NCBI GenBank assembly: GCA_964511645.1
Contig: CAZEGV010000005.1
Location: 1,157 to 65,156 of the forward strand
Reading direction: 5' to 3'
DNA length: 64,000 nt
Source: an uncultured Cytophagales bacterium
GTDB taxonomy: Bacteria > Bacteroidota > Bacteroidia > Cytophagales > JAAEPT01
Part shown: one piece after another, positions 1 through 64,000 of the stretch
How positions within the stretch are numbered: the first letter of the stretch is position 1
Layout of the letters: every line of letters begins with the position of its first letter
Position numbers and translations under genes: made by a program
The notes under the pieces: model-generated
What the model was told of the DNA's origin: nothing
Seen by the model: the letters and a program-made list of their open reading frames with translations, nothing else
Databases searched by the model: none

Positions 1-957
1 GGCAATTGCCCCCAAAAGAGAGTATTGATCAGTCCTGTCTTGAGTCAGCTCCCAAGCAAAAACTCCTGCTCCTCCTTTATCAGTAATCATATCTATTTTA
101 GCTTCTATCAAGGGACGAGAATTATACAGTTGCCCACCATAAGCCCCATCTGCATCGTTATAATAAGCAGAAGGGTTACTTGTTGAAAAGGAATTATAAT
201 GTGTTTTGGAATTAGAGTAAAAAGGAATTGCTATGATAATTTGATTAGCATTAGCTCCCTTTGTATCGATCCAATAATTAGTTGCATTAGTTGCATGCGT
301 AAGTGATGAGTGATTAGGTCCACCACAAGACCCACAGTTACCGTCATCAAATGCCATTACTAATATATAATCCATTTTAGAGATAAAGGTACTGTTAATC
401 CCTGCATTGTTCCATTGTAAAGGTGCTACTGCGGCAGAAAGCTCTAGGGTTTTTCCTGTTTCGATTTCAATTAAATCTAGTTCTGCTCTAATCTCAGTGG
501 CTAAAGTGGCAAAATTAGTGGCGTACTGCCCTGCTGGGAATTCCCAATCGAGGTTAATGCCATCAAATCTAAAAGTTTTGACAATGTGAGCTACGTTTTT
601 AGCAAAAGCTTTACGTTTTGTACTTGTAGATATAATAGTTGTCCACCCTGTATTACCAACTGCCGCACCACCGATAGACATATGAGCCCTTACATTAACT
701 TTATGTGCTGTGCCTACAAAACGTTTGATGTTCATCTCTGCAAATCTCCATTTAACACTATTTTTACTAGCGTCTGGAGAGGCAAAAGCAATATAAACAT
801 CTGTTAATTTATCAAATTGAATACTTTGACTATATGTACCGTCTTCTATAAACCGATCTTCTACAAACCCTCCTATTCTGTCTTGTGAAAATACTGAGCT
901 AGAAATAAGTAAAAACACAACGAAGCTTAACAATATCTTTTTCATAATTTCTTTCAT
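1..957 (-). CDS. Glycoside hydrolase family 18 (chitinase-like) secreted protein, C-terminus cut by window edge
   Basis: Not in the ORF track because it runs off the edge. Own minus-strand translation from ATG 957 (alternative ATG 945) gives MKEIMKKILLSFVVFLLISSSVFSQ, a signal-like N-terminus. It contains ...VKTFRFDGINLDWEFPAGQ..., a GH18 DGxDxDWE-type catalytic block in which the second Asp is Asn. Confidence 0.8.
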   Translation of the reverse strand, partial: MKEIMKKILLSFVVFLLISSSVFSQDRIGGFVEDRFIEDGTYSQSIQFDKLTDVYIAFASPDASKNSVKWRFAEMNIKRFVGTAHKVNVRAHMSIGGAAVGNTGWTTIISTSTKRKAFAKNVAHIVKTFRFDGINLDWEFPAGQYATNFATLATEIRAELDLIEIETGKTLELSAAVAPLQWNNAGINSTFISKMDYILVMAFDDGNCGSCGGPNHSSLTHATNATNYWIDTKGANANQIIIAIPFYSNSKTHYNSFSTSNPSAYYNDADGAYGGQLYNSRPLIEAKIDMITDKGGAGVFAWELTQDRTDQYSLLGAIA

Positions 958-1037
958 TTTAAACGAGGGTATAATGTAGTATTTTTTTCACTCTTAACCT
1001 ACTTACCTTACTTCAAAAATCATTCCGAAATTTTTAT

Positions 1038-1823
1038 CTACCCTAATATTTGTGCCATTTGAGTATTATACATTTCAAAAGTAAATAGATCACTATGATG
1101 CCCCCCTTTGATAGTAGTTAAATGAGAATTCGGATTTAATTGAGATAAAATCACACTGTCTTTATAGGGAATAGTAGCATCATCCGTACCGTGAAATAGA
1201 TAAATTGGACATTTTAATTTACGTATTGATTTATCTGTACGAATATGGAATTTAAGTAAAAAAACATTCCACAGATAAGGTGCCTTTCTATTTGCCATTT
1301 CCAACATAGAAATATACGGAGTTTCTAAAATCAACAAGGAGGGGTTCACTTTAACAGAGAGCTTAGTAGCAATCCCAGTCCCTAAGGATATTCCATACTG
1401 GATAATATCCTCTGCCTTATAATGCAGTAATAGATATGAATGTAGTCTCTTAGCGTCTCTCATTAGCATCTTCTCTGTAAGTACTCCTTTACTTTTTCCA
1501 TAAGTCCTGTAATCATATACAAATACATCGTAGCCATGTTTTGTGAATTTCTCATGTTGAGGTGCCCACCGTAACAGATTTCCTTCATTGCCATGATGAA
1601 ACATCACACAGCCTTTTGGGTTACTTACTTTAAAACGTAAACAATTAACGCTTCCGAGAAATAAGTCAATCGTTTTTTCTTCAAAATCTCCTTTAAAATC
1701 AAAAACATAGTCTTGAGGCAATGCTTTTGGTTCAAAAATTAAAGATCTTTGTTTAAACAAAAAGAATAAGCTTACCAAAAAGTAAATTAAAACTAAACCA
1801 ACTATAATAACAACCCAAACCAT
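1038..1823 (-). CDS. Alpha/beta-fold hydrolase with N-terminal membrane anchor
   Basis: 261 aa with N-terminal TM MVWVVIIVGLVLIYFLVSLFFLF. It has the nucleophile elbow GISLGTG (GxSxG), a later FHGTDD block and a C-terminal GGHH typical of this fold. Confidence 0.7.
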   Translation of the reverse strand: MVWVVIIVGLVLIYFLVSLFFLFKQRSLIFEPKALPQDYVFDFKGDFEEKTIDLFLGSVNCLRFKVSNPKGCVMFHHGNEGNLLRWAPQHEKFTKHGYDVFVYDYRTYGKSKGVLTEKMLMRDAKRLHSYLLLHYKAEDIIQYGISLGTGIATKLSVKVNPSLLILETPYISMLEMANRKAPYLWNVFLLKFHIRTDKSIRKLKCPIYLFHGTDDATIPYKDSVILSQLNPNSHLTTIKGGHHSDLFTFEMYNTQMAQILG

Positions 1824-2083
1824 AAACTATTGTACCGAATAAAACCCTTAATGGTTACATAATAACTCACCATTATTAACCAGATGGATATAAGACAGTA
1901 TTATCACACTTTACAAATCGCTTATTATCAATATTTTACGTTAAAAAAACACACACCCATCAGGTTGATAATAATAAAACGTAATATATGCATAGCTTAT
2001 TAAATGAGTAGTGTACTCTAAAAATAAGAACCGTTTAGCTTGATGCTAGACGATTCTTATTAAAGAAGATTAATACTATTTGT

Positions 2084-4402
2084 TTAGTATAACACTGCTA
2101 CTTTTTTCCTCATTTTTTTTGCTGTATTTACTAAATTAATAAGCGCTGACTTTGTTTCTGGCCAGTCTCTTGTTTTTAATCCACAATCTGGATTAACCCA
2201 AATGTGATTTACGGGAAGCAAATCGCTCGCTTTTGTTAAGAGGTTTTCTATTTCATCTTCAGTAGGTACTCTTGGCGAATGGATGTCATAAACTCCTGGA
2301 CCTATTTCGTTTGGATATTTAAAATCAACAAAAACATCTAGTAATTCCATCTCTGATCGAGAAGTCTCAATAGTAATTACATCTGCATCCATATCTGCTA
2401 TACTTGCTATGATGTCATTAAACTCTGAGTAACACATATGTGTATGAATTTGTGTTTTGTCTGCAACACCACTTGCCGAAATACGAAAAGATTCTACAGC
2501 CCAATTTAAATAATTCTTCCAATTTTTCTTACGAAGAGGCAGTCCTTCTCTGATAGCTGGTTCATCTATTTGAATTACCTTAATTCCTGCCTGTTCCAAG
2601 TCATTTACTTCATCTCTAATAGCTAGTGCTATTTGCCGACAAGTTTCTGATCGTTTTTGATCGTTTCTTACAAAAGACCATTGCAAAATGGTAACAGGAC
2701 CTGTTAGCATTCCTTTTACTGGTTTTGAGGTAAGTGATTGTGCGTAAGAAGACCATTTGACAGTCATAGGGTTTGGTCTAGAAACATCTCCAAAAATAAT
2801 TGGGGGCTTCACGCATCTACTTCCATAACTTTGTACCCAACCAAAATTAGTAAAAGCAAAGCCTTCTAGTTTTTCACCAAAATACTCTACCATGTCATTT
2901 CTTTCAAACTCTCCATGTACTAATACATCTATTCCCGTTTCTTCTTGAAATCGAATAGTTTCTTCCGTTTCTTTTTGAATCAGCTCATCATACTGGGTTT
3001 GTGTTAATTCATTTTTCTTGAATTTAGCCCTCCAAGACCTTACCTCTTTTGTCTGAGGAAAAGAACCTATTGTGGTTGTGGGAAATAATGGTAAATTTAA
3101 TTCTTCTCTTTGTTTCTGCTGACGAGTAGAAAATTTAGATGCTCTTTGGCTATCATTAGTCGTTAAATTAGCAACTCTTTGCTTCACTTTTTGGTTATGT
3201 ATAAGGGTAGAGGTTTTTCTGTTTTGATTAGCTTTTTTATTCTCCTCTAATTTTTCTGCTGTATTCTTATCAATTTCTCCACTAGCTAATTTTTTAAGTG
3301 TTACTATTTCATCTACTTTTTGCTTAGCAAAAGCCAACCATTGCTTCACTTCTTTTGGTAGATTTTCCTCATTCGTTTCTAAGTCTAAATCATATGGACT
3401 ATGTAATAATGAACAAGATGACGATATCCAAACCTTATTTTCTCCAAGAGTATTAACGGCTTTTTTGATTACTTCTAAAGAGGTTAAAAAATCATTCTTC
3501 CAAACATTTCTGCCATCAACAATTCCTAAAGACAAAATGAGCTTTTTATTAAATGATTTAGCTTTTAATACTTCATCTAATTGGGTAGAAGCTCTTATCA
3601 AGTCCAAATGCAAAGCATGAATTGGTAGTTCTAATACTGTATTCAAATTGTCTTGATATGCCTCAAAATAACTTGTAAGAACTATTTTGATTGAAGGAAA
3701 TTTTTCTGCTATTTTTGTGTATGTTTTTGTAATAGCGTCTTGTTCTTGTTTAGAAAGATCTAACGCTAAGCAAGGTTCATCAAATTGAATATACTCAACT
3801 CCTTTAGCGTCTAATTGCTCAAGTAATTCAAAGTAAATAGGCAAAATAGCATCTAATAGCTCTATTCTATGAAACCCCTCTTCTTTTTCTTTTCCTAACA
3901 AAAGATAGGTAACAGGACCAATAATTACAGGCTTAGTCTTGATGCCTAAATCTAAAGCTTCTTGATATTCATGAACGATTTTAGATGAGAACAATTCAAA
4001 TGTTTGATTTTTATCAAACTCTGGAACAATATAATGATAATTTGTATCAAACCATTTGGTCATTTCCATAGCAGTAATGTCAAAACCATCTTTTTGAATA
4101 CCTCTTGCCATAGCAAAATAAAGATCTAACTGATTTCGGGTGTTTTTAACACTACTATATCTTTTAGGAATACAACCTACTGTTAGTGACATATCTAACA
4201 TCTGGTCATAAAAAGAAAAATCATTAGATGGTATCAAGTCAATACCCAAACTTTGTTGAAGTGAGAGTTTTTCTTTTCTAATTACTACTCCAATTTTTAA
4301 TAACTCATCAGAAGAAATCTCTCCTTTCCAATATTTTTCAGATGCTTTTTTTAATTCCCTTTTACTACCCACTCTTGGATATCCTAATATAGAAGTTTTC
4401 AT
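2084..4402 (-). CDS. metE: Cobalamin-independent methionine synthase (5-methyltetrahydropteroyltriglutamate-homocysteine S-methyltransferase)
   Basis: 772 aa, the length of a two-barrel MetE. It has the N-terminal MKTSILGYPRVGSKRELKKA motif and the C-terminal zinc-site region HTHMCYSEFNDI ... NPDCGLKTR. Confidence 0.95.
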   Translation of the reverse strand: MKTSILGYPRVGSKRELKKASEKYWKGEISSDELLKIGVVIRKEKLSLQQSLGIDLIPSNDFSFYDQMLDMSLTVGCIPKRYSSVKNTRNQLDLYFAMARGIQKDGFDITAMEMTKWFDTNYHYIVPEFDKNQTFELFSSKIVHEYQEALDLGIKTKPVIIGPVTYLLLGKEKEEGFHRIELLDAILPIYFELLEQLDAKGVEYIQFDEPCLALDLSKQEQDAITKTYTKIAEKFPSIKIVLTSYFEAYQDNLNTVLELPIHALHLDLIRASTQLDEVLKAKSFNKKLILSLGIVDGRNVWKNDFLTSLEVIKKAVNTLGENKVWISSSCSLLHSPYDLDLETNEENLPKEVKQWLAFAKQKVDEIVTLKKLASGEIDKNTAEKLEENKKANQNRKTSTLIHNQKVKQRVANLTTNDSQRASKFSTRQQKQREELNLPLFPTTTIGSFPQTKEVRSWRAKFKKNELTQTQYDELIQKETEETIRFQEETGIDVLVHGEFERNDMVEYFGEKLEGFAFTNFGWVQSYGSRCVKPPIIFGDVSRPNPMTVKWSSYAQSLTSKPVKGMLTGPVTILQWSFVRNDQKRSETCRQIALAIRDEVNDLEQAGIKVIQIDEPAIREGLPLRKKNWKNYLNWAVESFRISASGVADKTQIHTHMCYSEFNDIIASIADMDADVITIETSRSEMELLDVFVDFKYPNEIGPGVYDIHSPRVPTEDEIENLLTKASDLLPVNHIWVNPDCGLKTRDWPETKSALINLVNTAKKMRKKVAVLY

Positions 4403-4431
4403 ATCTTTTGTTTTTAGTTTTAAATTCTATA

Positions 4432-4439
4432 CAAATTTA
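4432..4439 (-). promoter_or_regulatory. Candidate Bacteroidetes -7 box TAAATTTG (TAnnTTTG) for metE
   Basis: The minus strand reads TAAATTTG about 30 nt upstream of the metE ATG (4402). It matches the known Bacteroidetes sigma-A -7 consensus TAnnTTTG. Confidence 0.4.
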
Positions 4440-4490
4440 TAAATAAGGTTTAATATTCTTATATTAAAGATAAAATTAGGATGAATATAC

Positions 4491-4498
4491 TATATTTG
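4491..4498 (+). promoter_or_regulatory. Candidate -7 box TATATTTG for the Lrp-family gene
   Basis: TATATTTG lies 65 nt upstream of ATG 4563 and matches TAnnTTTG. Confidence 0.35.
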
Positions 4499-4562
4499 TA
4501 TATATATAAAGATTTTAAATCCTTTTCATATAAAAAAACATCGTTTTAAAGAAAAAAATTCT

Positions 4563-5027
4563 ATGTATCAACTAGACAAAATTGACAATCAATTACTCAA
4601 TCTTTTACAAAACAACTCTAACACGACTACAAAAAATCTAGCTCAAAGAGTACACCTTTCTATTACACCTGTTTTTGAACGTATCAAACGATTAGAAAAA
4701 TTAGGGTATATTCAAAAATATGTAGCAATATTAGACGCAGACAAGCTTGATAAGGCTTTAGTTGTTTTTTGTAATATAACATTAAAAGAACATACCAAAG
4801 AAATTGGAAATCAGTTTGTGAAAGACATCAAATCTCTAAGCGAAGTTACTGAATGCTATAATATTTCTGGGGATTATGATTTTTTGTTAAAAGTACTCGT
4901 CAAAGACATGAAAGAGTATCAAAATTTTGTTATCAACCACCTTGGTGAGATTGACAATATAGGAAGTGCCCATAGCACCTTTGTAATGGGAGAAATAAAG
5001 CATTCCTACGCTGTGCCAATTACTTAA
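4563..5027 (+). CDS. Lrp/AsnC family transcriptional regulator
   Basis: 154 aa. It has an N-terminal HTH (LDKIDNQLLNLLQNNSNTTTKNLAQRVHLSITPVFERIKRLEKLGYIQ) followed by an AsnC/RAM ligand domain (ECYNISGDYDFLLKV). Confidence 0.9.
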   Translation: MYQLDKIDNQLLNLLQNNSNTTTKNLAQRVHLSITPVFERIKRLEKLGYIQKYVAILDADKLDKALVVFCNITLKEHTKEIGNQFVKDIKSLSEVTECYNISGDYDFLLKVLVKDMKEYQNFVINHLGEIDNIGSAHSTFVMGEIKHSYAVPIT

Positions 5028-5593
5028 AACCCATACCTAATACCTAGTTGAATTGTATTATTATACCATACAACAGGATCTTTACGTATAGAACGAAGGC
5101 TGTATTCTGTACCTAACTCTACGTCTAACTCTTCGATGACAGCAATTGCCAATTTTAAAGCCAATCCATAATCATTTTTATTTAGTAGGGTAGAAATATC
5201 ATTTTTGATAGCACCTTGCCTAGCTTTAGCAGAAGCTAAACGAGCAACATAAGCTCCTAAGCCAAATCGGAAATCCTTATAAACATAAGACGCAACAACA
5301 GGAGCATCAATATACAATAAAGAAACACTTAAAGCATTAGCTGGGTTTCTAGCACCTTTTCTTGCCAAATTCAACTGAAACGACAATTCAAAACCATCCG
5401 AAACATCCGCCTTAATGCCTAAACCTCCATAAGCACCCACCAAGTGATACCCAGCCAAAAGATCCCCATCTATCTGATTACCCGACACACCTACCGTCAC
5501 AAACCCTTTTATCTCTTGAGCTTGCACAGAGGCAATACTCAATACCATCACACAGAAAAAACTAAACCAATTCATCATTATAAAATTTTTCAC
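5024..5593 (-). CDS. Small outer-membrane beta-barrel (porin-family) protein
   Basis: It has the signal peptide FFCVMVLSIASVQAQE, an alternating beta-strand pattern and a C-terminal ...LGIRYGF ending in aromatic Phe. The true start is probably an internal Met (5578 or 5575), because the ORF overlaps the upstream gene. Confidence 0.65.
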   Translation of the reverse strand: MKNFIMMNWFSFFCVMVLSIASVQAQEIKGFVTVGVSGNQIDGDLLAGYHLVGAYGGLGIKADVSDGFELSFQLNLARKGARNPANALSVSLLYIDAPVVASYVYKDFRFGLGAYVARLASAKARQGAIKNDISTLLNKNDYGLALKLAIAVIEELDVELGTEYSLRSIRKDPVVWYNNTIQLGIRYGF

Positions 5594-6020
5594 ACGATCG
5601 CATTACTATTTGATACACTTCTTCAAAACCTGACTTGCCACCATAATATGGATCAGGAACATCTTTAAACAAATCATCTTCATCATAAGCCCTCATCAAT
5701 ACTAATTTTGCCCTATTGTCTTCATTTTTCATTTGATCTAGCTCAACATAGTTCTTTTTATCCATTGCTATAATATAATCAAATTTCTCAAAATCTTCTA
5801 CCTCCACTTGTCTTGCCCTAGACTTAAGGTTAATTCCATAACTCATTGCCATTTTTCGCATCCTGCCATCTGCCCGTTGCCCAACATGATAAGCTGATGT
5901 CCCCGCCGAATCTACGGCAATATCTTTCCTCTCTTTATCGTCAAGGATTTTAAGCAAAGCCCCCTCACCCATTGGTGATCGACAAATATTCCCTAAACAC
6001 ACAAATAATACTTTTTTCAT
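5562..6020 (-). CDS. Low-molecular-weight protein-tyrosine phosphatase
   Basis: 152 aa with the active-site P-loop VLFVCLGNICRSP (CX5R-S) at the N-terminus and a DP motif (VPDPYYG) near the C-terminus. Confidence 0.9.
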   Translation of the reverse strand: MKKVLFVCLGNICRSPMGEGALLKILDDKERKDIAVDSAGTSAYHVGQRADGRMRKMAMSYGINLKSRARQVEVEDFEKFDYIIAMDKKNYVELDQMKNEDNRAKLVLMRAYDEDDLFKDVPDPYYGGKSGFEEVYQIVMRSCEKFYNDELV

Positions 6021-6619
6021 CGATGATATTTTTTTTCTCCTGCAGGGATAGCTATTCCTAACACATTCTCTCTAGGCGGAATAGGACAAATATACTCATC
6101 ATTATACGCACAATAAGGATTAGTAGCCATATTAAAATCTAACAAATATTTTTTCTCTTGAAGAACCCTTGGTTTTACGTGCAAATACCTTCCTGTATCA
6201 TAAGTAGATTTTCCGTTAGTTTCATCCCCAAAAGGCAATAATAAATCACTGGGGTTTTCTTCATTCTGATACAGAAACAAAACACAAGCTTTTTTATGTA
6301 AGACAAACTCTAAGCGAGCCACTTTTTTATACATTTTAGGAGACTTTCCACTTGTCTGCTGAATTTGTACGTAATCATCCCCATCTAGCAACACCACCTT
6401 TATTTCCACCCTATATTTTTCATCTACCTCATAAAAATAAAGTTGTTGAGGAGGATTTTTAGCATCAAAAGGAGAATCAAAGTTACGTTGCATAAAAGCC
6501 AACAATTCCTCTCTTTCTTGACTTACAGTATCTATATAATTACTTGACGATGAAAACACACTTATCATAACCATCCCTAAAACTATCGCCAAAACACCTA
6601 CCACAGCCACTTTCTTCAT
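6017..6619 (-). CDS. DUF1684 domain protein
   Basis: 200 aa with an N-terminal TM or signal. The C-terminal block GKSTYDTGRYLHV ... DFNMATNPYCAYNDEYICPIPPRENVL matches the recalled DUF1684 signature. Confidence 0.65.
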   Translation of the reverse strand: MKKVAVVGVLAIVLGMVMISVFSSSSNYIDTVSQEREELLAFMQRNFDSPFDAKNPPQQLYFYEVDEKYRVEIKVVLLDGDDYVQIQQTSGKSPKMYKKVARLEFVLHKKACVLFLYQNEENPSDLLLPFGDETNGKSTYDTGRYLHVKPRVLQEKKYLLDFNMATNPYCAYNDEYICPIPPRENVLGIAIPAGEKKYHR

Positions 6620-7299
6620 AACTCTCCCTTATCTGCGAAGCTATAATACGCCTCATTACAAAATATAACATGATCCAACACAGGAATCTCCAACAGCTTC
6701 CCTGCCTCTACCAATTTCTTCGTTATCCGCCTATCTGCCTCACTTGGTTTCAATTGTCCAGAAGGATGATTGTGAACCAATATAATTGCCGAAGCTCTTT
6801 GTTCTAATGCTAATTTAAAAATTACTTTAGAATCAACACTTGTCCCCGATACACCACCCTTAGAAATCTGCATTGTTTTCATTACTTTATTAGCCCTAGA
6901 CAATGCCAAAACCCAAAACTCCTCATGATTCAAGTCCAAAAGATAAGGTCGAAGTACCTCATAAACATCCTTCGAGGAAGTGATCTTAATCTCTTCTACC
7001 TTCGATCCCTTCCGCCTTTTACCCAATTCTAAAGCACTTACAATACTAATTGCTTTTGCCTCACCAATCCCTTTAAATCTCATCAAATCTGGCACAGAAA
7101 GCCGAGCAAAAACATCCAATCGATGACCACAAGACCCCAGCATATCCTGAGCCAACTCCACCGCATTTTGCTCACGATTACCACTGCCAATCAATATCGC
7201 TATCAACTCACTATCGCTCAAAGCCTTCACACCTTTTAGCATTAATTTTTCTCGTGGTCTATCGTCTTCCGAAAGATCTAAAATCTTCTTTTCACTCAT
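6616..7299 (-). CDS. radC: RadC-family JAB-domain protein (UPF0758)
   Basis: 227 aa with an HhH region (LMRFKGIGEAKAISI) and the JAMM-like motif ILVHNHPSGQLKPSEAD. Confidence 0.9.
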   Translation of the reverse strand: MSEKKILDLSEDDRPREKLMLKGVKALSDSELIAILIGSGNREQNAVELAQDMLGSCGHRLDVFARLSVPDLMRFKGIGEAKAISIVSALELGKRRKGSKVEEIKITSSKDVYEVLRPYLLDLNHEEFWVLALSRANKVMKTMQISKGGVSGTSVDSKVIFKLALEQRASAIILVHNHPSGQLKPSEADRRITKKLVEAGKLLEIPVLDHVIFCNEAYYSFADKGEL

Positions 7300-7384
7300 T
7301 AATGCAAACTAATTGAATTAGTTTAAAAAATCAAGAAGAAGGCATCAAGTCTGTTTTTTTTTGAAATGATATAAAATAAAAACA

Positions 7385-7476
7385 GGAGCTTCCTCCTCGT
7401 ACCTCGGAGTCGGGCTATCCGTTCCCAATCTTCCCGATAAAAAATCGGGAAGGATTTCCACTTCTATCCCTAAGCC
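7385..7476 (-). repeat. Structured intergenic element, copy A (minus orientation)
   Basis: The reverse complement reads GGCTTAGGGATAGAAGTGGAAATCC-TTCCCGATTTTTTATCGGGAA-GATTGGGAACGGATAGCCCGAC-...AAGCTCC. It aligns box for box with the copies at 19282, 29456, 45508 and 59091. Confidence 0.8.
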
Positions 7477-7649
7477 AAAACCAGTAACCCCAAACAAAAC
7501 ACAATAAATTTTTAATTACTCAGTATAAAAAATTAAAAATCATTAAAAAAACAACAAAAAACAAAATAAAATTTTGCTCTCATAAGAGTATTATTTATTG
7601 CAGACTCAAATAATAATGATTACTTTTACCAGCTAAAATAAACCTAGAA

Positions 7650-8732
7650 ATGACAGCATTTCTCATCATACTACCATTCATACTAATTTACACCATTTTT
7701 GTGGTGTGGGCAGAACGAAAAGTAGCTGGTTTTGTACAAGACAGGCTTGGTCCTGTAGAGGTAGGTTACAAAGGGTTATTACAAACCATAGCCGACCTAC
7801 TTAAACTCATCCAAAAAGAAGACTTAGTACCTAAAGCAGGAATTAGGATAATCTTTTTATCAGCACCAGTAGTAATTGTAGCTGCTATTTTATCGGGATT
7901 TTCAACCATTCCATTGTCGCCAAACTGCATCGGTTCTAGCACCGAAGTAGGAGCTTTTTATTTAATCTCTATTATTTCTTTAGACGTTATTGGTTATATA
8001 ATGGCGGGATGGGGTTCTAACAACAAATACTCAACACTTGGTGCCATGAGAGCAGTTGCTCAAATCATCTCTTACGAAGTGCCGCTCACCTTGATTATTT
8101 TAGCAATGCTTATGATTGGACAAACCCTAGACTTGCAAGAACTATCATTTCAGCAAAGCTATCTCTATACAGGGCAAAGCTATTTGTTTGGGCTAAAATC
8201 TTTAAATATTAATATCTCAGATATGGGAGGAGTTTTATCGTGGAATATCATACGCTTTCCTTTTGCCATCATAGGCTTTGTAGTATTTTTTATTGCCTCA
8301 TTGGCAGAAGCCAACCGAGGTCCTTTTGATATCGCCGAAGCAGAATCAGAAATCATCGCAGGATTCCATACCGAGTACAGTGGCTTTAGGTGGTCAATGA
8401 TTATGCTTGGCGAATATGCTATATTGTTACTAATGGCATTACTTGGCACTATTCTATTCTTTGGAGGATGGAATACACCTTTCCCTAATATTGGTGATAT
8501 ACGATTAGCCGAGTGGACAACTGGCGATATCAAAGGAATATCAGGCTTGCTTTGGGGTATGTTTTGGTTATTCTCAAAAGCAATCATTTGGATTTTAGTC
8601 TCTTTATGGGTACGGTGGACTTACCCTAGACTTAGAATAGATCAGCTCATGTACTTTTGTTGGAAAGTATTAACCCCATTATCTATATTATTTGTATTAC
8701 TAGCAGGTGTTTGGCGATTAATGATGATATAA
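7650..8732 (+). CDS. nuoH: NADH-quinone oxidoreductase subunit H
   Basis: 360 aa polytopic membrane protein with ND1/NuoH blocks (VWAERKVAGFVQDRLGP, EAESEIIAGFHTEYSG). It is the first gene of a nuoHIJKLMN run. Confidence 0.93.
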   Translation: MTAFLIILPFILIYTIFVVWAERKVAGFVQDRLGPVEVGYKGLLQTIADLLKLIQKEDLVPKAGIRIIFLSAPVVIVAAILSGFSTIPLSPNCIGSSTEVGAFYLISIISLDVIGYIMAGWGSNNKYSTLGAMRAVAQIISYEVPLTLIILAMLMIGQTLDLQELSFQQSYLYTGQSYLFGLKSLNINISDMGGVLSWNIIRFPFAIIGFVVFFIASLAEANRGPFDIAEAESEIIAGFHTEYSGFRWSMIMLGEYAILLLMALLGTILFFGGWNTPFPNIGDIRLAEWTTGDIKGISGLLWGMFWLFSKAIIWILVSLWVRWTYPRLRIDQLMYFCWKVLTPLSILFVLLAGVWRLMMI

Positions 8733-8733
8733 T

Positions 8734-9624
8734 TTGAAAGGAACTCATCTTACATATTGGGGCAATATAGCCGAGGGATACACTACTTTACTAGCAGGCA
8801 TGAAACTCTCATGGAAACACCTATGGAAAGTTTGGATTGGAAAAAAGTACAGCAAAAATATTCAATCAGATAATTATTTTGACAATCAAGAAGGTGCAAT
8901 TACTGTACAATACCCAAACGAAATCATTCCTGTACCAGATCACGGACGTTATCGCTTAGACAATGTAATGGAAGATTGCATCGTTTGTGATAAATGTGTA
9001 AAAATCTGCCCGGTAAACTGCATAGAAATAGACCCAATAAGGAGTGCGAGTGAAATCAGAAAAACCTCTGACGGATCTTCTGTACGTTTGTACGCTGCCA
9101 AATTTGATATTGACATGGCAAAATGTTGCTACTGTGGTTTGTGCACAACAGTTTGCCCAACAGAATGCCTTACAATGACCAAAACCTATGATTACTCAGA
9201 GTATTCAGTGGATAAATTATTATACCATTATAGTGACCTTAGTCCTAAAGAAGCGACAGAAAAACAAGAAGAATTTGATTTGATTCAGGCCGTCAAAAAA
9301 GCAAAAAGAGAGCAAGAAGCAACAGAAAGAGCTACCGCAAAACCTACAATCAAGCCTGCTGGAGAAATTAAGCCTAAAATATTAATCAAAAAACCTTCTA
9401 CAAATGCTAATACTAACGTAAAAACAGTTGCTAAGCCTAAAATAAAAATCCTTGGGGTTAAGAAACCTAATACGATCATTAAACCCAAGATACCAACTCA
9501 AAAAAAAGAAAGTAATGACACTAATACTGTAAAACCTGTCATCAAACCTAAAATAGTCATCCCTACAAAAAAAACTGCCACACTAAAGCCCAAAATAGCT
9601 CCTAAACCTAAAAAAGATGAGTAA
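8734..9624 (+). CDS. nuoI: NADH-quinone oxidoreductase subunit I with a long Lys/Pro-rich C-terminal extension
   Basis: It has a TTG start and two 4Fe-4S ferredoxin motifs, CIVCDKCVKICP and CCYCGLCTTVCP. Residues from about 171 to 296 are low-complexity KPKI-type repeats. Confidence 0.88.
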   Translation: MKGTHLTYWGNIAEGYTTLLAGMKLSWKHLWKVWIGKKYSKNIQSDNYFDNQEGAITVQYPNEIIPVPDHGRYRLDNVMEDCIVCDKCVKICPVNCIEIDPIRSASEIRKTSDGSSVRLYAAKFDIDMAKCCYCGLCTTVCPTECLTMTKTYDYSEYSVDKLLYHYSDLSPKEATEKQEEFDLIQAVKKAKREQEATERATAKPTIKPAGEIKPKILIKKPSTNANTNVKTVAKPKIKILGVKKPNTIIKPKIPTQKKESNDTNTVKPVIKPKIVIPTKKTATLKPKIAPKPKKDE

Positions 9625-10129
9625 TGAGATTATATATCAAATATTGATGACAAGCTTTGCTGTTTTAACAATCTCATCTGCTTTAGTAGTATTGTTTTTT
9701 AACAAAATAATATACGCAGCAATAAGCTTAATCATAAGTCTACTAGCTATCGCAGGAATTTTCACTTTATTAGGACACGATTTTTTAGCCTCTACTCAAA
9801 TCATGGTTTACGTAGGCGGAGTACTCATCCTTATCATATTTGGGATTATGCTTACAAAAAAAACTAGCGACAAAAAATCTTTAAGTACTCAAAAAAGACA
9901 CCCTCTATTCGGAGTTCTTGTAGGGACCAGTACTTTGGGGGGACTTTCTTACCTTTTATTTCAATCAGGAAAAACGACATCACTACTTCCTTACAAACAA
10001 GGAACTAAAGAAATCGGGAAATTACTAATGACCGATTATTTACTCCCTTTAGAGATTATCTCCATACTTTTGTTAGTAGTATTAATTGGTTCTGTGTATA
10101 TCGCATCCAAAATAGAGACAGATGATTAG
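9617..10129 (+). CDS. nuoJ: NADH-quinone oxidoreductase subunit J
   Basis: 170 aa membrane protein in the nuoJ position, with ND6-like TM helices. Confidence 0.85.
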   Translation: MSNEIIYQILMTSFAVLTISSALVVLFFNKIIYAAISLIISLLAIAGIFTLLGHDFLASTQIMVYVGGVLILIIFGIMLTKKTSDKKSLSTQKRHPLFGVLVGTSTLGGLSYLLFQSGKTTSLLPYKQGTKEIGKLLMTDYLLPLEIISILLLVVLIGSVYIASKIETDD

Positions 10130-10406
10130 CGAATATTATTTATATATCGGCATTCTTTTATTTAGTATTGGTTTAACAATCGTTATTATCAAACGTAATT
10201 TGATAATGATACTAATGGGAATTGAATTAATGCTTAACTCGGCAACGCTTAACTTTGTAGCTTGTGGTACAGAGGGAAGTATTACGGCTCTATTTATCAT
10301 TGTAATTGCTGTTGCAGAAGCTTCAATCGGATTAGCCTTAATTTTGGCTTTCGTCAGATATTACAAGACATCTAACTTGGATGAAATCAATCAATTAAAA
10401 GGGTGA
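10122..10406 (+). CDS. nuoK: NADH-quinone oxidoreductase subunit K
   Basis: 94 aa three-TM protein with the ND4L/NuoK pattern (MGIELMLNSATLNFV; AEASIGLALI). Confidence 0.88.
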   Translation: MISEYYLYIGILLFSIGLTIVIIKRNLIMILMGIELMLNSATLNFVACGTEGSITALFIIVIAVAEASIGLALILAFVRYYKTSNLDEINQLKG

Positions 10407-12550
10407 ATTTACTGACCACCATATCACCCATCAGTAGCTTTGATACAACAATATTATTATCTCTTATAGTATTTTTGATGCCTTTGGCGGTATTTCTGTT
10501 TTTGATTTTCTTTGGTAGAAGAGTTTCTAGCTACAGAGGTGTAGGTGCTACTGTTTTTATCTTTTTTAGTTTCATAATAAGTATCGTCATATTTATGCAA
10601 ACCTACGCAGGCAACACTCATTACTATAGTATTGAATGGTTTAGGGTTTCTGAAAACACAATCTTTAATATTGGTATAAGAATAGACAAAGTAACCGCTT
10701 TAATGGTTTTACTCGTCAATTTCATTTCTTTCTTGGTTCATTTATTTTCTATCGAATACATTCGAGGAGATAAACATTTTGAAAAATATTTCTCTTATTT
10801 AGGCTTATTTACATTTTCTATGCTTGGGATTTTACTAGCCGATAATTTATTACAAATTTTCATCTTTTGGGAGCTAGTAGGACTCTCGTCTTATCTTTTA
10901 ATTGGTTTTTTCTTCACAAAAGAATCCGCTAGTTATTCTAGCAAAAAAGCTTTTATCGTCAATAGAGTTGGAGACGCAGGTTTTTTGATGGCAATACTTA
11001 TCATCATACACTTCACCAACACCTTAACCATTACAGAACTTCCAGGTCTCATTAGCAACATCCCTAGTCCTTGGCTAAGCCTCGCTGGGCTTGGTCTATT
11101 TCTTGGAGCAATGGGTAAATCAGCACAATTTCCTTTACACGTTTGGCTACCCAACGCCATGGAAGGACCAACTCCTGTATCAGCATTAATCCACGCCGCT
11201 ACAATGGTTGCAGCAGGGATTTATTTACTTTTTAGAATCAATTTTATATTTACACCCGACATATCATTGCTTATCACAATTATTGGATTAATAACAAGTG
11301 TAATAGGAGCTTTCTCCGCTATTTCTCAAACTGATATCAAAAAGGTGTTGGCATTCTCAACTATTTCTCAACTGGGTTATATGGTAATGGGGATGGGAGT
11401 TGGGGCTTATGACGCTTCTTTATTTCATCTTATTACTCACGCTTTTTTTAAAGCTTGTCTGTTTTTGTCTGCGGGTGCTGTTATCCACTCTATGCACCAC
11501 GTAAAGTTAGAAATGAAAAAAAATGGAGTCAATGTTGACTTTGACCCTCAAGACATGAGATTAATGGGAGGCTTACGCAAAAGAATGCCCATCACGTTTT
11601 ACGCCTATATGATTGCAACAGCATCCTTAGCAGGTTTGCCTTTCTTTTCTGGATTTATGTCTAAAGATGCAATTATTACTGCTCTTTTTGCTTGGGCAGA
11701 AACACAAAACCCTATCTACTACATTATTCCCATCACAGCAATATTCACAGTACTTATGACTGCTTTTTATATGTTTAGGCAAGTATTTATGATTTATTTT
11801 CACGATTTTAGATTAGAAAAATTTCATCCTCAGTTAGCTGGTGCTTACGAAAAAGTAATTGAGACCCCTTGGTTAATGCGCATTCCTATCATTATTTTAG
11901 CATCACTCTCTTTGTTTTTTGTATTTTCATACAACCCTTTTGACTCAAATATGGGTTGGATGAATTCAGTTGTTTCAGCAAACACTTTTTCTACAAGTCA
12001 GCTAAATAGTTGGCACTATACTGTAAGTATTTCCTCTGTTCTGGCTGGATTAATTGGCGTTGCCTTTTCTTATTATCAGTTTGGCAGAAAGGATTTTGTA
12101 AGCGAAGTCATTCATACACCAATGAAAGAACGTATCTTCTTAACTAGACTCTCATTCAACAGCTGGTATTTAGATAAAATATATAATACTACATTTGTAA
12201 AACCTCAGTTATTACTTGCCAAATATTTTACTTGGATAGATTTACATATTATTGATAAAGTAATTAACCTAATATCTTCGATGAGCATTCAACAGGCAAA
12301 ACTCATCACTTGGCTAGACCATAACATTATTGATAAACTTGTATTAATCGCAGGTTACAAACAGATTATTATTGCATGGTTTGTAGAAGTATTTGACAAA
12401 AACATCATAGATGGATTAATAAAATCATTAGCTGAAAGCTTAAAAACTATCGGAAGACTCATAAATAAACTACAAAGTGGAAATGCACAGCTCTACGTAG
12501 CTAGTACATTGCTTTTGTTTATCGTATTATTGTATAATATTTTAACTTAG
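10403..12550 (+). CDS. nuoL: NADH-quinone oxidoreductase subunit L
   Basis: 715 aa ND5-type antiporter-like subunit (WELVGLSSYLLIGF, GKSAQFPLHVWLPNAMEGPTPVSALIHAATMV) with a long C-terminal lateral-helix region. Confidence 0.93.
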   Translation: MNLLTTISPISSFDTTILLSLIVFLMPLAVFLFLIFFGRRVSSYRGVGATVFIFFSFIISIVIFMQTYAGNTHYYSIEWFRVSENTIFNIGIRIDKVTALMVLLVNFISFLVHLFSIEYIRGDKHFEKYFSYLGLFTFSMLGILLADNLLQIFIFWELVGLSSYLLIGFFFTKESASYSSKKAFIVNRVGDAGFLMAILIIIHFTNTLTITELPGLISNIPSPWLSLAGLGLFLGAMGKSAQFPLHVWLPNAMEGPTPVSALIHAATMVAAGIYLLFRINFIFTPDISLLITIIGLITSVIGAFSAISQTDIKKVLAFSTISQLGYMVMGMGVGAYDASLFHLITHAFFKACLFLSAGAVIHSMHHVKLEMKKNGVNVDFDPQDMRLMGGLRKRMPITFYAYMIATASLAGLPFFSGFMSKDAIITALFAWAETQNPIYYIIPITAIFTVLMTAFYMFRQVFMIYFHDFRLEKFHPQLAGAYEKVIETPWLMRIPIIILASLSLFFVFSYNPFDSNMGWMNSVVSANTFSTSQLNSWHYTVSISSVLAGLIGVAFSYYQFGRKDFVSEVIHTPMKERIFLTRLSFNSWYLDKIYNTTFVKPQLLLAKYFTWIDLHIIDKVINLISSMSIQQAKLITWLDHNIIDKLVLIAGYKQIIIAWFVEVFDKNIIDGLIKSLAESLKTIGRLINKLQSGNAQLYVASTLLLFIVLLYNILT

Positions 12551-12562
12551 AATATAAAATAG

Positions 12563-14254
12563 ATGTTAAGTACTATCATTTTCATCCCTTTATTGGCATT
12601 AGTAGTGATGTTACTACTACCAGATTCAAGCAAGCAACTCTTCAAATGGGTTGCCACAGGAACTACTTTTATACAGTTAGTTTTAGCACTCACCGTCTAT
12701 CTCACTTATCAGCCTAGTGATGCTGTTGGTTTGTTTTACACAAAAGACTTTGCTTTTGTAGAACGAATCCAGTGGATTTCTGTAATGATGAAAAACTGGG
12801 GAGGAATCTCAGCTCATTATTTTGTAGGAGTAGACGGATTAAGTGTCTCAATGCTATTACTTTGTGGTATTGTAATGTTTATTGGGGCAATTGCTTCATG
12901 GAATATACAGAAAAAAACAAAGGGATATTTCGTGCTGTACATGTTATTAAGTACTGCCGTTTTCGGTTGTTTTGTATCACTTGATTTACTTTTATTTTAC
13001 CTCTTTTTTGAGCTAATGCTATTACCATTATATTTCTTAATTGGGATATGGGGTGGGAAAAGAAAAGAATATGCTGCAATAAAATTTTTCTTGTACACTC
13101 TTTTTGGCTCTATTTTTATTCTTTTGGTTATTGTAGGATTATACCTTTCGGTTATTGACCCAGCCCTTACCGCAATCAACCTAGGTCTTGTCAATCAGCT
13201 GAGTGCCGTTACACCCGAAATAATCACAACAGTACAAAACTTATTAGCCAACAACCAGATTCCTTCATCAGCTATTGTCCATACCTTTGATATGGTATTA
13301 ATGACTGATAGTAATAATTACATTCAAGACGGATTACTTTCTCCATTCATCAATCAAGAAATATTTGGTTACTCTACCAGGTCTATTGCTTTTATTTGTT
13401 TGTTTATTGGTTTCGCAATAAAATTACCTGTTGTGCCCTTTCATACTTGGTTGCCAGATGCTCACGTTCAAGCACCTACCGCAGTATCTGTTGTTTTTGC
13501 TGGTATTTTGTTAAAGATAGGAGGGTATGGACTCATTCGTGTTGCTTATACAATTTTCCCTCAAGAAGGTGCTCACTGGGCTTGGATTGTCGCCTTACTC
13601 GGTGTGATTTCTATATTATGGGGAGCTTATAATGCCCTTGCCCAAAAAGACCTCAAGAGACTTATTGCCTATTCATCTGTCTCTCACATGGGGTTTGTAT
13701 TGCTAGGTATCGCTTCATATACAGTAGAGGGGATGACTGGTGCTGTGTATCAAATGTTTAGTCACGGGATATTATCTGCATTATTATTTATCATAGTAGG
13801 AGTGATTTATGATAGAGTGGCAGACAGAAATATCGACAGCTTCAAAGGATTAGCCACACAAATGCCATACTATACTGCTGTTACTACTATTGCATTTTTC
13901 GCATCATTAGGCTTACCTGCATTCTCTACTTTTATTGCCGAAGTATTGGTCTTTATTGGTGCTTTTTCTTCTGGACTAATCCCTCATTGGATGGTTTTAA
14001 TAGCCTTACTGAGTATCGTTCTTACAGCAGGGTATTTCTTATGGACATTACAACGTGTGTTTTTTGGTAAGCTGTGGCTAAAAGATGATTCTTGGAAAAA
14101 AAGCTTAAAAGACATCACCTTAAGAGAGCGTATCATGATGATTCCTTTAGTAACCCTATCTTTTGTTTTTGGAATTTTACCAATGTTACTTATTAGTAAA
14201 ATCGCTCCTTCAGTCAATTTGTTCGTAGAATTCGTTAACAATGCTATCAAGTAA
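12563..14254 (+). CDS. nuoM: NADH-quinone oxidoreductase subunit M
   Basis: 563 aa ND4-type subunit (KLPVVPFHTWLPDAHVQAPTAVSVVFAGILLK; YSSVSHMGF). Confidence 0.93.
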   Translation: MLSTIIFIPLLALVVMLLLPDSSKQLFKWVATGTTFIQLVLALTVYLTYQPSDAVGLFYTKDFAFVERIQWISVMMKNWGGISAHYFVGVDGLSVSMLLLCGIVMFIGAIASWNIQKKTKGYFVLYMLLSTAVFGCFVSLDLLLFYLFFELMLLPLYFLIGIWGGKRKEYAAIKFFLYTLFGSIFILLVIVGLYLSVIDPALTAINLGLVNQLSAVTPEIITTVQNLLANNQIPSSAIVHTFDMVLMTDSNNYIQDGLLSPFINQEIFGYSTRSIAFICLFIGFAIKLPVVPFHTWLPDAHVQAPTAVSVVFAGILLKIGGYGLIRVAYTIFPQEGAHWAWIVALLGVISILWGAYNALAQKDLKRLIAYSSVSHMGFVLLGIASYTVEGMTGAVYQMFSHGILSALLFIIVGVIYDRVADRNIDSFKGLATQMPYYTAVTTIAFFASLGLPAFSTFIAEVLVFIGAFSSGLIPHWMVLIALLSIVLTAGYFLWTLQRVFFGKLWLKDDSWKKSLKDITLRERIMMIPLVTLSFVFGILPMLLISKIAPSVNLFVEFVNNAIK

Positions 14255-15737
14255 AATCCTTCATATCACCGAAAGTCTATCAGGATTCTATCCTGAACTT
14301 TCTCTCATATTTGGCATTATTACACTTATGCTAATAGGTCTATTTAAACCTGATTTCGTACGTAATTACGGTCATTTTTTAGTCAATTCATTATTGATTA
14401 TCACCATTATACTAGAGCTTAATCAGTATATAGCTTGTGCTGATAGTGATACTTTTCTATTCTTATCTATGATTAAGATTTCTAATCTTTCCATTATTTT
14501 AAGAATATTATTGACCTTAGGCACTTATGTTATGATACAATATACTGGACTATCTAAGTCGCTTAAAAACTACCAAGAATACGTTAACATGGAGTTTTAC
14601 GTATTAGTCTTGTCATTATTATTAGGGGCTAATATGATGATATTGTCTAATAACTTTTTGATGTTATTCATCTCTATTGAGTTTATTTCTCTAGTGTCTT
14701 ACACTTTAGTTACTTTCAGTTCAGATCAAAGATTTACACGAGAAGCAGCGATGAAGTATTTTGTGTTTGGTGCTACCACCGCTGCTATTATGGCTTATGG
14801 AATATCTTGGATATATACTTACACTAATAGTTTAAGTTATTACAGCATTACTACGTTTTTATTTGAAAACGGCAACAATTCTGTCCCTACATTGTTTTGG
14901 GCAGGAGTATTAATGACAAGTGTAGGACTTCTATTTAAACTATCCATTGTTCCTTTTCATTTTTGGACGCCAGACGTGTATCAAGGATCCTCTTATAAGG
15001 TTGCTTCATTATTTGCTTATGTTCCTAAGGTCGCAGCGATAGGCGTATTTATGATTTTTTTCGAAATCCAATATTTTCACGTAAGTGATGTCTTAAAAAA
15101 CATGATAGCAGTACTAGCTATAGTAACAATGCTCATAGGAAATCTCGGTGCACTAAGGCAAACTGATATCAAACGCTTACTCGCTTACTCATCTATTGCC
15201 CAAAGCGGTTTTGTCATTGTAGGCTTATTATCAAGCAATACCTCTATCGGTTTAGAATCAATGACTTTTTACCTCTTCATATATGTCTTTTTGAATTTCA
15301 CAACTTTTATTGCTATTGATTGGCTAGGAGAAGTCACAAAGTCAACCGAAATAAAAAGCTTTGCTGGCTTATCCAAAACCTTCCCCTTATTCAGTTTTCT
15401 TATTACTCTAGCTATGATTGGTTTAGTAGGATTACCTCCTACAGTAGGCTTTAGTGCTAAATTTATGATTTTACAGGCTTTAATGCTGTCAGAGGGGTTT
15501 TCTAAAGACCCACTGCTTGTCACTGTTTTTATTGTTGCCGTATTTACGGCCGTTCTTTCACTATTTTATTATCTTAAACTACCATATTTTTTATACATCA
15601 AAGAATTTTCGATTAAAAAAGAACTTAAAATTAGCTACGCCCATAAAATCTTTATAGTTTTGGTTTCAATACCAATTATACTAGGTTTTATTGCTTGGTC
15701 ATTGGTATTAGATATAATTAATATGTTTGTAGCATAA
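14241..15737 (+). CDS. nuoN: NADH-quinone oxidoreductase subunit N
   Basis: 498 aa ND2-type subunit (KLSIVPFHFWTPDVYQGS; LAYSSIAQSGF). It is the last gene of the nuo run. Confidence 0.92.
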   Translation: MLSSKILHITESLSGFYPELSLIFGIITLMLIGLFKPDFVRNYGHFLVNSLLIITIILELNQYIACADSDTFLFLSMIKISNLSIILRILLTLGTYVMIQYTGLSKSLKNYQEYVNMEFYVLVLSLLLGANMMILSNNFLMLFISIEFISLVSYTLVTFSSDQRFTREAAMKYFVFGATTAAIMAYGISWIYTYTNSLSYYSITTFLFENGNNSVPTLFWAGVLMTSVGLLFKLSIVPFHFWTPDVYQGSSYKVASLFAYVPKVAAIGVFMIFFEIQYFHVSDVLKNMIAVLAIVTMLIGNLGALRQTDIKRLLAYSSIAQSGFVIVGLLSSNTSIGLESMTFYLFIYVFLNFTTFIAIDWLGEVTKSTEIKSFAGLSKTFPLFSFLITLAMIGLVGLPPTVGFSAKFMILQALMLSEGFSKDPLLVTVFIVAVFTAVLSLFYYLKLPYFLYIKEFSIKKELKISYAHKIFIVLVSIPIILGFIAWSLVLDIINMFVA

Positions 15738-15750
15738 CTGAAAAAAGACT

Positions 15751-17640
15751 ATGAGTGACGCTATTAAGCACGAATGCGGGATTGCCTTAATAAGACTTCG
15801 TAAACCATATTCATACTATATAGAAAAGTATGGGTCGCCTCTTTATGCTTTAAACAAGCTGTATTTACTAATGGAAAAACAGCATAATCGTGGGCAAGAC
15901 GGTGCTGGAATAGCCACAATCAAAATAAATGTACCAGAAGGGGTTCGTTATATCAGCCGTTACCGATCTATTGCCAATCAGCCAATAGCAGATATTTTTA
16001 AACGAGTAAATAAAAAATTCAACAAAGTAATCAAAAACAATCCTGAAAAAATGAAGGATGCAAAATGGTTACAAGAAAATGTAGCATTTACTGGAGAAGT
16101 ACTTTTGGGACACCTTAGATATGGCACGCATGGTGTTAACAGTGTAGAAAGCTGTCACCCTTTTTTACGCCAAAGCAACTGGAGAAGTAAAAGCCTTGTA
16201 GTAGCTGGAAATTTTAATATGACCAATGTAGATTATCAATTCAACAAATTGGTAGAGCTTGGTCAGCATCCAAAAGAAAAATCAGACACCGTAACTGTAT
16301 TAGAAAAAATCGGACATTTTTTGGATGAAGAAAGTCAATTAATGTTTGACAGGTTCAAAGATAAATTCACCAATAGAGAAATTACCAAAACCATTGAGAA
16401 TGAAATGGATTTGGAACGAGTACTTAAGCGTGCCTGTAAAGATTTTGATGGAGGTTATGCAATGTGTGGACTTACTGGTTATGGAGGTTCATTTGTAGCT
16501 AGAGATCCCGCGGGGATTAGACCTGCTTATTATTATGCCGATGACGAGATAATTGTTGTCGCTTCAGAAAAGCCAGCAATTAAAACAGCTTTTGGAGTGG
16601 ATTATAAGGAAATTAAAGAAGTAACACCTGGTCACGCTTTAATTATAGATAAAAAAGGAGAGTTCAAGGAAATACAATTCACTGATTTACTTCCTAAAAA
16701 ATCTTGTTCTTTTGAGCGTATATATTTCTCTCGTGCCTCTGATCCAGAGATTTATGAAGAACGAAAAAACTTAGGACGATTTTTAGTGCCTCAAGTACTC
16801 AAAAAAATCAACAACGATTTAGAAAATACGGTATTCTCTTTTATCCCAAATTCTGCAGAAGTAGCTTATATGGGCTTAATAGAAGGTGTAAACAATCACC
16901 TTAATGATTATAGAATAAAAGAAATACAAAAAGGAAAGCTTAATGATAAGCAACTAAAAGCCTTAATGAGTTATTCTATTCGTACAGAGAAAATTGTAAT
17001 TAAAGACGCAAAATTAAGAACTTTTATCACTGAAGATAAGCACAGAGGCGATTTGGTGGCACACGTATATGACACTACATACGAAGTAGTACGCAAAAAC
17101 GTAGACACTATTGTAGTCATTGATGATTCTATTGTAAGAGGAACAACACTAGAGCGTAGTATCTTACAGTTATTAGATACATTAAGTCCTAAAAAAATCA
17201 TCATAGTTTCTTCGGCACCCCAAATCAGATATCCTGATTGCTACGGAATAGATATGTCTAAGATGAAAGAATTTGTAGCTTTTAGAGCACTTATAGCTCT
17301 ACTTGAAGATGACAATAAATCATATCGATTACAAGAGGTTTACGAAAAATGTGTACGCTCTCAAATTACATTAGAGCAGTCACCTAACTATGTTCAGGAA
17401 CTTTATGACATGTATACTCAAGTACAAATCACAGAAAAAATAGCCAAAATCATTCTTCCAGAAGGAGTAAATGCGGAAGTAGAAGTTATCTATCAAACAG
17501 TAGACAATCTACACAAAGCTTGCCCAGAACACTTAGGTGATTGGTACTTTACTGGTAACTATCCAACTGATGGTGGTAATAAAGTAGTCAATAGAGCATT
17601 CATCAACTATATAGACGGAAACACCAAAAGAGCGTATTAA
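15751..17640 (+). CDS. purF: Amidophosphoribosyltransferase (long class II glutamine amidotransferase type)
   Basis: 629 aa with the Ntn-amidotransferase N-terminus ...HECGIALIRL and the PRPP-binding loop IVVIDDSIVRGTTL. The length is as recalled for the Bacteroidetes long PurF form. Confidence 0.88.
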   Translation: MSDAIKHECGIALIRLRKPYSYYIEKYGSPLYALNKLYLLMEKQHNRGQDGAGIATIKINVPEGVRYISRYRSIANQPIADIFKRVNKKFNKVIKNNPEKMKDAKWLQENVAFTGEVLLGHLRYGTHGVNSVESCHPFLRQSNWRSKSLVVAGNFNMTNVDYQFNKLVELGQHPKEKSDTVTVLEKIGHFLDEESQLMFDRFKDKFTNREITKTIENEMDLERVLKRACKDFDGGYAMCGLTGYGGSFVARDPAGIRPAYYYADDEIIVVASEKPAIKTAFGVDYKEIKEVTPGHALIIDKKGEFKEIQFTDLLPKKSCSFERIYFSRASDPEIYEERKNLGRFLVPQVLKKINNDLENTVFSFIPNSAEVAYMGLIEGVNNHLNDYRIKEIQKGKLNDKQLKALMSYSIRTEKIVIKDAKLRTFITEDKHRGDLVAHVYDTTYEVVRKNVDTIVVIDDSIVRGTTLERSILQLLDTLSPKKIIIVSSAPQIRYPDCYGIDMSKMKEFVAFRALIALLEDDNKSYRLQEVYEKCVRSQITLEQSPNYVQELYDMYTQVQITEKIAKIILPEGVNAEVEVIYQTVDNLHKACPEHLGDWYFTGNYPTDGGNKVVNRAFINYIDGNTKRAY

Positions 17641-17664
17641 GTCCTTTTTGAGTAAAGGATATAA

Positions 17665-17710
17665 ATACCTAAATTTTTATCTTGGATAATTAGGCTTAGG
17701 TATTTTTTTT
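17665..17710 (+). terminator. Rho-independent terminator after purF
   Basis: ATACCTAA (17665-17672) pairs with TTAGGTAT (17696-17703), with an alternative inner arm TTAGG at 17690-17694. A T8 run follows (17703-17710). Confidence 0.6.
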
Positions 17711-18089
17711 GTAACCAAAGCAAGACCGTTGCAATCCCCCTGTATCGAGCTTCACCACCTCTAAACCATCTTTTTAATACGCTCTACTTTAAATCGAGTT
17801 TTACCAATCATTTTAAGACCGTTGCAAGGTGAGTTAAGTACAAATAAATGTAATATACATACTGGACTAATGGAAAAAGAATGAAGTAAACTCAGTTAAA
17901 TATAATGATAGTGACTCATTAAAAACCATTGATAAAATAAAAGTATAATCCACCATTCAAGGTATTCATAGCAGACAGACTAAGAAACATGAAATCAATT
18001 TCTTTAATCAGGCACAATAAGTAATTGAAAAAATAAACAAAATCAGCCTTAGCTACTTTACCTCTCTCCTAACATTTTAAGTACTACAC

Positions 18090-19145
18090 CTATTTAACTA
18101 TTTTTATTGTACTATACCTTTCTCCATCTGTGATTTTTAGAATATGCAACCCAATACCTAAGTTTGAAATATTAATTACATTTTTAGTACCCTTTAATAC
18201 CGTAGAACCATTTAAAGAAACTATTTCCCATTTCTTTACTTCTTCAAGAATGATTATACTATTTAGTGTTTGTTTAATCCTAATTTTATTAGACGACGGT
18301 TTGTTCAGCCCTAAGACATCACAATTAACATCCCAAACTGTGTTACTCCCTTTTTTCCATGTAGAGGTATCATGGCTAGATAACACACAAACAGAGCTCA
18401 AATTAGGATTAGACTCTACATTTACCTTGGTAAGGTTAGGCACTCCTGTAAGATCAAGGCTTGTTAATTTATTATATTGTAATGACACCTTAGTAAGTTT
18501 TGAATTAACCCCTATATTAACAGTTGTTAAATCTGAAGTAATAAAAAAAAGATTTTCTAGGTTTTTATTATTACTAACATCTAGAGATGTCACACTTGTT
18601 TGTTGAATAAATGTTTCTGTGAGTGCTAAGTTTTGCGAAAAATCAATACTTGACCCATAAAACCTTCCTAAATCTATAGTTTTAAGTTTAGTTAAACTAG
18701 TAAGATCTAATGTTGTGTATTTATTATTATAAATTTTTAGTTTAGTAATTTCAGGATTCATAGAAAAATCAAATGACGTAATATTATTGCTGTTAGCTTT
18801 TAAATAAGTTAATTTTGTCAATTTCTTTAAATCTAGCTCTGTAAGATTATTGTTAGAAACAATTAGTGATGTTAAGTTAGTAAAATATTCAATCTCAGGC
18901 ATCGATGAAATTTTATCGCCAAAAGAGCCTAACATGCCAAGATCTAAAGAGGTCAATTGCTGGCAATTATACGGTTTTATATGATCATTAAAATTATTTG
19001 CTAATGTTGTTTTGAGAACTAATGCTCTAAAAAAAAGAGAATCTTCAAATACAATGTCTGTAAAAAGATTTAATTGTGCTGAAACGGGTGTTTGTAAAAA
19101 CAACAATACAATAGGGAAAAGAAATATTTTTTTCATAGTTTTCAT
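18090..19145 (-). CDS. Leucine-rich-repeat surface protein with T9SS C-terminal sorting domain
   Basis: It has the signal peptide IFLFPIVLLFLQTPVSAQ and about 22-aa LRR units (NLTSLIVSNNNLTELDLKKLTKLTYLKANSNNITSFDFS...). The C-terminal roughly 70 aa beta domain (...ISNLGIGLHILKITDGERYSTIKIVK) is typical of type A T9SS CTDs. Confidence 0.8.
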   Translation of the reverse strand: MKTMKKIFLFPIVLLFLQTPVSAQLNLFTDIVFEDSLFFRALVLKTTLANNFNDHIKPYNCQQLTSLDLGMLGSFGDKISSMPEIEYFTNLTSLIVSNNNLTELDLKKLTKLTYLKANSNNITSFDFSMNPEITKLKIYNNKYTTLDLTSLTKLKTIDLGRFYGSSIDFSQNLALTETFIQQTSVTSLDVSNNKNLENLFFITSDLTTVNIGVNSKLTKVSLQYNKLTSLDLTGVPNLTKVNVESNPNLSSVCVLSSHDTSTWKKGSNTVWDVNCDVLGLNKPSSNKIRIKQTLNSIIILEEVKKWEIVSLNGSTVLKGTKNVINISNLGIGLHILKITDGERYSTIKIVK

Positions 19146-19281
19146 TAGTTAAAATTTCACTCCAATTATTTTAATCCTTAAAATTAAAGATTAAACTTTG
19201 ATTTATTATTAATGTATTAACAAGCCTCATTTCTACACATTACTTGTCTGTATTTTTAATTAAGCTATTTTTCGCTTAATT

Positions 19282-19359
19282 GGCTTAGAGATAGTAACGA
19301 CATCCTTTCCTATTTTTTTATCGGAAAGATATAGCGAATAGCCTGACCTTATATAAGCC
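19282..19359 (+). repeat. Structured intergenic element, copy C (short form lacking the 3' hairpin)
   Basis: The sequence is GGCTTA-GAGATAGTAACGACATCC-TTTCCTATTTTTTTATCGGAAA-GATATAGCGAATAGCCTGAC-cttata-TAAGCC. The terminal GGCTTA and TAAGCC are complementary. Confidence 0.8.
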
Positions 19360-19386
19360 GATAGAAAAATACAAGGAAATCTCCTA

Positions 19387-20199
19387 TTATTTTTCCATTT
19401 GTTCTATAATGTCAGCAGTAATCCCCGTACTTGAAAATCCTCCGTCATGCATTAAGTTTTGCATGGTTACTTTTTTGGTAAAGTCTGAGAACAAACTCAC
19501 ACAGTAATTTGCACAATCGTCAGCATCAGCATTTCCTAATGGTGACATTTTTTCAGCAAAATCAATAAAAGCATTAAATCCTTTAATTCCTTTTCCTGCT
19601 GTAGTTACTGTGGGCGATTGAGAAATCGTATTGACACGGACTCCATTTTTCTTAGCAAAAACATATCCGAAACTACGTCCAATAGATTCTAAGCAAGCTT
19701 TTGCTTGTGCCATATCTGTATAGTCAGGAAATACTCTCTGTGCGGCGATGTATGATAATGCCAAAATAGATCCACCTGCGTTCATATGATCTTTTTTGTA
19801 TGCTACACTCATTATTTTATGAAATGATAATGCAGATACATCCATAGATTTCATGTACCAGCTATAATTAAGGTCTTCGTAAGGTTTTTTCTTACGTATA
19901 TTTGGACTCATCCCAATCGAGTGAAGGATAAAATCAATTTTACCTCCCAATATTTTTTCTGCTTGCTCAAATAGATTTTCGATTTCTTCAACTGAAGTAG
20001 CATCCGCAGGGATGATTTCAGAATCTGTTTTAGCAGCCAATTTATTAATTTCCCCCATTTTCATTGCAAGAGCAGCATTTGTCAATACAAATTTAGCACC
20101 TTCTTCATGACACTTTTCAGCTACTTTCCAAGCGATAGAGCTATCGTCTAATGCTCCAAAAACAATCCCTCTTTTTCCTTTTAATAAATTATAAGCCAT
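19387..20199 (-). CDS. fabI: Enoyl-[acyl-carrier-protein] reductase (NADH)
   Basis: 270 aa with the FabI-type SDR N-terminus LKGKRGIVFGALDDSSIAWKVA and a Tyr/Lys catalytic region (SYIAAQRVFPDYTDMAQAKACLE). Confidence 0.9.
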   Translation of the reverse strand: MAYNLLKGKRGIVFGALDDSSIAWKVAEKCHEEGAKFVLTNAALAMKMGEINKLAAKTDSEIIPADATSVEEIENLFEQAEKILGGKIDFILHSIGMSPNIRKKKPYEDLNYSWYMKSMDVSALSFHKIMSVAYKKDHMNAGGSILALSYIAAQRVFPDYTDMAQAKACLESIGRSFGYVFAKKNGVRVNTISQSPTVTTAGKGIKGFNAFIDFAEKMSPLGNADADDCANYCVSLFSDFTKKVTMQNLMHDGGFSSTGITADIIEQMEK

Positions 20200-20235
20200 A
20201 ATTTTTTTCTATTTAAGCTTCAAAGATAAGTATTC

Positions 20236-21891
20236 CTAATCGAATCCCAACAATTCTTTGGCGATATTAAGTGCCGATTCGCTGGCATTGTCTCCACTCA
20301 TCATTTTTGCGAGTTCTTGTACTCTTTCTTGTTTGTCTAATTGTTTCATCAGCGAGATTGTTTTGGCTGATGAGTGATCTTTATAAATATAATAATGCTG
20401 TTGCCCTTTAGCAGCTATCTGTGGCAGGTGAGTGATGATAATAAGTTGATGAGACTGAGCCATTTTCCTCATCATCTCTCCCATTTTAAGTGCTACATCT
20501 CCACTAATTCCTGTATCTATCTCGTCAAAGATAATGGTTGGCATCTGCTGATGCTCGGCAGCAAGTAGTTTAAGGGTAAACATAAGCCTCGAAAATTCTC
20601 CTCCAGAAGCTACTTGATGAATTGGGGCTAATTGAGAACCCTTATTGGCTGAAAATAAAAATTGAATATCATCGCAACCAAAAGCAGTAAACCCTTCTGT
20701 TTTATCTTGTTTAACTTCTAACTCTGCATTTTCCATCCCAAGATTTTGCAATAAACCTACTACCCTATTTTGTAAATCAGGGATACATTTTTTACGCTCT
20801 TCACTAAGCTGAGCAGATAATTGAACCAAATATTTTTCTACTTCTTTTAATTCTTTTTGTAATGATATAATTTCTTTATCTACACTCCCTAATTGCTGTA
20901 CTTTTTCAGCAATTTCTTCATGCTTTTGCAACAAAAGACTCACATCTATTACTTGATGTTTGACTAGTAATTTGTTAATCGCATCAACTCTTTCTTTTAT
21001 TTCAAAAGCTTTTTCATTGTCATAAATTAAGTTATCATTAGTATTTCCTAGCTCTAAAGATAAGTCTTGGGATTCAATCAATAATGAATTTAATCGCTCA
21101 TACAAATCTTGGTACTCCTTATACTCATTGATGTATTTTGAATTGGCTAATACTTGCTGTAACGTTGCTACAACACCATATTGTTCATCTTCCAAAGATT
21201 GAACGACTTGGCTTAATGAGTTTTTAATTTCTTCTGTTCCTTCTATTTTTTTTAGCTTTTCTTCTAAGTCAGAATCTGTATCAGGGTTTAAGCTTAGCTC
21301 TTCAAATTCATTTAATAAAAAGTTATAATAATCAGCGTCTTGAGTCATTTGAGCTTGCTGACTTTCTAAAATATTCAGTTTTTTATTTAACTGGGTAAAG
21401 TTGGTGTATTGTTTTGAATAAGACGACAATAATCCGTTTGTTTCAGCAAACCCATCTAAGATTTTAAGCTGAAATTGGGCTTTTTTTAATAATAATGTTT
21501 CATGCTGAGAGTGCACGTCCAACAGTAGGACAGAAAGATGTTTTAGAAAATTTAATTTAACGGGGCTGTCATTGACAAATGCTCTTGATTTACCTGAAGG
21601 GGCTATTTCTCTTCTTACAATTAGCTCTGCTTCTACTTCTATATCTTGAGAGAAGAGTAATTCATTTACTTGATTAGTATACTCACAAAACAAGCCTTCT
21701 ATCACACATTTTGTATCGTCATTGAGTAAAGTCTTCGTATCTGCTCTAGCTCCCATAAGCAACCCTACCGCTCCAAGCATTATGGATTTTCCTGCTCCTG
21801 TCTCTCCTGTCACAACATTCATTCCACCAGCAGGACTCAAATGAAGCTTATCTATTAAAACATAGTTAGAGATGTGTAAATCTTTGAGCAT
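20236..21891 (-). CDS. recN: DNA repair protein RecN
   Basis: 551 aa with Walker A VVTGETGAGKSI, a long coiled-coil middle, the SMC signature ASGGEFSRLMF and Walker B IIFDEIDTGISG. Confidence 0.93.
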   Translation of the reverse strand: MLKDLHISNYVLIDKLHLSPAGGMNVVTGETGAGKSIMLGAVGLLMGARADTKTLLNDDTKCVIEGLFCEYTNQVNELLFSQDIEVEAELIVRREIAPSGKSRAFVNDSPVKLNFLKHLSVLLLDVHSQHETLLLKKAQFQLKILDGFAETNGLLSSYSKQYTNFTQLNKKLNILESQQAQMTQDADYYNFLLNEFEELSLNPDTDSDLEEKLKKIEGTEEIKNSLSQVVQSLEDEQYGVVATLQQVLANSKYINEYKEYQDLYERLNSLLIESQDLSLELGNTNDNLIYDNEKAFEIKERVDAINKLLVKHQVIDVSLLLQKHEEIAEKVQQLGSVDKEIISLQKELKEVEKYLVQLSAQLSEERKKCIPDLQNRVVGLLQNLGMENAELEVKQDKTEGFTAFGCDDIQFLFSANKGSQLAPIHQVASGGEFSRLMFTLKLLAAEHQQMPTIIFDEIDTGISGDVALKMGEMMRKMAQSHQLIIITHLPQIAAKGQQHYYIYKDHSSAKTISLMKQLDKQERVQELAKMMSGDNASESALNIAKELLGFD

Positions 21892-22106
21892 TATACCGAG
21901 TAAATAATTTCATCTATAATAGAAATGTCAAGATGATGTTTGTTCCCTAACATATTACGAATTGTCAATATATTGCTTTTTATTTCTATAAAAACTCCAT
22001 GATATACTTGTGCAGATATCATCACCACATCTAATTCTCTATTAATTAAATCAGAGCTTGTGGCTATTATATCTTTCTTAGCAATTCTAATCAAGCGTCT
22101 TCCCAT
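21891..22106 (-). CDS. Hypothetical small protein (71 aa)
   Basis: The ORF starts 2 nt after the DUF4835 stop and its stop overlaps the recN ATG, which is operon-like packing. No motif was recognised. Confidence 0.35.
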   Translation of the reverse strand: MGRRLIRIAKKDIIATSSDLINRELDVVMISAQVYHGVFIEIKSNILTIRNMLGNKHHLDISIIDEIIYSV

Positions 22107-22108
22107 CT

Positions 22109-23023
22109 CTAATTCCTGACAATTTCTTGGTACCTTTCTGTGTTAGCGGGATCTACACTACGCAAAATATTGTAAACATCAGATTTTTCTTTTGAAGTTT
22201 TTAAGCCTTTAAAAATAAGAATGAATTCATCTCTTTTTGCTTTAAACATTCCTTCTATATAAATACTAATAGGTACAACTTGTCTTGTTTCTTGTAATGC
22301 TTTTATAAATGCTATGGCTTGTTGTTGAGATTCTTTTGGCTTATCTTCAAAAACATCCATCCCCAACCTATGGTATTGATAGTAAGCAATACGTGCTTTC
22401 TCTACTTGAGGGCTATTGGTTTGGTTCATCAAGCCCCAACGATTATTAGGATCTTTACCATTAAGCCAACCATCCGAAATACCCTGTGGCACTGCATTTA
22501 AAACATTTCGTGCAATGTCAAAATAGCTTGTACCACCCAACTCCGAAAAAGAATCATAATCATAACCTATAATCATATACGCATAAAAGGAAAGTATTGA
22601 AGTGAGGTTATTTGTGTAAGCATTTTGATTAAAAAACAAGGTTTGACCTGCTCTATATTCAAAACTTACATATTTATCAAAAAAAGAAAAAGTAGGTGTT
22701 TCGTAACCTGAATTATAAACTGGTCGAACAGACTGTATCTGAGCCGTCCCTGAATAAACTCCTTTGTTTACATCTCCTTGGGACAACTGAATAACGATAC
22801 TACAATCTATTTTTTCGTGAGATTGAAATTCGTCTTCGGTCCATTGTTGGTCATTAATAAACCGCTGAAGGTTTTGTTGCATTTCTACAAATACTTGCTT
22901 CTCTTGTGTCTGCACTTGATCAGCATCAATTATTACTTTGCAATTGAGCTCTTGAGCTGTAGCAATTACAGTAAAAAAAAGAAAAATATTACACAGTATT
23001 TTTTTGAAAAATCTTAATGACAT
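22109..23023 (-). CDS. DUF4835 family protein (PorD-like, T9SS-associated)
   Basis: 304 aa with a signal peptide then QELNCKVIIDADQVQTQEKQVFVEMQQNLQRFINDQQW, as recalled for DUF4835. It holds the conserved position between coaBC and recN in Bacteroidota. Confidence 0.7.
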   Translation of the reverse strand: MSLRFFKKILCNIFLFFTVIATAQELNCKVIIDADQVQTQEKQVFVEMQQNLQRFINDQQWTEDEFQSHEKIDCSIVIQLSQGDVNKGVYSGTAQIQSVRPVYNSGYETPTFSFFDKYVSFEYRAGQTLFFNQNAYTNNLTSILSFYAYMIIGYDYDSFSELGGTSYFDIARNVLNAVPQGISDGWLNGKDPNNRWGLMNQTNSPQVEKARIAYYQYHRLGMDVFEDKPKESQQQAIAFIKALQETRQVVPISIYIEGMFKAKRDEFILIFKGLKTSKEKSDVYNILRSVDPANTERYQEIVRN

Positions 23024-23645
23024 GTTTTACAATATCTTTAGCTACTTCTGTTTTAGCCTTAGCTTCAAACTCTAATTTATTTTCTTTGTCTAAAATAGTA
23101 ATTTTATTATTATCCCCACCAAAACAAGTGTCTTTATTCTGCATAGAATTTAACACAACAAAGTCTAAATTTTTACTAATTAACTTTTTTCGGGCGTTTT
23201 CTTCTTCGTTATTAGTTTCTAAAGCAAATCCCACAGCTATTTGTGACTCCTTTTTACTTTCCCCAATTGTTTTGGCAATGTCAATTGTTTTTTTTAGCTC
23301 TATACTAAAAGTGTCCTTTTTCTTTTTTATTTTTTGAGAGGCTACAGTTATTGGCGTATAATCAGCCACTGCCGCCGCTAATATATAAGCATCCATTTGA
23401 TCAATATGACGCTCTACGGCTTCATACATTTCTTGAGCTGAGGTTACCTCCTCTATTTTAGCATTTTGGTTAGGCTTCAAGCAAGTTGGACCTGTTACTA
23501 AAATCACCTCTGCTCCTTCTTCTATTAGGCTATCTACAATAGCATACCCCATCTTCCCAGATGAGTGATTACCGATATAACGTACTGGGTCTATTGCTTC
23601 CTGCGTAGGTCCTGCTGTTACTAAGACCTTTTTTCCTTCTAGCAT
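22989..23645 (-). CDS. coaB: Phosphopantothenate-cysteine ligase (CoaB half of a split coaBC)
   Basis: 218 aa starting MLEGKKVLVTAGPTQEAIDPVRYIGNHSSGKMG, the canonical start of the CoaB domain. Its ATG overlaps the coaC stop (ATGCTAG). Confidence 0.85.
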   Translation of the reverse strand: MLEGKKVLVTAGPTQEAIDPVRYIGNHSSGKMGYAIVDSLIEEGAEVILVTGPTCLKPNQNAKIEEVTSAQEMYEAVERHIDQMDAYILAAAVADYTPITVASQKIKKKKDTFSIELKKTIDIAKTIGESKKESQIAVGFALETNNEEENARKKLISKNLDFVVLNSMQNKDTCFGGDNNKITILDKENKLEFEAKAKTEVAKDIVKHVIKIFQKNTV

Positions 23646-24172
23646 TTCTCTCTTTTCAAATAAGCTAAAATATCTTCTGGTTCTGCCATTCGACCTCTAC
23701 CATTTAGCCCAGAGGCTAGTTCTCCTTCCTGAGCGTCTATGAGCTCATTTCCGTAAGATTGGATTTTAGCTAAATTATTTTGAGTAGATGGATGAATATA
23801 CATATCTAAATCCATTGCTGGTGCAACCACTACTGGACATCTTGTCGATAAGTAAGTAGCTAATAACAAATTATCACAAAGTCCATTTGCCATTTTGGCT
23901 AAAGTATTAGCAGTAAGCGGTGCTATAAGCATCACATCTGCCCACAGTCCTAGTTCTACATGATTATTCCACTGCCCATTAGTAGATTCAAAATTTGTGT
24001 AAACGGGGTTTTTAGATAAGGTTGAAAGCGTTAAAGGAGTTATAAAAGAGGTAGATGATTTGCTCATCACAATACGTACTTCCCAACCTTCTTTGACCAT
24101 AAGCCTAGTAAGGTGGGCTATTTTGTATGCCGCGATACTTCCACAAACTCCTATAAGTACTTTCTTCTTCAC
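23639..24172 (-). CDS. coaC: Phosphopantothenoylcysteine decarboxylase flavoprotein (CoaC half of a split coaBC)
   Basis: 177 aa with the flavoprotein fold start KVLIGVCGSIAAYK and PAMDLDMY ... GELASGLNGRGRMAEPEDI. It ends exactly at the normal interdomain linker. Confidence 0.85.
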   Translation of the reverse strand: MKKKVLIGVCGSIAAYKIAHLTRLMVKEGWEVRIVMSKSSTSFITPLTLSTLSKNPVYTNFESTNGQWNNHVELGLWADVMLIAPLTANTLAKMANGLCDNLLLATYLSTRCPVVVAPAMDLDMYIHPSTQNNLAKIQSYGNELIDAQEGELASGLNGRGRMAEPEDILAYLKREKC

Positions 24173-24176
24173 CTGG

Positions 24177-24485
24177 CTATCCTTCGATATTCTCGCGTTG
24201 ACGTACCATTACTTTATCATCCATAAATTCCATCAAAGCTACCATTGGTGGTTTTGGAAGACGTTCGTAATATCTTGAAATTTCGATTTGTTCTCTGTTT
24301 TCAAAAATTTCTTCTAAATTATCAACAGTAGAAGCAAATTCAGCTAATTTTGCATTCAAATCATCTTTTGTTTTTACTGCAATTTGGTTAGATCGTTGTG
24401 CTACAACTTTGATAGACTTATAGATATTACCTGATTTATCGGCAAGCTCACTAAGGTTACGAGTAACAATTGATGCTTTCTTCAT
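24177..24485 (-). CDS. rpoZ: DNA-directed RNA polymerase subunit omega (Bacteroidetes type)
   Basis: 102 aa. NIYKSIKVVAQRSNQI and LEEIFENREQIEISRYYERLPKP match the recalled flavobacterial RpoZ pattern, and the position between bamD and coaBC is conserved. Confidence 0.75.
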   Translation of the reverse strand: MKKASIVTRNLSELADKSGNIYKSIKVVAQRSNQIAVKTKDDLNAKLAEFASTVDNLEEIFENREQIEISRYYERLPKPPMVALMEFMDDKVMVRQRENIEG

Positions 24486-24492
24486 GACTATT

Positions 24493-25341
24493 TTATTTAT
24501 TTTGGATATTTTCTAGTTCAGTTTCTATTTGCTTAAACAGTTGCTCTGCTTCTTGCAAATATCCACTATTAGGGTATTTACGAACAAAATCATAGTAAAA
24601 TGTTTTACCATCATTTAGCCTGTCTTTTTTTAGATAATGTGTTTTTCCATTTTTAACTAATCGTTCAACACTTCTTTTTGCAAAAAAACGTTGGGCTTTG
24701 AGTTTTAAAAAGTTCAATTCTTCGTTATATTCAGAACTAGGGTAATCCAACACAAAATCAGTAAAAGAAAGCACTGCTGCACGATAATGCTCTATCTTGT
24801 AATTTAATTTGGCTATTCTGTATGCTTTATTTTCTAATTTTTTGATTAACGATTCAATTTTCTCGCTACACTCTTTTTTATTTTCCGTATCTGGATATTG
24901 GTTCAAAAAACGCTGTAAAGCATTCATTGCCTTAAATGTATTGGTTTGATCCAATTCTATCTCTGGAGAAAGCGCGTAGAGGGTTTTAGCATACATAAAC
25001 ATTGCATCTTCTACCTTTTCGCTACGAGGGTATTTTTCGTAAAAACGCCTAAATCCATCAGAGGCATACACCAAACTTCCTTCATAATAATTGCAATAAG
25101 CATTCATCAAGTGAATCTCTTTTGCCTCTGGTCTACCAGCACTATAAGCAATAATGTCTTCAAACAAATATCCTGCACGATAATAGTTTTTTTCTTGAAA
25201 ATATTTTTCAGCAGCTGAATATTTTTCTTCAAAAGTCCCTTTACGCTGTATTCTTCCAAAATCGGAGCAAGCCGAAAACAGTAGTAATAGTACAAAAATA
25301 CCGTGTATACGCATTTTTTTCATAAGCTGACAAAGATACAA
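24493..25341 (-). CDS. bamD: Outer membrane protein assembly factor BamD (TPR lipoprotein)
   Basis: It has the lipobox LLLLFSAC, TPR-like repeats and conserved synteny. The true start is probably MKKMRIHG (about 25323). Confidence 0.72.
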   Translation of the reverse strand: MYLCQLMKKMRIHGIFVLLLLFSACSDFGRIQRKGTFEEKYSAAEKYFQEKNYYRAGYLFEDIIAYSAGRPEAKEIHLMNAYCNYYEGSLVYASDGFRRFYEKYPRSEKVEDAMFMYAKTLYALSPEIELDQTNTFKAMNALQRFLNQYPDTENKKECSEKIESLIKKLENKAYRIAKLNYKIEHYRAAVLSFTDFVLDYPSSEYNEELNFLKLKAQRFFAKRSVERLVKNGKTHYLKKDRLNDGKTFYYDFVRKYPNSGYLQEAEQLFKQIETELENIQNK

Positions 25342-25368
25342 GATTAGTTAGTCATTATCAAACGCTTT

Positions 25369-26925
25369 TTACTTCTTAGTATTGCGATCAAAGGAAGATA
25401 AAAAGAGAGAGATCTTTGGACGAACGGACTCCATCCACTTAAAACCCGACAAATGGCTTGATTCTTCGGTCAATTGTGAGGGTGGGATAAAGCGAGCATC
25501 TGGTGTGGTCAAGAAAAGAATATTATCAACCTCTCCTTCTTTCATGAAAATATTCATCTCTCCGCATTCAATTTTATTAATTCCCATCAATTCCCCATCA
25601 TCATCCTTGGCATAATAAATAGATTCTCCGTTTTTGCTCACGTCTACTTGTACCATTTTTCCGTCCTCAAAGAATCCAATCAAATTTTTCCCTTTTACCT
25701 GATTGTACTCCGTTTTGGTTTTATCTTCCGAAATAACAAAAGCATTTACATTAGCATGTAAGCTTTTAATCCCATTCCCCTCTAAAACCACATAAATAGT
25801 ATCCGCTGTGATTTGACTTCCTCCACTCCATAATACTGGATGATTATAAAAATTTAAGACTGAATCAGTAGTCACATAAGCCATAGAATCGCACTTTCCT
25901 TGTAGACTTCCTTTCAAAAAAGAAACATTGTCATAAGCATAAATTTGATTGGATTTATTCAATGTGTCTTCTATGCTAATTAAAGTATCTGCCTTAAGAA
26001 ATGTAGTATCTCCTCCCGAAATTTGACGCATAACAGGATTCCCTATTATTTTAGACTTAAACTCCTTTCCCCATCTAAACATTTCGTCCCCCGTAATCGT
26101 AACTGAATCTTTATACGAAAACAGAAAAGCATTGTCTTTGGCATATCCAAAGTCTTTTTCATTGTCAAAAAAAATGCTATCTCCTTCCAAATAAAATGTA
26201 GGAGTTTTAATCCAAGCATTTTCCTTAAATGCTGCAGTTTCTGTTTTGGTATTGTAAATCCCTGACTCCGCATAAAGCTGACGATTTCCTGTCGTTATAT
26301 TTGTAGGTCCGTAAAAATAAGCATTCTGTGTTTTGGCAACATAACGCAAAGTATCAGTATTAAGTACTTGATTGTTACGATTGAGAACTACATTTTTCTT
26401 AAAATGGTAATTACCTGAATAACGATAAAAAGTCCCGCCTTCACTTGTGAGTGTAGTTCCTTTATCTACTACCTTTCCTCCACCAAAATAAGAGGCCACA
26501 CCAGACCCAAAATTATAGTCTAAGTTATCCGTTGTTAAAGTCATACTCTTACCATCTCTTAGCCGTACATTTTTACGAATATAACTTTGCTTAGAGTTAC
26601 CATCATATTCTAAAAAATCACCATAAACATCCAGTTTTTTACTTTTGACATGCACATGCCCAAAAGCAACTAAGGTATTTGCTTTGTCCAAATAATACGC
26701 CGAATCACACCAAATAACAGTCGTCCCTTGCTTGAGTTTAACATTCCCGATCAATTTACTTACTTTTTTACCTCGGTACATACCAGAAGTAAGCTTCTTT
26801 GCATTTTTGATTTGCATTTTACTCCCCTGCCCATACGCCAGCGAAATAAAAAGAATAAAAAGGCTCGATATAAATATTTTTTGTTTCAAGTGTTTCGCTG
26901 TATGTTTGCAGGTGTAGTGTAGCAA
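25369..26925 (-). CDS. OstA/LptA-like domain-containing periplasmic protein
   Basis: 518 aa with a signal peptide and a repetitive beta-jellyroll-like sequence with OstA-like N-terminal blocks (IKNAKKLTS...GNVKLKQGTTVIWCDSAYY). The assignment is from recalled family features only. Confidence 0.5.
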   Translation of the reverse strand: MLHYTCKHTAKHLKQKIFISSLFILFISLAYGQGSKMQIKNAKKLTSGMYRGKKVSKLIGNVKLKQGTTVIWCDSAYYLDKANTLVAFGHVHVKSKKLDVYGDFLEYDGNSKQSYIRKNVRLRDGKSMTLTTDNLDYNFGSGVASYFGGGKVVDKGTTLTSEGGTFYRYSGNYHFKKNVVLNRNNQVLNTDTLRYVAKTQNAYFYGPTNITTGNRQLYAESGIYNTKTETAAFKENAWIKTPTFYLEGDSIFFDNEKDFGYAKDNAFLFSYKDSVTITGDEMFRWGKEFKSKIIGNPVMRQISGGDTTFLKADTLISIEDTLNKSNQIYAYDNVSFLKGSLQGKCDSMAYVTTDSVLNFYNHPVLWSGGSQITADTIYVVLEGNGIKSLHANVNAFVISEDKTKTEYNQVKGKNLIGFFEDGKMVQVDVSKNGESIYYAKDDDGELMGINKIECGEMNIFMKEGEVDNILFLTTPDARFIPPSQLTEESSHLSGFKWMESVRPKISLFLSSFDRNTKK

Positions 26926-26954
26926 ATTTGATGCAAATTACATAAATTTCAGTC

Positions 26955-28262
26955 GTGGTACTTATAAGAGTAAAAGAAAATATTGAAAAATTTTCATTAC
27001 AGCCTCAAGACAAAGTTCTTTTGGCAATAAGTGGTGGTGTAGATTCCATGGTATTGGTTGATGTCTTTCGGCGGTTAAACCTAAATATTGGTATCGCTCA
27101 CTGTAATTTTTCTCTGCGAGGAGAAGAATCTGACAAAGATGAAGAGCTTGTTATCGCTTACGCTAAAAGGCACAATACACCTATTCATCACATTAGGTTT
27201 GACACAAAAAAAGAAGCGAATAGATTAAAACTTTCCACCCAACTTACAGCCCGAAAACTACGATACAATTGGTTTTCTGAAATAAAAGAAAAACACAATT
27301 ACACCTATCTTGCTACTGCACATCACCTAGACGATCAATTAGAGACCTTTATCTTCAACCTATCTAGAGGGACAGGCATTAGTGGTTTACGAGCGATGCT
27401 TCCTCTCAACAATGGACTTATCAGACCTTTACTTAATGTCTCTAAAGATGAGGTTTACGCTTACGCTAAAAAAGAAAGTATCAACTGGAGGGAGGACAAA
27501 TCTAACACAAAGGATAAATACAGTAGAAATTATATCCGACATCAAATTACACCCAAACTAAAAGAGCTCAATCCAAACTTACTCAACACTTTTAACACTA
27601 CTATAAGTAGGCTTCTTGCTACCGAAAACATTTACAAAAAAGCAATTCAAAAAGACATAAGCAAACTATTTGATGGCAATCAAATCAGTATTTTAGAGTT
27701 GGGAAAACATATTGAGCCTTTACAGTTATTGTATGAAATTTTAAAATTATACCACTTTAGTTATGCTGATTGTCAAGCCATTTACAGTAAACTAAGCGAG
27801 CCTAAAGGACAGTTGTTTTATAGTAAAAGTCACCAAGTCAATATAGACAGGACACACCTATACCTCAGCAAGAAAACTATTAAACAAGATTGGGAAATTC
27901 CCCTTAATTTATCAGAAGAGAAAACAAATCTTCCAAATGGGAAGATGATTCATGTCACAAAGATAGATAGACCCAATTCATTCAAAACAGAAAAAAACAC
28001 ATTATACCTAAGCTTAGAAAACACAAACATAAACGTACGAATATGGAAAGAAGGTGATAAAATAAAACCTTTTGGTATGCACGGACAACAAAAAAAAGTA
28101 AGCGATATTCTTATTGATGCAAAAGTGCCTCAAACGTATAAAAAAGATGTACTCGTCTTATTAAGCAACTGCGAGATTATTTGGGTAGTAGGGCATTGTA
28201 GTAGTGAAAGTGTCAGAATTACTGACAGGAAAATTAGTGTTAATTGTATAAAACTGGTCTAG
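26955..28262 (+). CDS. tilS: tRNA(Ile)-lysidine synthetase
   Basis: 435 aa with a GTG start, the PP-loop LLAISGGVDSMVL, HHLDDQLET and a C-terminal TilS domain ...IIWVVGHCSSESVRITD.... Confidence 0.92.
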   Translation: MVLIRVKENIEKFSLQPQDKVLLAISGGVDSMVLVDVFRRLNLNIGIAHCNFSLRGEESDKDEELVIAYAKRHNTPIHHIRFDTKKEANRLKLSTQLTARKLRYNWFSEIKEKHNYTYLATAHHLDDQLETFIFNLSRGTGISGLRAMLPLNNGLIRPLLNVSKDEVYAYAKKESINWREDKSNTKDKYSRNYIRHQITPKLKELNPNLLNTFNTTISRLLATENIYKKAIQKDISKLFDGNQISILELGKHIEPLQLLYEILKLYHFSYADCQAIYSKLSEPKGQLFYSKSHQVNIDRTHLYLSKKTIKQDWEIPLNLSEEKTNLPNGKMIHVTKIDRPNSFKTEKNTLYLSLENTNINVRIWKEGDKIKPFGMHGQQKKVSDILIDAKVPQTYKKDVLVLLSNCEIIWVVGHCSSESVRITDRKISVNCIKLV

Positions 28263-28405
28263 CTTTTACTACGCTCTATTTGTCTTTTTCATTTTTTAGA
28301 CGTATATTTCAAATACTCAAAAAACACAACGATAAAACGTTTGTATGAGCTGTCCCTACTATGGGGAAATAGTTGTATTTTTAAGCTACAGTGGAATAAC
28401 TTATA

Positions 28406-29182
28406 ATGAACGATGAGTATAAAAAAATAATTAAAAATAAGATAATTACCTTTGGGGTCAACTTGGAACAAGAAACATCCATGAAGAAGAAATTGAAAAA
28501 GAAATCAAGACATGTCCCTAAAAAAGTAAGCCAAGCTGTTAAAAAGAGACACCACTTCGAATGTGCATGGTGTGGAATTGGGTTTACTGAAAGGCATCAT
28601 ATTGAAGAATTCTCGCAAGGAGGAGAGCATACAGAGGGAAACTTAATCTTATTATGTCCAATATGTCATAAAAAAGTACATCAAGGTAAAATATCGACAA
28701 GTGAATTGATTACAAGAAAATCTACTCATTTTAAATGCGATCGAATTTCTTCAAATTTCCAATCAACTATGGATAAACTGAAATTCAAGATTGGTGGCAC
28801 CTATTATTTTGACTCAGAGAATTTTTTAACTTACAAGCACGAAAAAGTGTTACATTTCGAAATTCGTGATAACCGATTATTGATTAATCTCAAGTTCTTT
28901 AATAAAAAAGGGGATTTGATTTTTTGGATGTCTGAAAATTATTTCTGGGTTAGTAGTGTCTTTAGTATTAAATCAAAACTGAATATTATTGAAATTAACC
29001 ATAATAAGGAAGAGCTTATTTTTAAGATGGAGAAAATAGATGACTATTTGAAAATTACATTGAAAACCTTTTTAGGTGGTGAGATTTTTGATTTCAATGA
29101 AAATTCGACAAACCTTCTTGGAAATAGATTTCATTTCGAAGGTCATTCTGTAACCTCTAAAGACATCTTTAACATAGGATAG
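28406..29182 (+). CDS. HNH endonuclease-domain protein with an uncharacterised C-terminal domain
   Basis: The HNH core is CAWCGIGFTERHHIEEFSQGGEHTEGNLILLCPICHKKVH (CxxC...HH...N...CxxCH), preceded by a Lys-rich stretch. The C-terminal roughly 150 aa is beta-rich with no recognised motif. An alternative start is ATG 28481 (MKKKLKKK). Confidence 0.8.
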   Translation: MNDEYKKIIKNKIITFGVNLEQETSMKKKLKKKSRHVPKKVSQAVKKRHHFECAWCGIGFTERHHIEEFSQGGEHTEGNLILLCPICHKKVHQGKISTSELITRKSTHFKCDRISSNFQSTMDKLKFKIGGTYYFDSENFLTYKHEKVLHFEIRDNRLLINLKFFNKKGDLIFWMSENYFWVSSVFSIKSKLNIIEINHNKEELIFKMEKIDDYLKITLKTFLGGEIFDFNENSTNLLGNRFHFEGHSVTSKDIFNIG

Positions 29183-29241
29183 CTGAGAATACGTAGAATT
29201 AACAGTAATAAAGAAAACCTTTTAACAACAAGATCGCTAAG

Positions 29242-29293
29242 AAAACTTAGTACTCCCATAATTGCTCTTGCAATTATGGGAGTACTAAGTTTT
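29242..29293. other. Perfect 24-bp inverted repeat hairpin (4-nt loop)
   Basis: AAAACTTAGTACTCCCATAATTGC (29242-29265), loop TCTT, then GCAATTATGGGAGTACTAAGTTTT (29270-29293). The arms are exact reverse complements, and the A4/T4 ends make it terminator-like in both directions. Confidence 0.85.
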
Positions 29294-29299
29294 AATAAT

Positions 29300-29446
29300 A
29301 TGGATAACGATTCATTACTCAATTTCAAAGACGATGTACTAGTTTTATTAGCCGACAACGAAATTACTTGGGTAGTAGGGTATTGTAGTAGTGAAAATAC
29401 TTGCATCACCAATGAGGATCCAACGATTTTCAAATTAGCTTTTTAA
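29300..29446 (+). pseudogene. Orphan diverged copy of the tilS 3' end (C-terminal about 48 codons only)
   Basis: It translates to MDNDSLLNFKDDVLVLLADNEITWVVGYCSSENTCITNEDPTIFKLAF*. The intact TilS C-terminus is ...KKDVLVLLSNCEIIWVVGHCSSESVRITDRKISVNCIKLV*. By manual count, nt 29333-29396 match 28146-28209 at 54 of 64 positions. Confidence 0.75.
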
Positions 29447-29455
29447 GTTTTTTTT

Positions 29456-29604
29456 GCGTGAGGGGTAGTAGTGGAAATCCTTTATTGTTATTATGATTTT
29501 GTCATATAGGGCTTGTCGAAGCATAAAAATCATAATAACAATAAAGATTGGGAACGTATAACCCGACCGCATGAGCCTTCCTTTTGGCGAATGTGGGCAA
29601 GCCC
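29456..29604 (+). repeat. Structured intergenic element, copy D (expanded middle hairpin)
   Basis: The sequence is GCGTGA-GGGGTAGTAGTGGAAATCC-[20-bp perfect stem 29481-29500/29526-29545]-GATTGGGAACGTATAACCCGAC-[hairpin]-CAAGCCC. Confidence 0.8.
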
Positions 29605-29630
29605 AAAGATTTTAAAAAAAAATGGCTAAA

Positions 29631-30686
29631 TCAGGTATATTGACTTTCGTAGTATGATTGATACTCCCCCGACACTACGTCTTCTAACCACTTCTCATTG
29701 TCCAAGTACCAAGCTACAGTCTGGTGTAACCCTTCTTCAAACTGAAGGCTTGGCATCCATCCCAAATCATCCTTTACCTTGCTTGCATCTATTGCGTAAC
29801 GCATATCATGTCCTGCTCTATCCGTTACAAATGTAATGAGTTGTTCAGAAGTACCCGCAATTCTCCCTAATTTTTCGTCCATCACCTTACAAAGTAATTT
29901 TATCAAATCAAGGTTTGTCCATTCATTCCACCCACCTATATTATACGTTTCTCCGTCTTCTCCCTGATGAAAGATAGTGTCTATCGCACGGGCATGATCT
30001 ACAACATAAAGCCAATCTCTGATGTTATCCCCTTTTCCATATATCGGTAATGGTTTGTTATTTTTTATATTATTGATGCATAGTGGTATCAATTTTTCAG
30101 GAAACTGATTAGGTCCGTAGTTATTAGAGCAGTTAGAAATAACCGTCCGTAGGCCATAAGTATTGTTATAAGCCCTTACAAAATGGTCAGAACTTGCTTT
30201 GGATGCCGAATACGGGGATTGTGGATCATAAGCTGTGGTTTCCAAAAAAAAACCTGTATCACCCAAAGATCCGTAAACTTCATCTGTAGAAACATGGTAA
30301 AACAAATGCTTGTCGCTAGATAAATCCCATAATTCTTTAGCCACGTTTAGCAGTATCGCTGTTCCTATAATATTAGTCTGGATAAATGCTAATGGATTTT
30401 CGATAGATCTATCTACGTGAGACTCTGCTGCAAGATGAATTACATAATCAATTTCATACTTTTCAAATGTTTCTTTTACTTTTGATTCATCACAAATATC
30501 CCCTTTTACAAAGACATAATTATTAGTAGTCTCTACCTCTGTTAAATTTTTAAGATTTCCTGCATAAGTAAGGGAGTCAAAATTAACAATTCTATACGTT
30601 GGATATTGCTCTACAAACAATTTCACAACATGAGAACCAATAAATCCAGCTCCTCCTGTAACTAATATATTTTTTTTAAACTTCAC
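29631..30686 (-). CDS. rfbB: dTDP-glucose 4,6-dehydratase
   Basis: 351 aa extended SDR with TGGAGFIGSH, the catalytic YSASKASSD and the typical RfbB C-terminus. Confidence 0.92.
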   Translation of the reverse strand: MKFKKNILVTGGAGFIGSHVVKLFVEQYPTYRIVNFDSLTYAGNLKNLTEVETTNNYVFVKGDICDESKVKETFEKYEIDYVIHLAAESHVDRSIENPLAFIQTNIIGTAILLNVAKELWDLSSDKHLFYHVSTDEVYGSLGDTGFFLETTAYDPQSPYSASKASSDHFVRAYNNTYGLRTVISNCSNNYGPNQFPEKLIPLCINNIKNNKPLPIYGKGDNIRDWLYVVDHARAIDTIFHQGEDGETYNIGGWNEWTNLDLIKLLCKVMDEKLGRIAGTSEQLITFVTDRAGHDMRYAIDASKVKDDLGWMPSLQFEEGLHQTVAWYLDNEKWLEDVVSGEYQSYYESQYT

Positions 30687-31707
30687 TTCCTTTTTCTTTT
30701 AAGGATAACTCCCACTTCCACGCACTATCCAGTGCTTCCTCCAAACTATATTCTGCCTCCCAATTGAGTTCTTTTTGAATCAAGCTAGCGTCAGCATATA
30801 CTGCCGTTGTATCGCCTAACCTCCTATCGCCTACTTTATAAGTTAATTTTTCTCCTGATACTTTTTCAAAAGTATTAATAACTTCAAAAACAGAATTACC
30901 ATTACCAGTTCCTACATTATATACTTTATACGATCCTTCAATTCTTTTTTTGTCTAATGCCGCTACATGGGCTTTCGCCAAGTCGGATACATGAATATAA
31001 TCACGGATACAAGAACCATCTTCAGTAGGGTAATCACTTCCAAAAACAGTTAGCTCTTTTCTCTTACCAATAGCCGTTTGTGTGATAAAAGGAATTAAAT
31101 TATTTGGAGTTCCGATTGGCAATTCACCAATCAAAGCAGAGGGGTGAGCCCCAATAGGGTTAAAATATCTTAACGCAATTACATCTAGCTGATTATTTGC
31201 TTTCACCGTATCTTCTAGTATTTCCTCACACATACTTTTTGTGTTCCCATAAGGAGATGTCGCTTGTTTCTTAGGAGTTAACTCCGTCACAGGCAAATCA
31301 TCTGGTTCTCCATAAACTGTACAAGAAGATGAAAAAACTATTTTACCCACTTGGTGTTCTTCCATTAAAGTCAACACAGTAATTAATGACCCCAAATTAT
31401 TTTGATAATACTTAAGAGGCTTATCAACAGACTCTCCTACTGCTTTATCTGCGGCAAAGTGAATCAATCCTTCTATATTTCCTTCTTTTAAGAAAACACT
31501 TGTCAACTCTGTCTTGTTATTACAATCTAACTCATAAAACGGTACTTTTACACCCAATATTTGAGTAATATTATCATAAACAAACTTAAACGAGTTTTGA
31601 AGATTGTCTATAATAATAGGCAAATAACCACTTTGATATAACGCTACAACAGTGTGTGAGCCTATAAACCCCATTCCACCAGTTACAATTATTTTTTTTC
31701 TATCCAT
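30676..31707 (-). CDS. galE: UDP-glucose 4-epimerase
   Basis: 343 aa with TGGMGFIGSH, the catalytic YGNTK and NPIGAHPS, a GalE block. Confidence 0.9.
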   Translation of the reverse strand: MDRKKIIVTGGMGFIGSHTVVALYQSGYLPIIIDNLQNSFKFVYDNITQILGVKVPFYELDCNNKTELTSVFLKEGNIEGLIHFAADKAVGESVDKPLKYYQNNLGSLITVLTLMEEHQVGKIVFSSSCTVYGEPDDLPVTELTPKKQATSPYGNTKSMCEEILEDTVKANNQLDVIALRYFNPIGAHPSALIGELPIGTPNNLIPFITQTAIGKRKELTVFGSDYPTEDGSCIRDYIHVSDLAKAHVAALDKKRIEGSYKVYNVGTGNGNSVFEVINTFEKVSGEKLTYKVGDRRLGDTTAVYADASLIQKELNWEAEYSLEEALDSAWKWELSLKEKGSEV

Positions 31708-33007
31708 TTCCTCTTCCTATACAAGTATAATCAAATCCTTTTTCTGTCATTTTATCGGCATCATATAAATTTCTCCCATCAAAAATAACTTTAGAGGGCA
31801 TTTTTGAAACTATTTTATTAAAGTCTGGCGTCCTAAATACTGACCACTCTGTTACTATCAGTAAAGCATCAGCTCCCTCCAATACGTCATACATATTTTT
31901 AGCATAAGCGATTTTATCCCCAATAGTTATTTTTATATTCGGCATCCCTTCTGGGTCATAAGCAGTAATTATAGCTCCTGCCTCTACCAATTTATCTATC
32001 ATATACAAAGCTGGCGCTTCTCTAATGTCATCAGTATTTGGTTTAAATGCTAAACCCCACATTGCTATTTTTTTTCCTTTTAAATTGCCACCAAAATGAT
32101 TGAGTATTGTCGGAAATAATTTTGTTTTTTGACTATGATTAACTTCTGTAACGGCATTCAAAATTTTAAAATCGTAATCATTATCTTCTGATATTTTAGA
32201 CAATGCCATCACATCTTTTGGAAAACAACTTCCGCCATATCCAATCCCTGCAAATAAGAATCTCATACCAATACGACTATCCGTTCCAATCCCTTTACGC
32301 ACATTCTCGACATCAGCCCCAACCTTTTCTGCTAAGTTAGCAATCTCATTCATAAAAGTAATTTTTGTAGCCAAAAATGCATTAGCAGCATATTTAGTCA
32401 ATTCCGCAGACTTTATATCCATAAAGATAATCGGATGCCCCTGACGCACAAACGGAGCGTATAGCTCTCCCATCACTTTTTCTGCTACCTCAGTCTCCCT
32501 ACCAATCACTACACGATCTGGTTTTAAAAAATCATTGACAGCAGCTCCCTCTCTTAAGAATTCAGGATTAGATACTACATCAAAATCCACACTACAATTA
32601 GCCGAAATTTCAGCCTTCACCAAATCTGCTGTCCCTACTGGCACAGTTGATTTATCTACAATTACCGTATATTTTTTTAGCAAAGGTCCCAAGTCTTTGG
32701 CAACTCCTAGTATATATTTCAAGTCGGCACTTCCATCTTCACCTGGCGGTGTAGGTAATGCCAGAAAAATAATTTTAGCATCTTTAATTCCCTCTTCCAA
32801 AGAAGTCGTAAATTGTAGTCTTCCTTGTTTAATATTTCTTTCAAAAAGAACTTCCAGGCCTGGCTCATAAATAGGAATTACCCCATTACGCATTTTTTCA
32901 ACCTTAGCTTTATCTATGTCTACACAAATGACATCATTACCTGTTTCGGCAAAACACGTACCTGTTACCAAACCCACATATCCTGTTCCTACTACTGCTA
33001 TTTTCAT
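31700..33007 (-). CDS. ugd: UDP-glucose 6-dehydrogenase family protein
   Basis: 435 aa with VVGTGYVGLVTG, the catalytic GGSCFPKD and AFKPNTDDIREAP. Confidence 0.9.
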   Translation of the reverse strand: MKIAVVGTGYVGLVTGTCFAETGNDVICVDIDKAKVEKMRNGVIPIYEPGLEVLFERNIKQGRLQFTTSLEEGIKDAKIIFLALPTPPGEDGSADLKYILGVAKDLGPLLKKYTVIVDKSTVPVGTADLVKAEISANCSVDFDVVSNPEFLREGAAVNDFLKPDRVVIGRETEVAEKVMGELYAPFVRQGHPIIFMDIKSAELTKYAANAFLATKITFMNEIANLAEKVGADVENVRKGIGTDSRIGMRFLFAGIGYGGSCFPKDVMALSKISEDNDYDFKILNAVTEVNHSQKTKLFPTILNHFGGNLKGKKIAMWGLAFKPNTDDIREAPALYMIDKLVEAGAIITAYDPEGMPNIKITIGDKIAYAKNMYDVLEGADALLIVTEWSVFRTPDFNKIVSKMPSKVIFDGRNLYDADKMTEKGFDYTCIGRGNG

Positions 33008-33159
33008 ACTTCTTATTGCTATCTGAAAGATTATAAATTACAAAGCCTAAATTTCGCACATTAAGCCCTTAATCACAAATCGAACTACTTTTTTTTGAAA
33101 CAATACAATATAACTTCAAAAATATTATGGAAAATCTTTCTTTATTCTTAACAATCCTT

Positions 33160-33167
33160 TATATTTG
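33160..33167 (+). promoter_or_regulatory. Candidate -7 box TATATTTG for rpsU
   Basis: It matches TAnnTTTG and lies 25 nt upstream of ATG 33192. Confidence 0.4.
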
Positions 33168-33191
33168 CAACCCTTTAAAAATGGAAATAAG

Positions 33192-33386
33192 ATGATTGTA
33201 GTAAACGTAAAAGACAACGAGTCAATAGAAAGAGCATTAAAGAGATTCAAAAAGAAATTTGAAAAAACTGGTGCACTTAGAGAGCTTAGAAGAAGAACTG
33301 CTTATAAAAAGAAATCTGTTACAGATAGAGAGCAACTGATTAAAGCAAGATATAAAGAAGGATACAGAAACGGAACTAGAATTTAA
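33192..33386 (+). CDS. rpsU: 30S ribosomal protein S21
   Basis: MIVVNVKDNESIERALKRFKKKFEKTGALRELRRRTAYKKKS... is a canonical S21 sequence. ATG 33192 is preferred over the TTG at 33165 given in the ORF track. Confidence 0.9.
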   Translation: MIVVNVKDNESIERALKRFKKKFEKTGALRELRRRTAYKKKSVTDREQLIKARYKEGYRNGTRI

Positions 33387-33449
33387 ATAGTTTTTCTCCT
33401 TATTTTTCCATATATTTAGTAGGTAACCTAAGAAGTATCTACTAAGTAT

Positions 33450-34355
33450 ATGATTAATAGATTTATATCTTTTTTAACTTTTGAAAAGCGATATAGTCCG
33501 CATACTATAGAAGCATATCGAAGAGATATAGCTCAGTTGAAGCAGTACAATAAAGATTTTTTTCAATTAGATGATTTAGCATCTGCTAGTCATAACGAAA
33601 TTCGTGCGTGGGTAATTCAAATGATGGACAAAAACCTAGAAAGCTCTTCCATTAATCGCAAGATGTCTTCTGTCAAGACATATTATAATTTTTTATTGAG
33701 AGAGGAGATCATAACTAAAGACCCTACTTCCAAGATTAAAAAAATAAAATCGAAGAAAAAAATCCCACAATTTATTCCAGAAAACTCTTTACAGAAAAAA
33801 CTACAGGAATACACTGGTACTTTAAATAAAGAAAAGCACTCCTTAGACTCGTTTCATGCTTGTAGAAATCTATTTTGCATAGAATTACTTTATAATACAG
33901 GCATACGACTATCAGAAGCCGTAAAGCTAAGCCATTCAAACATTTCCATTCCGAAAAGTCAAATAAAAGTTCTCGGAAAAGGCAATAAAGAACGTATTAT
34001 TCCGCTTAGTAATAGTATGGCAAACACTTTAACCATTTATCTTTTAAAAAAAGAAAACGAATTTAAAGAAAAAAACCCTACACTCATCGTAACCGACAAA
34101 GGAAAAAAAACGTATGCTATGCATATACAATCAATTGTAAAAGACTTCCTCCATCAAGAGAAGAGCGTAAAACAAAAAAGTCCACATACTTTGCGACACA
34201 GTTTTGCTACTCATCTTTTAAACAACGGAGCAGACCTCAATGCAATTAAAGAGTTATTAGGGCACGCAAGCTTGGCAGCAACCCAGATTTACACCCATAA
34301 CTCTATTGAAAAACTAAAGAATGCTTTTGATCAAGCACATCCAAAGGCAAAATAG
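33450..34355 (+). CDS. Tyrosine recombinase, XerC/XerD family
   Basis: 301 aa with an N-terminal SAM-like core-binding domain (TIEAYRRDIAQL) and catalytic residues in TGIRLSEA ... HTLRHSFATHLL ... ATQIYTH. The rpsU-xer-hpf position is conserved in Bacteroidota. Confidence 0.85.
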   Translation: MINRFISFLTFEKRYSPHTIEAYRRDIAQLKQYNKDFFQLDDLASASHNEIRAWVIQMMDKNLESSSINRKMSSVKTYYNFLLREEIITKDPTSKIKKIKSKKKIPQFIPENSLQKKLQEYTGTLNKEKHSLDSFHACRNLFCIELLYNTGIRLSEAVKLSHSNISIPKSQIKVLGKGNKERIIPLSNSMANTLTIYLLKKENEFKEKNPTLIVTDKGKKTYAMHIQSIVKDFLHQEKSVKQKSPHTLRHSFATHLLNNGADLNAIKELLGHASLAATQIYTHNSIEKLKNAFDQAHPKAK

Positions 34356-34387
34356 CACAATGTTTCACCCATAAAAAAAGATAAACT

Positions 34388-34675
34388 ATGAAATTACAAA
34401 TCAGTTCTTTAAAATTTGATGCCGACGAAAAACTTCTTGACTACATCCAAAAAAAAACAGACAAACTAGAAACTTTTCATGATAAAATCATTGACGGGGA
34501 AGTTAGTCTCAAGCTTAATAAAAATGAAATGAGAGAAAACAAAACCGTTGATTTAAAAGTAAGAATCCCTGGTGCATCATTATTTGCCAGCGAGCAAAAA
34601 GCATCTTTTGAAGCAGCAACAGAAGAAGCTGTAGAATCTATCAGAAGACAATTAAGAAAACAAAAAGGGAAATAA
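34388..34675 (+). CDS. hpf: Ribosome hibernation promoting factor / RaiA family (short form)
   Basis: 95 aa S30AE/sigma-54-modulation family pattern (MKLQISSLKFDADEKLLDYIQKK..KL ... ASFEAATEEAVESIRRQLRK). Confidence 0.8.
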   Translation: MKLQISSLKFDADEKLLDYIQKKTDKLETFHDKIIDGEVSLKLNKNEMRENKTVDLKVRIPGASLFASEQKASFEAATEEAVESIRRQLRKQKGK

Positions 34676-34695
34676 ACACAACGATTTTACAAACT

Positions 34696-34726
34696 AAAAA
34701 AGGCTTCCAAATGGAAGCCTTTTTTA
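34696..34726. terminator. Bidirectional rho-independent terminator between hpf and fbaA
   Basis: AGGCTTCC (34701-34708), loop AAAT, GGAAGCCT (34713-34720). It is flanked by an A-run upstream and a T-run downstream. Confidence 0.8.
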
Positions 34727-34750
34727 TTAATTTTATTTTTATCTAATCAA

Positions 34751-35833
34751 TTATCCTTGATTAGTATTCACATTGTTCAATTCTTCAAATGTACGTTTAA
34801 GGCGAATCACAAAAGCTTCTTCTGCTTTTCTTAACCAAGCACGTGGGTCATAGAATTTCTTATTTGGCTCATCAGCAGCATTAGGGTTACCAATTTGAGC
34901 TTGTAAGAAATCGTGGTTTGTAGCTTCATAAGCTCTAACACCATCCCAAGTAGCCCATTGCATATCCGTATCAATGTTCATTTTGATACTTCCGTAAGAA
35001 ATAGCTTCTCTGATTTCATCAACTGTAGAGCCTGAACCACCGTGGAATACAAAATTCACTGGTTTCTCTCCTATACCAAATTTTTCTTGAATGTATTTTT
35101 GAGAATTATCTAAAATAGTTGGAGTCAACTTTACATTACCTGGCTTATACACACCATGTACGTTACCAAATGATGCCGCAATAGTAAAGTTTGGACTTAC
35201 TTCTAATAATTCTTTATAAGAATAAGCAACTTCTTCTGGCTGAGTATATAGTTTAGAATCATCTACTTCAGAGTTATCTACACCATCTTCTTCACCACCT
35301 GTGATACCTAGTTCTATTTCTAAAGTCATCCCCATCTTAGACATACGCTCTAAGTATCCTTTACAGATAGAAATATTTTCTTCTAATGGTTCTTCAGATA
35401 AATCAATCATATGAGAAGAAAACAAAGGCTTACCTGTTGCTGCAAATTCTTTTTCTGAAGCGTCAAGAAGACCGTCAATCCAAGGAAGTAATTTTTTAGC
35501 ACAATGATCAGTATGTAAGATAACTGTTACACCATACGCTTTAGCTAATTCATGTACATGCTTAGCACCAGAGATAGATCCTAATATTGCTCTCGTATGA
35601 GAATCAACATCTAAGCCTTTACCAGCATAAAACTGTCCACCACCATTAGAAAACTGGATGATAACAAGAGAATTTAACTTTGCAGCTGTTTCTAATACTG
35701 CATTTATAGAATTTGTACCTATTACGTTAACCGCAGGAAGTGCAAAATTATTTGCCTTAGCATAAGCAAAAATTTCTGATACTGTTTCCCCAGTAGCTAC
35801 ACCAGGCTTAAATTTTGTGTTTACTGCACTCAT
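34751..35833 (-). CDS. fbaA: Class II fructose-bisphosphate aldolase
   Basis: 360 aa long class IIa type, with HTDHC, FSSHMIDLSEE and the zinc-ligand regions HGVYK and FVFHGGSGS. Confidence 0.92.
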   Translation of the reverse strand: MSAVNTKFKPGVATGETVSEIFAYAKANNFALPAVNVIGTNSINAVLETAAKLNSLVIIQFSNGGGQFYAGKGLDVDSHTRAILGSISGAKHVHELAKAYGVTVILHTDHCAKKLLPWIDGLLDASEKEFAATGKPLFSSHMIDLSEEPLEENISICKGYLERMSKMGMTLEIELGITGGEEDGVDNSEVDDSKLYTQPEEVAYSYKELLEVSPNFTIAASFGNVHGVYKPGNVKLTPTILDNSQKYIQEKFGIGEKPVNFVFHGGSGSTVDEIREAISYGSIKMNIDTDMQWATWDGVRAYEATNHDFLQAQIGNPNAADEPNKKFYDPRAWLRKAEEAFVIRLKRTFEELNNVNTNQG

Positions 35834-35864
35834 GATTGTAATGTTTATTTAATTTACTAAGCAA

Positions 35865-35872
35865 CAAAAATA
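35865..35872 (-). promoter_or_regulatory. Candidate -7 box TATTTTTG for fbaA
   Basis: The minus strand reads TATTTTTG (TAnnTTTG) about 32 nt upstream of ATG 35833. Confidence 0.35.
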
Positions 35873-35972
35873 AACTATATTAAGCTAATCCCAAAAATAG
35901 AACAGAATTATATTATCCTATAAGCCAGTATTTACCCACAACACCCCCCACCATAATTGATTAAGGATATTA

Positions 35973-37277
35973 TCACCCATTTTTTAATAACCAGTCTTTA
36001 AATTCTCCAAAATCTTTAGACATCGGAATTGATACTTTTTCTTTATTAACAATATCCTTAAGCCTCTTAGGCAGTTCTATTTCTTCTCCTATTACATCTT
36101 CTATAATGTCTGCAAACTTAGATGGGTGAGCGGTAGACAAGAAAACACCATTTCCATCAAAGCCACTTTCTTTCATATAATCACTTAATCCTAAAAATGC
36201 AACTGCTGTATGAGGACACATTATATACCCTGTCTTATCATATACCTTTTTTACCGCATAAAGCGTAATTTCATCATTATATGATTTTCCTGTCACTTTA
36301 CTTTTCGCAAGAGCATAATCATTGCCATGCAAAGCCAAAAAGCGAGAAAAGTTACTAGGATTACCTACATCCATAGCGTTGGAAACGGTAGCAACAGAAG
36401 GCTGAGGCTCAAACAAGCCTGTTTTCAAGTAACTAGGTACAATATCATTGGCATTAGTTGCTACTACAAAATGGTCAAAAGGCAAGCCCATTTCACGAGC
36501 AATCATACCTCCACAGATATTTCCAAAATTACCACTCGGCACACAAAACACTGTTTTCTTATTTGTTTTTTTTAACCTAGAATAAGCATAAGCATAATAA
36601 AAGGACTGAGGAATTAATCGAGCAATATTAATTGAATTAGCAGAACTAAGGTTTAGCTTTTCATTTAACTCTTTATCCAAAAAAGCCTGTTTCACTAATG
36701 CTTGGCAATCATCAAAAACACCATCTATTTCTAAGGCTGTAATGTTTTTTCCTAAAGTCGTTAATTGTTTTTCTTGATTAAGAGATACTTTTCCAGATGG
36801 ATAAAGAATAGTTACCTTAATACCTTTAGCATCTAAAAAACCTTGTGCCACAGCACTCCCTGTGTCTCCAGAGGTTGCCACCAGAATATTAATCTCTTTA
36901 TCTTCTTTTTGTAAATAATAAGACATCAAACGTGACATAAACCTAGCTCCAAAATCCTTAAACGCTAGTGAGGGTCCGTGAAAAAGTTCTAGGCAAAACA
37001 TTTTGTCTGTAACAGGAATTAAAGGTGCGTCAAAATCAATCGCATCTTTGATGATCTCAGCAATATCCTCATCTGGAATCTCTCCTTGTATTAATGTTTT
37101 CGTAATCTCGTATGCAATAGTTTGAAAATCATATTTTTCAATATTTTCAATAAACTCTTTATCCAATTTTGGGATTGTAGTAGGCATATACAAACCATTG
37201 TCCGCAGGTAAACCCTGAAAAACTGCTTGCTTTAAATTCACATTCTCAACCTTTCCGTTCGTACTATATAATTCCAT
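35973..37277 (-). CDS. thrC: Threonine synthase
   Basis: 434 aa with the PLP-lysine block HGPSLAFKDFG and ATSGDTGSA. It is the last gene of thrABC. Confidence 0.9.
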   Translation of the reverse strand: MELYSTNGKVENVNLKQAVFQGLPADNGLYMPTTIPKLDKEFIENIEKYDFQTIAYEITKTLIQGEIPDEDIAEIIKDAIDFDAPLIPVTDKMFCLELFHGPSLAFKDFGARFMSRLMSYYLQKEDKEINILVATSGDTGSAVAQGFLDAKGIKVTILYPSGKVSLNQEKQLTTLGKNITALEIDGVFDDCQALVKQAFLDKELNEKLNLSSANSINIARLIPQSFYYAYAYSRLKKTNKKTVFCVPSGNFGNICGGMIAREMGLPFDHFVVATNANDIVPSYLKTGLFEPQPSVATVSNAMDVGNPSNFSRFLALHGNDYALAKSKVTGKSYNDEITLYAVKKVYDKTGYIMCPHTAVAFLGLSDYMKESGFDGNGVFLSTAHPSKFADIIEDVIGEEIELPKRLKDIVNKEKVSIPMSKDFGEFKDWLLKNG

Positions 37278-38209
37278 TATTTCATGATTTTAGGTCCTTC
37301 CGAGTTTACTTTACTAATAAACACTTCACTTTTTATATTAAGCTCATTATACACCGAACTCATTTTTCTTCCTATTTTTTTGGCTATTGCCAAATCTGTG
37401 CTTAACGCAAAAATTGACGGCCCACTACCTGATATACTACAACCTAATGCACCTGCCCTTAATGCTTCTGCCTTGGCTAAATCAAATCCTGGGATTAACA
37501 ATGAACGAATAGGTTCTACAATATTATCTGTAAGCGATCTACCAATAAGTTCATAATCTTCACGATAAATTCCTGAGATTAAGCCACCAAGGTTACCCCA
37601 TTGACTTACAGCATCTTTCAATTCTATTTGTTTCCTTAAGATGTTTCTAGCATCTTTTGTCTTCACTTCTATATGAGGATGAATAATAGTAGCGTGTAAT
37701 TTGTTAGGCGTTGGTAATTGCACAATATCTAACGGATTATAACTTCTCACTAACACAAAACCTCCCATCAAGGCAGGAGCTACATTATCTGCATGAGCTG
37801 ACCCACAAGCTAGACGTTCGCCTTCCATCGCAAACCGAAGTAAGTCAACCTGATCAAGAGGTTTACCCAAAAGCTCATTTAGGGCATAAACCCCTACTAC
37901 CGAACTAGCGGCACTAGAGCCTAATCCACTCTTTAGTGGCATTCCTTTTCTCAAAGCAATTTTAACCCCTAATTGCTCTTCTCCAATTGCTTTTAAATAT
38001 TCCGAAATCACTAAACTTACCGTGTTTTGACTCGCTTCTAAAGGTAATTTTCCTTCATCCCCAGTAATCGACTCAATAATAATCCCTGGCTCATCTGCTA
38101 GTGTGATAGTAACACTATCACCGGGTTGCTCCACAGCAAAACCTAATACATCAAAACCACAAGCTACATTAGCTACAGTAGCGGGAGCAAATGCTTGAAT
38201 GCTTTTCAT
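37277..38209 (-). CDS. thrB: Homoserine kinase
   Basis: 310 aa GHMP kinase with motif II GMPLKSGLGSSAAS. Its start and stop overlap the neighbouring thr genes. Confidence 0.9.
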   Translation of the reverse strand: MKSIQAFAPATVANVACGFDVLGFAVEQPGDSVTITLADEPGIIIESITGDEGKLPLEASQNTVSLVISEYLKAIGEEQLGVKIALRKGMPLKSGLGSSAASSVVGVYALNELLGKPLDQVDLLRFAMEGERLACGSAHADNVAPALMGGFVLVRSYNPLDIVQLPTPNKLHATIIHPHIEVKTKDARNILRKQIELKDAVSQWGNLGGLISGIYREDYELIGRSLTDNIVEPIRSLLIPGFDLAKAEALRAGALGCSISGSGPSIFALSTDLAIAKKIGRKMSSVYNELNIKSEVFISKVNSEGPKIMK

Positions 38210-40662
38210 TAATAATTATTTATTTTAATAATATCAGCAAATACTCCAGCAGCAGTCACCTCTGCACCAGCACCTGGACCTTGTATCACCAAAGGGTTCG
38301 TTTCATAACGTTTTGTAGTAAACGAAATCATGTTATCACTTCCTGCCAAACCAAACAATGGGTGATTTGGCTCAATAGTTTGTAAACTCACATTACATTT
38401 ACCTTCTTTTAATGATGCTATAAAGCATAATTTTGCTTGTTTTTCTTTTGCTACTTTCGCTAAATCGTCAAAAATCTTATTATTTTTTTCTAACTCTATC
38501 CAAAACTCATCCACCGATTTTGCATCTATACAAGCCTTAGGTAATGGGTTTTGAACATTTATATCTTTAGGTTCTAAAGCTAATCCTGACTCACGAGCCA
38601 AAATCAAAATCTTTCTAGCTACATCCATCCCGTTAAGATCATCACGAGGGTCTGGCTCAGTAAAACCTAGCTCTTTGGCTTGTAACACCACATCCTTAAA
38701 CGAAGTAGAACCATCATATGTATTAAAAATATATGACAATGACCCTGATAAAACTCCTTCTACCTTAATAATTTCATCACCACTATTAACCAAATCTTGC
38801 AATGTACCAATAATAGGCAGTCCTGCTCCCACATTAGTTTCATACATGAACTTCACTCCTCTTCTAGCAGCAGTATCTTTAAGCGTATTATACAAAGAGT
38901 ACTCACTAGAGTTTGCCACCTTATTTGGAGTTACGATGGCAATACTCGCATCTAGTATTTGTTCGTAGTATTTTGTAATTTCTTTATTTGAAGTATTGTC
39001 TACAAAAACAGAATTAGGCAAATCCAATTCTATCATCTTCTCAACGAAGATATCTAAAGACATATCCCCAGACACTTTCTCTAAATCGGTTTTCCAGTTA
39101 CTTAAATCAATCCCATCCTCATTCAATAACATCTGACGACTATTTGCAATTGTAATCAAGCGAATATCTAAAGCTTTATTTGTTTTGAGGTACTGATGTT
39201 GATCTTTGATTTGTTCCAACAAAGCAGAACCAATAAGCCCTGGCCCTACCATAAACAGATTTAATGTACGAGTACTAGACAAAAAGAATGCATCATGTAA
39301 TGTATTCAATGCCTTAGAAACCTGCTCTTTATCAATCACAGTCGATATATTCAGCTCTGATGAGCCTTGTGCTATTGCTGTAATATTAATTCCATTTCTA
39401 CCTAATGCCGAAAACATAATCCCCGAAATACCAGGCGTTTGACTCATATTTTCACCAATAATCGCAATTACGGCTAATTTTTTCACAACTAAAACCTTAT
39501 CCAATCTCCCTGCTGCAATTTCAAATTCAAATTCTTCTTCTATTGCTTGCTTTGCCCAATCTCCCTCTCCAGGTGCTACTGCAAAGGTGATAGAATGCTC
39601 AGAGGAAGCCTGTGTAATCATAATAATATTCGTTTGATTTTGTGCCAAACGATTGAATAATCTTGCCGAAAACCCTGAGACACCAATCATCCCACTACCC
39701 TGTACAGTAACTAAAGAAATATCATTGATAGAAGAAATACCTTTTACACGCATTCTCTGAACTTCACCACTTTTGTCACTAATCAAAGTTCCTGCATAGC
39801 TAGGATTAAACGTATTTTTGATACGAATAGGAATACGTTTTGCAAAAACTGGTTGTAATGTCGGTGGATAAATTACTTTTGCTCCAAAATGCGACATTTC
39901 CATTGCTTCGCTATAAGTGATAGCATCTAAACTAAAAGCATTTTTGACTTTACGAGGATCTGCCGTCATCACACCGTCTACATCTGTCCAAATCTCATTT
40001 ACTTCCGCATCCAATGCTGCTGCAAATATAGAGGCTGTATAATCAGAACCTCCTCGTCCCAAGGTAGTCGTAACTCCTTTGTCGTCCGAAGAAATGAATC
40101 CTGTAACAAAATTTATTTTTTTCGTGTCTTTTATAAGTGTTTTTATGTTTTTATTCGTTTCCACGAAATTCACTTTTGCTCCACAAAAATTACTATCTGT
40201 TTTTATAACTTCTCTAGCATCTACAAACTTACTGTTTAATCCTTTTTCTTTGGCTGCCGCCGAAATAATAAAAACGCTCAACTGTTCCCCAAAACTAAGT
40301 ACTGCATCTTGAGTACGTTCAGAAAGTTCCCCTAACAAAAACACACCTTGTAGATAGTCTTCTAGCTCGTTAAGCTTTTGTTTGATATGAGCAAAAACAT
40401 TACTTTGTGATTTCACATCAATCAAATCACGAATAACACTAATGTGTTTTTCTTCAAACTCTTTTAGTACTGACAAATAAGACTCATCTTGATTAGCCGC
40501 TTTTTCGCTCATCTCAACAAGCTTATTGGTTTGTCCTCCTACTGCTGAAAAAATTGCTACAAACTCAATGTTATCTTTATCATAGCTAGATAAAATAGCT
40601 AGTACTTTCTGAATATTCTCCGATGAACCAACAGAGGTTCCGCCAAACTTTAAAACTCTCAT
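38209..40662 (-). CDS. thrA: Bifunctional aspartokinase / homoserine dehydrogenase
   Basis: 817 aa with the aspartokinase N-terminus MRVLKFGGTSVG, ACT region and a C-terminal homoserine dehydrogenase (FMVGPGLIGSALL ... GPGAGAEVTAAGVFADI). Confidence 0.93.
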   Translation of the reverse strand: MRVLKFGGTSVGSSENIQKVLAILSSYDKDNIEFVAIFSAVGGQTNKLVEMSEKAANQDESYLSVLKEFEEKHISVIRDLIDVKSQSNVFAHIKQKLNELEDYLQGVFLLGELSERTQDAVLSFGEQLSVFIISAAAKEKGLNSKFVDAREVIKTDSNFCGAKVNFVETNKNIKTLIKDTKKINFVTGFISSDDKGVTTTLGRGGSDYTASIFAAALDAEVNEIWTDVDGVMTADPRKVKNAFSLDAITYSEAMEMSHFGAKVIYPPTLQPVFAKRIPIRIKNTFNPSYAGTLISDKSGEVQRMRVKGISSINDISLVTVQGSGMIGVSGFSARLFNRLAQNQTNIIMITQASSEHSITFAVAPGEGDWAKQAIEEEFEFEIAAGRLDKVLVVKKLAVIAIIGENMSQTPGISGIMFSALGRNGINITAIAQGSSELNISTVIDKEQVSKALNTLHDAFFLSSTRTLNLFMVGPGLIGSALLEQIKDQHQYLKTNKALDIRLITIANSRQMLLNEDGIDLSNWKTDLEKVSGDMSLDIFVEKMIELDLPNSVFVDNTSNKEITKYYEQILDASIAIVTPNKVANSSEYSLYNTLKDTAARRGVKFMYETNVGAGLPIIGTLQDLVNSGDEIIKVEGVLSGSLSYIFNTYDGSTSFKDVVLQAKELGFTEPDPRDDLNGMDVARKILILARESGLALEPKDINVQNPLPKACIDAKSVDEFWIELEKNNKIFDDLAKVAKEKQAKLCFIASLKEGKCNVSLQTIEPNHPLFGLAGSDNMISFTTKRYETNPLVIQGPGAGAEVTAAGVFADIIKINNY

Positions 40663-40788
40663 AATCTTTTTTCTACGTTATAACACGCCTAATCTGAACA
40701 AATATCGAAAATGTATGCTATAAGAACAAAACAAATATGTTTTTCTAAAAAAATAAAATAACACAAGTTCTAAAATCACTCAATCAAC

Positions 40789-41568
40789 CTATTGATTAAA
40801 ATACATCAAACTTGCCTTTTTCCCATCATACTCTACATAAGAGCAGGTTTTAAACCATTCACCAATGTTTATGTACTGACTACTCTCTGCAATATCTATT
40901 TCCATCGCAAGGTGGCGATGCCCAAATAAGTAATAATCAAAATGTTCTTTTGACTCTATTGTCTTACAAAACTGAATAAGGCTTTCTTTTTCTCCATAAA
41001 AAACTTCGTCTGCCTTACTGCTTTGAGACCGACTACTCTTAGACCAATTAGTAGCAATACTGAAACCAATATATGGGTGTAAAAAGGCAAATAATCGTTG
41101 ACAAACTTTATTACTAAAAACTGCTTTTATAAACTTATAGCTTTTATCCCCTGGGCCTAAGCCATCTCCATGTCCAATAAATATTTTTTGACTTCCTACT
41201 TGTAAGGTAATATTATCTCTAAAAACACGAATACCTAGTTCTTTTTCAAAATAATCGAACATCCACATATCGTGATTGCCTGTAAAAAAATAAACTGGAA
41301 CTCCCTTATCTCTTAAAGATGCCAATTTACCCAAAATACGAATATAACCCTTTGGGACAACATATTTATATTCAAACCAAAAATCAAAAATATCACCGAC
41401 TAAAAATATCGCTTCAGCAGAATTTTCAATCTCATTTAACCACGTAATGATTTTATCTTCACGCTTCCTACTTTCTTCATAATTAGGAGATCCCAAGTGA
41501 AAGTCAGAAGCAAAGTATATTTTCTTTCCTTCCAACAAAGTATCAAATGTAAGAATCTCTTGGCTCAC
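40789..41568 (-). CDS. lpxH: UDP-2,3-diacylglucosamine diphosphatase
   Basis: 259 aa calcineurin-like metallophosphoesterase with the LpxH blocks FASDFHLG, VGDIFDFWFEY, GNHDMW and GHRH. Confidence 0.85.
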   Translation of the reverse strand: MSQEILTFDTLLEGKKIYFASDFHLGSPNYEESRKREDKIITWLNEIENSAEAIFLVGDIFDFWFEYKYVVPKGYIRILGKLASLRDKGVPVYFFTGNHDMWMFDYFEKELGIRVFRDNITLQVGSQKIFIGHGDGLGPGDKSYKFIKAVFSNKVCQRLFAFLHPYIGFSIATNWSKSSRSQSSKADEVFYGEKESLIQFCKTIESKEHFDYYLFGHRHLAMEIDIAESSQYINIGEWFKTCSYVEYDGKKASLMYFNQ

Positions 41569-43619
41569 TATACTACAGTATCAATACTTGACTCTGTATT
41601 AATCTTCTCTTCAACAAGCTTCTCTTCCTCTTGCTCTGTCACTGCTTCTTCAATATCAGATTTATTATCGGTAAACTGTTCGTATGTGGTAGCTTCTTCA
41701 AAAGGTCTTTTCCCTATTAATGTCACCAAATCAGCTTGGTATAAAACTTCTTTTTCGAGTAGTTGTTTTGCTAAAATCTCTAGTTTCTCTTTTTTACTCT
41801 CTAGTAATTCTATTGTACGCTTGTAGGCTGAGTCAATTATTTTCTTAACTTCTTCATCAATTATTTGTGCTGTTGCTTCAGAGTATGGTCTGGATGCAAA
41901 TTCTGAGCGTTGAGCATCATAAAAAGAGATATGTCCTACTTTATCATTCATACCATAAACGGTGACCATACTATAAGCTAGTTTGGTAATACGTTCTAAG
42001 TCATTTTGTGCTCCAGTTGAAATTTTATTAAAGAAAATTTCTTCCGCTGCTCTACCACCTAAAGTCATGCACATTGTGTCTAATAATTGTTCTGTTTGGT
42101 ACAAAAACTGCTCTTTTGGTAAATACTGAGCATAACCTAAGGCCGCTACTCCACGAGGCACGATGCTTACTTTTACTAATGGGTCAGCATGTTCCAAATA
42201 CCACCCAGCAATTGCATGTCCTGCTTCGTGATAAGCTACAATTTTCTTTTCTTCTGGTGAAATGATTTTGTTTTTCTTTTCTAAACCTCCAATACTACGG
42301 TCTATCGCATCTTGAAAGTCTTGCATATCTATTTTATCCTTGCTATGACGTGCCGCTATCAATGCTGCTTCGTTACAAACATTCATAATTTCAGCTCCTG
42401 CAAAACCTGGAGTTTGAGCAGATAGCTTTTTAGCATCTACATCACTGTTTAGTACAAGAGGTTTTAAATGTACTTTAAAGATAGCTTCTCTTCCAATAAT
42501 ATCGGGTTTATCAATACTAATTTGACGGTCAAACCTCCCTGGTCTCAATAGAGCAGGATCTAATACGTCTGGTCTATTGGTTGCTGCCAAAATAATAACA
42601 GCATTATCCGTTCCAAACCCATCCATCTCTACCAATAATGAATTCAGTGTATTTTCTCTTTCGTCATTCCCTCCTGGCATCTTACCACCGCTTCTTGACC
42701 TACCAATAGCATCAATCTCATCTATAAATATAATCGCCGATCCTTTTTCTTTTGCCTTCTTAAACAAATCACGCACACGAGCAGCTCCTACTCCTACAAA
42801 CATCTCTACAAAGTCAGAACCTGATAATGAAAAGAAAGGCACCCCCGCTTCTCCTGCCACTGCTTTTGCTAGTAAAGTTTTACCTGTTCCTGGAGGTCCT
42901 ACCAGTAATGCTCCTTTAGGGATTTTACCTCCTAGCTTAGTGAATTTCTCTGGCGTTTTCAAGAACTCTACAATTTCCATCACCTCTTCTTTTGCTTCAT
43001 CTAGTCCCGCTACATCTGCAAAGGTAATTTTGATTTTATTTTGTGCATCAAACAAGGCTGCTTTAGATTTTCCTATATTAAATATTTGTCCTCCTGGACC
43101 GCCAGCACCACCACCCATTCTTTTCATCAAAAACCAGAAAACGCCAACAAATAAAGCAATAGAAATCAATGGAGAAATATATGTAGAGTAATCTTCACGC
43201 ATCTCTACTTCATAAGCAAAGTTTTTCTTGTCTGATTTTTTTTGCAACAGTACACTAACCCTGTTATCAAAACTCTCAGAAGAAGCAACTCTAAAAGTAT
43301 AATGAGGAATTTCCACCCCCTTAATATTAGGCATTGTTTTCTCACCCTCTTTTTTCTCTTCTGCTAAAAATTTTTTAGCTCCCTTTTCATTTAAGAACAC
43401 TTCAGCTTGAAGCTGATTAGGAATGAAGATTAGCTTTTCAATATTCCCTTCCTTTAAATCAGTATTAAAATCACTTTCTGATTTTTTTGCAATCCCCTTA
43501 TCATTGAACATAAATAATGTAACAATAATAAACAATAGGGAAACAATAATCCATATTTGGTAATTAGGCTTATCTCCAAGTGGCTTTTTAGGAATGATTT
43601 TTTTCTTTTTATCAGTCAT
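41568..43619 (-). CDS. ftsH: ATP-dependent zinc metalloprotease FtsH
   Basis: 683 aa with two TM helices, Walker A GPPGTGKT, Walker B IIFIDEID, SRH and the zinc motif HEAGHA. Confidence 0.96.
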   Translation of the reverse strand: MTDKKKKIIPKKPLGDKPNYQIWIIVSLLFIIVTLFMFNDKGIAKKSESDFNTDLKEGNIEKLIFIPNQLQAEVFLNEKGAKKFLAEEKKEGEKTMPNIKGVEIPHYTFRVASSESFDNRVSVLLQKKSDKKNFAYEVEMREDYSTYISPLISIALFVGVFWFLMKRMGGGAGGPGGQIFNIGKSKAALFDAQNKIKITFADVAGLDEAKEEVMEIVEFLKTPEKFTKLGGKIPKGALLVGPPGTGKTLLAKAVAGEAGVPFFSLSGSDFVEMFVGVGAARVRDLFKKAKEKGSAIIFIDEIDAIGRSRSGGKMPGGNDERENTLNSLLVEMDGFGTDNAVIILAATNRPDVLDPALLRPGRFDRQISIDKPDIIGREAIFKVHLKPLVLNSDVDAKKLSAQTPGFAGAEIMNVCNEAALIAARHSKDKIDMQDFQDAIDRSIGGLEKKNKIISPEEKKIVAYHEAGHAIAGWYLEHADPLVKVSIVPRGVAALGYAQYLPKEQFLYQTEQLLDTMCMTLGGRAAEEIFFNKISTGAQNDLERITKLAYSMVTVYGMNDKVGHISFYDAQRSEFASRPYSEATAQIIDEEVKKIIDSAYKRTIELLESKKEKLEILAKQLLEKEVLYQADLVTLIGKRPFEEATTYEQFTDNKSDIEEAVTEQEEEKLVEEKINTESSIDTVV

Positions 43620-43995
43620 TTACTTCTTTTTCTTCAATTTTAGTAATTTCGGCATCTCCCCAAAGCTGCTCTAGTGCGTAAAATTTACGGGCACTCTCTT
43701 TAAACACGTGTATAATAACATTTCCATAGTCTAACAAGATCCACTCCCGATTAGTTCTACCCTCTACGGACATTGGCTCTTCATTGCATTCCTCGTTAAG
43801 TACTTTATCTACTGAAATTGACAAAGCATCCACATGGGTATCAGAAGACCCACTTGCTATAACAAAATAATCAGTAACACTATTTGGTGTGTTTTTAAGA
43901 TTTATTAGTACTATTTCAATCCCTTTTTTATCTTGCAGACCTTTTACAGCATGCATGGCTAGTTCATCAGAACTTTTATATTGTATAATAGACAC
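43612..43995 (-). CDS. rsfS: Ribosome silencing factor
   Basis: 127 aa RsfS/Iojap pattern (DYFVIASGSSDTHVDAL ... WILLDYGNVIIHVF ... RKFYALEQLW). Confidence 0.88.
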   Translation of the reverse strand: MSIIQYKSSDELAMHAVKGLQDKKGIEIVLINLKNTPNSVTDYFVIASGSSDTHVDALSISVDKVLNEECNEEPMSVEGRTNREWILLDYGNVIIHVFKESARKFYALEQLWGDAEITKIEEKEVND

Positions 43996-44057
43996 GTAAT
44001 CGTATATTTAAATGTAATTAGGCAAAAATATCAAATTACTAGGACAATAAAGCATAT

Positions 44058-44792
44058 ATGACAAAACTTCTTAACTTTTCATTAATAGAAATAGAAAAAT
44101 GTCACTCTACCAATGCTATGATGACTGAATTAATTCGTAATAACACAGCCGAAGAAGGCACAGTACTTCGTGCTGATTACCAATCAAAAGGGAAAGGACA
44201 GCGAGAGAACACATGGCAATCTAACAAGGATGAAAATTTACTTTTTAGCTTATGCTTAAGCCCTAAGATACTTCCTTTAAAGAACATCTTTCATCTTACT
44301 ATCATTACCTCCCTAGCATTGATAGAGACCTTAAACCACTATAAGGTGCAAGCATCAATCAAGTGGCCAAACGATATCTATGTGGATGATAACAAAATTT
44401 GCGGAGTACTAATCGAAAACATACTAAAAGGTAACCGATTAGAAAAATCTATTATAGGTATAGGACTAAATGTTAATCAAAAAGATTTTGGGGAATTAAG
44501 TGCTAGCTCTATCTATTTAGAATCATCGCACAAAGAAAATATCAGTAATGTTTTAGATGTATTTTTGAAATTTATAAAAAAATATTATACTTTTTTATTA
44601 AATGAGGAAATGTCATTATTAATGAAATTATACCATCTATATCTTTACCAACGTAACAAATGGGCAAATTATAATGACGGAGAAGATTTTAAAGGAAAAA
44701 TAACTGGGGTAAATGAAAATGGGTTACTAGAAGTAGAAAAAAAATCAGGGGATACGTTCTTTTATTCTTTAAAAGAGATTAAATTTATTTAG
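44058..44792 (+). CDS. birA: Biotin-[acetyl-CoA-carboxylase] ligase (no N-terminal HTH)
   Basis: 244 aa with YQSKGKGQRENTWQS (the GRGRxGRxW-type loop) and KWPNDIYVDDNKICGVLIE. Confidence 0.85.
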   Translation: MTKLLNFSLIEIEKCHSTNAMMTELIRNNTAEEGTVLRADYQSKGKGQRENTWQSNKDENLLFSLCLSPKILPLKNIFHLTIITSLALIETLNHYKVQASIKWPNDIYVDDNKICGVLIENILKGNRLEKSIIGIGLNVNQKDFGELSASSIYLESSHKENISNVLDVFLKFIKKYYTFLLNEEMSLLMKLYHLYLYQRNKWANYNDGEDFKGKITGVNENGLLEVEKKSGDTFFYSLKEIKFI

Positions 44793-44863
44793 GACGGGGG
44801 TGATTTCCAATACAACAATACCGTACTTTTAACAAAATTCAAAGTAACAAACCCTTAGCCAAA

Positions 44864-45441
44864 ATGAATATTCCAATTGCATTGATTTTATTACGTCTTT
44901 TAATTGCTCCTATAATTTTGAGTCTGGCCTATTTCATTGGAGAAGGTGCCAAAATAAGTATAGTAATATTAATGTATTTAGGGCTAATATCTGATATATT
45001 TGATGGGATTATAGCTCGGAAACAAAATATCTCTACTACAAAACTAAGAAGAATGGATAGTCAAACTGATATGATATTTTGGCTATCTATTGGGATTTCT
45101 ACTTGGGTCTTGTTCCCGAGACTCATCTCTGATAACTCCATAGCCATTTGGATGATATTAGGTATGGAGGGTGCTGTTTATATTATAAGGCCTGTACCCA
45201 TGCTTTTTTATCAAAAACATGGGGAGTTACACTATTGATTGCTTTCACATCACTAATTGGATTTAATCATGCAGGCATTCCGTTTTCAGTAGCCATAATT
45301 ATGGGATTAATTTCTCATATCGACAGGATACTAATAACGCTGATATTACCGAAATGGTCTCACGATATCCCAAGTGCTTACCATGCTTACCTCATCCGAA
45401 AAGGAATTAACTTTAAGCGAAATAAATATCTAAATGGTTGA
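44864..45441 (+). pseudogene. CDP-alcohol phosphatidyltransferase family gene interrupted by a frameshift
   Basis: ORF 44864-45238 carries the family motif SDIFDGIIAR...DSQTDMIF, then runs into a stop. The membrane-protein sequence continues in another frame (45148-45441, from ...THAFLSKTWGVTLLIAF...). The frame switch lies near 45188-45196. Confidence 0.6.
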
Positions 45442-45507
45442 AAAACAACGCTTACAATTCGTAAAATATAGCACTCTTGTAATTATTCACTAATTAAAAG
45501 AGTGCTA

Positions 45508-45618
45508 CGTTAGGGATAGAGCGGTTTGTCTGAAATCCTTTCCGATTTTTTTATCGGGAAGATTGAGTAGCGAAAGCCTGACCCCGTCTCGCCTTTTTCG
45601 GCGTACGGAGGAACGCCC
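45508..45618 (+). repeat. Structured intergenic element, copy B
   Basis: The sequence is CGTTA-GGGATAGAGCGGTTTGTCTGAAATCC-TTTCCGATTTTTTTATCGGGAA-GATTGAGTAGCGAAAGCCTGAC-[hairpin CCGT..CGCC/GGCG..ACGG]-AACGCCC. Confidence 0.8.
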
Positions 45619-45630
45619 AAAACTATCTCA

Positions 45631-46977
45631 CTAAAATATTCCTGTAAAATTATGAGGAGTAATTACCCTAAGCTCTGCTTTAATCTCTTCTGAAACATCT
45701 AGTGTCTCTATAAAGGATGCAATAGTATCTGCAGTGATTGCTTCGTTTTTACGTGTTAGTTCCTTAAGTGCTTCGTAAGGATTTGGGTATGCTTCTCTTC
45801 TTAATACCGTCTGGATAGCTTCTGCGACTACTGCCCAATTGTCCTCCAAGTCTTTTTTGATAGCGTCTTCATTAATCAAAAGCTTATTTAAACCTTTTAA
45901 TAATGAGTTTAATGCGATTTGGGTATGTCCAATCGGCACACCTACGTTACGCAATACGGTAGAGTCTGTTAGGTCACGTTGTAAACGGGATATAGGGAGT
46001 TTTTGAGATAGGTGTTCATAAATTGCGTTTGCAATCCCTAAATTACCTTCTGCATTTTCAAAATCAATTGGGTTTACTTTATGAGGCATTGCCGATGAAC
46101 CAATTTCTCCTTTTTTGATTTTTTGTTTAAAATATCCCATCGATACGTATTGCCATATATCACGGCTAAGGTCTATCAGGATGGTATCAATACGTTTGAT
46201 AGCGTCAAACATTGCTCCAAGGTTGTCGTAATGTTCGATTTGGGTGGTATGCTGACTGCGAGAAAGTCCTAGGGTGTTATTTACAAAATTGTTAGCGAAT
46301 TTTTGCCAATCAATATTTGGATAGGCGACATGATGAGCATTAAAATTTCCTGTAGCCCCGCCAAATTTAGCTGAAAAAGGCACAGTTTTCAATTGGGCTA
46401 ATTGTGCTTCTATACGTTCATGAAATACTAAAAATTCTTTCCCTAATTTGGTAGGTGAAGCAGGTTGTCCATGTGTCTTAGCAAGCATCGGTATCTTTTT
46501 CCACTCAGTAGCTAGTGATTTTATTTTGGTTTGTACTTGCGTCAGAAGTGGGAGTAATTCGTTTTGTATTCCTTCTTTTAGCGAAAGCGGAACAGATGTA
46601 TTATTAATATCTTGAGAGGTAAGTCCAAAGTGAATAAACTCTTTGTACTTGCTAATGTTTAATTTATCAAAGGCATCTTTTATAAAATATTCTACTGCTT
46701 TTACATCGTGGTTAGTGATGGCTTCTTTATCCTTAATCCATAAGGCATCAGCTTCCGAAAACTCAGTATAAAGTTTTCTTAAATCACCAAAAATGTTTTT
46801 ATCAAAGCTTTTTAATTGTGGTAACGGAAGTTCGCACAAAGCAATGAAATACTCAACTTCTACACGTACACGATAATTGATAAGTCCAAACTCTGAGTAA
46901 TACTTGGCAGTACCCGCAGTGTGTCGTCTATAACGCCCGTCAATTGGTGATACAGCAGTAAGTGAAGTTAATTTCAT
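45631..46977 (-). CDS. purB: Adenylosuccinate lyase
   Basis: It has SPIDGRYR near the N-terminus and the fumarate-lyase signature GSSAMPHKVNP. ATG 46977 (MKLTSLTAVSPIDGRY) is preferred to the upstream TTG at 47004. Confidence 0.93.
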   Translation of the reverse strand: MKLTSLTAVSPIDGRYRRHTAGTAKYYSEFGLINYRVRVEVEYFIALCELPLPQLKSFDKNIFGDLRKLYTEFSEADALWIKDKEAITNHDVKAVEYFIKDAFDKLNISKYKEFIHFGLTSQDINNTSVPLSLKEGIQNELLPLLTQVQTKIKSLATEWKKIPMLAKTHGQPASPTKLGKEFLVFHERIEAQLAQLKTVPFSAKFGGATGNFNAHHVAYPNIDWQKFANNFVNNTLGLSRSQHTTQIEHYDNLGAMFDAIKRIDTILIDLSRDIWQYVSMGYFKQKIKKGEIGSSAMPHKVNPIDFENAEGNLGIANAIYEHLSQKLPISRLQRDLTDSTVLRNVGVPIGHTQIALNSLLKGLNKLLINEDAIKKDLEDNWAVVAEAIQTVLRREAYPNPYEALKELTRKNEAITADTIASFIETLDVSEEIKAELRVITPHNFTGIF

Positions 46978-47056
46978 TCTTTTGTTTTTTTTATGAAAAG
47001 TCAAAGATACAAAATTCTATACTCCTCAAATAAGAGATTTTAAATTATTTGAGAAA

Positions 47057-47093
47057 TAAAAAAGTTCGCACCCTTAAGGGGTACGAACTTTTT
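47057..47093 (-). terminator. Rho-independent terminator after the CE4/CBM6 gene
   Basis: AGTTCG-CACCC ... GGGGTA-CGAACT hairpin (47063-47089) with flanking A and T runs. On the minus strand it is followed by T6. Confidence 0.65.
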
Positions 47094-47121
47094 AAAAGAA
47101 TAATACTTTATAAAATTTATT

Positions 47122-49368
47122 TTATTTTATTTTTACAAATTTCAACATTTTATCATCAACATTAACGTAATAGACTCCCTCAGCAAGGTCTCTGACATCA
47201 ATATTAACATCTGTACTTGACGTCACTAAAGTCCCCATTTGATTATAAATAAGTGCTTGAGTAAATTCACCTTCGACATGAAGAATAGTTTTTGCGGGGT
47301 TAGGGTACAAGCTTATTTTTCTTTCTTTTTTAGCCACTTTAGCTGTAGAAGTAATTAAGCCTTCAAAGTCGATATAATCAATATCTACACCGCCACCCAT
47401 AATTTCAAGACGTAACAAATGCCCTCCAGCAGTAAGCGGAATTCGTGTAGAATACTCAACGTTTGCATAATCTGTATAAGAAGGTGTAAATTGAGTTGTC
47501 ATTGTTGGCATCCAAATTTGATTGTCAATTTTCAACCTTACTTTTCCTACTGATGTTCCCCATTGATCTTCTTTTTGAGCTATTCGGAAAGTCACTTTAT
47601 ATTTGTCGGTGTTTTGTGCTATTATGGTGTAATCAACCCATTCTCCTGTTTCACAAAAGCTAAGTTTGTACCCTCCTATACCAGCACTAACCAAATCTAC
47701 TTCGTGATTACTGCGGTAAGGATTACTAGACGGGCTTGGCTCCCAAGAAGTGTTTACTTCATGGTAGACTACTTCAGCATCACCTTGGTCAAAGTCTTCA
47801 ACTTCTAATATACCTGGGATAGATATTGGGGTATTATTAAATGGCGTATGCCCGACAAAAAAATCAGAGGTAGTAATATAAAATTCGTCTGAAGTAGTTA
47901 ATCCTCCTTCATCTTCCGCTGTAAAGGTAATGGTTTCTGTTCCTTCCCAACCAAGTACTGATGATATGGTAGCAATACCATTATTAATAGTGATTTGTAC
48001 GTTGGTGTTTCCTGAGTAACTAAAGAGAAGATTATCATCTATTGTATGCAGATCTTCGAAAACATTTTTTAAATCTATATCAAAAGCTATAAAGTCAATT
48101 GCTAGGTTAGGATAGTCAGGAAGATAGTTTTCTACTACTGGATTTTGATTAGGAAGGCTTCCTAATTTTGTAATCTCTACATCACCGTCTTGAGGATACA
48201 CATTAATATATAATTTATCAGATACTTGAAAAAAATCAGTTACTGTATTTCCGTCTTGTTGTACAACCCAAGTAGCCGCGATACCGTCTAAGTCTACAAC
48301 CAGTGTAATGGGTGTTTTAATACTAAGCGGAGATAAATAACTAGGAACGTTGACGTTATATTGAGGATTAATGGTAGACCATGTAACAATTATTTTTCCT
48401 AACCCTGCATCATAATTAGCATTAGCTGCTGTTTTTATTTTTTGCATTTGATAAGTTAGTATTTCAGATACAGTCGCTACCCATAGCTCTTTTGTATCCA
48501 TTTTAGACTTTACATAATCTATATGGGATCTATATGATTCTTCTTTGACGCTTCCCCATCCAGCATTTCCAACATTATGTAATTCACGAGTTGCCCACAT
48601 GTTTTTATTCATAGCATGGTCAATTTCTTCATTGAGTTCTGTTATTTGATCTGTTACATTTTTGGCTCTATCTATATCGTCAAATACTTGTACAGAAGTT
48701 CTAAAAAAACCATCTGCGTCTGGAAAAAAATTAGCAGAATCACTATTTTCATATCCATTTCTGTAATAAGGTGCGTTACCATTAGTTGGTGAAGACCAAC
48801 CAGTACGAGAAGCTAAGTAGCCTAAGCTTTTTAGCGTGTCATTAGCATGCTGTGTAAACCTATCATAAGGAAAAATATAAAAGATGGGCTTGAACCCTGT
48901 GCCATTTTCAATAGAGTTGTGTGCTTGACGTATTTGTTGATTAAATTCTGATGAACTAGGATTCTCTCCCCAAGCTTGACCTACTGCTGCTCCACAAGGA
49001 CTCCATCCTGCATTACCGATAGCGCAAGTGTGCGTGTGTGAATGGTTCATAATTTCATGACTATGTTGTGCCATCATAACATTTTTAGCGTAATCATACG
49101 CATCTGAATATCCATTGACGTTTCTTTGAGCTTCACAACTATTAGCAATGGCACCAAAAGTAAATTTAATACCACGATTAAAACAAATAGTGTCCGCATA
49201 CTGCCAAATCCCATCTACAACAGCCGCACCATAGTCATCATGAATAATAGAGTACGCTCCTCGAGCGCCACCTTTCCAGTCTGCAATGTAAGCTGTGGGA
49301 TTTTGAGAGAGTCCAAAAAAAGTACTCACTAATAATATTGTATTTAGTATATGTTTTTTTAGCGACAT
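47122..49368 (-). CDS. Secreted polysaccharide deacetylase-like (CE4-like) protein with CBM6-like module and T9SS sorting domain
   Basis: 748 aa with a signal peptide and an N-terminal region carrying GAYSIIHDDYG and MNHSHTH, which are NodB-like metal or catalytic blocks. A CBM6-like module follows (ILEVEDFDQGDAEVVYHE...GEWVDYTI...IDYIDF). The C-terminal ISLYPNPAKTILHVEG...GVYYVNV...KFVKIK is a T9SS CTD. Confidence 0.7.
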   Translation of the reverse strand: MSLKKHILNTILLVSTFFGLSQNPTAYIADWKGGARGAYSIIHDDYGAAVVDGIWQYADTICFNRGIKFTFGAIANSCEAQRNVNGYSDAYDYAKNVMMAQHSHEIMNHSHTHTCAIGNAGWSPCGAAVGQAWGENPSSSEFNQQIRQAHNSIENGTGFKPIFYIFPYDRFTQHANDTLKSLGYLASRTGWSSPTNGNAPYYRNGYENSDSANFFPDADGFFRTSVQVFDDIDRAKNVTDQITELNEEIDHAMNKNMWATRELHNVGNAGWGSVKEESYRSHIDYVKSKMDTKELWVATVSEILTYQMQKIKTAANANYDAGLGKIIVTWSTINPQYNVNVPSYLSPLSIKTPITLVVDLDGIAATWVVQQDGNTVTDFFQVSDKLYINVYPQDGDVEITKLGSLPNQNPVVENYLPDYPNLAIDFIAFDIDLKNVFEDLHTIDDNLLFSYSGNTNVQITINNGIATISSVLGWEGTETITFTAEDEGGLTTSDEFYITTSDFFVGHTPFNNTPISIPGILEVEDFDQGDAEVVYHEVNTSWEPSPSSNPYRSNHEVDLVSAGIGGYKLSFCETGEWVDYTIIAQNTDKYKVTFRIAQKEDQWGTSVGKVRLKIDNQIWMPTMTTQFTPSYTDYANVEYSTRIPLTAGGHLLRLEIMGGGVDIDYIDFEGLITSTAKVAKKERKISLYPNPAKTILHVEGEFTQALIYNQMGTLVTSSTDVNIDVRDLAEGVYYVNVDDKMLKFVKIK

Positions 49369-49587
49369 TTTTATTTCGTATTTAAATAATTATCTTTCTA
49401 AAACGCAATTCTTTTTAGAATTAACGCTTTAAAAGTCCTCATAAGGTAATTAAAAAAAATAACAACTCCTAAAAGAACAGTTGTTTTACGACAAAGTGAT
49501 TTATTAAACAGATAAAAAAAATCATTCTCAAATAAAAAGGTACTATCAACTTAAAATAGTGACAATACCTTTTGTGAAAAGTTTTAT

Positions 49588-51105
49588 TTAAAGTAAAGAG
49601 TTTCCAGTCATTTCTGCGGGAACATCTACACCAATAAGCTCAAGGATTGTAGGAGCGAGATCCCCTAGTTTCCCATCCTTAATCTCTTTGTCATACGTCT
49701 TGTCTACCAAGATGCAAGGCACAAGACTAGTCGTGTGTGCAGTGTTTGGAGAACCATCTCCATTAATCATAAAATCTGAATTGCCATGATCTGCTATAAT
49801 AATAAATGAATAATTATTTTCAAGCCCAGCAGTCACTACATCATTTACACATTTATCAACTGTTTCGCAGGCAATCATCGCTGCTTTAAAGTCTCCTGTA
49901 TGACCAACCATATCTGGGTTAGCAAAATTAAGACAGACAAAGTCTACCTCACCTTTTTTAAGCTCTGGGATAATAGCGTCACGAATATCGTAAGCAGACA
50001 TCTCTGGTTGCAAATCGTAAGTAGCTACTTTTGGAGATGGGCACAAGAGTCTCTTCTCTCCATCAAACTCTGTCTCTCTACCTCCTGAAAAGAAGAAAGT
50101 TACGTGAGGATATTTTTCTGTTTCCGCAATTCGGATTTGTTTTTTACCTGCTTCAGCAAGGACTTCGCCTAATGTGTTTTTAAGGTTGTCTTTATCAAAA
50201 ACTACGTGCATTCCCTTGAAAGAATCATCATAATTAGTCATAGTGACATAATAAAGATTGAGTGCTTTCATGTCTTGCTCTGGAAAATCTTTTTGAGTCA
50301 AAGCTTGTGTAATCTCTCTTCCTCTATCAGTACGGAAGTTAAAGCACATTACAACATCTTCTTCTTCTATCTTAGTCAAAGCTTGACCATTTTCTGTAAT
50401 TACTACAGGTTTCACAAACTCATCCGTTACATCATTGGCATAAGATTGTTTAATAGCTTCTGCGGCAGAACTAAATTGCTCACCTACTGATTTTGTCATT
50501 ACATCATAGGCCAACTTCACACGTTCCCACCTGTTATCGCGATCCATTGCAAAATATCTACCAACAATACTGGCAATTTTTCCTGTTGTTTTACTCAAAT
50601 GATTTTCTAAATCTTTAAGATATCCTTCTCCTCCTTTAGGATCAGTATCTCTACCGTCAGTAAATACATGAACGAACAAATCCTCAACACCTACTTCTTT
50701 GGCGGCACTTGTCAGACCTTTAAGGTGATTAATATGAGAATGTACGCCACCATCCGACAGCAAGCCCATTAGGTGTACTTTTTTATTATTTGCTTTGGCA
50801 TATTCAAACATCTCTTTGATAGCCGACTCATCTTTTAAAGTATTTTCTTCAACGGCCTTATTGATTCGCACTAAATCTTGATAAACAATACGTCCAGCAC
50901 CGATGTTCATATGCCCAACTTCTGAGTTACCCATTTGTCCTACTGGCAAACCTACTGCAAGCCCTGAAGCTTCTAGCTTACTGTTCACATATTTCCCATA
51001 TAATGAGTCGACAAAAGGAGTTTTTGCTTGATCTACTGCTGATACTTCTGGATTAGTGGCAATGCCCCATCCATCCATAATTATTAAGGCTACTTTTTTG
51101 TTCAT
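49588..51105 (-). CDS. gpmI: 2,3-bisphosphoglycerate-independent phosphoglycerate mutase
   Basis: 505 aa with MDGWG, the catalytic-Ser region GNSEVGHMNIGAGR and ADHGN. Confidence 0.94.
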   Translation of the reverse strand: MNKKVALIIMDGWGIATNPEVSAVDQAKTPFVDSLYGKYVNSKLEASGLAVGLPVGQMGNSEVGHMNIGAGRIVYQDLVRINKAVEENTLKDESAIKEMFEYAKANNKKVHLMGLLSDGGVHSHINHLKGLTSAAKEVGVEDLFVHVFTDGRDTDPKGGEGYLKDLENHLSKTTGKIASIVGRYFAMDRDNRWERVKLAYDVMTKSVGEQFSSAAEAIKQSYANDVTDEFVKPVVITENGQALTKIEEEDVVMCFNFRTDRGREITQALTQKDFPEQDMKALNLYYVTMTNYDDSFKGMHVVFDKDNLKNTLGEVLAEAGKKQIRIAETEKYPHVTFFFSGGRETEFDGEKRLLCPSPKVATYDLQPEMSAYDIRDAIIPELKKGEVDFVCLNFANPDMVGHTGDFKAAMIACETVDKCVNDVVTAGLENNYSFIIIADHGNSDFMINGDGSPNTAHTTSLVPCILVDKTYDKEIKDGKLGDLAPTILELIGVDVPAEMTGNSLL

Positions 51106-51139
51106 CTGTATCTCTAAATTAATGTTTTTATCTTATCCA

Positions 51140-51147
51140 CAAAAATA
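51140..51147 (-). promoter_or_regulatory. Candidate -7 box TATTTTTG for gpmI
   Basis: The minus strand reads TATTTTTG about 35 nt upstream of ATG 51105. Confidence 0.35.
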
Positions 51148-51228
51148 TGAAAAATATACACCAAATCAGAAGACTTTAATTAAAAACGCCTATATTTCAA
51201 ATTATAATTATACGAAAGCATTGTCATT

Positions 51229-51654
51229 ATGTTTGGTATGATTTTCGCTAAAGCTCTTGGTATGAAGAAAAATATATTGTTTTCAATTTTTATTTCGATG
51301 ATTGCCATTGCATCTTTTGGGCAAGATAACACTCAAAAAAATGTTAAATCGGCACTTCAAGTAGGTAGTTCTAGAGAAATCGCTCCTTACTTAGCTGCTT
51401 CCGTTGAGGTGAAAACTGACAAAGTGGAATCTACAATGAATAAAAATCAAGCTATGGTTGTGCTAAAAGATTTTTTCAGGGCACATTCTCCTAAAAGTTT
51501 TGAATACAATCACCTTGGAGAATCTCCTAGCGGGTCACTCTACGGAATTGGTACTTACCAAGCTTATGACGGGAGTTTTAGGGTATACCTAAAATACACT
51601 AAAGTGGGGACTACTTTCTATTTAGATACGATAGAATTCACAAAAGAGAATTAG
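51229..51654 (+). CDS. DUF4783-like secreted protein
   Basis: It has a signal peptide (likely start MKKNILFSIF at 51262). The pattern ...NQAMVVLKDFFRAHSPKSFEYNHLGES...YGIGTY...FRVYLKY...LDTIEF matches the recalled DUF4783 layout. Confidence 0.55.
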   Translation: MFGMIFAKALGMKKNILFSIFISMIAIASFGQDNTQKNVKSALQVGSSREIAPYLAASVEVKTDKVESTMNKNQAMVVLKDFFRAHSPKSFEYNHLGESPSGSLYGIGTYQAYDGSFRVYLKYTKVGTTFYLDTIEFTKEN

Positions 51655-51737
51655 TTTTTTTATCTATTTTTAATAAACTTTATTTACAAATAATCAGAAG
51701 AGAGTAGTTTCATTTTATCCCTACAATCAATAGACTT

Positions 51738-52889
51738 ATGGCAAAAATATTAATCATAGATGATGAAGCAGTAATTCGCAGTACTCTAAAAGAAATTTTA
51801 GAATATGAAAAATACGATGTATCGGAGGCCAAAGACGGAAGAGAAGGTCTAGAAATGATTACAAAAAATAACTATGATGTTGTTCTTTGTGACGTAAAAA
51901 TGCCTAAAATGGATGGTACAGAAGTTTTGGCAAAAGCAATGGCATTGGGTAAAGACACTCAATTCATCATGATTTCGGCTCACGGCACAATTGAGACAGC
52001 AGTAGATGCTACTAAAAAAGGCGCTTTTGATTTTATATCTAAACCACCAGACCTTAATCGTATGTTGGTTTCTATCCGTAATGCGATGGATAAATCTAAC
52101 CTTGTGCAAGAAACAAAAGTGTTACGCAAAAGGGTTAGTAAAAAATTTGAAATGGTAGGAGAGTCTGCGGAAATGCTAGAAGTAAAACAAGCGATTGACA
52201 AAGTAGCACCCACAGAAGCTCGTGTAATGATTAATGGTGCTAATGGTACAGGAAAAGAACTCGTTGCCAAACATCTACATTTAAAATCTACCCGTTCAAA
52301 AAAACCTTTGGTAGAAGTTAATTGTGCAGCAATTCCAAGCGAATTGATAGAGAGCGTTCTTTTTGGACATGAAAAGGGTTCTTTTACGGGGGCTCAGAAA
52401 CAACATCTAGGAAAGTTTGAGCAAGCTAATGGTGGCACTCTTTTCTTAGACGAAATTGGTGATATGGGACTTTCTGCGCAAGCAAAAGTATTGAGGGCTT
52501 TACAAGAAAATGAAATCACCCGAGTAGGTGGAAATAAAAAAATAAAAGTTGATGTTAGAGTGATTGCCGCTACAAACAAAGACCTTAAAAAAGAAATATC
52601 AGAAGGTAATTTTCGAGAAGATTTGTACCATAGACTGAGTGTGATTGTAATTAAAGTGCCGTCACTCAAAGATCGGTCAGAAGATATCTCTATGCTGATT
52701 GAGAAGTTCTTGTCAGATATTGCCAACGACTATGGATCGCAAGAAAAAATCATTGATAAAAAAGCAGTCCAAGCATTATCTAAAATGGAATGGACTGGAA
52801 ACATTCGTGAACTACGTAATGTTATTGAACGTTTAGTCATTATGTCTGATGATAATATCACGATTCAGGATGTAGAAAAATATGTCTAA
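51738..52889 (+). CDS. Sigma-54-dependent response regulator (REC + AAA+ activator) lacking a C-terminal DNA-binding domain
   Basis: 383 aa with REC (ILIIDDE...DVVLCDVKMPKMDG). The AAA+ domain has Walker A GANGTGKE, the GAFTGA-type loop GSFTGA, Walker B LFLDEI and the sensor NIRELRNVIERL. Only 15 aa follow, so there is no Fis-type HTH. Confidence 0.85.
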   Translation: MAKILIIDDEAVIRSTLKEILEYEKYDVSEAKDGREGLEMITKNNYDVVLCDVKMPKMDGTEVLAKAMALGKDTQFIMISAHGTIETAVDATKKGAFDFISKPPDLNRMLVSIRNAMDKSNLVQETKVLRKRVSKKFEMVGESAEMLEVKQAIDKVAPTEARVMINGANGTGKELVAKHLHLKSTRSKKPLVEVNCAAIPSELIESVLFGHEKGSFTGAQKQHLGKFEQANGGTLFLDEIGDMGLSAQAKVLRALQENEITRVGGNKKIKVDVRVIAATNKDLKKEISEGNFREDLYHRLSVIVIKVPSLKDRSEDISMLIEKFLSDIANDYGSQEKIIDKKAVQALSKMEWTGNIRELRNVIERLVIMSDDNITIQDVEKYV

Positions 52890-53622
52890 AATAAGTCCTT
52901 TATCTCCTGCTGAATTAATGTTTTTGGCATCTCCCAATCATAGCAATGGAGAGGAGATGATGAGGGTGCACATCACTCACCTAATTATAACAGGGGTTAT
53001 ACAATTAGAAAAAACAAAAGATCCTATCAAAAATGGAGTAGGTACGATGAATCATTTTCATGTGTCTAGAGGTATTAATTTTGAATCCCATGTTTCTCAA
53101 TCTTTCGAGAATTATTTTTTATACCCATTTAGAGAACAAAACAAACGTTTACCTTTGGGAGTTTATGCTTTATTTATTATCGGAAAATATAAAAATGGGA
53201 TATCATTTAAAAAAGAACAGATATACCCAAGCTTACTAAATAAAAAATTATTAAAACCCAAATTCCTTTCTATATTCCACCAACTGACTAAAGAAGGGGA
53301 AAACGCACAAAACCAAATAAAAAACGGGCTAACGCAATGGAGAAAAGAAATTAAGCCCAGTTTTTACTATGAATTTATACAAAATTACGGTTCTTTATTT
53401 ATTTTAATCGAAGACATTAACTGGAAAATATTAGAAGAAATTCGATTAGATGTATTACAACAAGTACTTGATAAGGTAAAAGAAACAGAAAAAACCAACT
53501 CATCCAACAAACCATTTTTAAACTTTATGATGAGCCATTTGGCAAACGAGAAATTTTCTTTTTTAAGCCTTAGTGAAAATTATTACGATCATATTGCATT
53601 AGGTTTTGAAACCGAAATGTAA
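52882..53622 (+). CDS. Hypothetical protein, translationally coupled to the sigma-54 activator
   Basis: 246 aa. Its ATG overlaps the activator stop (ATGTCTAA). No motif was recognised. Confidence 0.5.
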   Translation: MSKISPLSPAELMFLASPNHSNGEEMMRVHITHLIITGVIQLEKTKDPIKNGVGTMNHFHVSRGINFESHVSQSFENYFLYPFREQNKRLPLGVYALFIIGKYKNGISFKKEQIYPSLLNKKLLKPKFLSIFHQLTKEGENAQNQIKNGLTQWRKEIKPSFYYEFIQNYGSLFILIEDINWKILEEIRLDVLQQVLDKVKETEKTNSSNKPFLNFMMSHLANEKFSFLSLSENYYDHIALGFETEM

Positions 53623-53673
53623 TCTTTGACGGTCATTTCTCGTCAAAAAAAGATATATTGCATCTATTAGGAT

Positions 53674-54771
53674 ATGGAAATAACAAAAAAACTTATACTC
53701 AAGTCATTATCTACTGTTGAAGAACCCGATTTAAAACAAGATTTGGTTACGCTCAACATGATAAAAGACGTTAATGTCGTTGCCAACAAAGTTGCGTTTA
53801 CAGTCATTCTCACAACACCAGCTTGCCCTCTCAAAGAAGTAATTCGCCAACGTTGCGAAGACGCTATCACTAGAGATTTAGGAGAAGATTTACAAATCAC
53901 AATCAACATGATTGCGGATGTGACACGTGTACAAGATCAACTTAACACAGCATTACCCAACGTCAAGAATATCATCGCAATTGCATCTGGAAAAGGCGGA
54001 GTAGGCAAATCAACCATAGCGGCAAACCTTGCGGTAGCCCTAGCCAAAACTGGTGCTAACGTAGGATTGATTGATGCTGATATTTACGGTCCTTCAATAC
54101 CTGTAATGTTTGGTTTGGAGGATGACAAACCTGCTATTGTGGAAGAGGATGGAAAAAGCCTAGTCATTCCAATTCGGAAATATGGAGTTGAACTAATCTC
54201 AATGGGGTTTTTATCTCCTGCCGACAATGCCATCGTATGGAGAGGTCCTATGGCAAGTTCTGCGTTGCGTCAATTCTTTAATGATGTTAAATGGCCTGAG
54301 CTAGATTATTTATTAATCGACTTACCTCCAGGTACAAGCGACATCCACCTGACGATGGTACAATCAGCCTCTATAACGGGGGCAGTAATTGTAACTACTC
54401 CACAAAAAGTAGCCTTAGCTGATGCTCAAAAAGGATTGGCAATGTTCAAACAGCCTCAAATCAATGTACCCGTTTTAGGCGTGATCGAAAACATGGCGTA
54501 TTTCACTCCAGAAGACTTACCCAATAAAAAATATTATATTTTTGGAGAAGGTGGCGGAGATAAGTTAGCCAAAAAACACAACGTACCATTATTGGGAAAA
54601 ATCCCAATAGTAGAACAAATAAGAGAGGCGGGAGATGACGGCTCACCAATAGTATTGAGCAATAATATAGTAGCTCAAGCGTTTACATCATTAGCGGAAG
54701 CTGTTGCTCAACAAGTGGCAATTCGGAATGCATCTATACCTGAAAGTCAGCAAGTAAAAATTACAACATAA
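53674..54771 (+). CDS. Mrp/ApbC-family Fe-S cluster carrier ATPase
   Basis: 365 aa with an N-terminal DUF59-like domain, the deviant Walker A ASGKGGVGKST and a CxxC-less Bacteroidetes form with the ...VIENMAYF... block. Confidence 0.88.
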   Translation: MEITKKLILKSLSTVEEPDLKQDLVTLNMIKDVNVVANKVAFTVILTTPACPLKEVIRQRCEDAITRDLGEDLQITINMIADVTRVQDQLNTALPNVKNIIAIASGKGGVGKSTIAANLAVALAKTGANVGLIDADIYGPSIPVMFGLEDDKPAIVEEDGKSLVIPIRKYGVELISMGFLSPADNAIVWRGPMASSALRQFFNDVKWPELDYLLIDLPPGTSDIHLTMVQSASITGAVIVTTPQKVALADAQKGLAMFKQPQINVPVLGVIENMAYFTPEDLPNKKYYIFGEGGGDKLAKKHNVPLLGKIPIVEQIREAGDDGSPIVLSNNIVAQAFTSLAEAVAQQVAIRNASIPESQQVKITT

Positions 54772-54782
54772 AGAAAAATATC

Positions 54783-55025
54783 GTGAGCGAAGAATTACAC
54801 CAAAGAGTAGACCAAGCCTTAGAAAAAATAAGACCTTACCTCATAACAGATGGTGGCAATGTACGAATTATAGAAATTACTGATGAAATGGTTGTAAAGC
54901 TAGAATTATTAGGCTCTTGTGGCTCTTGTAATATGTCTGCTATGACAATGAAAGCTGGGATACAGGAAACAGTAAAAAGAGAAGTCCCTGAAATCAAAGA
55001 AGTTATCGCTATAAATCAAGATTAA
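54783..55025 (+). CDS. NifU-like C-terminal domain protein
   Basis: 80 aa with a GTG start and ...IRPYLITDGGNVRIIEITDEMVVKLELLGSCGSCNMS..., the Nfu/NifU CxxC motif. Confidence 0.85.
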   Translation: MSEELHQRVDQALEKIRPYLITDGGNVRIIEITDEMVVKLELLGSCGSCNMSAMTMKAGIQETVKREVPEIKEVIAINQD

Positions 55026-55026
55026 A

Positions 55027-55611
55027 ATGAAGGTGTTAAAGATGTTATTTACTACTTGGAAAGGTGTTTTTATTAACTTTGGAATCATTGCATTATTATC
55101 TTATGGTCTTATGCATTATTTTTTTAATGTAAAACTGCATCGAGACACCTTACATGGGCAACATATAGAAGTCCCTAACCTAGAAAACATCCCTTATAAT
55201 CAAGCAAAACTAGAGTTAAATAAGCTTGGACTACAGGCTGTAATTAATGAAAAAACTTTTTCGGAAACACATAAACTAAATGCTGTCGTCAACCAAGTCC
55301 CTAAAGCAAAGTCAAAAGTAAAAAAAGGCAGAAAAATATTTTTGACTATTAATGAAGATAAAACGCCTACGATAACGATTACCAAAGAGCTATATAATCG
55401 TATTCACAATACAGATGAGCGTAACTTAAAAAAATTACTAGAAGCTAACCACTTAAAATACGGCTATCGATTAGATACTATCTGTGGGTATGATGGTTAT
55501 ATATTTAGGTTAGAGCAAAAAGGTGGGAAACGAATCAGGATAGGTGATAAATTAAAAAGAAACACTAAATTAAATGCTGTAATAGGTAAAACTCGTAAAT
55601 CAGATGGCTAG
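55027..55611 (+). CDS. PASTA domain-containing membrane protein
   Basis: 194 aa with an N-terminal TM and a PASTA-like unit (IEVPNLENIPYNQAKLELNKLGLQAVINE...VVNQVPKAKSKVKKGRKIFLTI). Confidence 0.55.
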   Translation: MKVLKMLFTTWKGVFINFGIIALLSYGLMHYFFNVKLHRDTLHGQHIEVPNLENIPYNQAKLELNKLGLQAVINEKTFSETHKLNAVVNQVPKAKSKVKKGRKIFLTINEDKTPTITITKELYNRIHNTDERNLKKLLEANHLKYGYRLDTICGYDGYIFRLEQKGGKRIRIGDKLKRNTKLNAVIGKTRKSDG

Positions 55612-57487
55612 AATTTGTCTCATCATAATATCACTTTTTTCATCCACACTAACTTGGGCACAGCTATACCAAAGTACAATTCCGTATAAAACAGTAAAAA
55701 ACCAAGCAAAAGGTGGAGATACATTAAACCTACCTTTTATAGATGATTTTAGTTCATACACAGGAAGCCCAACTAATGACTACTGGTTAGCAGGTGGAGG
55801 TGGATATGTTAACAATTCTTATGCTGTTTTTCCTCCAAGTTACAATGCACTTACGCTAGATGGCACTGATAATAACGGGCAACCGTATAATTTTGTTTCT
55901 GGTGCTACCGAAAATGTATCAATCGACATAGATGGAGAGACGGATTACATCATTAGTAAACCAATAGATTTATCTATTTATGGCACACTAGACGGTATTG
56001 CTTTTAGCTTTTATTGGCAAAAAGGAAGTTTCTCTGCCAATACGATTCCAGAATTAAAAGACGGAGATACATTGAAATTATTCTTTAAGTCTAAATCAGG
56101 GGCTTGGAAAAAGGTTTTTCCTATCGATAGTAACAAAAGAAAACAAATGGACACACTGATCAATGGGCATGATTTTGTGTATGAATTTCTATCAATAAAA
56201 GACACCAATTACCTCCATGATGCTTTTCAATTTAAATTTACAACACACGGAAAAGTGACAGGTGCATGGGATGTATGGAACATAGACTATGTCTACCTGG
56301 ACAAAGGTCGATTAACCGATAACATACAGGATTTTGCATTTTCTAGCGTAAGCCAATCTCTATTTGCTGATTATCACAGCATCCCTGTAGAGGCTCTATT
56401 GCAATCCAACTTCACGCTAAGCGATGGTATTAACGCAAAAACATTTAACCTGACCAATATTGGTAACTTTATTGGACAAACGAATTTAGATATAACTGCC
56501 AACGGTTTACTTATGAGTCAAAGTACGGCAACTGGAGATTTCTTACCTGCACAATCCAACAAAGAGGTGAACTTGTCAATAGACAAAATAACGTTTAATA
56601 ATAATATTGGCGGAATCCCTAACCCTAATGAGATTACGTTTATATCAAAACTATCCTTAGTCACACCTGATGACAGTTTGTCTACAAATGACACTTTATC
56701 CTTTACAAACACACTTAAAGACTATTACGCTTATGATGACGGAAGTGCCGAAATGGCAATCGGATTTGGTGAATATGGTGAACTAGTAATGGAATATGAG
56801 TTTAGCGGAAGCGACACCATCACAGCAATTGATATTAATTTCTTAAAAATCGGTCACAATCTTGAAAACACCCCAATTTCCATCCGTTTATGGGAATCGA
56901 TTGAAGGTGTAAACGGAGCAAATAGTTCTGTTCGATTGGCGAGCATTTTTACTGGAGTTCGGTATAAAACAGGGCTTAATCAGTTCACTAGATATAACTT
57001 AGACAAAGGCATCATCTTATCTCCTGGAAAGTATTATATTGGCTATGAATCTGCTTCTCTAAACCCTACTTATATAGGTTTTGATAAAAACACCGATCTT
57101 ATACAACAAAAAGTATATATGAGAAGAAGCGGAGAAGTTTGGTCGCAGGACGAAACAATCTTGCTAGCTGGAACACCTATGATACGCCCTGTATTTGGGG
57201 ATGTGACTGGGCTAAAAAACACTAAAGAAGAAGAAAAAGAACAAATCAAAACTACGTTAAACGTCAAAGTATATCCAAACCCTACTGCCAATAAACTTCA
57301 CATAGAAAAAGGTGTAAAAACTATTATACTTAGCGACATTACAGGTAGAAAAGTAATAGAACAAACGAATCTTGATATTGAGTCTAAAACTATACTTGAA
57401 CTGGGATTTTTAAACAAAGGCACTTACTACCTCTACCTCAGTGATGGCAGGCTAGAAGAAGTCCAAATGATTGTAGTAAGTCAATAG
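55604..57487 (+). CDS. Secreted protein of unknown function with T9SS C-terminal sorting domain
   Basis: 627 aa with the signal peptide ICLIIISLFSSTLTWAQ and the C-terminal VKVYPNPTANKLHIEKG...GTYYLYLSDGRLEEVQMIVVSQ. Confidence 0.7.
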   Translation: MARICLIIISLFSSTLTWAQLYQSTIPYKTVKNQAKGGDTLNLPFIDDFSSYTGSPTNDYWLAGGGGYVNNSYAVFPPSYNALTLDGTDNNGQPYNFVSGATENVSIDIDGETDYIISKPIDLSIYGTLDGIAFSFYWQKGSFSANTIPELKDGDTLKLFFKSKSGAWKKVFPIDSNKRKQMDTLINGHDFVYEFLSIKDTNYLHDAFQFKFTTHGKVTGAWDVWNIDYVYLDKGRLTDNIQDFAFSSVSQSLFADYHSIPVEALLQSNFTLSDGINAKTFNLTNIGNFIGQTNLDITANGLLMSQSTATGDFLPAQSNKEVNLSIDKITFNNNIGGIPNPNEITFISKLSLVTPDDSLSTNDTLSFTNTLKDYYAYDDGSAEMAIGFGEYGELVMEYEFSGSDTITAIDINFLKIGHNLENTPISIRLWESIEGVNGANSSVRLASIFTGVRYKTGLNQFTRYNLDKGIILSPGKYYIGYESASLNPTYIGFDKNTDLIQQKVYMRRSGEVWSQDETILLAGTPMIRPVFGDVTGLKNTKEEEKEQIKTTLNVKVYPNPTANKLHIEKGVKTIILSDITGRKVIEQTNLDIESKTILELGFLNKGTYYLYLSDGRLEEVQMIVVSQ

Positions 57488-57498
57488 GTATCGCTGAA

Positions 57499-57816
57499 AT
57501 GTACAAAAAACCCAAAGGAAGACATTGTAAATCACTCTCTATAAATGACGTAGTAGAAGCTTTTTTTAAAGACAAAAAGATGACTACACGTTATTACGAA
57601 ACGATGGTAATAGCATATTGGGGAAAGATTGTAGGACGTGCTATTGAGAAATACACCCAAATGGTAGATGTAAAAAACGGAGTCCTTTATGTGAAAATCA
57701 GTTCCCCAGCACTAGTCAACGAACTAAGTATGAACCGTAGCCAACTGATAAAGCTGGTTAATACCGAAGTTGAAAAGAAGGTGGTGCATAAAGTAATTTT
57801 TTTAGCAGGAGATTAA
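57499..57816 (+). CDS. DUF721 (DciA-like) domain protein
   Basis: 105 aa. ...VIAYWGKIVGRAIEKYTQMVDVKNGVLYVKISSPALVNELSMNRSQLIKLVN... matches the recalled DUF721 pattern. Confidence 0.6.
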   Translation: MYKKPKGRHCKSLSINDVVEAFFKDKKMTTRYYETMVIAYWGKIVGRAIEKYTQMVDVKNGVLYVKISSPALVNELSMNRSQLIKLVNTEVEKKVVHKVIFLAGD

Positions 57817-57860
57817 ACAATATCACTTTTTCCATATTAACCTTAAAATGGTATTGCTAA

Positions 57861-57889
57861 TTTGGGCGTTTCCCCACTCGCAAAAAAAA
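57861..57889 (-). repeat. Minimal or internally deleted copy of the structured intergenic element
   Basis: The reverse complement reads TTTTTTTTGCGAGTGGGGAAACGCCCAAA. This is the 5' leader T8-GCG(T)GAGGGG joined directly to the 3' end AACGCCC of the full copies. Confidence 0.45.
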
Positions 57890-57963
57890 CAACTTATCGC
57901 TGTTTTAATTGTTTTTTTTTTAAAAGAATGCTGATTGGGTTATAAATGATAAAATTACCCTAT

Positions 57964-57999
57964 AAAAAAAGAGCTACACATTTGCTGTATAGCTCTTTT
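57964..57999. terminator. Bidirectional terminator downstream of the OMP gene (58023) and the DUF721 gene
   Basis: AGAGCTACACA (57970-57980) pairs with TGTATAGCTCT (57986-57996) with one mismatch and loop TTTGC. An A7 run lies upstream and a T4 run downstream. Confidence 0.6.
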
Positions 58000-58022
58000 A
58001 ATAAATCTGAATATTGTTAGTG

Positions 58023-58721
58023 TTATATCCTCAATGCAATTCCTACGCTTAAGTTAACAGAACCCATACTTTGCTTAAAACTATTGGTGTCTTTTCCGCC
58101 CAAACTATCAGTAATTTTCACATCATTAAACTCTGGATTTGAACCAATATAGTCCAAATTAGTCAATAAGCTTACTTTATTCCCTAAGTCAAACTTAAAC
58201 CCTGCACCAAGTAGATAGGCAAAAGAAGATGCCGATCCAGCATCTTGCTCAACCCAAAACTCTGTACCTAAAATCGGAGTTGACAATCGAAACGTAGGAG
58301 CTTTTGCAGTCAAAAAACCCATCATAAGCCTTGTGTCAAAGCTTACTTTCTCGGATATAGGAAACGAGCCATATCCACCTACCATTAGGCCACTAATACT
58401 CCAGCTTCCGCTCTCAAGTGACCATACTGTTCCAGGGTTCTCTTTTGCTACATCATCTACAAAAGCTTGTGCATCTATTGAGTGAGCTTGGCTGTGTAGC
58501 ATTGCCGTTATCCCAAAGTTTCCTTTTAGCTTGTATGCAAATGAGAGGTTAAAATTAACTCCTGAGTTAGCAAACCCTGCCGCATCATTGTCTATGTTTT
58601 TACTAACGAAATCTCCAGTTGGAGTGCTAAACCCCAAAGAGAGTCCAATATAGCCCTTCTTTTCTTGTGTGTAGCCAAGTACGCTGATACTTGTAAGTAA
58701 AACTAATAATGTCTTTTTCAT
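58023..58721 (-). CDS. Outer-membrane beta-barrel protein
   Basis: 232 aa with the signal peptide LLVLLTSISVLGYTQE and alternating amphipathic beta strands (GYIGLSLGFSTP, FNLSFAYKL, FGITAMLHSQ ...). Confidence 0.65.
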   Translation of the reverse strand: MKKTLLVLLTSISVLGYTQEKKGYIGLSLGFSTPTGDFVSKNIDNDAAGFANSGVNFNLSFAYKLKGNFGITAMLHSQAHSIDAQAFVDDVAKENPGTVWSLESGSWSISGLMVGGYGSFPISEKVSFDTRLMMGFLTAKAPTFRLSTPILGTEFWVEQDAGSASSFAYLLGAGFKFDLGNKVSLLTNLDYIGSNPEFNDVKITDSLGGKDTNSFKQSMGSVNLSVGIALRI

Positions 58722-58765
58722 ATTTTGTTTATTTTATTTTTACAAAAAAAGACATTATTAATTTC

Positions 58766-58796
58766 TTAAATTATAGCATATAACGCTATAATTTAA
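58766..58796. promoter_or_regulatory. 12-bp perfect palindrome, candidate operator of the adjacent XRE regulator
   Basis: TTAAATTATAGC (58766-58777), 7-nt spacer ATATAAC, GCTATAATTTAA (58785-58796). It sits in the divergent region between the OMP gene and the XRE gene. Confidence 0.45.
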
Positions 58797-58824
58797 AACT
58801 AATATTATCCTTTACTTACGGTGT

Positions 58825-59070
58825 GTGAGAAAGGGGGTAGATATTGAGTATATAAAAGCTTTTGGGAGGCATCTAGCCAAAACAAGGAAGGCAAAAGGCT
58901 TTACTCAAGAAGGGGTATGTTATGATATTGACTTATCTTTGTCTCAAATTGCAAGAATAGAAACAGGAAAAATTTGCCCATCAATTGATACCGTCCTTCG
59001 TATCGCTAAAGGTTTGGGCGTGCATCCAAAAGATTTGTTTGATTTTGAGGTAACTAGTACATCGGTTTAA
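58825..59070 (+). CDS. XRE-family helix-turn-helix transcriptional regulator
   Basis: 81 aa with a GTG start and the HTH_3 core KGFTQEGVCYDIDLSLSQIARIETGKICPSIDTVLRIAKGLGVHPKDLF. Confidence 0.8.
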   Translation: MRKGVDIEYIKAFGRHLAKTRKAKGFTQEGVCYDIDLSLSQIARIETGKICPSIDTVLRIAKGLGVHPKDLFDFEVTSTSV

Positions 59071-59090
59071 TTATAGCGTAAGTTTTTTTT

Positions 59091-59205
59091 GCGTGAGGGA
59101 TAGTAACGGCATCCTTTTTTTGACTTAAAAACAATAATAAATAAAAAAAGATATAGCGCATAGCCCGACATCATTTCGCTTTTTCAGCGAGATGATGGCA
59201 CGCCC
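59091..59205 (+). repeat. Structured intergenic element, copy E
   Basis: The sequence is GCGTGA-GGGATAGTAACGGCATCC-[T7...A7 hairpin]-GATATAGCGCATAGCCCGAC-[12-bp hairpin 59169-59180/59186-59197 with one G-T]-GGCACGCCC. It abuts the speE-like stop codon (59206). Confidence 0.8.
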
Positions 59206-60804
59206 TTAATACAAGTCCCAATTACCCTTGAGGTAATAGTTAGGCAAACATGGTCTAGCCAATGTGTTTACTTTAATTCCGCTAGTATCCACCATCGGCT
59301 TGCCAAAAGAAGTCAACAAAGCAACTGACTCATTGTTTAACCATTTATGATTTTTTTTCGAGAAATCTGTTTGGTGAAGTTTTTTTTTCATCCCCACCTT
59401 ATTTAGTATCTTACTCCCAATCACCCAACCCCACTCTCCCATTGTAATCACCTGATTATGAATCGGTAAAGTATAAAATCCAGTCTCTTGCATCGTCTTT
59501 TCAATACAATAAAAAGCTTTGGTAGCAAAATAAGGACTCCCAGCCTGGGTAATCACAATACCATCATCTGCTAACAAATCATTGATGTACCCATAAAAAT
59601 TTTTGGTGTATAGTTTATTGATGTCAATCGTCCTTGGGTCAGGTAAGTCAATAATCACCAAATCATACTTTTTATTACTTTCACGGGCATATATAAAAGC
59701 GTCTTGGTGAATAATTGTCACTTTTTTATCTGACAAAGAGTGTTGATTCATACTCAATAACGCAGGATGAGTTGATGCTAAAATTGTCATTTTAGGGTCT
59801 AAATCTACTAGGGTAATCTCTTCTATTTCAGGATGTTTAAGCAGTTCTCTAACGGCACATCCGTCTCCTCCTCCCATAATAAGAATTTTTTGTTTTTGAT
59901 TGCTCAAGGCTAATGGGATTTGTACCAATGGCTCATGATACATCCATTCGTCAAAGGAAGATAATTGTTGATTACCATTGATAAATAACCAATAATAACC
60001 TTTGGATTCGGTAATAACTATTTTTTGGTATCGGCTTTGTTCTATGTGGATTATTTTGTCTTTATAACGCTTCTGCTCTCCAAAAAGAATAATTTTTTCG
60101 GAAAATACACAACCACTGATAATGAGTATGAAGGTTGCTAAAAAGGCGAATCGTAATGTGTTTTTTGATTTTAGAGAATTTGATAATTTAAAAATAATAA
60201 TAGACGCTACTAATAAGTTAACTAAACCTAAAGCGTAAGGGGTATAGGTCATTCCTAAATACGGAATTCCTATAAAAACAAAAAACACTCCGCCTATTAA
60301 GCTTCCTATATAATCCCATGACATCACAGAGGCTATGTTGAGTCGAAGTTCCTCGTATTTCTCATTAATTCTCGTGACGAGGGGTATTTCCATACCTATC
60401 AATAGACCTATGCAAATACTTAAGGCGTAAATAATAATACCGTAGTAAACGGTTCGTCCAGCGGCGACAAAGACAATAGATGCGGTAAAAGATATTAAAA
60501 TTGATAAGGCAATTTCAATCCACACAAATTTGTCTAATAAATCATGGATTAAAAAACGGCTCAAGCGACTACCTATTCCCATAGAGAATAGCATCACCGA
60601 TATAATCATCGTCCACTGAACGGTCGCATCGGGCAAAAAATAAGAGGCGAGTGTTGCCAAAATATATTCGGCAACTACGCCTGCTATACCTGTTGCTAGT
60701 AAAGAAAATTTAAGAATAGTTGAGCTTAAATCTTTGTGTTGATTATTTCCCAAATCCTCCTCCTCTTGACCTTGAGCTTCCTGAACTTCTGTACCTCGAT
60801 CCAC
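59206..60804 (-). CDS. speE: Polyamine aminopropyltransferase (spermidine-synthase-like) fused to an N-terminal polytopic membrane domain
   Basis: 532 aa with about 7 predicted TM helices in residues about 25-235. The C-terminal domain carries ILIMGGGDGCAVRELLKH..IEEITLVDLDPKM and VIIDLPDP, which are spermidine synthase blocks. The start is uncertain, because ATG 60804 overlaps the upstream gene by 62 nt. Confidence 0.85.
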   Translation of the reverse strand: MDRGTEVQEAQGQEEEDLGNNQHKDLSSTILKFSLLATGIAGVVAEYILATLASYFLPDATVQWTMIISVMLFSMGIGSRLSRFLIHDLLDKFVWIEIALSILISFTASIVFVAAGRTVYYGIIIYALSICIGLLIGMEIPLVTRINEKYEELRLNIASVMSWDYIGSLIGGVFFVFIGIPYLGMTYTPYALGLVNLLVASIIIFKLSNSLKSKNTLRFAFLATFILIISGCVFSEKIILFGEQKRYKDKIIHIEQSRYQKIVITESKGYYWLFINGNQQLSSFDEWMYHEPLVQIPLALSNQKQKILIMGGGDGCAVRELLKHPEIEEITLVDLDPKMTILASTHPALLSMNQHSLSDKKVTIIHQDAFIYARESNKKYDLVIIDLPDPRTIDINKLYTKNFYGYINDLLADDGIVITQAGSPYFATKAFYCIEKTMQETGFYTLPIHNQVITMGEWGWVIGSKILNKVGMKKKLHQTDFSKKNHKWLNNESVALLTSFGKPMVDTSGIKVNTLARPCLPNYYLKGNWDLY

Positions 60805-61453
60805 TGCGGTATTTTGATGTTCCGCTATTTATTCTTTTTTGCATTGCGGAGCTTTTTGTTCCATACTTAGGTGATCCTGTTGTTGTTTTGCCATAATAGG
60901 CTTGTCGACCACGGTAAGAAGAATTGTAAGTATTATAATTGTTTCGGTAAAACATACCACCGCCAAACATAGCACGCATAAACAGGTAGTTAGAGAAAAA
61001 ATGCCAAGTACCACCTCCCCAATGTCCATATCGAGAATTACCGACGTATCGGCTATAACCTAGTGGTGCTGGTATTTTTGAGATTTTACCTGTGGAGTCT
61101 TTAGACGCAATCACCATCCCCATATTATCTGCATGAGATTTAAAGAATGATTTACTAACCTTATACCAAGGTGTTGTAATAGTATAAGGTATTTTTTGTA
61201 CAAGCTCTTCTCCTGCATTGTTAATCATTAAACTGTCTTTTTCTTTTATGATTTTATATTGATGTTTGTAGTCACTACTAAATAAACCACTATTATCCTC
61301 TAAGTCATACAAAACAATATCATAAACAGGTTCATTTCCCATTTCTTTAATCATAATATCTATGGGGCTTTTTATGTGTTTGGGCTCTCCACCACAGGCG
61401 GTCAAAAACATTATCAATAAGCTCAATAATATGTATTTTAAATAATTTTTCAT
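60743..61453 (-). CDS. Lipoprotein with Ser/Arg/Gly-rich C-terminal tail (DUF4247-like)
   Basis: It has the lipobox LIMFLTACGG and a C-terminus ...SKYRSGSRYRSSGSSRSRGGGFGK. The GGGxGK ending resembles the recalled DUF4247 proteins that accompany speE/speD-like pairs. Confidence 0.55.
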   Translation of the reverse strand: MKNYLKYILLSLLIMFLTACGGEPKHIKSPIDIMIKEMGNEPVYDIVLYDLEDNSGLFSSDYKHQYKIIKEKDSLMINNAGEELVQKIPYTITTPWYKVSKSFFKSHADNMGMVIASKDSTGKISKIPAPLGYSRYVGNSRYGHWGGGTWHFFSNYLFMRAMFGGGMFYRNNYNTYNSSYRGRQAYYGKTTTGSPKYGTKSSAMQKRINSGTSKYRSGSRYRSSGSSRSRGGGFGK

Positions 61454-61836
61454 AATGTCTTAATTCGTTCATTTATAATATAATTCCCTCTTTCAAAATG
61501 CTTCTGAACACAGTTATCTGTTCCAAGTGATTTTTTGAGCCAAGCAATAGCTTTTTCAAAATTCAGCACTTCTCCACAAGTATAAATATCCACTGAAGCA
61601 AAACAATGTTCAGGCCAAGTATGAATACTTAAATGACTTTCTTTTATAATCACCATGCCTGATACGCCTTGCGGAGAAAAAGTATGAAACCGTTCATCAA
61701 CAATAGTTGCACCAGCCTGATTAGCAGCTTCTACCATTATTTCTTGTATAAGACTTGTGTTAGATAAGTCTTCGTTACATTGGTATAGATCTAACAATAC
61801 ATGTTGCCCAATTGGGGTAGAAAAATTATCGCTCAT
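61450..61836 (-). CDS. speD: S-adenosylmethionine decarboxylase proenzyme (small SpeH/SpeD class)
   Basis: 128 aa with the self-processing and active-site block IIKESHLSIHTWPE and DIYTCG. Confidence 0.88.
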   Translation of the reverse strand: MSDNFSTPIGQHVLLDLYQCNEDLSNTSLIQEIMVEAANQAGATIVDERFHTFSPQGVSGMVIIKESHLSIHTWPEHCFASVDIYTCGEVLNFEKAIAWLKKSLGTDNCVQKHFERGNYIINERIKTL

Positions 61837-61841
61837 CTTTT

Positions 61842-62429
61842 TTATAGTAGATTAATTTGATTTGTTTCTATTTCAAAACTAAGATATACTTTAGGATTTT
61901 CTCCTTCCACTACTTCTACAGAAATATATTTAGTATCTGTGCTGTCATAAAATTCTATAAAAGCATACAAATAACTTTGCTCTCCTTCATTTATATAACA
62001 TCTCGCACTTCCGCCACTGTCCATATAGTAAGCTTGTCCTAAGTAATGAAAAGCCAATTCTCCTTCTTTTATTTTTAACAAATCGTCTACAGCAACTCCT
62101 AATTCATTAATATTCAAAGTTCTGTTTCCTCCATTTATTTCATAAGGATCTATCGATTCTATTTGTAACCAGAACTCTTCTCCTCTATCCGATATGCAAT
62201 TGTATTCATACCAAAACAAATCGCCATCTTCTGCTTCATGTCTATTTTTAGATTTTACTTCTAACGTAAACTCTTCTTTCCTATCGCCAAATTTTTTAAT
62301 GGATAACTTAGTACCCACCTTCAAATCTTCCAAAGGTGTATTAAAACTTTTTTTCTTCCCTTTAAAAAAGAAATAAGCCCCAATTGCTGACAGAACTAGC
62401 AATAGGATTACAAATTGAGAATTTTCCAT
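61842..62429 (-). CDS. DUF4178-like membrane-anchored protein
   Basis: 195 aa with the N-terminal TM FVILLLVLSAIGAYFFF. The pattern ...FTLEVKSKNRHEAEDGDLFWYEYNCISDRGEEFWLQIE... resembles the DUF4178 core (W-x-E-Y ... WL-x-hydrophobic-E). Confidence 0.5.
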   Translation of the reverse strand: MENSQFVILLLVLSAIGAYFFFKGKKKSFNTPLEDLKVGTKLSIKKFGDRKEEFTLEVKSKNRHEAEDGDLFWYEYNCISDRGEEFWLQIESIDPYEINGGNRTLNINELGVAVDDLLKIKEGELAFHYLGQAYYMDSGGSARCYINEGEQSYLYAFIEFYDSTDTKYISVEVVEGENPKVYLSFEIETNQINLL

Positions 62430-62689
62430 AAACTTTATTTTTACCCCGAAAACAAAGTTAGTTTATTTTTTGATTTATCCTATACTCCAAAACATTCTTG
62501 ACTATCATTTTTTCTCCCTTTTTTGTCTTTGTTTTAGAAAAGTCCATCTCTTTTTTTAAGTAAGATGACCCATAAGACATTCTTCCTTTATGATTTATAG
62601 ATTAGATTGAGTATTTTGCCTTTCAATTTAGATTTATGTAGGTTACAAAACAGTCTAATATTGAATACACGTTATAATGGTATATAATA

Positions 62690-64000
62690 TGAAGAATTTT
62701 AAAAAGTCACTGCTGTTTTTGTTTTTGTTGATTTCTATTTTATCGATAGGGCAGAAAAGAGCTAATATTTGGTACTTCGGAAAATGGGCAGGGTTAGATT
62801 TTAACACAGTCCCCCCTACCTCTTTAACAACACCTCAAGTAGCTGCCAACATTAATACCTCTGAAGGCTCTGCTTCTATTTCTGACAACACGGGAATACT
62901 TCAGTTTTATACGGATGGGATAAACGTTTGGAATCGAAACCATGCGTTAATGACTACAAGTCTATGGGGAAACTCCTCTGCTGCTCAGTCAGGTATTATT
63001 CTCCCTGTTATTGGCAGTACAACTAAGTATTATGTTTTTACTGCTGAATCTATAACAAACAATGGCGGGACTGGTAAAGGAATTAATTACACTGTTATTG
63101 ACATGACTCTAAACGGTGGATTAGGGGGCGTTGAGCTAATCACAGGTGTCGAAACTAAAAATAAAATAATAAAAACAGGATATTTAAGTGAAATGAATGG
63201 GCTCGTCGCCCATTCTAACGGAACAGATTATTGGCTAATTAATCATGAATTAAATTCAAACAACTACATAATCACCCCTATTAATGCTACAGGAGTAGAT
63301 GTCGCTAATCAGCAATCAGTGTCCTTAGGCTATGCCCCAAAAAATGGAATTGGGTCTATTAAACCTTCACCCTGTGGAGATAAACTAGCCATTACTTATT
63401 GGGCAGAAGCTGGAGTTGGGGGAATTAGCCAAGTACAAATCATAGATTTCAATAATACAACAGGTACTCCTTCTGCTCCCATAGTTACTATTACAGGGAT
63501 AGATCCGTATGGTTTAGAGTTTTCTCCTAATGGACAATATTTATTTGTTTCAGACTTGGTTTCTAAGACAGTTTTCAGTTATCGGCTCTCTGACATGAAT
63601 AGAGTCACACTAGGTACGGTTGGGGGGGCTAAAGCTGGAGCTCTTCAACAAGGTCCTGATGGAAAAATTTATGTTGCTTCAGAGTACAACAGCTCTCCAT
63701 CATTTCTTGATGTAATAGACAACCCTAATACGGGTGGTACTTGGGTATCTAAAGGAGTTGCCTTAGCAACCACAGGAACTTTTGGAGCATTGTCTCAATT
63801 AGGACTTCCACCTTTTGTCCCTTCTTTTGTAAGTAATGTAGTACAAATTTCTCATACTGACTTATGTGTAAATACATCTATTAACTTTTCATATACGTTT
63901 ACGGGTACGCTTAGTGGTACACCTTTATGGGATTTTGGTGATGGTACAGGTACTTCAAATGCTAACTCACCCAACCACACCTATACCACTTCAGGTGATT
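62690..64000 (+). CDS. Large secreted surface protein, N-terminal part (PKD domain begins at the window edge)
   Basis: Not in the ORF track because it runs off the edge. ATG 62690 gives MKNFKKSLLFLFLLISILSIGQ, a signal peptide. The frame stays open for 437 codons and ends in ...PLWDFGDGTGTSNANSPNHTYTTSGD, a PKD-domain signature. Confidence 0.75.

Follow-up and report, generated by a model that had tools for sequence, protein, structure and literature searches.

A single HNH nuclease gene between the intact end of tilS and a diverged orphan copy of that end in an uncultured Cytophagales bacterium

The window analysed here is a stretch of 64,000 nucleotides from contig CAZEGV010000005.1 (assembly GCA_964511645.1) of an uncultured Cytophagales bacterium, and all positions refer to it (Table 1). 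It contains a complete tilS gene, whose 435-aa product carries the PP-loop domain (Pfam ATP_bind_3, 5e-52) and TilS_C (2e-7) and is matched by both the N- and the C-terminal TilS domains of NCBIfam, in agreement with an earlier note on this DNA that tilS is intact and ends at 28262. Downstream lie a gene for an HNH nuclease, an orphan reading frame that resembles the end of tilS and, as convergent right-hand neighbour, an rfbB-like gene. The latter opens a sugar-nucleotide gene cluster, and the polysaccharide genes found beside the locus are rfbB, an epimerase gene and a UDP-glucose dehydrogenase gene.

Table 1. Features of the tilS locus, with positions in the 64-kb window
Feature	Position	Strand	Basis
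tilS (tRNA-Ile lysidine synthetase, 435 aa, intact)	26955..28262	+	ORF; Pfam; NCBIfam
Direct-repeat copy 1, 70 nt, within tilS (codons K396-E418)	28140..28209	+	58/70; blastn
29-nt core copy 1, proposed crossover region	28181..28209	+	28/29 vs 29368-29396
Putative substitute tilS tail, SVRITDRKISVNCIKLV and stop	28210..28262	+	No DNA similarity to orphan tail
Promoter-like site for HNH gene (TTTG, 20 nt, TATATTTC)	28279..28310	+	Read from sequence
HNH nuclease gene, 233 aa (longest ORF from 28406)	28481..29182	+	Pfam HNH 8.7e-11
Perfect 24-bp hairpin, 4-nt loop, A4/T4 flanks	29242..29293	.	Arms 29242-29265 / 29270-29293
Orphan ORF with own stop codon	29276..29446	+	ORF list
Direct-repeat copy 2, tilS-like block of orphan	29327..29396	+	Local alignment; blastn; translated match
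29-nt core copy 2	29368..29396	+	28/29 vs copy 1
Orphan tail, NTCITNEDPTIFKLAF and own stop codon	29397..29446	+	ORF 29276-29446
Possible third, vestigial copy of core/native-tail junction	29465..29482	+	16/18 identical to 29385-29402
Second hairpin, 21-bp perfect arms, 25-nt loop, between orphan and rfbB	29480..29546	.	Inverted arms
rfbB-like dTDP-glucose 4,6-dehydratase gene	29631..30686	-	Pfam GDP_Man_Dehyd 2.5e-97, Epimerase 3e-68

The two copies of the direct repeat are 83% identical and spaced by exactly 1187 bp. The earlier note had counted 54 matches in 64 positions (28146-28209 against 29333-29396) and had described a 29-nt core with one mismatch; both counts were reproduced, the full repeat being longer. 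It had also left to a proper pairwise alignment whether the resemblance exceeds chance, which it does. The local alignment scored 78 against 21.0±2.4 in 300 shuffles (maximum 31), the flanks of the HNH cassette matched each other in blastn with E = 2.5e-16, and the translated match of the tilS C-terminus to the orphan gave E = 1.3e-8; chance similarity is ruled out by these shuffles and E-values. Within the window the core is present in two copies only, with up to three mismatches allowed.

The repeat is a discrete 70-nt block in which similarity ends abruptly at either edge. On the left side, the 60 nt upstream of 29327 resemble their tilS counterpart at chance level (p = 0.48), and this region lacks K-[VI]-P, a motif that does not vary in TilS; the tilS-like part of the orphan begins at about 29327 and not at 29300 as previously proposed, separated from the hairpin by a linker of 33 nt. 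On the right side a gradual decay of similarity after the core had been described. The resident and orphan tails are in fact not detectably similar in DNA (p = 0.78) and weakly similar in protein (p = 0.11), and the DNA following the resident stop codon shows no homology to that following the orphan stop codon (score 24 against 17.9±2.6 in shuffles, maximum 30).

Both tails nevertheless have the appearance of TilS ends. The resident tail fits the tail pattern of the TilS family and has its I-T motif as far behind WVVG as the orphan tail, which in turn aligns without gaps with the tail of homologue P0084 (ITEQTNNILRIYF). The view that tilS stays whole with a different tail and that the orphan is a genuine TilS C-terminus was thus upheld. 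Since both tails fit the family pattern, the cassette would carry a working substitute end, and we infer that the 17-codon resident tail is cassette-borne and that the 16-codon orphan tail is the displaced native end of tilS. The possible third junction lies 80 nt beyond the orphan junction; 16 of 18 identities were reached in 1 of 300 shuffles (p ~0.003, post hoc), and this vestige may mean that the site was used more than once.

The 12 differences between the repeat copies are not evenly spread, as 11 fall in the first 41 nt and one in the last 29, the core (p ~0.015 under an even spread, by our own binomial calculation). All seven degenerate codons of the core are identical in codon choice, including the non-preferred GGG, whereas three of nine conserved codons differ synonymously in the left arm; this contrast is marginal (~0.06, our own estimate). 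By codon position the differences are nearly even (5, 3 and 4 at positions 1, 2 and 3), as in neutral decay, which would suit an origin in which the end of tilS was duplicated long ago within this lineage, the downstream copy decayed as a pseudogene and the HNH gene was inserted independently between the copies. Such an origin is at odds with the crowding of differences outside the core, it does not predict two dissimilar tails that are both open, of near-equal length and provided with the I-T motif, and it requires two independent events at one spot. We consider it very improbable.

Between the repeat copies there are only the 17-codon tail, the promoter-like site, one HNH gene and the terminator hairpin. 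The site upstream of the gene overlaps a sigma-70-type consensus match at 28280-28308 and is a candidate promoter of the HNH gene, with a layout that we take to resemble the Bacteroidetes -33/-7 promoter consensus. The gene itself probably starts at Met26 (28481) of the longest reading frame and runs to 29182, because its homologues (n = 78) begin at Met26. The perfect 24-bp hairpin reported before was found again, with arms that are 100% complementary; it is terminator-like on both strands and unique in the window.

Neither the ORFs nor a domain search revealed a recombinase in the cassette, where the HNH gene is the sole ORF with a domain match, and the earlier statement that no integrase is present was borne out. 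The only recombinase within 10 kb is a tyrosine recombinase (33450-34355), 4 kb away, which was rejected as the cassette integrase as it is a housekeeping XerC/XerD-like gene between rpsU and hpf. Integron attC sites are imperfect palindromes with extrahelical bases and a GTTRRRY end. The hairpin seen here by inspection has a perfectly paired stem of 24 bp with GTTTTAA after it and no attC consensus, and an integron gene cassette was discarded. The same applies to a tRNA target or a known RNA element, there being no tRNA genes and just two Flavo-1 RNAs, far off. Of the features that characterise integrative elements, the locus has direct repeats holding the target gene's 3' sequence around the insert and a target frame apparently restored by element-borne sequence (TilS_C intact, tail unlike that of the orphan); it has no element-encoded integrase or recombinase.

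In the HNH protein (AlphaFold model with pLDDT 90) the invariant Cys, His and Asn columns of the family are all kept, so that by its sequence it would be a catalytically competent member of a superfamily to which homing endonucleases belong. Its HNH domain is of McrA type: comparison of the predicted structure and profile searches place it nearest to IscB and the restriction enzymes of the McrA group, with EcoKMcrA and ScoMcrA as best matches (Foldseek 6ghc, E = 3.7e-3, and 5zmm; PDB profile 6ghc_A, 3.4e-8). The domain order is reversed compared with McrA, the HNH domain being N-terminal. The C-terminal part forms a compact all-beta domain; neither a DNA-binding module of the HNH homing enzymes known to date nor a known modification reader was found among its matches. 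No PADLOC or NCBIfam model extends over the whole protein; PADLOC covers the HNH motif only (best 2.1e-5) and gives a weak mREase_IV match. The family with this combination of HNH and beta domain is uncharacterised and comprises hundreds of 50%-identity clusters in Bacteroidota.

Judging from sequence identities, the HNH gene is horizontally mobile, because genes with 65-79% identity to it occur in organisms with a TilS at most 44% identical to the one studied here. Its DNA homology to other loci is limited to 28496-29182, that is, to the ORF. Family members are found as single genes in defence islands, in a prophage, in a serine-recombinase island and in intergenic slots. A metagenome scan with the HNH alignment yielded only 3-4 full-length family loci, too small a number for solid statistics.

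These contexts bear on the proposal of the earlier note that the HNH protein drives the insertion by homing on tilS. In such a case the closest homologues should share the target, yet they reside away from tilS in defence or mobile islands: the one with 79% identity (L013) adjoins a defence-associated REase-like gene, the one with 73% (L002) a large serine recombinase and an HTH_17 gene, and the one with 65% (L001) lies within an HsdR/McrBC/PLD island. Searches by tblastn with TilS and the orphan found no tilS-like sequence at the other family loci, these three included, and hence no close homologue at the same target gene. The sole member whose empty site was compared is a 38%-identical protein of Chryseobacterium that fills an intergenic slot between patatin and flavodoxin without any duplication. 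The same slot holds a 95-nt filler in a genome with a 96%-identical patatin (L087 vs L089) and unrelated cargo in sister genomes (DUF2199 in C. nakagawai; L093), a pattern of alternative cargo in sister species that does not favour homing. At a second Chryseobacterium slot the HNH gene diverges at ~80%, in step with the right-hand flank (two genomes), which points to vertical inheritance and away from homing. The all-beta domain and the McrA/IscB-like character of the HNH domain also argue against a homing enzyme.

There is nevertheless a precedent for homing with a target duplication in the mitochondrial mobile ORFs (mORFs) of Allomyces macrogynus atp6 and of Glomus sp. atp6, atp9, cox2 and nad3 (PMC3630166). 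Their order of parts is the host gene, an in-frame foreign C-terminus, the endonuclease ORF and the native C-terminus ~1 kb downstream, the duplicated ends are 64-81% identical, and in Allomyces mobility and cleavage were shown biochemically (PMC3630166). The cassette has this architecture, including the hallmark of a host-gene C-terminus duplicated downstream of the endonuclease ORF, a similar divergence (83% over the block) and no recombinase. The mORF enzymes belong to the LAGLIDADG or GIY-YIG type and act in an organelle, whereas here the enzyme is HNH, is encoded on a bacterial chromosome and has close homologues away from this target gene. Transferred to tilS, the model would have the HNH protein cut an HNH-less tilS near codon 396, at the left edge of the repeat, followed by repair from a donor consisting of a foreign tilS 3' end and the HNH gene. 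The left side would be repaired through homology and the right side by end-joining. The last 40 codons of the recipient would stay as the orphan; 28140-28262 would be wholly foreign and 29327-29446 wholly native.

The abrupt start of similarity at 28140/29327 is what a break or join point would leave, and the sole gene of the cassette codes for an intact nuclease in which every catalytic residue of the family is kept. The family also behaves in a selfish-like manner, with ORF-precise boundaries, presence or absence between near-identical genomes, a copy embedded in the structural module of a prophage and encoded on the other strand (L065) and an interrupted pseudogene (L095). Flanking repeats of 43-67 nt at three other family loci (L016, L088, L003) can be read in the same sense. 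The screen of flanks was mixed, with repeats at four of 13 family loci and none at nine. Against homing, the left-hand repair would need homology between two tilS lineages that are 73% identical in their best-conserved block outside the core. On balance it is unlikely that the tilS insert arose by homing of this type. It is equally doubtful that the cassette is a bacterial chromosomal counterpart of the mORFs, in which the HNH gene spreads through HNH-less tilS alleles and brings a substitute C-terminus, and we hold it improbable that, within such a scheme, successive invasions left behind orphaned ends of tilS, of which one is clear and the other vestigial (29465-29482).

No close relative of the locus turned up in the collections searched. 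Among 5.8 billion proteins the nearest TilS is 44% identical, with none between 44% and 100%, and a scan of genome contigs with TilS found relatives at 35-40% identity only. Cluster look-ups of TilS, the HNH protein, the orphan ORF and RfbB all led to one genome population. The tilS-HNH-orphan arrangement was seen in three assemblies (ENA, JGI and Logan), which may share one sample. The core had no exact match in viral contigs, neither an excised circle nor an autonomous parent that carries this core was found in genome, protein and viral-contig searches, and tblastn against PLSDB and INPHARED at 1e-10 gave no match that would suggest a plasmid or phage origin. Nothing relevant on tilS as an integration target was found in the papers searched.

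A foreign 1.2-kb insert with one nuclease gene in the end of tilS is a real trace of gene transfer. As to its origin, we tentatively favour the explanation that the 1187-bp interval is a horizontally acquired, recombinase-less cargo cassette that integrated by a crossover in the core. A circular cassette would have carried, in order, the 70-nt tilS-like block, the 17-codon tail with its stop codon, the promoter-like site, the HNH gene, the hairpin and the 33-nt linker. A single reciprocal crossover in the 29-nt core would join chromosomal tilS to the cassette tail, which keeps the essential gene whole, and would at the same time fuse the tilS-like arm of the cassette to the native last 16 codons, giving rise to the downstream orphan. 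Recombination could be due to a recombinase acting in trans, as happens with SCC elements that lack ccr and with integrative-element derivatives that are mobilisable in cis, or to host homologous recombination on the short core. A core with 28 of 29 identities beside tails at chance level is the pattern expected from an exchange in the core. The HNH protein is most likely cargo, a defence-type or selfish nuclease rather than the integration enzyme, because its DNA homology is confined to the ORF, its homologues lie in islands away from tilS and the slots of the family swap their contents.

Recombinase-less derivatives of integrative elements are well known and include the CIMEs derived from ICESt1/3 and the ccr-less pseudo-SCC at the 3' end of rlmH (orfX). 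As in these, the cassette sits within the final codons of a housekeeping gene for RNA modification that is kept intact by the end of the element, is bordered by target-bearing direct repeats, has small cargo and no recombinase, and shows possible serial use of the site. A further precedent is SGI1, which integrates at the 3' end of the tRNA-modification gene trmE (PMC8409611, PMC6531882). For the mobility that the earlier note had called otherwise unexplained there are thus established precedents, in these recombinase-less derivatives and in the nuclease-borne C-terminal duplications of fungal mitochondria (PMC3630166).

The crossover explanation has its difficulties. Site-specific recombinases usually act at short, identical attachment sites, whereas the repeat here extends over 70 nt with 83% identity; conservation of the WVVGxCSSE motif together with codon bias could account for so similar a core; and 29 nt is a poor substrate for exchange of the RecA type. 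If the nuclease is cargo, it is left unexplained why the cassette is minimal and has a nuclease only. In contrast to the known derivatives, neither a parent element nor a matching recombinase was found, the cargo is a lone nuclease gene and the host is an uncultured member of the Bacteroidota; an empty site was not found either, the nearest TilS being so distant.

Another course of events would be a one-off recombination scar and no mobile element, in which a donor stretch of tilS, HNH gene and terminator from a related organism replaced the recipient tilS, with homologous exchange upstream and an illegitimate right join at codon 396 that left the last 40 codons of the recipient; the HNH gene would merely have followed tilS in the donor. 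Polysaccharide gene-cluster regions are prone to exchange, and the locus adjoins one. An illegitimate join would fit the sharp left boundary of the orphan, which lies 33 nt past the terminator; the cassette has neither a recombinase nor terminal repeats of its own, and the intergenic slots in which family members lie exchange their cargo between species in the absence of element machinery. However, a homologous anchor needs long and very similar DNA, while the two lineages are 73% identical outside the core and their tails are unalignable. The near-identical core beside a dissimilar tail and the possible third junction vestige would also be left unexplained, and we regard a single replacement of this kind as improbable.

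Other systems resemble the locus in part. T4 mobE is a free-standing phage HNH homing endonuclease (PMC2790892). Phage HNH homing genes of this sort and of the I-HmuI type share with the family the single intergenic gene, the ORF-precise boundaries, the presence/absence pattern and, in L065, a prophage location; they differ by having extended helical DNA-binding modules in place of the compact all-beta C-terminal domain, and they do not duplicate their target. With the McrA type IV enzymes the cassette protein shares its best HNH-domain matches, and some family members are located in defence islands. In cdiA-CT and rhs orphan arrays, displaced C-terminal modules accumulate downstream of polymorphic toxin genes. 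There, as proposed for the cassette, recombination at a conserved block brings in a new 3' end, and the previous end is shifted downstream together with a stub of that block; since tilS encodes an essential tRNA-modification enzyme, with neither toxin nor immunity gene, the analogy is one of mechanism only.

If the nuclease does home on tilS, it would be the first bacterial chromosomal nuclease to carry a replacement gene end, a strategy so far documented in fungal mitochondria, and its all-beta domain would be a new type of DNA-recognition domain in a compact HNH enzyme. If, as we tentatively prefer, the cassette is recombinase-less and its nuclease is cargo, the locus would be a clean minimal example of how a single defence-type or selfish gene can enter the end of an essential gene harmlessly, and tilS would join trmE, rlmH and dusA on the short list of RNA-modification genes that serve as landing sites.

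The 3' end of tilS carries about 1.19 kb of foreign DNA, which supplies the gene with a different tail and has displaced a second genuine one, and this conclusion is robust. The earlier note had described the copies at the two ends of the segment as matching at 54 of 64 positions, with a single mismatch in a 29-nt core, and both counts were reproduced. Alignment puts the similarity between tilS and the downstream orphan end far beyond chance, with a local score of 78 against 21.0±2.4 for 300 shuffles, a blastn match of the flanks against each other at E = 2.5e-16 and a translated match of the copies at E = 1.3e-8. The core occurs just twice across the 64 kb in a search tolerating three mismatches.

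On sequence grounds the tilS repeat is a discrete block. Upstream of it, the 60 nt beside one copy do not resemble those beside the other (p = 0.48), and the orphan is without the K-[VI]-P motif that is invariant ahead of the block in TilS homologues. Eleven of the 12 differences lie in the first 41 nt and one in the last 29 nt, a split that evenly spread differences would give with p ~0.015 by our own binomial calculation. By codon position the differences are distributed 5/3/4, and all seven degenerate codons in the core agree between the copies. An old internal duplication as the origin of the copies appears highly improbable.

After the core, the resident tail (28210-28262) and the orphan tail (29397-29446) are unalignable at the DNA level (p = 0.78), and their protein similarity is weak (p = 0.11). 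Each has 16-17 codons up to the stop, with I-T at the TilS-family position after WVVG, and the orphan tail can be aligned without gaps to that of P0084, a TilS homologue. Because of this length, the I-T position and the gapless match, both tails look, from their sequences, like genuine TilS ends of different lineages. A possible third copy of the core/tail junction lies further downstream. Its match was reached by 1 of 300 shuffles (p ~0.003, post hoc), and it may be the remnant of a tilS end displaced even earlier, or of an older attachment site.

The HNH gene probably starts at 28481, because homologues and DNA homology begin at the second Met. No domain matches were found in the interval besides this gene. 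The earlier statement that no integrase is present is correct for the cassette and incorrect for the neighbourhood, where a XerC/XerD-like tyrosine recombinase is encoded 4 kb away; its setting is a housekeeping one. No tRNA genes or relevant RNA families were detected within the window. Between the orphan and rfbB there is a second hairpin (29480-29546), in which perfect arms of 21 bp enclose a 25-nt loop. It has no T-run, does not recur in the window, and could have been the tilS/rfbB terminator originally or else be a piece of an older insert. The Flavo-1 small RNA (Rfam RF01705) occurs twice, at 7404-7480 on the minus strand (61.5 bits) and 59086-59174 on the plus strand (49.9 bits), which supports a Bacteroidota/Flavobacteria-like origin of the lineage.

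Features of the tilS locus and of loci elsewhere that carry, or correspond to sites of, HNH family members (L handles)
Feature	Location	Coordinates	Details
tilS, intact	window	26955-28262	435 aa; PP-loop 5e-52, TilS_C 2e-7
Repeat block, 70 nt	window	28140-28209 (inside tilS 3' region); 29327-29396	58/70 identical; spacing exactly 1187 bp
Core, 29 nt	window	28181-28209; 29368-29396	28/29 identical
tilS tail in interval	window	28210-28262	53 nt
Promoter-like site	window	28279-28310	TTTG-N20-TATATTTC, within 218-nt stretch
HNH gene	window	probably 28481-29182	sole gene between the copies
Perfect hairpin, 24 bp	window	29242-29293	A4 and T4 flanks
Linker after hairpin	window		33 nt
Orphan	window	in ORF 29276-29446	own stop codon
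Possible third junction copy, 18 nt	window	29465-29482	GTAGTAGTGGAAATCCTT; 16/18 vs orphan core/tail junction 29385-29402
Tyrosine recombinase	window	33450-34355	301 aa; XerC/XerD-like score; between rpsU (S21) and hpf (ribosome hibernation factor), region 33190-34680
HNH gene, 65% identical	L001		between type I HsdR gene and McrBC/PLD genes
HNH gene, 73%	L002		adjoins HTH_17 and large serine recombinase
HNH gene, 79%	L013		adjoins gene matching defence-associated REase model
HNH gene	L015		adjoins Rhs-like genes (identified by eye)
HNH gene	L016		adjoins WYL regulator
Direct repeat, about 55 nt	L016	369-427; 1456-1508	76% identity, E = 6e-7
HNH gene, Sphingobacterium-type	L065	region 900-8450	opposite strand, in prophage, between terminase-like and capsid/protease-like genes (neighbours by eye)
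HNH genes	L003, L084, L087, L088, L096		single genes between housekeeping genes, mostly convergent pairs
Direct repeat, 43 nt	L088	4941-4983; 6561-6603	77%, E = 2e-4; each copy ~20 nt before a start codon
Inverted terminator-hairpin copies	L003	5926-5992; 6776-6842	bracket HNH exactly; 82-88% identical, non-palindromic flanks included
Patatin/flavodoxin slot, HNH gene	L087 (Chryseobacterium)	4960-5800	
Same slot, filler	L089	4587-4738	95 nt; patatin 96% identical to that of L087
Same slot, DUF2199 and 75-aa ORF	L093/L094 (C. nakagawai)	L093 4587-5368	
DoxD/MFS transporter slot (second Chryseobacterium slot)	L096	4001-4690	full-length HNH gene
Same slot	L095	3001-3489	interrupted 162-aa remnant

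The HNH family belongs to the Bacteroidota, with 78 matches in a word-indexed search and, in an exhaustive profile search, 48 representatives at E ≤ 1e-30 and about 1000 at E ≤ 1e-10. Its members have ~230 aa: a zinc-HNH domain at the N-terminus is followed by a conserved C-terminal domain of ~150 aa, in which the motif LIFWMSxNRYW occurs. In the AlphaFold model of the protein (pLDDT 90) the HNH part resembles EcoKMcrA, ScoMcrA and IscB. The C-terminal domain (residues about 85-233, window 28733-29179), predicted to be all-beta with pLDDT about 90 and conserved across hundreds of Bacteroidota proteins, matches no Pfam family, and neither the PDB nor the viral structure libraries gave a significant match to it. 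PADLOC and NCBIfam matches are limited to the HNH motif, PHROG 6544 (function not known) matches the protein at 1.4e-24, and no plasmid or phage records match it at 1e-10.

The HNH protein is 79-65% identical to genes of other organisms, Cryomorpha ignava among them, while TilS does not exceed 44% identity to any other protein, and DNA homology among the HNH loci ends at the ORF ends; by these comparisons the HNH gene is horizontally mobile. No close relative of the TilS was found among 5.8 billion proteins, where the best homologue is 44% identical, and a genome scan returned relatives of 35-40% identity only. TilS, HNH, the orphan ORF and RfbB are each present in one genome population only, which has been assembled three times, with the cassette every time.

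The idea that HNH homologues elsewhere also stand beside duplicated gene 3' ends was not borne out, since the window was the only one of 13 screened loci to have such an end. Flanking repeats of another type occur at three other loci (L016, L088 and L003), and the remaining nine have none. At L088 the arrangement gives the impression of a duplicated promoter or leader, and at L003 the gene lies between dNK and lysA in a metagenomic population of 17 contigs. The position at L065 is typical of free-standing phage nuclease genes. No tilS-like sequence was found at L001, L002, L003, L013, L015, L016, L065, L084, L087, L088 or L096.

The patatin/flavodoxin slot of Chryseobacterium is the only case with an empty site available, and here the HNH gene stands in place of the 95 nt filler. 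The three contents of this slot have a common right boundary at the flavodoxin terminator, and the HNH allele has ~13 nt at the left junction in common with the DUF2199 allele. The HNH insertion has clean boundaries; no sequence has been duplicated, and patatin keeps its C-terminus unaltered. In the DoxD/MFS slot, L095 and L096 are ~80% identical both in the HNH gene and in the flank to its right, the left flank aligning at 73%; this divergence in step points to vertical inheritance and decay of these copies. The L095 remnant has an additional insert of ~1.3 kb upstream. The tilS locus might by analogy reflect homing of the HNH nuclease on tilS, since its layout is exactly that of the mORFs of fungal mitochondria, mobile endonuclease ORFs with a foreign gene C-terminus (PMC3630166). 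Nevertheless the close HNH homologues have no shared target, the patatin/flavodoxin slot shows no duplication and accepts other cargo, and the domain architecture is atypical, and we consider homing unlikely.

We are inclined, tentatively and somewhat short of thinking it probable, to view the segment as a recombinase-less cargo cassette that entered through a single crossover in the 29-nt core, catalysed by a trans-acting factor or by host recombination. This is favoured because identity is highest in the core and gone right after it, because the possible third junction suggests reuse of the site, and because the nearest HNH relatives belong to the cargo of defence or mobile islands and have no connection with tilS. 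The empty allele would then consist of the resident left arm, the core and the orphan tail, with 28209 joined to 29397 (…TGTAGTAGTGAAA/ATACTTGCATC), and a circle would join 29396 to 28210. A join at the left edge of the repeat would predict …CCTCAAACGTAT/AAAGACGATGTACTAG for the empty allele. A one-off illegitimate join facilitated by homology is another explanation, to which we give little credence.

The closest known kinds are the integrative elements that occupy 3' ends of RNA-modification genes, together with their recombinase-less derivatives, and the mORFs. CIMEs and pseudo-SCC are such recombinase-less derivatives of integrative elements. SGI1 is an integrative element at the 3' end of the RNA-modification gene trmE (PMC8409611, PMC6531882), and tilS as an integration target was not met in the literature searched. 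We regard the tilS locus as a variant and not a member of these kinds because, unlike the integrative elements, it lacks a recombinase of its own and, unlike the mORFs, its target gene is not common to the homologues of its HNH protein. The tilS feature is real, tidy and unusual in detail, and explicable by known processes.

Follow-up and report, generated by a model that had tools for sequence, protein, structure and literature searches.

The window analyzed here, a stretch of 64,000 nucleotides from an uncultured Cytophagales bacterium, carries five copies of a structured intergenic repeat, at a density of about one copy per 13 kb. The copy under study, copy E (59088-59205, + strand), directly abuts with its 3' end the stop codon of an ORF on the opposite strand (59206-60804, - strand), which encodes a protein of 532 aa with a spermine/spermidine synthase domain (PF01564, E = 3.8e-36). 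Read from its 5' side, copy E consists of the 5' strand of a closing helix, P1 (GCGTG, 59091-59095), a single A at the junction (59096), a first conserved box (GGGATAGTAACGG, 59097-59109), the AT-rich distal arm of a second helix, P2 (59110-59149), a second conserved box (GATATAGCGCATAGCCCGAC, 59150-59169), a 10-bp hairpin with one U-G pair, P3 (59170-59198), and the 3' strand of P1 (CACGC, 59199-59203), all on the + strand. Its tail is reduced to CC (59204-59205), with the usual AAA replaced by the opposite-strand stop codon (59206-59208).

The other four copies vary on this plan. Copy D (45504-45622, + strand) is degenerate: its P1 pairs ACGTT (45507-45511) with AACGC (45612-45616) in 4 bp and one A-C, the core being CGTT (45508-45511) with AACG (45612-45615), while box 1 carries an 8-nt insertion (TTTGTCTG) and box 2 ends in AAAGCCTGAC. 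Its tail, CCAAAA (45617-45622), is followed 9 nt further on by the stop codon (45631) of purB, which was identified by the Pfam domains Lyase_1 and ASL_C. Copy C (29453-29608, + strand) has a P1 of GCGTG (29456-29460) with CAAGC (29598-29602), which includes one G-A mismatch; a perfect stem of ~20 bp takes the place of the distal P2 arm, CCAAA forms the tail, and an opposite-strand ORF has its stop nearby at 29631. In copy B (19279-19365, + strand), P1 pairs GGCTT(A) (19282-19287) with (T)AAGCC (19354-19359), the boxes are decayed (GAGATAG for box 1, ATAGCCTGAC for box 2), and the P3 hairpin is missing; on its tail side, an opposite-strand gene that resembles enoyl-ACP reductase (fabI-like, by Pfam) has its stop (19387) at a distance of 22 nt. 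Copy A, the only one on the - strand (7381-7479), pairs GGCTT (7476-7472) with AAGCT (7391-7387), including one G-U, and combines canonical boxes with a short P3 (CUCC/GGAG) and a non-canonical tail. Its neighbors are divergent, a radC-like gene (6616-7299, - strand) and nuoH (7650-8732, + strand), both assigned by Pfam.

The sequence-only reading had reported five copies with a common order of parts (5' strand, box 1, hairpin, box 2, usually a second hairpin, and a complementary 3' strand), and all of these parts could be read directly in the sequence. The closing helices that it had placed for copies E, D, and B are exact to the nucleotide. Its account of the neighborhood holds as well: the ORF list has copies C, D, and E between convergent ORF ends, and the ORF at 59206-60804 (- strand), which it had called speE and whose stop codon it had copy E touch, has a Spermine_synth domain and a stop that begins at 59206. 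In the window, box 1 reads GGGATAG.A..GG and box 2 ends in ATAGCCCGAC; the box patterns gave 3 matches against 0.41 expected from shuffled sequence, and 2 against 0.06.

A weak match of a pseudo-model, R1, which had been made from an alignment in which N stood for the variable arms, together with reading of the sequence, pointed to a sixth, internally deleted copy at 57860-57885 (- strand). In this remnant, TTTTTTTTGCGAG, the 5' flank together with the beginning of P1, runs straight into the 3' end (TGGGGAAACGCCCAAAT), and P2 and most of P3 are missing. The copies in the window are mosaics of one another. Copies A and B have a common P1, copies A, B, and D a common middle hairpin, and copies B and E common box variants, while the 5' flank of the remnant, TAAGTT(G)TTTTTTTTGCG, is common to copies C and E.

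A comparison with Rfam, which the sequence-only reading had proposed, identified the repeats. A scan of the window returned a single family, RF01705 (Flavo-1 RNA), which has a gathering score of 42 bits. Copies A (61.5 bits), E (49.9 bits), and, in a sensitive scan, C (45.3 bits) score above this value, so that three of the five copies are formal members of Flavo-1. Copy B falls marginally below it (41.4 bits in the sensitive scan), and copy D, although Flavo-1 is still its best family, scores only 20.6 bits when its region is searched alone, far enough below the cut-off to be regarded as degenerate; both are decayed copies. The repeats in the window are thus five Flavo-1 copies and one remnant, and belong to a structured intergenic repeat that occurs throughout the Bacteroidota. 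This family is already catalogued and not new: Flavo-1 was first described, by computation alone, by Weinberg et al. (2010, Genome Biol 11:R31; PMC2864571), the year in which it was catalogued. Their set comprised 239 instances in Flavobacteria, other Bacteroidetes, and a few Spirochaetes (PMC2864571).

The window copies and the Rfam family have the same boxes, the same pairing of box 1 with box 2, the same GNA/GNA loops, and the same variable tip, and in the Rfam alignments the GGG/CCC, UA/UA, and RY/RY pairings, the tip helix, and a tip of variable length can all be followed. Both are also multi-copy without a consistent gene association, and they share a taxonomic range of Bacteroidota and a few Spirochaetes. 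In line with this range, the purB protein of the window is nearest to Flavobacteriales proteins, with 75-83% identity (83% for its nearest relative). A literature search for the box sequence found nothing relevant. A tRNA-like reading, suggested by P1 and the CCA, was dropped, as ARAGORN found 0 tRNA and 0 tmRNA genes in the window and a discriminator base is lacking. The Rfam model covers 76 positions and the P2 arm only, whereas the real unit adds P1, P3, and the CCAAA tail.

Since R1 performed poorly on real sequence, it was replaced by a full-length covariance model, R2, built from 18 elements of other genomes and none from the window. An unfiltered scan of the window with R2 found exactly these five copies, with E-values from 2e-14 to 2e-3, and a next match of E = 2.4. 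The matches were copy E at 59088-59209 (+ strand; 66.6 bits, E = 2e-14), copy A at 7381-7479 (- strand; 55.5 bits, E = 1.3e-11), copy B at 19279-19365 (+ strand; 47.3 bits, E = 1.4e-9), copy C at 29453-29582 (+ strand; 36.8 bits, E = 5.9e-7, with scores of 36.8 to 48 bits for this copy), and copy D at 45504-45622 (+ strand; 23.0 bits, E = 0.0017).

To place these copies among their relatives, we used an exact-pattern scan with one genome per species, which gave at least 119 loci; the taxa among the matches listed include Flavobacteriales, Sphingobacteriales, Chitinophagales, Saprospiraceae, Tannerellaceae, Treponema, and others. R2 recovers 121 copies in 99 loci and the window. Most of the non-Flavobacterium subfamilies that R2 recovers, among them the GGAAAGCCCACAG...GAGGACTTG type, go undetected by the Rfam model at its cut-off.

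Comparison of these copies shows that each of them folds on one particular strand into a three-way junction of P1, P2, and P3. P1 is a covarying closing helix of 5 bp with the consensus GCGUK/MACGC, directly followed by an invariant A at the junction. The base of P2 is nearly invariant, GGG-A-UA-GNA-RY pairing with RY-GNA-UA-G-CCC, and its tip is a freely exchangeable hairpin; as the base is interrupted by a single A-G and by a GNA/GNA loop, it contains two kinds of purine-purine mismatch. P3, a hairpin of 8 to ~60 nt that follows GAC, is conserved as structure only, and the tail CCAAA follows the 3' strand of P1. The common layout of the copies listed with their flanks is (T-rich) GCGTKA, GGGATAG...ATAGCCCGAC, hairpin, K MACGC CCAAA, and conservation extends to about position -9 on the 5' side and to about 10 nt past P1 on the 3' side. 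An extension of P1 by pairing of the 5' T-run with a 3' A-run was rejected, as 53.6% of the cells were paired and covariation was absent. Single-sequence folding recovers the comparative structure only in part.

As the Rfam model ends 8 nt after box 2, the closing helix and the 3' hairpin were tested on other copies. The exact complement of an element's own upstream 5-mer was present downstream in 108 of 123 elements, compared with 7.6% for the 5-mers of other elements. When the 3' strand was located by its CC[AT]A tail only, at least four of the five P1 pairs formed in 76 of 87 copies, and all five pairs change on both sides in an alignment not fitted to any structure. In the R2 alignment of 121 copies, 94.0% of the pair cells are paired, compared with 74.8% in shuffles (0 of 500 reached 94.0%), and the covariation score is 0.431, compared with 0.125 in shuffles and at most 0.063 in slid controls. 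In the same alignment, P1 is 98.2% paired and 5/5 of its pairs are changed on both sides; this alignment was fitted to the model, and the unfitted P1 tests agree. The closing helix, the 3' hairpin, and the tail are genuine parts of the element, although the public Rfam model does not include them. We consider the Flavo-1 identity and the three-way-junction anatomy, taken alone, very nearly certain.

These tests also bear on what had been proposed for the structure from the window copies. The compensatory changes described for the closing helix recur in independent copies, where P1 is 98.2% paired and all 5 pairs covary, and the hairpins described as swappable do behave as exchangeable modules, in the form of the P2 tips and P3. 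The boxes, however, had been taken to be single-stranded, and this had to be abandoned: in the Rfam structure and by covariation, they pair with each other across the GNA/GNA loops, and form the opposing strands of a single helix (GGG/CCC, UA/UA, RY/RY). Its RY/RY part is 96-98% paired, with GC, AU, UA, and CG as pair types.

The pairs also carry information on which strand folds. Within the modelled pairs, G-U occurs 39 times and A-C 15 times (p = 0.0015). The given strand yields the more stable P3 in 55 cases and the other strand in 11, with counts of 89 versus 18 for the whole element, while the P2 tip shows no strand preference (43 versus 58). One conserved C-A mismatch, present in 77 of 115 copies, would be a G-U pair on the opposite strand. 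The strand-specific wobble that had been claimed from copies D and E is therefore borne out by the larger set, in the G-U excess (39 versus 15) as in the stability of P3 on the given strand (55 versus 11), and so is the preference for a structured, strand-specific element over a random repeat. These patterns show that selection acts on one single strand, and they fit RNA and folded DNA alike.

The copies also follow a rule in their position. In 58 of 98 cases, the gene on the 3' side of the element is encoded on the opposite strand, and its stop codon is then a median of 23 nt from the tail (10 nt or less in 19 of the 58, and 30 nt or less in 31), sometimes overlapping or replacing part of it. 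By comparison, the distance is a median of 153 nt for genes that end toward the 5' side, of which no more than 7 of 58 come within 30 nt (Fisher p = 3e-6). Because the tail abuts an opposite-strand stop, the structured strand is antisense to the abutted gene. Copies B, C, D, and E of the window (4/5) fit this stop-codon rule, with purB and the enoyl-ACP-reductase-like gene among the genes abutted, and so do about 7 of 12 sampled copies of F. psychrophilum, by the coordinates in Table S3 of PMC9723704. The rule predicts that close pairs of copies are oriented head to head, and this was always the case.

Between co-directional genes, 20 copies are sense and 21 antisense, with no preferred orientation, and convergent contexts number 28 compared with 13 divergent ones. 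The structured strand is on the G-rich strand at 55 loci versus 30; for GC3 skew, the counts are 54 versus 30, and the intercept after regression on gene orientation has t = 2.4. This bias hints at replication rather than transcription. The window runs opposite to it, as 4/5 of its copies are on the C-rich strand.

Presence and absence were followed at the serB/GH3 site of Flavobacterium rather than at the loci of the window. The element is kept there in L045, L061, L120-123, L130, and L136, always with a P1 of GCATG/CATGC. It is absent in L131, L132, and L135, which have the same SerB protein as L130 and an Mrr gene at the site. L168 and L169 lack it as well; their spacer at this site, of 62 bp, contains a terminator only. 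A copy can therefore stay in place in different species and still be acquired or lost among closely related genomes. Two P2 tips and two P3 hairpins occur in three different combinations in the three filled versions, which indicates that modules are replaced singly, most simply by gene conversion from other copies.

Features of an autonomous element or of an independent gene were looked for around the copies. Direct repeats of 3-6 nt in the flanks, as target-site duplications would leave, were not found beyond the level of shuffled pairs. Only 7 of 127 copies have the Bacteroidota -7 box TAnnTTTG in the 100 nt before them, at no fixed position, and conservation is flat upstream of -9. Among 403 flanking ORFs, there was neither a recurrent protein family nor a transposase, and a search for long cargo-bearing versions between the boxes gave chance pairings only. 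ORFs lie between inverted pairs in L022 and L111, and these are mutually unrelated, with no transposase motif recognizable by eye. Phages hardly carry the element: among the 2.9 million IMG/VR contigs, no more than 16 stretches match the exact pattern. A hairpin with a U-tract was present in 5 of 102 copies in sense and 6 of 102 in antisense, on which ground the reading as an intrinsic terminator, inside the element or adjoining it, was rejected; the P2 tip has a U-run on its 5' side and an A-run on its 3' side on both strands. A MITE moved by DDE cut-and-paste was likewise rejected, given that target-site duplications are missing and that the terminal helix covaries instead of being constant, and so were REPIN-like doublets, as the spacers of head-to-head close pairs are unrelated to each other.

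Data on expression come from other species. F. psychrophilum has 128 Flavo-1 matches per genome, which are sense or antisense to transcribed regions, with many outside of them (Guerin et al. 2021, PMC9723704). We sampled 12 of these copies from the strand-specific array table (Table S3 of PMC9723704). In 9 of the 12, the signal of the element's own strand rises on agar, from about 4-8 to 9-14 (log2), most strongly on diluted agar medium, and does so even for copies antisense to an expressed operon. Seven of the nine rising copies carry the cluster labels B546/C143, and an eighth is in the neighboring cluster B460/C133; of the 12 sampled, two are silent, and one follows its nrdAB operon. This rise, which is not discussed by Guerin et al. 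(PMC9723704), suggests that own-strand RNA accumulates during growth on agar. As cross-hybridization among similar copies could yield such a signal, we treat it as a lead only. Copies 0001, 0020, 0040, and 0044 of F. psychrophilum are antisense within expressed intercistronic regions, directly after the upstream stop, and one copy lies at the 5' end of the independent transcript Rfp7 (PMC9723704). None of 11 sampled copies searched by name was found in the part of the published transcription-start table available to us. In Leptospira, a study found transcripts overlapping Flavo-1 matches.

Taking these observations together, we propose a mechanism that starts from a non-coding, non-autonomous repeat, which by analogy with REP, BIME, and ERIC of enterobacteria would be tolerated in the 3' flanks of genes. 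Its invariant core is probably recognized in single-stranded form by a conserved trans-acting factor. The single strand would most likely be RNA, from read-through or pervasive transcription toward the end of the abutted gene, a leaning that stems from the array signal, the purine-rich loops, and the junction. The junction would then halt or process these transcripts, and would itself remain as a short, stable fragment, which is the weakest step in the chain. An RNA without a promoter should favor the sense orientation, however, and the 20 sense versus 21 antisense copies count against the RNA reading. Further points against it are the many F. psychrophilum matches outside transcribed regions, the conserved C-A mismatch, the rarity of a hairpin with a U-tract, and the bias toward the G-rich strand. 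The whole chain, from the identity of the repeats through to a role as an RNA barrier or processing site, is put forward tentatively, as plausible but short of probable.

The strand bias would be equally expected if the junction folded on single-stranded DNA, for example on the lagging-strand template, and were copied or recombined by an HUH or tyrosine enzyme. For this reading, which is possible if on balance rather unlikely, RAYT with REP/REPIN, the ends of IS200/IS605, and the integrase with attC would serve as models. An orientation independent of host transcription, the lack of a promoter and, as in IS200/IS605 and REP, of target-site duplications, and a multi-copy state with gain, loss, and exchange of modules would all agree with it, and folded DNA tolerates G-T and G-A mismatches too. 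The G-rich-strand bias (55 versus 30 loci; 54 versus 30 for GC3 skew, t = 2.4) points the same way, but 4/5 of the window copies are on the C-rich strand. The folded strand is antisense to and abuts a stop codon as in attC, but the abutted genes are core genes (purB, fabI-like) rather than cassettes, and the polarity of P1, with GTT on the 5' and AAC on the 3' side, is the reverse of that of the attC R boxes. No HUH or recombinase gene recurs in the 403 neighboring ORFs, no long cargo-bearing version was seen, and persistence at orthologous sites together with compensatory change points to selection on each copy rather than to recent transposition.

It is distinctly unlikely that the complementary strand acts instead, placed where the 3' UTR of the abutted gene begins or after an upstream cistron, in the protection of mRNA 3' ends or in interference with translation termination. 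REP elements near stop codons in E. coli reportedly have such effects on mRNA protection and translation termination. The tails within 30 nt of an opposite-strand stop (31/58), some of them overlapping it, would suit this role, as would F. psychrophilum copies 0001, 0020, 0040, and 0044, which are antisense in expressed intercistronic regions after the upstream stop. The stems are mostly Watson-Crick and would form on either strand, the P2 tip prefers neither (43 versus 58), and the conserved C-A even becomes G-U on this one. Opposed to it are the counts of G-U and A-C (39 versus 15) and the stabilities of P3 (55 versus 11) and of the whole element (89 versus 18); moreover, the conserved loops would be pyrimidine-pyrimidine (UNC/UNC), and about 40% of the copies lack such an abutting gene end. 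Very unlikely, in our estimate, are independently transcribed genes for trans-acting sRNAs, with the core as a scaffold and the variable hairpins as specificity regions. Rfam does type RF01705 as "Gene; sRNA", one F. psychrophilum copy is at the 5' end of transcript Rfp7, and many sampled copies share one condition-dependent own-strand profile. Such genes, however, would sit poorly with the lack of a conserved promoter at a fixed distance (TAnnTTTG in 7/127), with a terminator-like hairpin and T-run in 5/102 copies only, and with 128 copies per F. psychrophilum genome, many of them outside transcribed regions; the 11 sampled copies sought by name were also missing from the part of the transcription-start table available to us. 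The probability of a chance resemblance or of decayed insertion-sequence fragments is practically nil: this explanation is ruled out by the E-values of 2e-14 to 2e-3 against a model from other genomes and by covariation beyond both controls, and neither a transposase nearby nor a long form was found.

The main outcome is deflationary, in that the repeats belong to a catalogued family, albeit one that few other unexplained sequence families of Bacteroidota match in abundance. What is added is a larger unit (P1, P3, and the tail), whose model finds phylum-wide copies below the Rfam cut-off, a positional rule that sets the tail against an opposite-strand stop codon, and a lead on own-strand expression on agar. 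A bolder synthesis would make the catalogued Flavo-1 the middle arm of a larger element, a strand-specific Bacteroidota device of an undescribed kind that lies antisense to and against the stop codons of adjacent genes, many of them core genes, and that serves as a factor-dependent RNA barrier or processing site for transcripts entering gene ends in antisense or as a folded-DNA site of recombination or copying; in its entirety, we regard this as unlikely. If the RNA-barrier or the folded-DNA reading is true, a phylum-specific mechanism would operate at gene ends.

Among known systems, the attC sites of integrons resemble Flavo-1 in their conserved, pairing terminal boxes, variable center, and structure-dependent function, and in a folded strand that is antisense to the adjacent ORF, the site starting at or a few nt from its stop. 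The R''/R' boxes of attC, RYYYAAC...GTTRRRY, nevertheless place AAC before GTT, whereas GCGTK...MACGC of Flavo-1 has GTT...AAC. Sites of attC come in cassette arrays with an integrase, while Flavo-1 has neither and has core genes as neighbors. An identification as integron attC was therefore rejected, P1 having the reverse polarity and the copies being dispersed, one per intergenic region, beside core genes.

The REP, BIME, and REPIN elements of Proteobacteria are, like Flavo-1, short structured multi-copy intergenic repeats at the 3' ends of genes, often beside stop codons, with no coding capacity, no target-site duplication, and genome-specific subfamilies. REPs, however, are restricted to one genus or species and consist of a simple imperfect hairpin, 20-40 nt long, that carries a GTAG motif, whereas Flavo-1 is a junction of 90-150 nt with a phylum-wide core, for which no partner like the RAYT of REP/REPIN was seen in 403 flanking ORFs. 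BOX and ERIC are unrelated to Flavo-1 in sequence, and the modules of BOX vary in copy number, whereas Flavo-1 swaps its hairpins. ERIC copies reportedly occur in transcribed regions; those of Flavo-1 are sense, antisense, or outside. In their build, BOX and ERIC are nonetheless similar to Flavo-1, being modular, with a variable center between pairing end modules, and in all of them compensatory substitutions indicate that a folded single strand is under selection.

Among the matches listed, an opposite-strand stop codon was located 0-30 nt from the 3' tail of Flavo-1 (Rfam RF01705) in 31 of 58 cases, and the same comparison on the 5' side gave 7 of 58, with a sample of about 120 copies made up of loci L001-L119 and those in the window. 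Where Flavo-1 copies formed close pairs, these were arranged head to head in every case among the matches listed.

Several structural variants were found within the family. In the long arm P2, a C-A opposition at columns 34 and 135 of alignment A3 is kept in 77 of 115 copies, which constitute the AAAGCCC/GAGGACUU subfamily; if the complementary strand is read, this opposition would become a G-U pair. One uncultured Flavobacteriales lineage (L014, L031, L048, L066, L072, and relatives) carries a 3' hairpin, P3, of about 55 nt, the outer 9 bp of which are wholly different between copies while retaining complementarity. The P2 tip is nearly identical across the copies of this lineage, and an upstream motif, CTTTGCACTTATNTCA, is common to 6 of its 12 copies.

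The window also contained a sixth copy, of which only both ends are left (57860-57885, - strand), with TTTTTTTTGCGAG fused to TGGGGAAACGCCCAAAT. This remnant is flanked by convergent ORF ends, has a 5' flank in common with copies C and E, and looks like the footprint of an internal deletion. Copy C has an HNH endonuclease gene (28406-29182, + strand) on its upstream side, at a distance of about 270 nt, and copy A has a radC-like JAB gene (6616-7299, - strand) on its downstream side; a survey of 403 flanking ORFs showed no general association of Flavo-1 with genes of either type. GC skew is negative nearly everywhere in the window (1-64000), at about -0.1 to -0.24 in the parts with - strand genes, and the C-rich strand carries 4 of the 5 copies, a placement that runs against a weak trend in other genomes. 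Between ORFs 34388-34675 (+) and 34751-35833 (-) is a perfect hairpin (AAAAAAGGCTTCCA..TGGAAGCCTTTTTT; 34690-34730) that resembles a bidirectional terminator, and it explained all the weak Rfam matches to leader and sRNA families at that site.

In Flavobacterium, the intergenic region that separates serB from GH3, on the downstream side of serB, is a hotspot where content varies between relatives (L120-L137 and L168-L169): the site is either empty or occupied by an ORF of 92 or 171 aa, an Mrr restriction-endonuclease gene or an Imm-NTF2-2 immunity-like gene. Directly 5' of the Flavo-1 copy in L136, a unit of roughly 22 bp (GATGTGAAATTTGACGTCTNT) is repeated in tandem about ten times (about 3990-4240). 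Further families of palindromic intergenic repeats, such as GTCATTTCGACGTAAGGAGAAATC...GATTTCTCCTTACGTCGAAATGAC and GACGCGAGCGTCTCGCTCGT...ACGAGCGAGACGCTCGC, adjoin Flavo-1 in this genus (L130, about 3830-3950; L045, about 5028-5106; L120, about 3830-3900).

Expression of Flavo-1 could be followed in published array data for F. psychrophilum (PMC9723704, Table S3), sampled for 12 copies within flavo-1_0001 to 0044. On agar, the own-strand signal was up in 9 of these 12, by up to about 100-fold, a rise that is not discussed in PMC9723704 and to which cross-hybridization may contribute. Most of the copies rising on agar fall within one expression cluster, and some of them are antisense to expressed operons (PMC9723704).
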